64,000 nucleotides of DNA from Bugula neritina (taxonomy: Eukaryota; Animalia; Bryozoa). The notes below the pieces were generated by a model, which did no database searches, was not told where the DNA came from, and saw only the letters and a program-made list of their open reading frames with translations. The stretch is from the NCBI GenBank assembly GCA_964035545.1, contig OZ037766.1, positions 24,978,126 through 25,042,125 on the forward strand. Reading direction: 5' to 3'. The translations under genes were made by a program, and so were the position numbers. Positions within the stretch are counted from its first letter, which is position 1, and the number at the start of each line of letters is the position of its first letter. Below are positions 1-64,000 of the stretch, in pieces.

Positions 1-305
1 AATGACAATGTTTGTGGTAATTGGCACGAAATTCTATAGTTATAAAGTTATAAAGTACGCCAGTATTGTAGATTACGGTTCTTTGTTTCAATACAATACA
101 TTCTATCTTCCCAGTCTGAATCGATATCTAAGATGCATGTAGCTATTTTAATTTTTACAATCTACTAATCTTATGCACCTAAACTTATAAAGCTTGTATG
201 AATAATTTACCAAAAAAACTAAGCAAGAATTAGTAGCCTATAGTAATCAAACCATAATCAAAAGTCTAGACATGCAGGTTGTACCAGTCTGCCTATTTTA
301 TACGA

Positions 306-467
306 GCAGCAGTGGCAAAATTGAAATCGCCTAAGTTCTTTAACTTTTTTTATAATTTTTGGTTTGGGGCCCAGGTTGAAATTTACTATAAAAATAAAAC
401 TTCTTGTGCTACAATTCTAATCTAGAACATTGACTTTTCTCACTTCCCCCATTACTGCACCTATCTC
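306..467 (+). repeat. Dispersed repeat, copy 1 (homologous to 49742-49901)
   Basis: The two copies are colinear from AGCAGTGG...AAATTGA through AACTTCTT to CCATTACTGCAC. Confidence 0.6.
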
Positions 468-1085
468 TGCATAGTATATAATAGATAATTAAAACAACTA
501 GAAGTAATGGCTATTTTTTCAAAAGTTTTTACAATAGCCTATCTCTTTGCTGTTATTAACTACTATAATTAAGGTTATAGCGGAGCAAATTATTTTTAAT
601 GAATGGCTAAAGATTTATAGAACTTGTTTAGTCTTCATACTAATAATTTATAGAAATAACATGAGGTAGTCTAGGCTTGATATTCACTACTATTTTTATT
701 TCATTTTATTTTTGGTTTGTAGGAAAGTAAAACTCGTAGGCTATATACAATTAAATAGTTTTTCACAAGTAAAATATTCAAGTGTTGAGTGCGTAAATGC
801 ATACGCGTGTATTACATTTCATCAACAAAGTACATGGATAAAATCGGAAGTTAAAATATACATATGTATAATATATAAAAAGGATTTGCGCAGGCACAAT
901 TATTATTCTCTAATCAATAAACAAGAACTAGTAGAAGTAGGAGTTGTTTACTCATTTACGTATAAAATTTGAGAGAGTACGATTCTAATAAAACAGGCTT
1001 TGAATGGCTAACAATTTTACTGAAACTTCGAGAATATGAGAAGATTTGATGTTTTTAATAACTAATTATCTTATTTGTTTTATAG

Positions 1086-4000
1086 AAGAAGTTAAAAGTT
1101 TTGCATATTTAAAAGTTCCAAAAACTGGTTCCTCCACCATGTACACTATATTATCAAGATTTGCACTGGACAGAAAATTGGATATTATAACGCCAGATCG
1201 CCCAGTCTACCTCTTTTTAAATTCTCCTGGAAATAAAGGAAAAGGTATTGTTAACAAATTATTTGATTATTTAATAAATTTCTCAGCTATGCTTATGGAT
1301 AAAATTCTAGTACAATGTGACTTTAAACTTGTCTTATCCAACTTGAAATGTTCTATAGTAATATTTTACTTGAAATATATATAGTAACTGCATGCATGTA
1401 TTATATTACTATATCAGCAGTTTGAGCCAAAGAGAGTGAACTTTTGGTTTCATCGATTTTTTAAGAAAGATCAGGAAGTGTTTTTTCGCACTGATTTCGG
1501 TTCTAAAAAAACTTTAGAGTACCTACTAATTTTAGTGCTTCATTTTTTTATATAATTAGTCTTATATGTAAGTAGAATGCCAAAAAAACACTGCACAATC
1601 AAACTTTTTTAATTGGGCATCTTACTACAATTTCAATCATTTTTATTTTGAAATTGACTGAGAAAAATAAAATAAGATTGGATTAACTGATAGTTTTAAA
1701 AATAAAGCACAAATATTATTATAATTACTTATGTACTCTAACTAAACAAACAGGAAATTAATTTAGGTTACTGTTGAGACTTTAACTATGGAAACGACCT
1801 ATTATATTGATTTATACTTGTTCAATGTAATTTGTAATAGACTTTACATTTTTACAAATAAAATCTGAATAAATAACATGATGCACGATAAACCTAAAAA
1901 ATAAGCAGGTTTATAGTAAGCAGATTGCTCATTTTTGAAGTCAAATTCAAGAAAATAATGACAATCATGCTTATTAACAACTACAAGTTTGTTAATTGGC
2001 TTTCGATATTTCACGGGATTTACCACCAGCTTTATATCCAACTATGCATTAACTATTTAATCACTAATTTCACTTGAGCTTTCGAGTGTAATGAAGATAA
2101 TAGTGAGGGTGCACTTAAGTTTAGGTGACTTGGCAAGAAAGCGTGGTGATTAGGGTACAACATATTATACCCCTTTGACCCCTTCTTACTTCCACCACTG
2201 ACTGCAACTATTTTAAATAAAATGAAAAATTATGAAGCGTTATTTTACCCCAAAACATTGTATTTGCTGTCTTTTTACAGTTAATATTTTTATGAAGTGC
2301 AGTAAATAGTAAGCAAAGCTAAACAATTGTTTAATAATAATTTATGCAAAAATTAGCTGACTTAATTTTGTTTTGTGGCCAATAATTATGTTTGTTAATT
2401 AATATCATCCACATGTAAGAAATCCACAGCAGATTTTGAAGTAGAAGATTAATAACTGCAGATTGTTTCAAGCTGCACTGCACAGTGGAGTTGCATAAAA
2501 TATTTGAGAAGTATAAAATAACTTTTACGGTGTATTAAAAATAGATTATATATAGCTGCTGCAAAAACAATACCCATCACTATGAATGTTAGGCTAACAA
2601 CTCTTTTAAATTTTTATTAACCTATAGCTTTTATTTTAAGCAGACATATATTATAAAAGCATAACTATAAATTGTGATCTATCAGCATCAAAAGATATCT
2701 TGAATTATTTTATCTGGTATATTTCCTCTAATTATTTTACAAATAGTCTGGAAAATAGGTCCAAAGAACCACTCAAAAGGAGATGCGGTAATGCACCATG
2801 CTATCTATAAGGATTATCTCTATGACAAGTATTTGAAAACAGGATATAAACTCATAGTGTCAGTGAGAGAGCCAATTGCCTGGTTCAAGTCTGCCGTTCA
2901 ATTTTATCGTAAAGAAGTAAAAAACAAGGTAGATCACAACACATCTCACTATTACACAATGCATTCAGTTATGTATGTTCTTTTATATCTATAAACTATA
3001 TTATAAAGATTAAATAGAAAAAATGTATGATAGTTTTAAAAAAGCTAATTTTTTTTGTTTTTAGAGTGCAGAAGAAATCATTCTTAATTCAAAATATTTC
3101 TCTGAGAAAAGAAGACTGTTTCATAACAGACAACTTCATTATTTGGGATTCAATAATCCCTATGGGAGTTTCAACATGAGTAAAGTGAAAGATTTTATAG
3201 TAAAAATTATCAACAGGTAAATTGTACCAAAATTTAAGTATTAAATTTCACAATTTATTGTTTCAGTAAGCTTGGAAACCAAAGACACCTTCAATAGTCA
3301 AAACATGTTTTTGAAACTCATTGATATAATATTTGATTCTACTAATTCCAAATTGGATATTGTTTATTCACTGTAACAGTTATATAAGTCTAATCACGTT
3401 GATATTTTAAAACTCTTATTACTGTAAACAATTTACCTTATTTGTGTGCCTTTGAGGTATTGTTGTGTTCCGAATGTGTGCTTATATAAGCAAAGGCCTT
3501 GTGAACAAAATATCAGCTTTAAATTAGTAGGTATAAGTGTTTGTAAGCTGAATAAGATGTAATTGTTCTAGACTTCACTGACCCATATGATAGGTCAAGT
3601 GCTAGAGTAATTATCTAACATGGTTACGTAAATGACTACAATGTAATTGCTGGCACCTGCTTGTTGATCTAGTACAAACAAATTGTTTTTAAAAGTAAAC
3701 TTGCGACAGTTTAGATTGCTTTGCACATTTTTATTGCGTGCATATATTTTTAAATTTTCAATTTGTTATTTATGGCATCAGTCGAGATTTACAGCTGTTT
3801 GATATTAACAAATAGAGAAGTTTACTGCAAAATATTAAAAGAAATTTTGCTAAGCATATAGATATATTTAAGTTTTAGCTTATTGCCTGTACCAGTACCT
3901 ATAGTAACTAAAGCATTTTTTTTTAATTTTTTTTTAAACCTTTGTGGTTTTTATATAATATAGTAAAAGTTTCCATGATGAAGTGCAAATATTTATACGA

Positions 4001-4955
4001 TCTTTCTGAAAGTGAAGCTCTCTTTTAGGACAGACATAATTATACTTAATGAACAGTATGATGCATCTTTACTAATAATGATGAAAAGATTTGGCTGGAA
4101 ATATTCTGATTTATTTTACAACAAGATGAGAGTACTTAACACTTATAACAATTCACTTTCCAACAAAGCTATTGAAAAGCTGCTTTCAAAAGAGTATAAT
4201 TTGAGAGATAAAATATACTATGAAGAGATGAATAAAACTTGGTGGGCTCAGCCAGAACTTGGAGAAGAAGGCTTTTGGGATGAGGTATTCAATTTTAAGT
4301 TATGTGCTACAGCTCTAACAATGTAATAATATACATATACAATAATATCGTTACATGAAATATAATGTCAAATACGCATGAGTAAATTATCTATATTAAT
4401 TTTTATAATAAGCTGTTCATAAAATTTTATGTTTGTCTACACTGTGTGGTATTAATAAAAATAATTATTTAGTTGTTCACATCAGGTAGTCTATGGCTAG
4501 GTGACACCACTTTACAAGTAATTACATGATACCACAACTCCTATAAATACCATAGAAACATCTTCAATAGAATTTAACGTTTTATCTCTGCTTTGAACCT
4601 TTTGTTTAACATATGAACATTACTTAAATTTCTTGACTACTCAGTTAAAATAACCGTTGAGCTAGAAATTTTCAGCAACAATTTGAACTGTTGGAATTTT
4701 ATAACTAATATACTGTATTAATATACATTAAATTATTTTTTACAGGTAGCCTATTTTACTGCTCTTAACAAAAGAGTTATGTCAAATGAGTGTCTAGATG
4801 TACTAAAAAACAAACATCCCATTATAATACCTGTTACACAGTACCACGGTAAACTCAATCTTACAGTCATTATGTGCACAAGATTATCAAAAGAATGGGG
4901 AGGTCTCATGGATTGTGTGATCAACTATGTTTTTCAACGAAGAAATCAATGCTAA
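1086..4955 (+). CDS. Galactose-3-O-sulfotransferase (GAL3ST/cerebroside sulfotransferase)-like gene, 5'-partial; exons 1086-1244, 2747-2928, 3065-3216, 4029-4284, 4746-4955
   Basis: Five GT-AG exons join in frame to TAA at 4953-4955. They contain the 5'-PSB motif YLKVPKTGSSTMYTILSRFA, the 3'-PB motif VSVREPIAWFKSAVQFY and the family-like segment IILNEQYDASLLIMMKRFGW. The start codon and transmembrane exon were not located. Confidence 0.85.
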
Positions 4956-5287
4956 TTTTATTTAAATAACTAGCTTGCTTCGTTCATAATTAAAAAGAAA
5001 CTATCATATGAATGTAATAGGTTGCTCAAACTTCACAATAATAATTAAAATATTATTATCTTAAAATTAGTAAGTGTAAAATAACGAGGTCTATTTCAAC
5101 AGCTACCTGCAAGTATTATATCAATTTATAAGAAATAATGCAGTTATAGTGTTTATAACAAAAACTATAAAAAGTGAATAGTTGTGAAAATACTTATCTG
5201 TTGTTATTGCATTGGAGATATGATAACTGTTTCTGTTTTGATATCTAATCCCATAATTCATTAAAAATAATATGCGCGAGAACTTAA

Positions 5288-6055
5288 AGGATTGCTCTAT
5301 CTTGTCTAATAAATGGCCATTTAGGTCAAACACACATAATATTGTGTTTTTCTAAGCATGCATTGACAAAAAGCATTTGACCAAAGGTAGAAAAAGTTAG
5401 TTGAAGTTGAGGGTGTAGATTGGTAACAGCCAAAACGCCGATTTTGAAATGAGCTGGGAACTGTGACGTAACAGCGCCAGCATTCCTGCTGGTCACGTGA
5501 CTATACAAATGAATAACTATAGAAATATGACTGTGAGATGTGATCTTTCAACTCGTAATTTGTATATTTATAGAAGTGCAAATGTGAATTATCTCAATCT
5601 ATAGTTTTTTGACATGTTAAATAACATGTATGTGATAGCATTAGGCCATATTTTGCTTGTAAGCATAGAAAAAAGCATTGCAAAAACATGCATTCTTTAG
5701 GATGAATGCCTGCGATCGATCTAAACTAGGTCAGATTGTGCAATATTACAGGCGCACCAAAGCTGACCTATATAGCGCACTGTAACTGCTTGAGCGTTAT
5801 TGGTTGATGTTGCGCTCAGCAACCTTGAATACTAGCGTTATAGTTAGCACGTGCAGCATAGTTACTGGCGTTCACACGTCACGTATTAGGCTATTCTTTT
5901 TCATGGCTGAAAATTTTACCTCCCTCAAAATTGGAATTTTGAAAAGCTGTTTTCTAGGCATATATCCCTTTGCAAAGTCACAATTGTTTGCATACACATT
6001 AGATTATAGTTCATAATTATAATGTGATTGTAATAAACTAAGATAGAGCAATCCT
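5288..6055. mobile_element. MITE with TTAA target-site duplication (Kolobok-like termini)
   Basis: A perfect 16-bp TIR, AGGATTGCTCTATCTT, lies at 5288-5303 and inverted at 6040-6055, with TTAA on both flanks. Confidence 0.8.
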
Positions 6056-6362
6056 TTAATTTTATTATTTTCACCATTATCAAGATACTGCAAGCTTATG
6101 AATATTTTACATTTTGGAGTTTTCTTTCCTCATTATGTACATACATAGGAAAACGTATTGAATGTACCAGGTAGATTTTTGCTGGGAAGCAGCCAATAGA
6201 CTTTGATAATTTACTAGTGTGTAAATTTGATTGGCTATAGCTGTTGTATAGTCTTGATAGGTGAAATATTTGAATGAAATGGATCAGCAAACTATACACA
6301 GTCAGTCAATGAAGCAGTAGTGTTGGTATAAGTGTACAAAAAAGAACCAATTTATTGTCAAC

Positions 6363-9300
6363 ATGTCAAATAGAAGAGTCAAAGGTAATATTAAGTTTAT
6401 TTTGATACAGATGCAAAGAATTGTTTAGGCATTATATAACATGCTACTTTAATTACTTAATAAATTGTTTGTTATGTTTGATCATTTCTCTTTTAAAACA
6501 GTTAATTTGTTAGGACAATAATTTATGATTTAGGGATGACTTAAATATTATAGATAACTTATTTTAGTTATTTTTTAAAGGTAATTAAATTTCATTGCAT
6601 TATATAAATGATAACTGTTTTTGTATATAATAAGCATGACTTTAAGTAATTAATAATTACTTTAATAATGCGTTGTGGTAACTATCAATATGCCAACGAT
6701 TATTTGAATTAAATAATAACAAATATAAAGTTAGTTAGGAAAGTAAATATTACATATGGTTAGATATTGCAGACAATAGTAATGCTTTTCACTAAATATA
6801 GATCCCTTAAAATACATTATTACGGCATGCTGCAGCTGAAGTTCTTATAGTTATTGTAAATTATTAAAACCTATTATACAATAGTTATATATTACCTACA
6901 TCTTTCAGTACTCTCAATTGTATAAAGGTCTTACAGGAAAGTCTTTAAAATCTATGACAATGTTCTAGTTGAATTGCTTTCAAAAAGTTTTATTAGTTTT
7001 GAAATTCTTGGTATAATTGCATTTTTTTCTAAACTAGAATAACGCTATAATAACACAGATAAGCATGGCTTTAAAACTTCAGCAACGTTATGCAGATAAA
7101 GGCTGTAACATAATGTCAAAATCGTAGTTTTTTTTCAGACAAAACTAAACAAGTTTCGTCTTATTATAGGTCTCAAGGAGAGAATTAGCAGTGGAGAAGT
7201 AGTAATAACTGGGGAAGGATATCTTATGGAACTGTGCCGCAGGGGATACAACCAAAATGGTAGCTTTATTCCAACTGTAAGTCTTATTAAACGCTTTACA
7301 CTATATCAATTTATACGTTGTCAATTGTCTCAAAATAGACATGGGAGTTAAAACAGAGTATACATGTTACCTTATGTAAAATTAAATGGCTTAAACTTCT
7401 AAACGACTGCAAATGTGTTGCTATTTATCATTAGTATTAACTACCTAAGGAGAGTTTAATTTTACAACTGGAAAACACATTTTACTTTTGAAAAATCACA
7501 AACATTTTTGTGATGTGCGTTTGGTGAATGAGTTACTGCAGATCATCATATATGCAGCATGCAAAATGGAAAGCCCGTGAATCTGTTGTTTGAAGAGTAT
7601 ATATAGAAGTATGATCATAAAGTTTATGGACACTACACTTTCATTCATTCAAAACTAAGTTTTCTTCATATACCTGCATGTAACTGAGAAGAATCTGGAA
7701 ACCTCACAGAACTTCACAGCTTATATAAGCCTGCTACAGAAACCTACTACACAAGTCATGTGTAATAGTTTAAGCAAGCACAGGATATTTAGAACACTAA
7801 CAACACAATTTATGTTTATATATAAGCTCATTGTCTTCATGCAAAACTTTATTACTGAAACAATATGAAACCAATACACTGAAAAGAAAATAGTACTACA
7901 TGTTTGTTTAAACACTGCTGGTTAATGCATGTACCCAGTAATTAATTTTTCTCTTCCACCCAATCATTTGCATGAATATTCTTTTCGGACCAGTTTCAGG
8001 ATCAGCACTTGCGCAAGCAAGAGCACAGTTATAATGCAAATATTAAATAGGCTTTCCATTTATTGAAACTTTTAATATCATTTAATTGGCTTTCTCTAGA
8101 AAGCAATAATTGATAACGAATAACATAATATTACCATTTTGACTTTACGGTTTTACTAGCAGTGTCAATATTATCTCATGACTGTAATTTTCCATAGTTG
8201 CTATATGTTATATACATTTGCAGTTATTCCACTTGTATTTAATAATATTTTTATGACCTGGCGTGTACTTACTGTATAGGTTACATGTCATAACATCCAC
8301 TTTTCCATATAATATATCTTCAAGATAAGGATTAGCACTATATATACTATGTTCAGCTCCTATAGAAAACAATTATCTTGTGCCTGTGCTATAGGGCTCT
8401 TACCTAATTATAATATTTGTATAATATATGTCAGGCTGTGCTGGATCACCCAGACAGAGTTGAAGATTTCACTAGAGAACTGGTACATGCTGGAGTGGAT
8501 GTTTGCTCTGCTTTCTTGGTATGTATAGGATACAGCCGTTGTTATACACCTGCTGTTTTAAGTTTTGAGATTATAGTACTTGAGGTGGTGTGTTTTCCCA
8601 ATAGACCTCATAGTGTATAATAATTAGCAGTCTATAGTTTCAAGTTGGAGGTTTATGGTTTGACCCTGGTGGGGGGGGGGGCAGAATTTTTTTTACAGTA
8701 TTTCTATAGGTCCGTATTTTTTAAGTTTCTTAAGTTTTTATTCATCTTTAAAATTCCATGGCACAGGACAATTATAGTAAAAATTGAAAAATGCCTTCAT
8801 TGGACTGAAATAATATAAAAGATTACATTATGAAAGTTACCTAACAAATTCACAGTCACGCATGTTAAGTTTAGTTGCTCAAGGAGCATAGGTGATTTAA
8901 AAAAATGATTGCTTTTGGTTCCAAAGTACTTCCATCCTGCTTGAACCTGGGCAGTGGTAAGTTTTCTTTAAGCTACCTAAGGCCCTTAAGTTTTTATGAC
9001 ACAGAAGAAATTGTCTTTTAATACCTTTCCTAACATCGCCCATGGCAGATGTTAAATTGTGGCATTCTATCTTTTCTTGCTTATTATCTGTAGTCTATTG
9101 TACTATTTAAGTTAGCAGCCCGGTTTTTGACTGCATTTCTTTGAAGCCAGGTTTTCAAGCATGCTATATACTACAGCAAATGATTGCTGCTGAGATTGTA
9201 AATGAGACAAATACCACAGAGATGGTATTTAGGTTATAAAAATACTTTTTTATTGCTGATACATGTCAAATAGTATTTAGTAACAATAATATTTACTGAC

Positions 9301-12300
9301 AAGTGCCTAATTGTTTGCTCATTATAGCAGTTTCAGTGAATTTCTTGTTAGTAGTTGGCCTAAAATATTCCTAGGACTTTAGTTATTTAAAATTGGAAAT
9401 TTAGGTCAGTTGATTTAACCTCAGGCAAATTCACAATGTAAAACATTTTATATTAGCAGAATATGTCTAAAGATTTATATTCCTGTTCAATACATTAATT
9501 TTTATACTGAAATTTTTCCAACACTATAAGAAACAAATGTTATACATAAAATATAATTATTTTTAAAAACATGTAAACGATAGAAGACAAAAATTGAGTA
9601 TTTAAATTTAGAATTTGACAAAACTCTGAATTATCTTATACTTGGCATGAGCAAGTTATCAGAGTAAAACATAATTAACTAGATCCAATTGGAAGTAGAA
9701 GATATGATAATAAAAATTTCTTTTATGACAATAAAAAAACATGATATTACGCCTTTCATTTTGAATGAGTTGTTATCCTTATTATAGTGCAGAAGGTAAA
9801 GTTTTAACTTTTTAGTATATAGCTGATCTCACCAAACTTGCTAAATCTACCATAATATATATAAATGCATATTTTATGATGTCACAGTACTATGCTAACA
9901 AAGAAAAAATGGTAAAGTCAGGAAGAAAAGCTGAAGAATCAGAATTGCTAATTCGAAGAGCACTTGAAATAGCCAAAAAGGTATGAAAACACAGCCACTA
10001 ATAGTACTTTATGCCCTCGAAAGCTTTGTTATATATAAACTAAAATTAAGCAGCTATATAGTGGGTTTGTAACAAATAGCAACTCAGAGTTCCTATCTCT
10101 CTCTAAAACCATATAGTTGCAACATTTTTGCACATGCACTTTATCAACATTAGGCTTAGTTAAACACTAATTATAATTAGTTATCATACTTCACATTAAC
10201 TAGGATGAAAAATAATTAGTTTTATGTACATTATTAGTATGCTGTCAAGATACTATTATAACTTTATATTGTAAACTATTTTAAAATAATTGCTTAGTTT
10301 AAATTATCATAGTTAATGAATAAGTGATATATTGAAAACTATTTATGCTCAGCATATTATGTAGCTATTTAAATAATTATAAATAAATTAAAAATTAAAA
10401 CAAGAGTAGTTGTAAATTTCACTTGACCCCTCTTTCAATTTTTGTACCAGTGGTGTAATTATTAACTATAACCTTTAAATAAACATTGAGCTCATGATCT
10501 ATGAAATGCAATTTGTTTGTTAAGGTAGCAATAGAAACAGGAACACTATTCACTGCTGGACTAGCAAAGACTACTCAATATGAACCGGATGATGAAGAGG
10601 CTCAAAAAAGTTGTGAACGTGAATACAGAGTAAGTGGTAAATTAAAACCAATTGACTTTAGTAACAAAAAATATGCTATATCAAAGTATACATCGAATAG
10701 TATATTATATTGAATGCATTAAGTTTTTTTTGGGCTGAGTTTTTAACTTTAAGCTAACATTAATCAAAAACTTATTATTATAATATACATGTATTCTAAG
10801 ATTTCCATATGATGTTATATTCACTTTCACTTAAATTTAGGATTTATTGGGCTTTGTGCATTTAAATGTACACATTTAGGTATACATATATAGCATAACC
10901 AGAATTATACCTGTAACTGAAAATCTAGTCAATGTTGATTCATCCCAAGTTTTAGGAATCATATTTAGTATGGCTAAAAATGTTTTACTATTGGTTATCT
11001 ATCACTAAGCCTACAAATTATTTAGTTTGCAGAATGAAATTTTAAATGTATGCAACTATATTTTAGGAGCAAATGAAACTATGTGCTGAATATGGCGTAG
11101 ATTATGTTGCCATAGAAACGCTGTGGGATTATGGTGAAGCTGCAATAGCTTTAAAGGTTGCCAAAGAATTTGGTAAATATAATGTTTTATAAAAACTATT
11201 TGTCAAAGCTTTTGTTATCTGTTGGTTGGTGGGATTTTCTCATACAAGTAAAAAAAGAAAACTACCAATAATGGATGCTGAAAGTAAATTAGTCAATACT
11301 CTCAATAGTACAAAGAAAAATTTTACTACTGTATGTGGGGCCTGATGAGCTGTAAAAATATAAACTTCTTTACCAATAATATAACTAGCATTATATGCAT
11401 TATAATTTTAATGTAGAACAGATTGGAAAGCTTTAATTTGTGGATCCCAACAAAAACTTTTAGTTATTCTTGTACAATGCTTAAAAATTTGATATCTGGA
11501 ACAGTACGTAGGTTTTCTATTCAAAATTATTTCTTACAAAAAACTATTCCTTCACAAGATAAAATGGGTAAATTTTGCCTAATTATTACGCATGCATGCT
11601 GCGATTTTTAATTTTGTATTTTTCTTTTGTCAACTCAAGTGGCACATGCAATATTGGTATAGACCGATAATTATATTACTATATTTCAAGGATTGGAGGC
11701 AGTGATAACCCTTGCACCAAACAGTGTTCATGATCCACCTTTAACCTTTGATGACTATGAGTTGAGTGTAGCTTTGCAAAATCTACTTGATGACGGAGCA
11801 GCATGCGTTGGGGTAAACTGCATTAGAGGGCCTAAGACTATGATTCCTTTGATCAAAAGATTAAGACAGGAAGTAAAGGTTAGCTGAATAACTACAGGAG
11901 TATGTTAAACCCTATAAATTCATTATATTTCATTTATTATTAAAACATTTGTCCACAATTTTTCAATCTTTATTAATCAATTGTCTGAAGAATTTTTGTA
12001 TGGGATAAATATAAAATATTAAATTGAAGAAGGCTTTATATAATAGCTAATTCAATAGCATATTGTATTGCATGTACTCAATTGATGAGTAGGCTTTAGG
12101 AGGGATCAATTAAATAAATATAATTTTATTTTAATTTAAATTTTTTACTATTATAGCTTGTAGCTCAGAGTGATTGTATAACTTATTGTTGCATTAGAAG
12201 TTATCTTCTCTCATTTACATTGATTTCATAACTGTTTCATTATAATTATTATATAGCTATGACATAACTAGCAATTATACTGCTATTAGTTGCTATCTGA

Positions 12301-15300
12301 TTATAAGTTATTTTAACATTTACAATATATATTCTTATACAAAAGATGAATAATATTATTATCATTAAAATTGTTTTAAATTTTTTACATCTCAAAGCAC
12401 TTGTGGTTGCATGAACTGTGCATTAAGTAATAGATCTTACATACTAGGATGAAAAAACATTGTCTAGTATTTTTATGCAGCTCATATTATAATATTTCAG
12501 CTTTAGATTTTGTGAGTTACACTTTTAGGTTCTCTTATTTAATTGACATGCATTATAACATCAATAAAAAGAAGAGTAGATGAGAGTAAAGCAGAGAGTT
12601 GGATAATACAGTCTATACTTTATAGTCTATACTCTGTACTCTGCACTCTGCACTCTGCACTCTGCACTCTGCACTCTGCACTCTGCACTCTGCACTCTGC
12701 ACTCTGCACTCTGCACTCTGCACTCTGCACTCTGCACTCTGCACTCTGCACTCTGCACTCTGCACTCTGCACTCTGCACTCTGCACTCTGCACTCTGCAC
12801 TCTGCACTCTGCACTCTGCACTCTGCACTCTGCACTCTGCACTCTGCACTCTGCACTCTGCACTCTGCACTCTGCACTCTGCACTCTGCACTCTGCACTC
12901 TGCACTCTGCACTCTGCACTCTGCACTCTGCACTCTGCACTCTGCACTCTGCACTCTGCACTCTGCACTCTGCACTCTGCACTCTGCACTCTGCACTCTG
13001 CACTCTGCACTCTGCACTCTGCACTCTGCACTCTGCACTCTGCACTCTGCACTCTGCACTCTGCACTCTGCACTCTGCACTCTGCACTCTGCACTCTGCA
13101 CTCTGCACTCTGCACTCTGCACTCTGCACTCTGCACTCTGCACTCTGCACTCTGCACTCTGCACTCTGCACTCTGCACTCTGTACTCTGTAAGTTATGTA
13201 ATCAAACTAATTGAACTTTATTATAGATACGGTATAAACCAACAGCACAAAAATACATAAAATATTGTGTATTGGTATATCATAATTTCACTTTCATCTA
13301 AAAAAACAACAATAATTGTGTCAATCTTGTATGCTATTTTAGAAAAACAATAGTAATTACCACAGCATAATATATTAAATTAGTTATGATCTCTGCTATG
13401 GAACATATGCAAACATGTACATAAAAATTTACCTACAAATAGCTGAATTCACTCGCATTATAAGTCTATAACTATTGGTACCGCAGACCACAATCTTTGC
13501 ATATATACAAACAATAGATTATAAATATTTGATATAATCTTTATTTAAAGAAAATGTCTTACGTTTTAATAGTGAAGTTCAGGAGTTGTCTGCTGCAAAG
13601 TTTATTTTTGCCTACAATTCCAGTGTTTTATTGTTTCAGGGACCATTAGCTTGTATTGCTATTGGCTACAAGACAACAGAGAAACAGCCAACTTGGTATC
13701 GCCTTAGGAACCCTGATACCGGAGAACAGAGCTTTCCAGATGATATTTCAGGGCATTACTTGGGTAGGACAAGTTTAGCTGCATGTATATATTATATTTA
13801 AATTGCCACCAAATACATAGTTTTTATAATGTAATAAAAAGGGTATATATAACAGCTATTCCTAAAATTATGTTATTGGTCACTATAATATATTCCAAAT
13901 AATATGGTGATTCTCACAAGTTTAATTTTCAGCAGATCTTTTAGCAATGAATAAAGCTGGCTTAATTGGCTTGGGTTTATAAATTTAGTTTTGATATACA
14001 TAGATTAGAAAACAATTAAGTTGATAAGTGTGTATTTAATTTGGTTGGAACATACTATTACTGGTTTTGAATATAGTAGGCTACTTATATTTAAACCATT
14101 ACTTTAGTAAAATCATTTGTCATTTCTAAAACATTACTGTATACTGTATACTGTTGGAATAAATAGCTCTCGTTCATCTACATCCTGTGTAAGGTAGTCT
14201 GCATAGTAAAAGATGGTGTGGATACATTAGGGGTAACGAGGGGGGGGGGGCACAACGGCCGAATTTTGCATTTGTTGCTCTCATTCGTCTGTTTTTCAAG
14301 TTACTAGTTCAATAATCTCTAGTCTTAATGCTACATCTGTTGTCTATTACAGGTATCAGTTTGTTGTTTCTATCTCTTTCACAACTTTCAGAATAACGAA
14401 ATTTTCATGACGAAAAAATTGGCCCATTGTGCCCCGGTACCGAGGTACAATGGGCCACTGGGTGGGACACAACAAATATATGGAAATTTTGCGTATTTTG
14501 TTATATCTAATCTTTATTTATTTAATAATACAAATAAATAAAGATACTCTTTCAGATCTACAGCAAAATTCATGTTTTAGCCGTAGAGTTTGTGCCACTA
14601 CGGATAGCAGTGGGAGGCAAAATCAAACGCATGTCACTCGGTTCTGCAGTGCCATTATCATTACTGTTTAAAACTAAAAATGTTTTGTTATTTTTACTTC
14701 AGAGCAACGTTTATTAAAAAAAAACTTTACTAAAATGTACTACAAAATTCTGAGTGAACTTTTTTCAATGAACTGTAGCTAAGGTGCATGCATGGCTGAG
14801 GTTTGTGACTGGAGTACGGATGGGAGAGGGGGGAGCAAATGAGCAAATCACAATTTATTTCAGTCAAATGCATGTATATTCCCTCAATGGTGTAATATAT
14901 AATGATTATCATGACTATCTACTAGTAGCAACAGCAGAGTGTTTTGTATTATGTATAAAATTGCAAAGCTTCAACCTCACCAGATGTATGTATTAGGAGA
15001 GCTTTAACTTGTAGTTTTGTAGTCTTACCATGATGTCTTTGATATTTTACAAAAAGGTCAGAAATGGCTATATCTATAGATTTTAGTAACATTTCAACCA
15101 AATTTTTGGGCAAAGAAACTAATAACAGTGATCAGGGTGCAATAACCAGGTGGTCCATTGTGCCCCGGTCAGCGTGGCCCATTGTGCCCCGTGTGGCCAA
15201 ATTGAAAATAAATGTGCCTCAAGGAAAATTCATTTCAGTGTTTGCTGTTATAATAGTTAAGCATTGTAGAGACAAGCAATGGCAACAATATTAGTAAAAT

Positions 15301-16307
15301 CTAGGCTTCTTGCCTTTGAGTGTAAAAAGTTATAAGGCTTCAACGACATCCTAAAAAATTTACAAAAAGTAGGTAAAAACAGTTTTTTACTCGCCTTTTC
15401 AACACGTATGTTCCGCAAGTGTTGAAACTACAAAGGCTAAATAATTATGTCAATATCTTTTTATGGAGAAAAAATCACAACTCTAAGTCAATAAGTTCTC
15501 TCACAATTCGGCCGTCTTTTTGTACCCCTATGACCGTTGTGCCCCCCCCCCCCCCCGTTACCCCTATAATGTGCTATTTTGTTTATATTTTTAATCCGTC
15601 TTCTTTCACCTGTCTGCTTGACCTTATAATTACGGTTTATAGCCTATTACCATAGCTTATAGGTTAGTGTAACTGTCATTATTGTATATATAATCTCTTT
15701 TAGTTTCTTCTTGATAAATCTAAAAAATATGCAAATATTTTATCAAAGAATTATAGCTATATGACTCTTAAAAATATGTCAAAAATTGTCTGTTGAACAT
15801 TTTATTGTATAGGGGTGTAAATATTGAATACCATTGACCCCTTCAACAATATAAACAATAATATTGATCTGTATACAATTAATTCAAGATATAATCAAAA
15901 CTGTAATTAAAAAACAAAATGATGTGCATTTGTTTTGATCATTGCCCAGCTGATAGTGAATAGTGAAGTTGCCTGGTATGCTGAAGAAATGAAAAAACTT
16001 GACTTGGCCTACATTGGGTTTTGTTGTGGAAACTCGGCTTCGTACACAAGAATATTGGCTATGGCTTATGGGAGACAACCCCCAGCTGCACAGTAAGTAG
16101 ATTAAAGATCTTAAACCTGAAATTCATAACTTATAACTCTTTTGTAACTATTAATCTGCAGTAAGTCCTATTATTACATAAAATTTAATAGTTGGCTTTA
16201 AAATTTTTAGATATGCAAGCACTTATGTCACTCAGAAGGAAAGTGCGCATGGCTATAAAGGAGAAAGGTACGAAAAGAAATTACGTGAATTTTTAGGAAG
16301 AAAATAA
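6363..16307 (+). CDS. BHMT: Betaine-homocysteine S-methyltransferase-like (Hcy-binding domain) protein, 353 aa; exons 6363-6384, 7170-7276, 8435-8518, 9888-9980, 10525-10629, 11067-11172, 11691-11878, 13640-13763, 15957-16092, 16211-16307
   Basis: Ten exons splice in frame (1062 nt). The N-terminus GLKERISSGEVVITGEGYLMELCRRGY resembles BHMT. The protein also has ELVHAGVDV and the Zn-ligand motifs VGVNC and YIGFCCG. The 22-nt first exon is the least certain. Confidence 0.88.
12631..13190. repeat. Heptamer tandem repeat (ACTCTGC), 80 units, in BHMT intron 7
   Basis: 560 bp = 80 x 7. The first unit and last two units are ACTCTGT; the rest are perfect. Confidence 0.98.
14230..15564. mobile_element. 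Non-autonomous TIR element with TA TSD in BHMT intron 8
   Basis: The ends are TA|GGGGTAACG-polyG-CACAACGG and CCGTTGTG-polyC-CGTTACCCC|TA. The motif CCATTGTGCCCCG recurs internally near 14424, 15155 and 15179. Confidence 0.85.
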
Positions 16308-17335
16308 AAGATGTCCATCAAAGCAGTGGGAAAAGCAACTCCAAAACTACGATTAACGTGGAGTATAATAATATTATGATGGATCATTCATCTAAAAGAT
16401 AATTTTCAACTACAAAACAGTTTTGATATAGAAAGATAGATAATGCAGTTCAAAAATCAAAAGGAATTTAACAGCTAAAGACATTATATTTATTTAAAAG
16501 AGCTACAATCATTGCAAATACCAAATTAACCTATTAAATATTTTTTGCTTGCGTATGCATACTTTATATACATACTACTCTGCTTATTGTCATTTTACTA
16601 ACAATTAAAATTTTAATGGCTTGATATAGTTCATGGTGCTTTTCAATAAATTATTGTATTTTTCAAATTGATACCCTGCTTTATCACAAATATTTGTAGT
16701 ATTGTAGTAAATAACTGACACATGCACGAATGCACAAATTTCTTCCTACTGCATGAGTGGTGCTAAATCTGAGCTGGTTCATATCTAGATTTGTAATCTT
16801 TTTAAATATTATGTTAGAACTATCAGATCTGCAACTGTCAGTTCACCATTCATGAGTCTATAAAATCAACTGAAGCTAACCAGTAGTAAATTTGAATGGC
16901 CTATCTAAAGGATGATCTTTATTGTCATCATCCCATTAAGCCAGCATAATTATTCTAATTAGCTGTAGCTACCAGACAACTATATTCTATTTTAGTAATG
17001 ATTACAATTTGTATGTCAAAATTTGACACATGATTTTATGTGATGGCAGGTTGCGCAATTCGTTTGCCAACTTGCACAAGTATTGCTGTTAGCAGTAGGT
17101 ACTGAGTTGAAGGTGCCTGAGTGTAGAGGATACACATATTTGTGCAACTCTAAACCCTAAGGGGAGATCCCCTAACCAATGCACTCAGCCATCCCCAACT
17201 CGGTGCTGCTTTGAGTGAGTTCCAACTTGTAGCCAATGCATTTCAATAAACCAAGTTCAATTAAATTTTATGTGTAGTTAACTTGATATATATGCCACAG
17301 CAACATGACAATGATTTAGATGTTAGATCATATAT

Positions 17336-17836
17336 CAAGGGTTTGCAATCTTTTCAGAGCAAGGACCATTGTGTTTGAATTTATTGGTGGTGAGGACCAC
17401 TTTGTAAAATTTCTCTTGAGTTGAGGGCCACGGCATCAATATTTTGCAAATTGCTCCAAAAATCCGACTTGCTATGAATCATTACACAATGAAGTCCCAA
17501 TAATTACTACCGGCTTGATGTTTTGTAGTATGTATATAAATAAGGCGATTTTTCCATTTTTCATTTACGTGTTGGAAAATAATTGTATTTGCTATATCTT
17601 TGAGGGCCACATATACACTGCGTTTCCATTCACTGCGTTTCCATTATCGCATTATGCGAATGGATTTTTTCATTCGGCTAATGGAAACAGTTACATCGAA
17701 TGAAACCGCAACTATAAGTTAATGCAAACCACAAACCACAAATAATCCGTACGGGGCATTCATTCGCATTATGCGCAGTCATGGAAACGCAGTGATATGT
17801 AGGCTGGGAACTTGGGGCTGCTGTTGGACAGCCTTG
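17336..17836. mobile_element. Degenerate hAT-like MITE interrupted by the 17616-17794 element
   Basis: The ends CAAGGGTTTGCAA and TTGGACAGCCTTG are imperfect inverted repeats, and GAGG(G/A)CCAC recurs internally three times. There is no clean 8-bp TSD. Confidence 0.4.
17616..17794. mobile_element. Short CAC...GTG MITE with 3-bp TSD ATA
   Basis: The TIR CACTGCGTTTCCAT is tandemly duplicated at the left end and pairs with ATGGAAACGCAGTG. ATA lies on both flanks. Confidence 0.75.
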
Positions 17837-18104
17837 ATTTACATTAACCTAGATTTTTACAAATGTGACATTGTATCTAATCCACCACAGCAGTTTCTTT
17901 GTGTGAGAAACACATTTAAGTCAGTATTGAGTACTAGGTGCCCCCAGTGTGGGTATTTCATATATGTGGTTTTGTGGGTTTATGACAGATGAAGTTATTG
18001 GTACCATAATATAGAAATAATGGGCCTTTCTTGTATATTCGTTGCTTTCTCTGATAATGTGCCACATGATTTTAAATTCTACAACATTTTTAGTACTATT
18101 AAAA

Positions 18105-18127
18105 CACAGGATAGTTAAGGGCAACCT
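18105..18127 (+). repeat. Left terminal inverted repeat of the large transposon
   Basis: CACAGGATAGTTAAGGGCAACCT is the reverse complement of 29041-29063 with one mismatch. Confidence 0.9.
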
Positions 18128-20065
18128 TTTAGCTGCAACTGCCTCACTGAGGTTTGCATTGTAATCATATAAGAATTCAGTACCAGTAAAATAAAATCTC
18201 CCCTAATTGTGCTAGAGCCAAAATTTAAAAACTATGTTGTAGATCTTCTTTTTCTTCAGTGCAACTTTTTTGGAATTTTCAATTTTCACTTTTTTTGCAA
18301 AGTTATAGACAAAAAACTGCCCAATTTTGGCCAATTTTGGCTGAAAAGCTGACTTTTCAGTACCAGTAAAATATCTCAGCAGTAAAACATGATATCTGAA
18401 TAAAAATTGCACGGTTGGAATCCTGAGATATTTCTCCAGTGTAAGTTTTTTTATTTTTTCAATAACCTTACTAGATTTCTCATAAATTAGTGATTTATAC
18501 ACTGAAAATGCTATATTTTTCCCTGAGGAATTAGCAGTGCGCATCACTTCGCGCTTCGTTGAACACGTAGAGGTGAGAAGACACCAACGCACTTATTACT
18601 AGTTACTAGCTCTCTGCTTATGCAATGCAATGTTGACAATGTTATGATAAGCTTTGAATGCGTGATTGTACTGATGTCAAAAGAGCGTGAGGATGTCGTG
18701 ACGCTAGGGGGAGAAGTAAACAATAACCTAATTTAGAAAAAGTAACTTTATCTAAAATTGCAGCATATTTCTTAAACTATTATTATTTAAATGACGTAAT
18801 ATAATTCATGTAAATACAACGCAAAAGTAAAAAATTAGAATGGGGAGTTTATATATTGAATGGGGGGGGTTATAAAATATGAAACATCCACTCCTGAACA
18901 TACTGAGACTTCAAGCAAATTGCTGTATTTATGGTGTAGTAAACTGTGGGTTATGAATGCAACTAGTGCCTGAACATACTCTTTGTGTTAGAGAGAATAA
19001 GCCAAGTATTTGAGTACAAATAAGGATAACCTTTATTGTATCAGATACAGCTTAGGGCCCAACTACCAGCGAGCTCCAGTAGTAGTCTGAACTATACTGG
19101 AAACTCGCCTGCTTTTATACACAAGAATTCACATCTAGAATGTTCCAACAGACAAAAGAAAGTTAAGCTTGACAGAAACAAAAGAAAAGTAGACAACCTA
19201 TGTATTGAAGGTATTCATAAAAGCCACACAAATTTCCAGTATCAGTATTAATGCAAAACGATAAAATAGCAAAAAGAGGAAATAACTCTGGAATGCGTAT
19301 TTCATGAAAATTACATTATACTGAAAGCTTTAACAACAATCACAATAATAAGGCATTAGAAAGCTAGCCCAACTTAGCTACAATTACAGCATTCAAAACA
19401 TACGCAACAGTAATTATAATAATGAGGATGAGAATCCATTACATTGGCTCATTATTCGCGACCTATACAGTGTACAAAGTGCGATAGCTGGGTACCGTCT
19501 GCGTGTTTATATTATTCTCACTCTCCAAGTGACAAACTGAGATTGGAATTATACAACAGTGAAAGTATTTTTTGTGGGACAGGGTAAGTAAATTTTTCAG
19601 CAAATACTCACATAATATTCATAGTGATGATCTTATAGTTATTAGTATTACGGCTAATACTAATAGTAATATATTAGTAACTTTTAATAATAATTTTTTA
19701 TTATTTACTATTAGTATTATTTTAATTTAATATAATGTATATTATTATTATAATTATTATTCATTAAATTTTTTATATATTTGTATTCATTTTGTTACTG
19801 GCAATGACGTATCTAATAAAAGTCATCAGCTATGAGTATCGACATGAGACTGAGTATCAGTATGAGTATCAATAACACTAACTGTAAGACTCATGTCATA
19901 ATATTAATCATAATGATGTTGAACTAGAACAAACATGTTTAGTGATGTTGAATTACACTTCAGAAAAAATAGTTTCATCTTTTGATATTGATTTGGTTTC
20001 ACCTTTAGGTTTATTTTTCTTAAAGTTAGAAAAAAAAATAGAAAAAAAGGATGCAAATAATTTTA

Positions 20066-21006
20066 TTATAGAAACTCATTAATTTGATTCAACCAATAAT
20101 TAATAATTTTAATCTTCCAATTGTCTTCTGAGTTACTTTCCATAGAAATCAGTCCTCTATCTCTGAACTTGCTTATGGTTTTTGCTTTTTCTTCTTCCTC
20201 TAATATTTTAACAAATTTCAAGAAATATGGCTTTACTTTATGGCTTGCAGATTTCAACATTAATTTATTAACGCAAGAGTTATGTTGTTTGAACCGGTGT
20301 TTAGCTGAAAGAAAGCTTTCTAAAATCGTTTTACTGTAAGGCCATAGACTCCTCATAGCATCTAAAATTGAAAAGCAACTGATTGCAAGTAAGGTGGGCA
20401 GAAATATATGCTGTAAAACACCAGGGTGATTCTAATTATTTCAGATTACATGTGAGTGCATTGGCTGCCCTGAAGTCATTATAGTAGCTGCATGGTTCTA
20501 TTTTCTAAATCTAAATGACTATAACTTATGTTACTGAAAATAAGTATGTTATATGTGTATGATAACCATACTTAAAGCAACGTACCAGTAACTGTGTTCT
20601 TTTGTTGAAGTTTCTTAGGCAAAATGCTTGGTACCTCTGTCTGGCCTGCCAATTTAAAATAATTTTTTCTTAGTGTATTTGATGTATTTCAAATTGATAA
20701 GTAATTTTAAAATTGGGAGGCAGCATCTAAAATTACTTACATTGTGTCAACAATGGTACAGCACACACATATGAAGATTCATCAAGCTTCTCATCTGTTT
20801 CATTCAAGGTATTGGATGCAGAAACGGCAATAGAGTTCTCTACTTCTTTATGCTTGTCCTTTGCCAAACTACTCAACACATTGCTTATAGCAGGCTTGAT
20901 TTCTTCATATTTTCTTGACACTGTTAAAATTTTATCAATAGACATTTTAGGCAGAAGAAAATTATTGCTCATTTTTCAAATTGCTTGTAATTAACATATA
21001 AATAAC

Positions 21007-21065
<59 letters not shown>

Positions 21066-24000
21066 TTCAAAAGAATATTTTACCTTGCTTATCAGCTGTC
21101 TTCTTATCTGTCAGCATGTCACACAAAAGTGGAATTTTTAATGAGTTTTTATTTCTGATGCAAAACTCCCAGCTTGTCTTCAGCATGTTGTTAATGTCTT
21201 TCATGTTTCTCGATCTAACAAAAAGTTTTCTGGTGGTTACCAAACATGTTAAATAAAACGTACTGCTTAGAATTAATAAAAATTAGATAGTAGCTGTTCA
21301 AATTTTGTATGCAATTTTTTTCAAGCTAGGACATGCAATTTAGATTCAAGTTGTAAAGAATTTCCATTTAATTTTCTTCAAGTGGAAGCTTATTTTCTTT
21401 AATTAATTTTATTTTCTTTGATTAATTTTTAGGAAGAAACAGTCTACTTTTGTTGTATGATATATACAATATATGATATATAGTGGTATATAGGTAGTTA
21501 AGATATTTACCTGAAATGAGTTAATATTGGCCCTGAATTGTAGTTGTCTGGGCAGTTTTTTCCATCCTTGAACTCTACTCCCCCATCATGTACCTTGAAC
21601 CAAACTCCTTCTCCAATTTCTAGAAAGTCAGCAATTCGTCGGAAATGGTGAAGTGTTGCTGTCCTATGAGCTTTGAGGAAACTAGTGTAAAAATAGTGAT
21701 AGACTTTTAAGTAGCATATTTGCCTGTGTTTAGTAGCAATATCATACACAACAAAGTAGCTACTATTCTTACTTATCAGACAGTGACCTACTTGTTTGAG
21801 AATATGGTGTTATGTCCTAGGCTAAGGCCACTACATGCATTGGAGATAGTGTGCTCCTGTCTGCCGTAGCTGGTAATGGCATCATCAGCAGCCTTTCTTT
21901 CTACCACTATTCTAAACATAGCACTTGCTATAATACTTTGCGATTTTCTATTGGAGCACCTCAGCGTTAGTTCCCTAAAACAATACTGTTTTCATAGATC
22001 ACAGTAATATTATCAGGGCTGAATTTAAATAGATCTGAGTTCTTTCTACAGCACCCCTATAGTAAGCTATTTGCATTCATTTTCAAGTGAGTGGACAAAC
22101 TTTGCATAAATTCCTGTTGTACTAGTATTATTTTTTAGTACGCACCTTAGTTTATAAAAGTGCCTTTCAGCGTGTTCGGCTACTAATGATCTGCCTGAAA
22201 CAAGTCTCAATGTTTCAGGCAAGTGCACTGAAAGGCAATGGAAGGGCATCCCAAACATAGCGCGCTTGGTGCAAGTTTCTGGGTTTTCAAATAGTTCCAT
22301 GCACTTAATGGCAAAAAGAAAACTTTGATTATATGCCCTGAGGATTGTTCTAGGACATCTATTAGTGTCACACATGTATGCCAAACTTTGCAGCTCTGTC
22401 AATGCTGCTAGCATAACGTACATGGCTCTCCCATCTTCAGTGTGCTGGAAATCTTGTAGCATGATGGTGACTTTTACCAAATTAAGCCGGCATTCTGTTC
22501 CCTTCATTTCTCTATTTTGAGCTATAATTCATGTTTGTATAGGTTTATAATTGTTTTTGAAATGGCTATTTAATTTTGATATAGACAATATTGAAAATGT
22601 GTGTTAGCAATTTCTACTAGCAAGTTAGAATCTCTACTCACCTTCAATGTCTGAAACAAGATTGGTCAATTTTTCCTTGAGTTCTTTATTCTTTGCAGCT
22701 TTAGGTAGTTCTTTTAAAATTTTGTTGATAACATTTTTTAGATCATGTAATGGTTCTATTGATGAAATTTCGTAGCTGCCTATATCGATCTGTGATTCCA
22801 GCTTAGTACAAAGAAGAGCAGGAGGCCTTTTCACACCTGTAAAGTAGGTATTTAGAAACTTATGTGAGACCAAAGTTATATTCCTAACTAAGTTTTTCAT
22901 AAAGATTATATATACATGTGTGCGCCCATAGTAGCTTGTGTGTGTATATACATAACAATGAATCGCTACTTTCACTAGATGCAAAACTAAGATTGGATGA
23001 AGATTTATTCTATGTTACTATGGCTTCATGCAGCCCATATTTTTTCTATGTATCTCATCCGACAACGCTGTAACCACATATAGTTTAAACTTATCATTCT
23101 AAATTTTCTGACCTTTTAGGCTAACATTCAAAATTCTTCTTAGCCCTGAAATGTTCTCTGCACTTGAATAGGCAACCCCTCTGTGAAACAATTCATTCCT
23201 GAGCCCTTCAGTCTGAAAAAGTGTAATTATTGCTGCTCATATATAAATGTATTACATGGAAGTGCCGTTTCTCCCAACCAGTGTTTATTTATAACTCAGC
23301 TTAATTTCATACCTTCATTGTCTGAAAGACTGCTAGGTTCCCTTTAGTAAAACCATCTTCCCATGTTTTTGTCTTATGGAGCAGCTGAAGGCGGTCTTGT
23401 GAACTATAGAAAGCTCCTTCTTGGCTATATTTGCTAGTGTTACTGAAGTAAATGTCTTGGGTGCCACACATACATGGGAACATTCCTGAACATACATATG
23501 CATGTTTTTATCAAGTTTCATCATAAATAATATAGTTTCTTGTAAATATGTATTCTTTTTGGGGAATTTATACATGGAATAAGTCAAACACGTATTGTTA
23601 TTATTGTAGCAAAAGCTATCTTGTATTTCATCCTGTGTAAACAATTTATAGTTTATCACTCTTACCTCCACATTGCTGCCCAGCTTCTAGTTGCCTTGCT
23701 GGACTATCACCAGAAAAAAATCTTAGTTTGTCAGTAAATGTTCGTCCATCTTTTGAGCTAATTTTTTCCTCCAATTCTCTAAGGTCTTCTAGTCGAGTAG
23801 GAACATAAAGAAGTTGATCCTTAACGGAAGAGTTGGATTGGGCAAGTAGATAGATGTAAGGTGATTCCACCACTGATTGTACATTGACTGGTGTTTCCTG
23901 AATTAGCATAAAGTAAACATTTATGTTTCAGAATATTTTGGTGTATTTCAACATTTGTTCTTTAAAACACCTAGTCATTAGTAATTGCTGTTACCAAAGA

Positions 24001-27000
24001 CTAAACGACACTTGTAATACTGTAGTGAGAGCTTGGCTTATTGTAGCAACTTTAATTCAAATAAGATGACCCTAATTGAAATGTGTTCTATATTGAGCTT
24101 GCATAATTCTATCAGCTTACTTTGCAGTTCATCTTTGAAAACTCTCCATCTGTATAGTATGTACATGGGTCGTACAAAAACCATACCATGAACAAGTAGT
24201 GGCTTTTACCTGAAAAAAATACATATAAGATATATTGGTGAACAGCTTGATTATGTAACTAACATTTCTTTGTACAAAAATACATGAATAAATAAATGTT
24301 TACCAGCAATTTCTGAATGGTCATGCCACAAAACCATATGTCTACTTTGCGAGGCTTCTTTAAGGCGTTCCTTGGGGCTGTCCATACTGCCAACCACTAT
24401 CCCTAAACATTTAATAGTAATTATTTTAAAGAATTGCATTCAATGTGATTGCGCATTCCAGACTGATTTTTTATGGTAGTTTTAGGGGGGACTGGGCAAT
24501 ATTCCGAAGGTGCATTAGTCCGAAAATTAGTAGAACTATTATTAGAACTAAAATTATTTATTGAACATAGTCTGAGCAACAGGAAGATCTGCAACATGGT
24601 TTTCAAATTTTAGGTTAGGTGAGGTTTTATTTGGCGGGCCTGAACTCTTATATACTAATAATGTTGCCCTCATCTACATGTCTTGTGGGGTTGTTTGGTT
24701 TGGTGTGCAGCTTTGGTTATTTAATTTCAGAGTAAGATGTTTATTATTTTTTGTCTCCAATGCTCGTATTTACTGATATTAAGAATACTAGCATAGAATA
24801 ATGCAGTTTAGCAGCTTACAAATAATTTTAGAGATTAAATATGTGATATTAAATAATTAACTGCCAAGCCAGAAATTTACTATTTCATTCAATACCAATA
24901 ATTTTTTGACGCCAACTTCAAATGCAAACTATTTTTTATAAAATACAAGGTAAACTTTTTCTAAGCTTATCATAAATGCAGTACAGTAGACCCAAAATGT
25001 TTGCTTCCTTTAATATTTTTTAATTTAGTTTTTCAGTTAATAGTCAACGTGTGAAGGGCCTATATAAGCTGACTGACTGTAGCTAGAATAGAATTGCAGT
25101 CGCTATAGCCATTGAACTGGATATTTTGAGTTCATTGCCTATAGCTGTCATTTTTACATGAGCTGTGAAATAAAAATACTTATTATATCACCCTTGCACA
25201 ACACTTCATACTTCAGTGAACACTTGGAGATGAAGAGAAACTAATGCATAGGTTACTAATTGCAGGCTTGCTAGCTGACAGGCTAGTGAATAGCTTGCTG
25301 TGTACTTAGTTTATGGAGCAGCCACAGTGGAATGTTGATAGATGATGGAGCCCTTAATTGAGGCAGCATCATAGCGTAATTTCAGGCTAAAAAATTACAA
25401 ACTTGTAGGCCACACGCACGCCACCCACAGCTAGCAATAATATAGCAAGATTGTGAGTAAAATTTATGATATTCTCAGTGATTTAATACTATATCTACCA
25501 ATTTTCAGACTAATGCACCTTCGGAATAATGCACCTTCGGAGCAATGGGCCTTTAGAATATTGACTATATTTACTTGGTCTTAGTCTAAAAAAGCTTATC
25601 TCTAAAAAGATGACAGAAATTTTGAGGCTTCTTTGATTTCCACAAGGCATGGATATATTGAGATAAGCCTTGCTCCACATTGCAAGCATTTTAGCTGTAA
25701 ATATCTTTTTTTGTTCAAATAAAGTTTTCTATAGCTATTGCAGCGCTAGTTTTGATTTATGTAGCTCATAAATCTCAAAAGTCATAGAATGTTGTTCATT
25801 ATGTTAAGAAAATCAGTATCATTTATTTGTAGAACAAGTTTTAAAGACAAATGAGCCTCTGGATATACTTAATTCAAATCCTACCATTTCTCTCCAGGAA
25901 AGCTAGTGAATCTACTACAGACATCTTTTCTATGTCAGCTGCAGATCTTAAAATCTTCAGCTTTTCCATTCTGGCGAGATGATCTCTCCGTATGTTTAGA
26001 AGAGAGAACTTTCTACCAGATACCTCTTTTTTAGATTTGACCTGCAAAATTAAAGAATGATATACCAAATACTTTAAATAATAACTAGATAAAGTAAGAA
26101 ATGATATTATCAGTCCTTTATACTTACTGTAACATAGTACAAGTGTGCTGAAAAGCTCAGTTATTGACTTTAGGAGTAATCAACCTACCAATGTGCCATT
26201 TGATTGAACTTGTACAGTCTGGTATTCTATTGGTACTATGGCTTTCCCAACATCAATCTCTCCGTTGTCTATCATCCGCTTTTTCTTTATTTTTAGCCTA
26301 GTTACAGAAGCTTTTCGTTTGATATTTAGACTGAGATTTTTGTAATTTAGCCATGATATTCGGGTTTTTGGCTTTCTTTGTACAGGATGCTTCAAAACAT
26401 GTTCTGCGACTTCTTTCATAACCTGGTAAACAAGTCAATACACTCCTGTTTCATAGATGATAGATGTACTACATTTGCAAATATTACTTTTGCTCAACTT
26501 CTATGACATATATATTATGTGTGTATGTATGTATATATGTAAGTATATATTATGTGTGTGTATATATGTCAGTATATATTATGTGTGTGTGCAATTTATG
26601 TTTTTGGAAGATCCATCAAAGATGAAATAAAGTAATGGTGATAATCTTGTCAAACTTTTTCTGCATAGATAACATATTTAAAATAAAAAATGGTAACTCT
26701 GTCAAAAAAGTAATTAGCAGCAGTAGTTACAATTTGATTAAGTCTTACCTGGCCTGCGTTTCTGGGAGCTTTATTGTTGGCATTTTTCAAGTTTGCTGAC
26801 TTGCTTAGAGCAGACCAATTTATGTCCTCATTTTCTTTTAAAGCTGATTTTACAACTATTTCATTGAATGTATAATCAGTTAGTCTGCCGGTGTGTGATT
26901 TCTTTCTGTTTTGCCTCATTTCACCAAATGATCGTTTTCTTTGCACATCCCACTCTGATTGTGATTGCTTAGATGCATAGAGCGATATGAAATCTTTATT

Positions 27001-27618
27001 AGTGGTTTCATCATTCATTTCATCATTGGCAGACTTGATGATGGCTCTGCGAACCTTCTTAGGGACTGCGTCAACTGTCACTGCTTTACGCTTTGAGCCA
27101 ATAGATAACTTTGCTGAGAAGGGTGTTCCTTTTAATTTTTCTGTGACTGGTTTTATTACATTTCTAACAAAATCATCCACCACAGTAGCAGTTATTTCAG
27201 TCGGTGTCTTGTCCAATACAGCTTTTAAAGAATTCAAAGCAGTTTTAGCAGGAGTCTCTAGATGGCATTTGTTGCTTCTTTTCATTATCCACATTGGTCT
27301 ATGGTTTTCAGCGCATTCTAGGCAATTATTGTAGTTGTGCTTTAGTTTACTTGCTGCTGACAGCTTCTTGAAGTTTTGAAATGAGAAATAGGAAACAAAA
27401 TTATCTTTTTCTTTCTCCTTATTATTATTAACGTAGGATAGGGCGTTATTGAAATGCCTACTAGCTTGCTTTCTTTTTCTACTATAATCCTTGGCAGTTA
27501 ATCCTTTTGTGACTTTAAACTCTCTGTTGAAATGCTCTACTTCAGCACCTGATTTAAGGTGTATAAAGTAAATTGTTGCTAAAAATCCACACTGATTCTC
27601 ATTGTAATCTTTCCCCAT
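20066..27618 (-). CDS. Intron-containing DDE transposase (RAG1/Transib/CMC-like core), ~1181 aa; exons 27618-26749, 26422-26189, 26041-25885, 24402-24304, 24209-24121, 23897-23666, 23485-23313, 23212-23113, 22836-22642, 22521-22146, 21974-21792, 21681-21511, 21214-21084, 20920-20741, 20645-20586, 20361-20066
   Basis: Sixteen GT-AG exons with compatible phases sum to 3546 nt with no internal stop. Motifs: WHDHS (D1), RFFSGDSPA (D2), FPCMC, EPLHDLK and FHCLSVHLPE...AEHAERHF (HxxxxH plus E). The last three exons are less certain than the core. Confidence 0.8.
21008..21065. repeat. Compound (TA)n(TG)n(TA)n microsatellite in a transposase intron
   Basis: Directly visible in the sequence. Confidence 0.95.
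24497..25565. mobile_element. MITE nested in intron 3 of the transposase gene
   Basis: CAATATTCCGAAGGTGCATTAGTCCGAAAATT (24497-24528) is inverted at 25500-25531 (30/32). Further tandem copies of the ~15-bp AATGCACCTTCGGA unit follow. The exact ends are uncertain. Confidence 0.7.
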
Positions 27619-29040
27619 GGCTATCTTGTTTGTAACTGAACTGAATAACCCTGCACTGAGTCAGAAAAGGCGCAATTTTTGTATTTTAGTAATTCCAAGC
27701 AGCAACTGCTCCTACGTAATGCAACCACAAAAACAACAGGTTGTGTGGGTCTGGCTGTAGCAAATATTAATTGTAGCTATCGAAAACAGCACCCTAGCTA
27801 ATTGTATGACCACAATGGGTTAAGGCAGAATTTAGAAGTTTTGATGTGACTGTCATAGCTCATCAGCTTAAAAACCAAATGTCTGTGGTTTAATTCCAAA
27901 TTTGGGCAACAAGTTTTATAATGGAAAGTTTATATATAAGCATTGTTGATTAGCATTAGTTTAAGTTTTGCATTTTTTATTTTTATATCAATTAAAATTT
28001 TTGATATTTTAACCTAAGCACCCATGACTTAAATTCCTAAATTCCCTCTATTATAGTGCGTAGACGCACCAACCTAGTTAAATTACCAATTAACAAGTAA
28101 ACTACCATCACTGAAGTCAGCTTCTTACAAGGTTCAAGTGGCTCCAGTATGTTATTTATTATTTTCACTACACTAGTTAAATGTTAAAACAGATAATTGA
28201 TTATGAAGTGATGTAGTCACAAGGCCATAAAACATCCTTACACCCCCGTTCAATAGAAAGATTCTTTAAAATATAATATAGTACACTGCCTTACACTAAA
28301 CAGCTTTGAATAATCTGTAGTATAGATAGCAAAATAAAACTTGAATCTAAAATATGCATTGTATATGTATGTTTGGGATAGAAATTAGCCGTAAACTCAT
28401 AACCATACTATGTTTCTCATATTGGTATTTTTCACAATGCTACCTTACTAAGCAGGGCCACTGTGTTTGATGAGTCATATCATCACTATTTGCTGCTTTG
28501 ATTAAAAAGATGTAGAACTAGAACTGCCTTCTCTCACAGAAAGTGTTACAGTCATGCCAATGGCATCTATGGATAGAAAGCTAATAGTCAATAATCTCAA
28601 CCTTAGTTTAAAAGGGAGTACAATTTAGATTATTTGTTACATAGCCATTCTGAAAAAATTTCCCAAAAGGTAACAAGATTAAAAAAGTATTGAGGGCTTT
28701 TGTAATCCAACTGGGTAAAACATAATAATTTAAATTGATATAATTTCAATCACCAAATAGTAGGCTTATTATTGAGCTGTAACTTGATGAGAAGAGAATG
28801 CCATGTTGTAATACATGCAGCCTATGATAAATTGATGATAATTAACCACAGACACTGAGCAAACTCAACATTGACTGCACAAATAATAATAATTCGAAGA
28901 GGTGCAGCTCTAGTAGATGTGGCTGTTTATTGGTCACGGCTAAACCTCATGCTATATTATGATTAGTAGGCAACACGCACACCACCCACAGAGAAATAAT
29001 AATTAAGAACTGAGACTACAAATTCATCATATTTATGTGG

Positions 29041-29063
29041 AGGATGCCCTTAACTATCCTGTG
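29041..29063 (-). repeat. Right terminal inverted repeat of the large transposon
   Basis: AGGATGCCCTTAACTATCCTGTG. Confidence 0.9.
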
Positions 29064-32000
29064 AACATCAAAAAAAGTTACAATCTGTTTCAAAAATTTT
29101 AATTAATAATAAAATTCTCACCAAGATTGTAGAAGCAACAGATCAACAATTAAAACCGACAGTAAAAACAATGAAATGCTAATATATCAAGAGGTCAAGG
29201 GTCACTTAATGTGCTACCAGCCATGCACTAGTCATAATTATAGTAGAATATAACTATAAACAATAACATTTCAAGTGTTATTTTGGTTTAATGTGAGCAT
29301 TTTCTAGTGCTTAGAACATCCTGATCCTGTCAATAATGTGTCAAGTCCGTGTATAAAAAAACAATTCAAAAGTACAACAAGTATTTACATACTAGATTGG
29401 TCTTTTCAATGTAATGTAAAATAAAAGTAATTAATAGCTTTTTCATCAATTTTTATTTTCATTTTAGGCAAATCAAATACAGTTAAAAAAACTCTGACAA
29501 GATTAATTCATTTATATGACAGCTGTGATAGCTTTTATTTCATAAATTTATTTATATTTGAAATATCACCTTTTTGATGAGTGCCAATAATTGAACAACT
29601 TCGATCAGAGCTTATTGATGCAGTTTTAGTTTTCTGATAATTTATTATTAGGAGTATAATTTAGATTTTAAAGTGGTTTTATATATTATTCAACTAAGAA
29701 AAAGTTTAAAAAACAACTAATGCTGTCAACTAAAAATGCATTAAGCTGATCAAAATATATTTTTGTTTTTACCTTCTTCTGTCTACGTCAACGATGACCT
29801 GTGACCCGTGACCTAAAAACCATTATGCCACACAGTATAAGGCTACAAGGCTTATTATTTTGGTTGAAAATAAATCCACTATAGTGCATGCTATTGGTGG
29901 AACGTCGTGGCAATAGATTACACTGATACTATGCTTATCTACAATAAATATGCCCATCATCATACATTTTACCAGTGTGTGTCCTGACTTCGGTTAATTG
30001 TATGAAGGGGACATGCAATGAATTTAATCTATTGAAACACTCTAAATTTATATTTTAAAACTACTGAGAGGTCTAACTGACTGCTTGAGCTGCTGAAGGA
30101 TTAGCTCATGACTGAGAGTCGCACTGATCTGTGAAACACTCGCTGGTAGTGGTAGCTGGTAAGTGTCAAAGTTAGATGAAAACAACTACAATTATTACTA
30201 AGACAGTCACAGTATGACTACGAGTATGAGTATCACTATGACTATGAGTGAAGTTATGTAGTATTCTTTCTTGTTCCGGTTTGCAGTGACCTTATAGTTG
30301 TAATCATAACGTATGTATTACTAAGTCTAAGTCAATTGAATAGTCTATTGCCATAGTATAAGTATGTATTGGTAATTATTATTATCTAACACTTGACTTT
30401 TATTGTGATTGTATTTATAAATAAATATAAAACTGCTGTGTTTATTATAATGAATAATTACAATTATACTCATAGTTATAGCATAAGTATATAACTATAA
30501 GTGTTATATTTATTGGCTTCAAAGTTTGAGATTTTGGCTTTGTTCTAAGATTCTAATCTTCATCATATCTGTATCATCATGATCATCATATCTTTGTAAT
30601 ATTGGAAAAACTAATGTGTTCTTGAAAACTGCATACCTCAACCCGCTACACCTTATCCACCTCTAGCCCTATGTTTTTATCATAATTAAACAATATCAGT
30701 CTAAGTTTAAGAAACCATTATGATTATGATTATAAACTAAGTCTAAAGTTTTTGATAATGTAATATTTACATTTGAAGTTTTTATATAATAATAATTTAA
30801 TAGCTATGCATAACTTGAAAATAATTTTGATTAATTTTCATTTCGTATAATCTCCCACTAGGCCCAAGTATTGCTCTAACACCTCTAACTACAAGTCTAT
30901 TAAGGTGTTGCTCTGCTATCACTAATGGATTCTCAATTTTATATAAATCATATATTTGCATAATTTTCTATTTTTTACATATTTGTTTGCTTGCAAGTCA
31001 TTAACACTTTTATAAGTAGTCATTAATAATCCTATTGACATTCCGAGTCTTGAGGAAGGCCAGTGTTGTAGAAAAAGCGCAAAAAGTTATGTTCTCTTGA
31101 GATAATCTCGCGCATTCCAAATCAATATTTTTTCAAAAAATTGACTAAACAGAAGCTATTAAAATTTTTCCACTAATGCATTTAAATTTAAGATAAAATA
31201 TTAAACATATGGCAAAACCTTTTTAGCAATGATATTCAGGTTATTGCTGTCACAGCAGGGATGCTGTATGGTAAGGTTAAAATGTGTCCTGCATCCGTGT
31301 TATACATAAGCATTTGTGCCATTCAGCATCCAGCTGACATCATTACAAGTAAATGCTAAGTAACAGACTGATGATTCCCGAGGCAGAATTCAGCCTCTCT
31401 CCTTAAAATCAAATTCCTTTTCTGTTATGCTACTATAATTATAATATTGTCATCTTGCTTCACTTGTTGATGACCTGTTCAATGCAGTCTGTCATAATAT
31501 GCACTACAGATCAAAGGTGTCTCTAGTTGTTATGCACTTGACCAATTTTAGATCTTCATTGTCAAAACAGAAGAAAGCAGAAAGACTTAATGCTTCACTA
31601 GTTTTATAGGAGTTGCGTTTGGCAAAAATTAGCTATTTCATCATTGCAGTGTCTAGTTTCTAATTTTGGCTCACATATAATGTTGTTGTGGTTGGTAATA
31701 GCTAACAACAAAACAATATTTAGATGAGTTAGTTACTAAATATAACCATTTCAACATTTACCTAATCAATCATATATTTGTGGTGTTCAAAATCAACAAT
31801 GTCAAACAGAGTGACATAAAATACGTACAAACATACATATATGAAAATAGGTATTGAAGATAATTAATCTTGTTAGATCCTAACAATTTGTGTTTGGAAT
31901 TTGATTTGTTTTCAGAAAAACTTAATGTTGTGTGACGAAATGGAGTTTTGGTTTATAATTTTTTTTTTATATTTAGGAAATTAGGCCACTTTGTTTGTTT

Positions 32001-32422
32001 TTATACAGGAAATGGTTTATGGGTTTGTTTGATAATTGCAGTTAACTCATAGCTAGTATGTTGTCTTACCCAGCATTCAATAGCCTAGATCATAATTCGG
32101 GTTGTCTTGGTACCTTTAAGGAGGGGGGGGGGGGGCAGGCATCATTGCAGCTATAAATTGGTTAAACTGGTGTCTTTTCCACGCATTGAACAACTAGTTA
32201 CATAGGAATTATTATGCACCAAGAAGATTGCAGCTAGCCCATTTAACAAAGCTTCTATGACCCCTTTTCTAGCACAGTACATGTATAGTACTGAAATTTT
32301 GATTTGCTTGTTTAATATACAAGTTAGTGATGACATAATGAGCACTAGAACAAATTATTGTTATTATTTGCCAACAAAATATTAGCTAAACTTTAAAACA
32401 AGATTAAAATGTCTAGCTAAAG

Positions 32423-34007
32423 ATGGGACTCGATGAAAGAGGCCATGAGAAATATGGTAATAAATAATTGTCATTGACAGCCAAGCAGTAGTAATTCAGT
32501 TTGAAGTACAGTTGAATCAGTTGTAAAACCAAATCAAAACAACAGCTGCAGTTTAGATGGCATGTTGAATGAGAACTGCAGTTCCATTCCTAATTGCTTA
32601 CTATATAGTCACCTGTGGTTAAAAAATTGCTTGGGAAACTATAGTATGTTTTCTACATCATCTCAGTTAGACTGCAGTCAGTGCAAGACTTGGAGAAACT
32701 TTATCTCAATGCTGTTAGTTAGTCTCCCTCATTTCTCCTCCCTTATCACCTCACCTCAGCTCAATCTCAGGCTATTCAGTCTATCAAAACTGTTAGATCA
32801 ATCTTAGCTCATCAAATCATAGTTCAAAGATATATAAAATTGTAGACTAAAAGTGAAACTAATTTTGAATAGCTCTATATTACTATTATTATTTTTGGTA
32901 TATAATCAAAGTTATCATTATTGACTGCAGTGGGTGAGATAACGTACATAACTAGATAACCATGCACAATCTTTGGTGAATAGTAAAAACAAAACTGCAT
33001 ATTTTTAAGCCAACAACATTACCACATACCAGATAAGTGTAGTACATAAATTACCCACTATGTTGTAACAAAAGGAGAACTAAGCAAGACTAAAAAGATG
33101 CAGTGATTTAAAACTCTAACAGTACAGGAGGAAAATTCTACTGAACTCTTGCTATCATTTGAATTGAGATAAATATATAGAAACCAGCAACCTGAGAACT
33201 GTCAGGTCACTGGCGGTTAGATTAATATACTAACTCCTTATATTATAATATTTCTCAGTATGCAACGACTGCTATTTTGCATTTATCTATATTTCTATAT
33301 TTATATCTTATCAGGTTTATAATACTGGGTACCTCTTGTTAGTTCAAAGTTTGTATGTATTTAGCTGAGTATCTACAGTTCAGTGTTTGTTTTCAGCATT
33401 TTCCAAACTAGTCTACACATAATACCTGTCCTATATATGATATCTATATTCTATATTCTTGTCAACTGTCTAAACTCTAAAGTGATTAGGATTTCCAGTA
33501 ATTTCTAGTAATTTTTTATCATTGAGATAACCCATTTAATATGTCACAAACCTGTAAAATACAATACTGGATAGTAGCAATTTAGGGTATTCTAAGCATG
33601 CCCAGTATTAGCTTTGATTATATCCTATACAGTTTTATATTCAGAGTTGAAAACAAAGGTTAGCTATAACAAAGTAACAAAATATTGTTGTTGATTAGGA
33701 ATCCTATAATATCATATTAGTGAACATTTATATTAATGTCATTGTATAATTTAATTATTTACATCAAAGCTAGTTTTTGATAGAATTAAGTTGCTGTAAT
33801 TGTTATTAGCCTCAATGTGCAAATTGAATTAGTACCTGTTGGTATTAGTTAGAAAAGAAGAGACAATAATTTAGTTACTTTCTCTATTTCCAACAGACTA
33901 TAGTGAGTTTGAAGCTGCTGGCTTACCACAGAGAAAAGAAAGGGTCAGCATGCCTTTTAAAATTTCATCTCTGGCTAAAAGGTTTCAAATCAAAAGAAAA
34001 AAGTCAG
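32423..34007 (+). CDS. Candidate alternative first coding exons of the INF2-like gene (32423-32456 and 33897-34007)
   Basis: A 34-nt ATG exon ending G|GTAAT is followed by a 111-nt open exon with a polypyrimidine tract, CAG acceptor and G|GTAGG donor. The phase-1 exit is compatible with the acceptor at 42026. Confidence 0.45.
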
Positions 34008-34270
34008 GTAGGTTATGCATGAAGTAAAAAAAAGTAATTTTAAGCATTTTCTATTTTCCAAACATAATTTCAGTATAAATAAACGCCTACTTAGCCAAGA
34101 GAAAATTGTGTAGTGGGTATTGTGTAATTTTGAAAGAGTAATGTGTAATGGGTAATGTGCAATTTCGAATGTATAATGAGTGATGTGTAATGGGTAACAT
34201 GTAGCATGTAATGATTGTGTAAATAGTAATCTGTAAAAGGTAATGTGCATATCTGCATAGCCTGTTGTTA

Positions 34271-34716
34271 AGTTGCGTTTATACCTTCACGATTTTCGGT
34301 CAAAATTTCAATTTGGCCGGGTTGAAATTTCTCCGAGTTGCATTGCATTGTAAAAGCCACTCGTTGAAATTTTTGTACTGTGATAACTTAATCGGCCAAT
34401 TTTGGAATAGGAGTAATAACTCCTTGTAAACATCGTTATTTAGTTATTACTTTGGCGATTAGACAACGTACTTATACGTTATAATTATATAGCCTACGCT
34501 TTCTCAATTATTGCTTTTATGCTTTCCGCTTCACTAATTCACGACATTTACAAAGGGCATCAAATAGCTATTATGCGAGTCAAATTTCAATTTCAGAAAG
34601 TGAGCAACCGCATCAATATGATTTCAACGAGTTTAAGTTTGACTATAAAGGGGTACCCGGAAAAGCGTTATTAACCTAAACTCGGTACTTTTTTCAGCAG
34701 AGGTATAAACGCAACT
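34271..34716. mobile_element. MITE, possibly PIF/Harbinger-like
   Basis: The TIRs are AGTTGCGTTTATACCT and AGGTATAAACGCAACT. The flanks TTA and TTT form only an imperfect 3-bp TSD. Confidence 0.65.
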
Positions 34717-37700
34717 TTTGACTAGCCAACTAAAGAAATCAAACTGCATGCCAACCAAAGTTTGCAGATGAGCTATCAGATTAGAATGATGATTATGCAA
34801 CACTTTGTCAGTAGATATTATCAATTAGTTGATGATCCACTAGCCCAGTCATTTATGATTTTTAGTTTATCAATAGGTTCTGAGATGTGCTTTTTTATTA
34901 GGTTTTAATGCATGATAATAATATGAACCTATGCAGGTATATCTGCTAGAAACGAGGCTTTAATTCAAAATGCTCTGTATAATAACATTGTACTGGTATG
35001 TTAAAGTTTACAAGAAACTGTTTAGTTAGGCTTGCACTAAGCTACTGCAATATGTTACTGTTGCAACTTCAATGCTAATGTCATTCATCACTATCATTTA
35101 TACGAAGTAGTCAGATCCAATAATAGACAATTGTTCTGTAACAACATAATCATTGTTTGGTTATATCACTATCAAACCCTTCCTATATTGAAGTTGGCTA
35201 TTTCCTTTGATAATGGCGTACTTGAACTTTGGACTTGACTTCCAAAATTAAGGTAGAGCCACTCGACATAATATATTTCAGCCAATTATATACAGCCTAA
35301 ATATGCTAAGACACATCATTATCACAACCATTGTGCTGATATGTTTCTACAACACATCAGCACTAAGTCAATTGTGTTACTATAGGGCATAGTCTAAATT
35401 ACCTTACGGCATTGCTACAATGTTCTATACTAACACAGCAGTAACTATAGATTCTAAAAGATATTAAGACAATCATAATTTAGAAACTAATTAAATAATG
35501 TAATAGCAGTTGATTATATTTATAACCATAATAATGTGTAATATACTCTTGAAAAATTCAAATGATAATTCCTATAATATAATGAATCATTATACAGCTC
35601 AAAGAGTTGTCGTCTCTTGTTTTAATGTCTCCATTAATTCACTTCTATATCTATCTTTTACCCTGCAAATGGATACTCAGAAGGATTATTCTGTGGTTTC
35701 CGTTTATTTATATTATATGTATGACTCTATTTTCTATAGAGCAAAGCTCACCAGAATAATAGCAAAATAGTTGTTATACAAATGGTCATGAAATATAGGC
35801 AAATTCTATTAGGAAACTACTAGAAACTTGTTGATTCGAGTTCTAATTGTATATGTTTTGTGCAGTCACTTTTGTCCCATCTGCTACTGTAACTAGAGCA
35901 ACATGCTAAGCATACAACATTGTTACAGTTTATCATTTATTTCTGTGTGAAAACTTTGAACTGGGCGAGTGTACAGTAGCTAATGTATTCAAATATTTGC
36001 TTACAAGGTGTAGCTTTACCAAGCTGATAATGTCACATTTTTAAACCAATATGATAGCTATATCTGGTGTGTGGGGTAGCCCAAGTCCCATTAACATTTT
36101 TCTACTCTAATTTTGTTTCAGGGCTAAATTATTGCCTAAAAAGCAGCATGCTATAAACTGAGAAGCATATGAAAATACTTATGTTTTTTATAAAATATTG
36201 AGTAATTGATTTTCGTAGCTTAATATGCATTGACTGTGATAAGAAGTAAATATGAGATTGAAATAGTAGAAGAATTCATATTTTCATCTCCAACTCATTC
36301 TGCTTTCAATTTACTTGTGCTCCAATGTGACGCTTTTCATAGACAAGATTTAAAGATATTACTTTTAAATATGCTGGGCCATTAGGACTGCTTTCAATTT
36401 AGACTAACGATTGTTTCTTTAATCGTTGTTGTTAGAATTTAGTTTGTGCTCAAAGCTGACTTATAAATATTTGACTATTTTGACTTATAAATATTGGGTA
36501 CACTATAGGTACCTTTTTGTTATGGAATGTATTATTTTCTAAAAAATACCTTCCCAAAAGAGACAAAGTTACCAGGGCTAGTGTGGTACTAGAAAAAATG
36601 TAAGCAATTTTGAGTTATTGCATAAAACCGAAACAGCCAAACTTCTCTGAGAAGTAACTAACAATAGCTTATAGTGTATAGTGATTTAAGTAGATTATAA
36701 AAAATTAATTATTTGTAAGCTATTGCAGGCTAGATAATTTATTCACTGAGAAAAGTTAATTAAGCCATTTTTCCTGTTTTGAAATGTAAGCTGGGTCAAC
36801 GTCCTCAGAAATAATTATTTAGGTCACATTTCTAGGTCAGTGGCCACAATGCCCTCAAAGTCTTAATATCAAAGTACCGTGTTTATAAACAAAAACATCA
36901 TATTCAATGGAGCATCTGTAAACAAGTATAAGTTATTGCAACAGTGTTGAAAACAAGCATCTTATATTGCTAATTATTGCTTGCAATAGCTGTCCTAACA
37001 GCTTCAAACTTTAACTTCTGTGTGAATCAAAGGATGTCTTTTATGATAACATTAATCTGATGTTGGCTAGTGTAGATCAGCTTTCCACCATGATAGTATT
37101 GTGAACAGTAAGAAATAGGGTCACTAATTATCTCTAGCTTTGTTTCAAGGCCAGCTGTTTGTTATTTACTTGGTCTTCAACAAAGAGCTGATCTAGTGCT
37201 TTGAAATTGTGTGGTTTTGGAGACTAAACTGAATATTGTAACCTGAATAAGTAAGGTGCTCTGTATAAGAGTATGCACTGTCTACAGTAGCACAGTCTAG
37301 TGGTAGTAGCTTGAAGGTGGCTGACTGAAGTATAGCATGTCTAGAAGTCAGCTTGGGGGTTTGTCTAAACACAATTCCTTCGTGGAGGGTGAGTTGAATT
37401 GAACTAGTCTATTTGAACGTATTTTGTAAAGTCTGTACAGTGAGTATCTAAGCTTGATAGAAACATTTTACAGTCTAATTGAGTTTCTATACTTAGATCA
37501 TATACTTATTACTCTACAGTCTAAACTTTTACTACATAACATAAGCTAATGTAATCAAAATGTAGTAATCCCTCCAAATCTCACTAATCTGTTGGTCTCC
37601 AAACCTCGATTCGTGACACAGTCGACTATCAGATTCAACTCACACATCTGTTGAATTGAATCGGCCATTTTGTCCCTATACACAAATACGGTTTTAGGTA

Positions 37701-38953
37701 AAAATGGCACCGTAAAAATTGAACTTTGTGAGAAATGGAACTGCAACTAAATTGACAAGACAATACATTGCAATTTTTGACAGATAAATGCTAATCATTG
37801 ATTATCTAAAAATGAGTCTATGATAATAATATCCAGCTAACCATTTTATGCTCAAATATCACTCACAATTGGAGTTGTGTCGCCTAGTAATGTTTCTTTA
37901 AACATTTCATTTTGAAGTTGTAGCCCATACTTTAGGCTTTTAGGCTTTGCAATAAGTAGCCCCAGACTTGATGTTATAACTTATGTTGGTGATTCTGTAG
38001 ATGACTTCACAAGAACAGTTTTTTTAGTCTATGAAACTCGCTAAAGAAATATACATCCACATCCAAAGTTTGGTAGTGAGTGTGATCATATACAACTCAG
38101 GCCAACCTGCATTAAGCTATCATTTTTAAAATAGACTTTTGAAGGTCAAGAAATTACTTGTTTGCCCAGCTTTCTTATGTGAAGTGTATAAGACTTGTAA
38201 ATAGCTCATGCAGTCTTACACAAAAATCCTATTCTGTTACACTTTTAAGAAAATTATGATTATTATTAATGCAAGCTGATAAGTTGTATAAATATAACAG
38301 ATATGCAAATTAGATTAAAATAAGGCCAATATTTTTCTCATAAATAACACAAGTCATATAACTATTGTCATATCTTTATGGCTTATTGCCAATTCACCTA
38401 CTTTTACTGTTTCAAGCACACCCAGAACAAGTGTGGTACCATTTTATTTCAGCAGTTTTCTTTAGGTCAAATTTTAAACTTTTAAGCAGGAAATTTTGTT
38501 ATGAATGTGGCTTTTGACAAGTGTATTTTGAGATGCTAGCTATTATATAAGAACAAACAGGGCATTGTCTGCTTATTGCTTATTGCTTATACTAATCAAA
38601 TATAGTATAATAATGTAGTATGTTACCAAACAGAATTATGGATGCACTAAATATGAAGCACTGTGTGTATATCAATAAGTATATTTCACTAAATTACTTG
38701 ACTTTTTCAACCTAATATATTATATCAATTCTTGAATACACTTTCAAAAATTGTGAGACATTCCAAAAGCTATAAATTTTCAGCCCATAGTGATAAAATT
38801 GATGAGATTGTTGGACATGACCTGGATTTTTGCTGTGGTAGTTGCCAGAATATAAGTAGACATAACTCCTAAAGTTAGTAAATGGTGGGAAAGTTGAAAG
38901 CATGCTTTTGTGGGTTCACAGGTGTTGGTATATTTGGGCAAGCCTTGTTGCAT

Positions 38954-39081
38954 GAATGGTTCTGGGAGTGACCAGGTGCAGTAGTTTGGGTTCGTGAGTT
39001 TGGAGTTGGTGATTTATCGAAACCGAACTACAAACTACTGCACTCAGTCACCTCCAACTCGGAGCTGCTTATAGAACAGTA
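38954..39081. mobile_element. Degenerate relative of the 44722-44852 fold-back MITE
   Basis: It shares GTGCAGTAG...CTACTGCACT and CCAACTC(G/C)GAGCTGCTT(A/C)TAGAAC with that element. Confidence 0.6.
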
Positions 39082-39779
39082 TTTTTGCAGGTTAAAGCAG
39101 AGAGTTTACTATAATTATGCTATGCTTTCAGCTATTTGCAGCTGCTTTGCTTATTTGCTATCTTTTAATCAGCTATTAAAATTTTTCACACAGCTATTTG
39201 TGAAACCAATACATGACATTTCACAGTTATTGACCTATCTTTATGACCTTTAATAATAATACAACTATTGTGCCACAACTAAGTATTATTATATTATATT
39301 ATTCCAATGAATCACCACAAATCCTGGGTGTGTGTACTAAAGAAGTCAGGAATTTAAAGCAATATGTGTATTGCTCACAGTATATAATTTATAAGAGTAG
39401 TGTAGTGATAGTTATATTAATTACATGATTGATGTCTTTTGATGGATCCGTCATGATCCAATGATTATAAAATAAATTGTCTCTCTCCTATGCCAGCTGG
39501 CTCTATTCTTGTGCAAGAGCTCATAGAATACTCAATGAATCCTGCTGAGTTGCAGTAGTATAAAATAGCCAACCTCTAGACATAACATACCAATTAAACT
39601 TGGAGTTGCACTCATGGCATTCCATTGAGGGCTGGCTGCCTTAGCTTTGGACTGATGCCATATGATTAGGTCACCTTAGCCGGCTGAGGTCACATGCTGC
39701 ATACACCATTTGAGGGATTCATCTGGCTGCGATTGAAAGGAAGAGTGACACTACTGGATCTTCTATTCACGCTATAATC

Positions 39780-62857
<23,078 letters not shown>

Positions 62858-64000
62858 ACGTTGTATGATTTGCTATAGAATATAAAGATGAAGAGGCAGA
62901 GATAGAAAGCGGTAGACCCTAAGCAGATGTCTAAGTTGGCAAAAGAGTATTGTTACTAGACTCTGTGGTAATGTTTTAGCCTAACGGCAGCAATTTATTT
63001 CTACGGAAGATACAGTTCATATATTTTTAGTATGCATAGTGAACACAAGTATACCAGCATATGTGGTGCTACTACTATAGTCACTAGTTTCTATTATCAG
63101 TGGTTGTGAAGTACTAAATACATTCTACGTTCTGCACTCACAGTTTTGCTTATTTAGCTGCATAGCTATGTGAGATTTTATATGGTCTTATAAAAGTATT
63201 TGTAATATTTTATAATTTGTTTTTTTTATATTCAGGTTTTCAGTTCAGAGTTGTGATTTTATTCTGGTTTGTATAAAAGTTTATAGTTTTTCTTCTCAGG
63301 CCCTTAGCCTGATGAAAAGTTGTAATCTCTGATGGTATAATATTAATTTTGTATTCCATCATAATTATATTTCACAATTCCTTGAAATGGTTTTTGTTTC
63401 TTAAATACTTATTAATTAAGTTGTTATTTCTATGGGAAGTTACCTAATCTAAAACTATTTTATATCAATAAGACAATAAAGTGCTTTTTACATATCATTT
63501 TTTAGCAGCCATTGCAAGGTTTTTTTTTCAAAATTGAAAATTGACAAATACTAAATCTGAGTGCATTACTGAGAATATTTTATCAGACAATCTGCTACTA
63601 CATAGAGTATATTATTTATTGTTGGGCCATGATTTATGATTAATTAAAAGACATATCAAGCTCTCAATAGTCACATTTACAGTTGAGTTCTTAACTCATA
63701 CTTTCACTAGAGGCAAAATAATAGTTTTGAAAAATATATAATTTTTAGTTCAGTTGAAAATTATAATCATCAGGGCAAGTTTTTGGTTTGACTTCAATCA
63801 ATGCAAAATTGGTTTAGCCGAAATCCATCATAATTAAGCATTAGTAAAATATTTTAGTGTAAACTGTAAGATAAAAATATTAAATTAAATTTCATCATAA
63901 GTTTATATCTTAGGCATTTTTTAGCATAATATAATTATATATAATATGCACAGCTTAAATTTTGCAATGGAATTTTAAAAATTCTTTTTATAAGAATTTA

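Follow-up and report, generated by a model that had tools for sequence, protein, structure and literature searches.

Mirage transposons duplicate 2 bp of target DNA on insertion, and Chapaev and Chapaev3 duplicate 4 or 3 bp. The CMCT clade comprises CACTA/EnSpm, Mirage, Chapaev, Transib and their kin; its members mostly have 5'-CA..TG-3' ends and target-site duplications (TSDs) of 2–5 bp (Kojima 2025), and a hallmark of their transposases is a C-x(1-2)-C and an H-x4-H between the second catalytic aspartate (D2) and the catalytic glutamate (E) (PMC12730594). Transib and RAG elements produce 5-bp TSDs (PMC1131882), and TSD length has been reported as labile within Transib (bioRxiv 10.64898/2026.08.26.747230). 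CNEST, proposed as a new CMC superfamily from Cryptococcus, has a 33-bp terminal inverted repeat (TIR) starting CACGG and a 2-bp, TA-specific TSD (PMC12810828). The CMC side of this RAG1-fold clan is little studied in animals.

The window, a 64,000-nucleotide stretch of the Bugula neritina genome, contains a 10,959-bp element with CAC..GTG ends. As reported in the first-pass annotation, a 23-bp TIR pair, identical at 22 of 23 positions, brackets a minus-strand gene. That annotation made no mention of the AA dinucleotide repeated on either side of the element as a 2-bp TSD.

18105–29063, minus strand: full-length, putatively autonomous DNA transposon
29041–29063, minus strand: 5' (left) TIR, 23 bp, starting CAC, with a TTAAGG box at positions 11–16
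18105–18127, plus strand: 3' (right) TIR, 23 bp, pairing with 29041–29063
18103–18104, no strand: left copy of the AA TSD, assigned by the 2-bp rule from other copies and MITEs
29064–29065, no strand: right copy of the AA TSD, directly beside the TIR at 29041–29063

The TIR reads CACAGGATAGTTAAGGGCA(A/T)CCT, and similarity between the two ends stops after 23 bp. A genome-wide search with a 19-bp TIR probe gave 628 matches, and its reversed control gave 0. The genome contains ~300 TIR pairs, mostly 756-bp MITEs that share 477 bp of the element's right end at ~91%. This sharing led us to reject the possibility, raised with the first-pass annotation, that the 23-mer terminates a small repeat of another kind. 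Five further full-length copies lie elsewhere (six in all), four of them 98.6–99.6% identical to this one and one about 94.6%; since each copy has different flanks, a domesticated single-copy gene was likewise rejected. A 2-bp TSD flanks 6/6 full-length copies and 13/15 MITEs. For seven MITEs in satellite arrays, the empty site could be reconstructed only with a 2-bp TSD, which excludes duplications of 0, 1, 3 or 4 bp. We conclude that the family multiplied recently, inserting with a 2-bp duplication.

The proposed joining of 16 exons into one 1181-aa reading frame also held. The spliced ORF, from which the following exons are defined (all on the minus strand), has 1181 codons plus a stop and no internal stop, and 15/15 introns are GT-AG.

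20066–27618, minus strand: transposase gene, 16 exons, 1181 aa
27618–26749: exon 1
26422–26189: exon 2
26041–25885: exon 3
24402–24304: exon 4, holding D448
24209–24121: exon 5
23897–23666: exon 6, holding D547
23485–23313: exon 7, holding C565-x-C567
23212–23113: exon 8, possible SAP-like insert
22836–22642: exon 9
22521–22146: exon 10, holding H811-x4-H816 and E832-x2-E835
21974–21792: exon 11
21681–21511: exon 12
21214–21084: exon 13
20920–20741: exon 14
20645–20586: exon 15
20361–20066: exon 16

Besides the open frame, three lines of evidence support this gene. RNA contigs from four studies matched 9 of the 14 covered exon junctions exactly, and contig arithmetic additionally implies the exon 13/14 junction; because the contigs are mostly 90–99% identical to this copy, they may derive from other copies or individuals. 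Exons 2–13 are collinear along the homologue profile, and the splice sites are kept in a diverged sister family. Selection on the gene shows in a comparison with the 94.6% copy: dN/dS is 0.25 over the whole gene and 0.10 over the core. A single 1181-aa protein can thus be encoded by one spliced mRNA, and the transposon family is transcribed and spliced.

The WHDHS, YDP, GDSPA, EPLHD and GEGVW motifs were found where the first-pass annotation had placed them, at residues 446, 466, 546, 679 and 926, and the following protein features were mapped (minus strand).

26749–27618: helical N-terminal region (exon 1), with the family motif F-x4-F/W-x2-L...H-x4-C-x2-C
24320–24322: D448 of WHD (exon 4), predicted first catalytic Asp, near-invariant, in the first RNase H strand
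23706–23708: D547 of GDSPA (exon 6), predicted second catalytic Asp, from the relatives' alignment and a relative's model
23466–23474: C565-x-C567 (exon 7), putative zinc ligands, invariant in a 70-row alignment
23113–23212: possible SAP-like helical insert (exon 8) inside the zinc-binding insertion; relatives match PF02037
within 22146–22521: H811-x4-H816, putative zinc ligands, and the E832-x2-E835 helix (exon 10)
21084–21974: family-specific C-terminal domain (exons 11–13), IADFL..GEGVW..F.DG..GP..HFR

D448, D547, C565-x-C567, H682, H811-x4-H816 and E835 are invariant or near-invariant in 70 relatives. Across the family the zinc-ligand cysteines are spaced as CxC or CxxC, and both C-x(1-2)-C and H-x4-H fall between D2 and E. 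In the relative's model, the residue matching D448 forms part of a beta strand, and E835 is the candidate third catalytic residue from the spacing in RAG1. By analogy with RAG1, D448, D547 and E835 would form a two-metal active site, while C565, C567, H811 and H816 would hold zinc in the insertion domain. In exon 1, H-x4-C-x2-C corresponds to H94, C99 and C102, a motif conserved in 45 relatives; this region is probably a zinc-binding, TIR-binding part of the protein and may recognise the TTAAGG box. Its model (pLDDT 74.5) gave no fold match in the PDB and no match in the atlas. As for exon 8, the family profile matches a solved SAP domain and residues 260–316 of a relative's model match 2do1, hinting at a SAP-like insert in this copy that could supply a non-specific grip on DNA. 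Exon-by-exon Pfam scans gave no match, and an HMM search of PDB sequences returned a SAP domain as its sole match, and no RAG1.

The fold was taken from a relative, P0181 (residues 330–960; model pLDDT 94), onto which the exons map collinearly via the family profile. Against the PDB, RAG1 was the best match to this model (E 6e-10, Z 16.3), with Z 14.4 for BbRAG1L and Z 11.7 for HzTransib (Z 12–16 over ~340–420 residues); a viral structure library gave no match. The modelled core of the relative therefore folds like RAG1, with an RNase H fold and a zinc-binding insertion; the C-terminal GEGVW domain falls outside the RAG1-aligned part (model 1–525). The element also shares with RAG1, ProtoRAG RAG1L and Transib the CAC terminus and the order D, D, CxxC, H, H-x4-H, E-x2-E, the H-x4-H and E-x2-E spacings being those of RAG1. 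Together with the lability of TSD length reported inside Transib, these matches would suit a divergent Transib/RAG-lineage element with an atypical TSD, nearer to the RAG ancestor than to CACTA. However, the PDB result lists contain no CACTA-type (CMC-side) structure, so that RAG1 comes top by default, and predicted CACTA and Plavaka structures match the same model with TM 0.53–0.59 versus 0.43–0.48 for RAG1, the two sets being scored by different programs. Structural identity is only ~12–14% to RAG1 (7–14% over RAG1, ProtoRAG and Transib), and neither an HMM nor a Pfam match to RAG1 was obtained in the family. Unlike the Transib/RAG group, the element has a 2-bp rather than a 5-bp TSD, a D2–E spacing of 287 aa (206–214 in Transib, 253 in RAG1), a family protein of 1000–1300 aa, and TIRs that have CACA alone in common with the CACAATG heptamer, with no heptamer, spacer and A-rich nonamer of the RSS type. 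No RAG2- or TnpA-like second gene was found, and no coding frame is conserved in the two end regions. A Transib/RAG origin is accordingly very improbable, and we conclude that the element is not a Transib/RAG element. The first-pass heading "RAG1/Transib-like" was overstated; the CACTA and Plavaka predictions match at least equally.

Far from being a one-off, the element is part of a large marine-invertebrate family, most of whose members lack introns. Relatives, all annotated as "uncharacterized", occur in mussels, oysters, scallop, sea anemones, amphioxus and acorn worm; their young intact copies include intron-less 5-kb single-ORF versions, the intron-rich form being one subclade. One intron-less relative, P0228, has 1262 aa. 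The family signature consists of C(A/T)C-N7-TTAAGG ends (several relatives begin CTC instead of CAC, and the TTAAGG box is kept in distant ones), a 2-bp TSD, the N-terminal H-x4-C-x2-C, the SAP-like insert and the GEGVW tail. When a TIR motif based on one relative plus this genome was applied to 10 further relative loci, it predicted both ends at 4 of them, compared with 3 of 1000 trials on shuffled flanks, and one end in Nematostella; exact 2-bp TSDs stand at three of the four loci with both ends predicted. The family profile retrieves family members only, and a low-sensitivity search of prokaryote genomes and viral contigs found no relative.

The catalytic and zinc residues, CAC..GTG ends, 2-bp TSD and, on P0181, RAG1-like fold all agree with CMCT membership. 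On balance we think it probable that the element is an autonomous CMCT-clade transposon that moves by cut and paste and was recently active, from a distinct marine-invertebrate lineage recognisable by its C(A/T)C-N7-TTAAGG ends and TSDs of 2 bp. The earlier call of an autonomous DDE element gains from the intact gene, the recent mobility and the RAG1-type RNase H and zinc-binding fold of the relative's model. Its remark that the element fits no known Transib, ProtoRAG, Chapaev or EnSpm layout was borne out for the layouts tested. With CACTA/EnSpm and other CMC groups (Plavaka, ESTA, Mirage) the element shares CAC..GTG ends, a TSD within the 2–4 bp CMC range and the C(2)C and H(3-4)H motifs of the DDE core; with Mirage itself the comparison covered TSD length, which fits, and its relative resembles Plavaka in predicted shape only. 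It differs from them in its TTAAGG box, SAP insert, family-specific N- and C-terminal domains, relatives with CTC ends, and the lack of a detected TnpA-like gene or of a Transposase_21, Plavaka or DUF4218 Pfam match. Chapaev and Chapaev3 have in common with it a CMC-type core, CAC ends, a large protein, an N-terminal zinc motif and marine-invertebrate hosts, but not the 2-bp TSD, and the single H-x4-C-x2-C of exon 1 is not the two-module Chapa/NZD (RAG1 NZD-like) pattern of Chapaev.

The same mechanism would apply if the lineage already stood in Repbase as EnSpm (e.g. the long-branch EnSpm-1_NV/EnSpm-2_NV of Nematostella) or Lanisha (Lanisha-2_StPi, coral). Repbase places Chapaev and Mirage under EnSpm (PMC4455052), in Kojima's CMCT tree a pair of Nematostella EnSpm entries stands isolated (branch 2.18) and Lanisha is represented from a coral, and our family, with its TIR motif, is found in Nematostella too. 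Against this, none of 15 members reached Transposase_21 (PF02992) and none the Plavaka domain PF18759 even at E 1, PF02992 is absent from ~150 precomputed matches, and the motif set was not found described in the searchable literature; we regard such an identity as unlikely. More generally, no transposase Pfam family matched among members, whose only Pfam content is the SAP match. Genome searches with PF02992 and PF12940 matched nothing anywhere and are uninformative, because the controls were silent too; language-model scores were 0.87 (weak) for RAG1 likeness and 0.89 for a Transposase_21/CACTA feature, the latter a lead only. An animal member of CNEST would account for the CAC ends and 2-bp TSD, and unclassified animal relatives of CNEST, including an oyster EnSpm, have been reported along with a CMC core lacking Repbase matches (PMC12810828). 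Compared by description only, this identity is still less likely than the EnSpm/Lanisha one, and indeed improbable: TSDs in copies, MITEs and relatives comprise eight dinucleotides (TT, AT, TA, AG, AC, AA, CA, TG) instead of the TA of the CNEST clade and ESTA, the key to the species in the CNEST tree names crab and wasp and has neither mussel nor anemone, and two homologue searches gave no fungal or arthropod name among their named matches. The CMCT lineage proposed here is probably uncharacterised and may be distinct from EnSpm-NV, Lanisha and CNEST; we call it unnamed because it appears neither in Pfam or among NCBI names nor in searchable papers. That it forms a superfamily-level, previously undefined CMCT branch spanning cnidarians, molluscs, amphioxus, acorn worm and Bugula neritina, with its own ends, a 2-bp TSD and two unclassified domains, we put forward tentatively, at slightly less than an even chance.

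By analogy with RAG and Transib, excision may involve hairpin formation on the donor flank, and the ends would be joined with a 2-nt stagger. The transposase probably also mobilises other elements with the same TIR, both the 756-bp MITEs and larger non-coding ones. The lineage offers young, intact, single-gene, short-TIR elements open to direct reconstitution, an outgroup against which to trace how RAG/Transib features arose (target stagger, end recognition, the need for RAG2), and a function for a class of TTAAGG-box MITEs and for many proteins annotated as "uncharacterized" in mussel, oyster, scallop, anemone and amphioxus. If the superfamily-level branch is real, its intact copies would make it possible for the first time to study a RAG1-fold transposase from outside Transib/RAG by biochemistry and structure, and would show how a RAG-type core makes a 2-bp rather than a 5-bp stagger. 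One subclade acquired ~15 introns yet stayed mobile, a clean case of intron gain within a transposon.

Two further features lie inside the element.

24496–25532, no strand: ~1-kb high-copy insertion in intron 3, with its own 49-bp inverted repeats
22742–22843, plus strand: internal exon of a spliced antisense RNA, from RNA contigs

The insertion partly resembles left subterminal DNA of the transposon family, reaches RNA contig depths in the thousands (run X1) and is present in 6/6 full-length copies, whereas intron 3 of the sister family is ~350 nt and lacks it. In the antisense RNA, which has no frame above 62 aa in the pieces checked, the upstream exon ends at 19583 and the following exon begins at 25833. 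A loose end (run X9) maps to 19553–19582, just before the GT donor, and the 22843–25833 joint, with GT..AG, was seen in 4/4 RNA runs. Arising from the right end, this RNA may dampen the transposase.

The first-pass annotation had described an intact element in which a 23-bp terminal inverted repeat (TIR) pair encloses a minus-strand gene of 1181 codons in 16 GT-AG exons, and this description held. The inverted repeats are identical at 22 positions, with no relatedness past position 23; the transposase frame has no internal stops, and 15/15 introns are GT-AG. The joined exons were used only for this frame check and for residue numbering, while searches, fold and tree took single exons or database relatives as input.

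18105-29063: element, with the transposase gene on the - strand and a 23-bp inverted repeat at both ends
27618 to 20066, - strand: exons of the transposase gene (16 exons, 1181 codons plus stop)

When the splice junctions were checked in RNA-type contigs from four studies, introns were found to be skipped exactly at nine of them (4/5, 5/6, 7/8, 9/10, 10/11, 11/12, 12/13, 14/15 and 15/16). Junction 13/14 is implied by one contig with 534 letters ahead of exon 13, since this is the summed length of exons 14 and 15 and 294 letters from exon 16. The comparison took in junctions 2/3 to 15/16, junction 1/2 lying outside the compared stretch; 2/3, 3/4, 6/7 and 8/9 were absent among the joints listed. 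This genome also contains a sister family, with 31–85% amino-acid identity to the element per exon, whose splice signals fall at matching positions for nearly all exons, including junctions 1/2, 2/3, 3/4, 6/7 and 8/9; exons 2–13 are collinear on a distant-relative profile. We conclude that the gene model is independently supported. Because the contigs are mostly 90–99% identical to the element copy, expression is shown for the family and not for this copy in particular.

The sister-family copies (12.4 kb, ~99% alike) lie at G000:C6:7085149-7097590 and on G000:C4 from 15502832, G000 being this genome. They have the element's intron positions and TTAAGG box, a TIR of CACAGC..TTAAGGTC and a TT duplication, and in each of the two, some splice sites are damaged or exon 10 is interrupted. 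More elements, with ends CACAGT..TTAAGGTC, were seen at G000:C6:7079683-7082240 and G000:C5:6917383; they seem to belong to this lineage as non-autonomous members.

A 19-bp TIR probe matched 628 genome sites, compared with 0 for the control. Most of these pair into ~756-bp non-coding elements (MITEs), in which 477 bp of the element's right end are found at ~91% identity but only ~44 bp of its left. Five further full-length copies were found, of which those on C1, C3, C4 and C6 are 98.6–99.6% identical and a second C6 copy ~94.6%; the C1 and C4 copies differ from the element at 5/3546 coding bases, without gaps. Against the 94.6% copy, dN/dS is 0.25 over the whole gene, falling to 0.10 in the core. 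A 2-bp duplication of variable sequence flanks 6/6 full-length copies and 13/15 MITEs. For seven MITEs, mostly in satellite arrays, empty sites reconstructed with a 2-bp duplication occurred 1–88 times each in the fetched loci, whereas none was present there under a duplication of 0, 1, 3 or 4 bp, and these lengths were ruled out. The family is young and mobile, and the element itself is a genuine transposon, intact and recently active. A local cluster of 756-bp MITEs occupies a short-unit satellite region of G000:C1 (~14.9–15.6 Mb; loci L010-L026), and the full-length copy at G000:C3:1146574-1159371 carries an extra 1.76-kb insertion, within which lies an older right end from this family.

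A search with exon 10 matched 420 representative proteins, the named relatives coming from scallop, mussels, oysters, pearl oyster, amphioxus, acorn worm, Nematostella and Exaiptasia. Their annotation is uncharacterized or hypothetical, with SAP as the only recurring Pfam domain. One relative is an intron-less 1262-aa ORF within five near-identical 5.07-kb elements that have CTC..GAG ends, 2-bp target-site duplications (TSDs) in 5/5 and, in common with our element, a TTAAGG box at TIR positions 11–16. At ten further relative loci, both ends with this pattern were found in 4/10, plus one end in Nematostella; with shuffled flanks, both ends appeared in 3/1000 trials. The core is intron-less in several mollusc and other relatives. 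In an unrooted exon-10 tree, the four intron-rich rows all fall within one supported group of ten (99/97), a group that also takes in short fragments of unchecked intron state. Intron gain in the intron-rich subclade is the simplest, though not proven, reading.

The first-pass annotation had called the enzyme RAG1/Transib-like. A model of residues 330–960 of the database relative P0181 (pLDDT 94) matched RAG1 (E 6e-10; Z 16.3 over 417 residues, rmsd 4.8), ProtoRAG RAG1L (Z 14.4), HzTransib (Z 11.7) and P transposase (Z 10.9), which supports a RAG1-type fold. In a predicted-structure atlas, however, CACTA (PF02992) and Plavaka clusters gave TM 0.53–0.59 to the same model, against 0.43–0.48 for RAG1 as computed with a different program; the predicted fold therefore places the element in the clan and not specifically beside RAG. 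Among the conserved positions, D448, D547 and E835 are putative catalytic residues by fold position and RAG1 spacing, and C565, C567, H811 and H816 are predicted zinc ligands; H682 is also conserved. The D2–E spacer, lengthened by a SAP-like insert, is 287 aa. Exon 1 encodes an H-x4-C-x2-C motif found throughout the family, together with helical segments that matched no known folds, and we infer that this region binds the TIR box. A Bacteroidota-labelled atlas cluster (1042 aa, rank 3) scored 0.89 against the core, under the reliable range, and a low-sensitivity search of prokaryote genomes found no prokaryotic relative.

The element fits the definition of the CMCT clade (CACTA/EnSpm, Mirage, Chapaev, Transib and kin; PMC12730594) and probably works like other CMCT transposons. 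It is not a member of Transib/RAG, showing none of the 5-bp TSD, RSS-like TIR or RAG2L by which that group is recognised (PMC1131882); TSD length alone is reported to vary within Transib (bioRxiv 10.64898/2026.08.26.747230). Unlike Chapaev, it lacks a Chapa domain, it falls outside both CACTA and Plavaka as defined by Pfam, and its TSD is not restricted to TA as in ESTA and CNEST. The earlier failure to match a named family is borne out for Transib/RAG, Chapaev and Pfam-defined CACTA, but the lineage could be the same as Repbase EnSpm-1/2_NV, Lanisha-2_StPi or CNEST. Most likely it is a coherent, so far uncharacterised marine-invertebrate lineage.

A single-protein cut-and-paste mechanism is most likely. 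The transposase would bind the element ends, followed by two-metal nicking, excision via a donor-flank hairpin, by analogy with RAG and Transib, and strand transfer at a 2-nt stagger. It probably also mobilises the MITEs in trans.

A spliced antisense RNA crosses the transposase gene in all four RNA runs, originating in the right-end region and passing via 22742-22843 on to 25833 and beyond.

19553-19583 (exon ends 19583), 22742-22843 and 25833->26290, + strand: exons of the antisense RNA, from RNA contigs

In one run, X3, the RNA has another upstream exon, with no match in the element or the fetched loci. Since the pieces checked contain no frame longer than 62 aa, the antisense RNA is not a RAG2-like partner; a role in silencing is a guess.

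Other features were seen in the window.

1040-4323, + strand: exons of a galactose-3-O-sulfotransferase-like host gene
12476-13400: simple satellite with a 7/14-bp unit, source of spurious repetitive ORFs
39035-44769: 5.7-kb segment with 44-bp inverted repeats
42207-42992: 786-bp segment with 54-bp inverted repeats, nested in the preceding one; the two are probably other TIR elements
56064-58904, + strand: host formin gene, with an FH2 Pfam match and a poly-proline FH1 exon that contains a 36-bp tandem repeat
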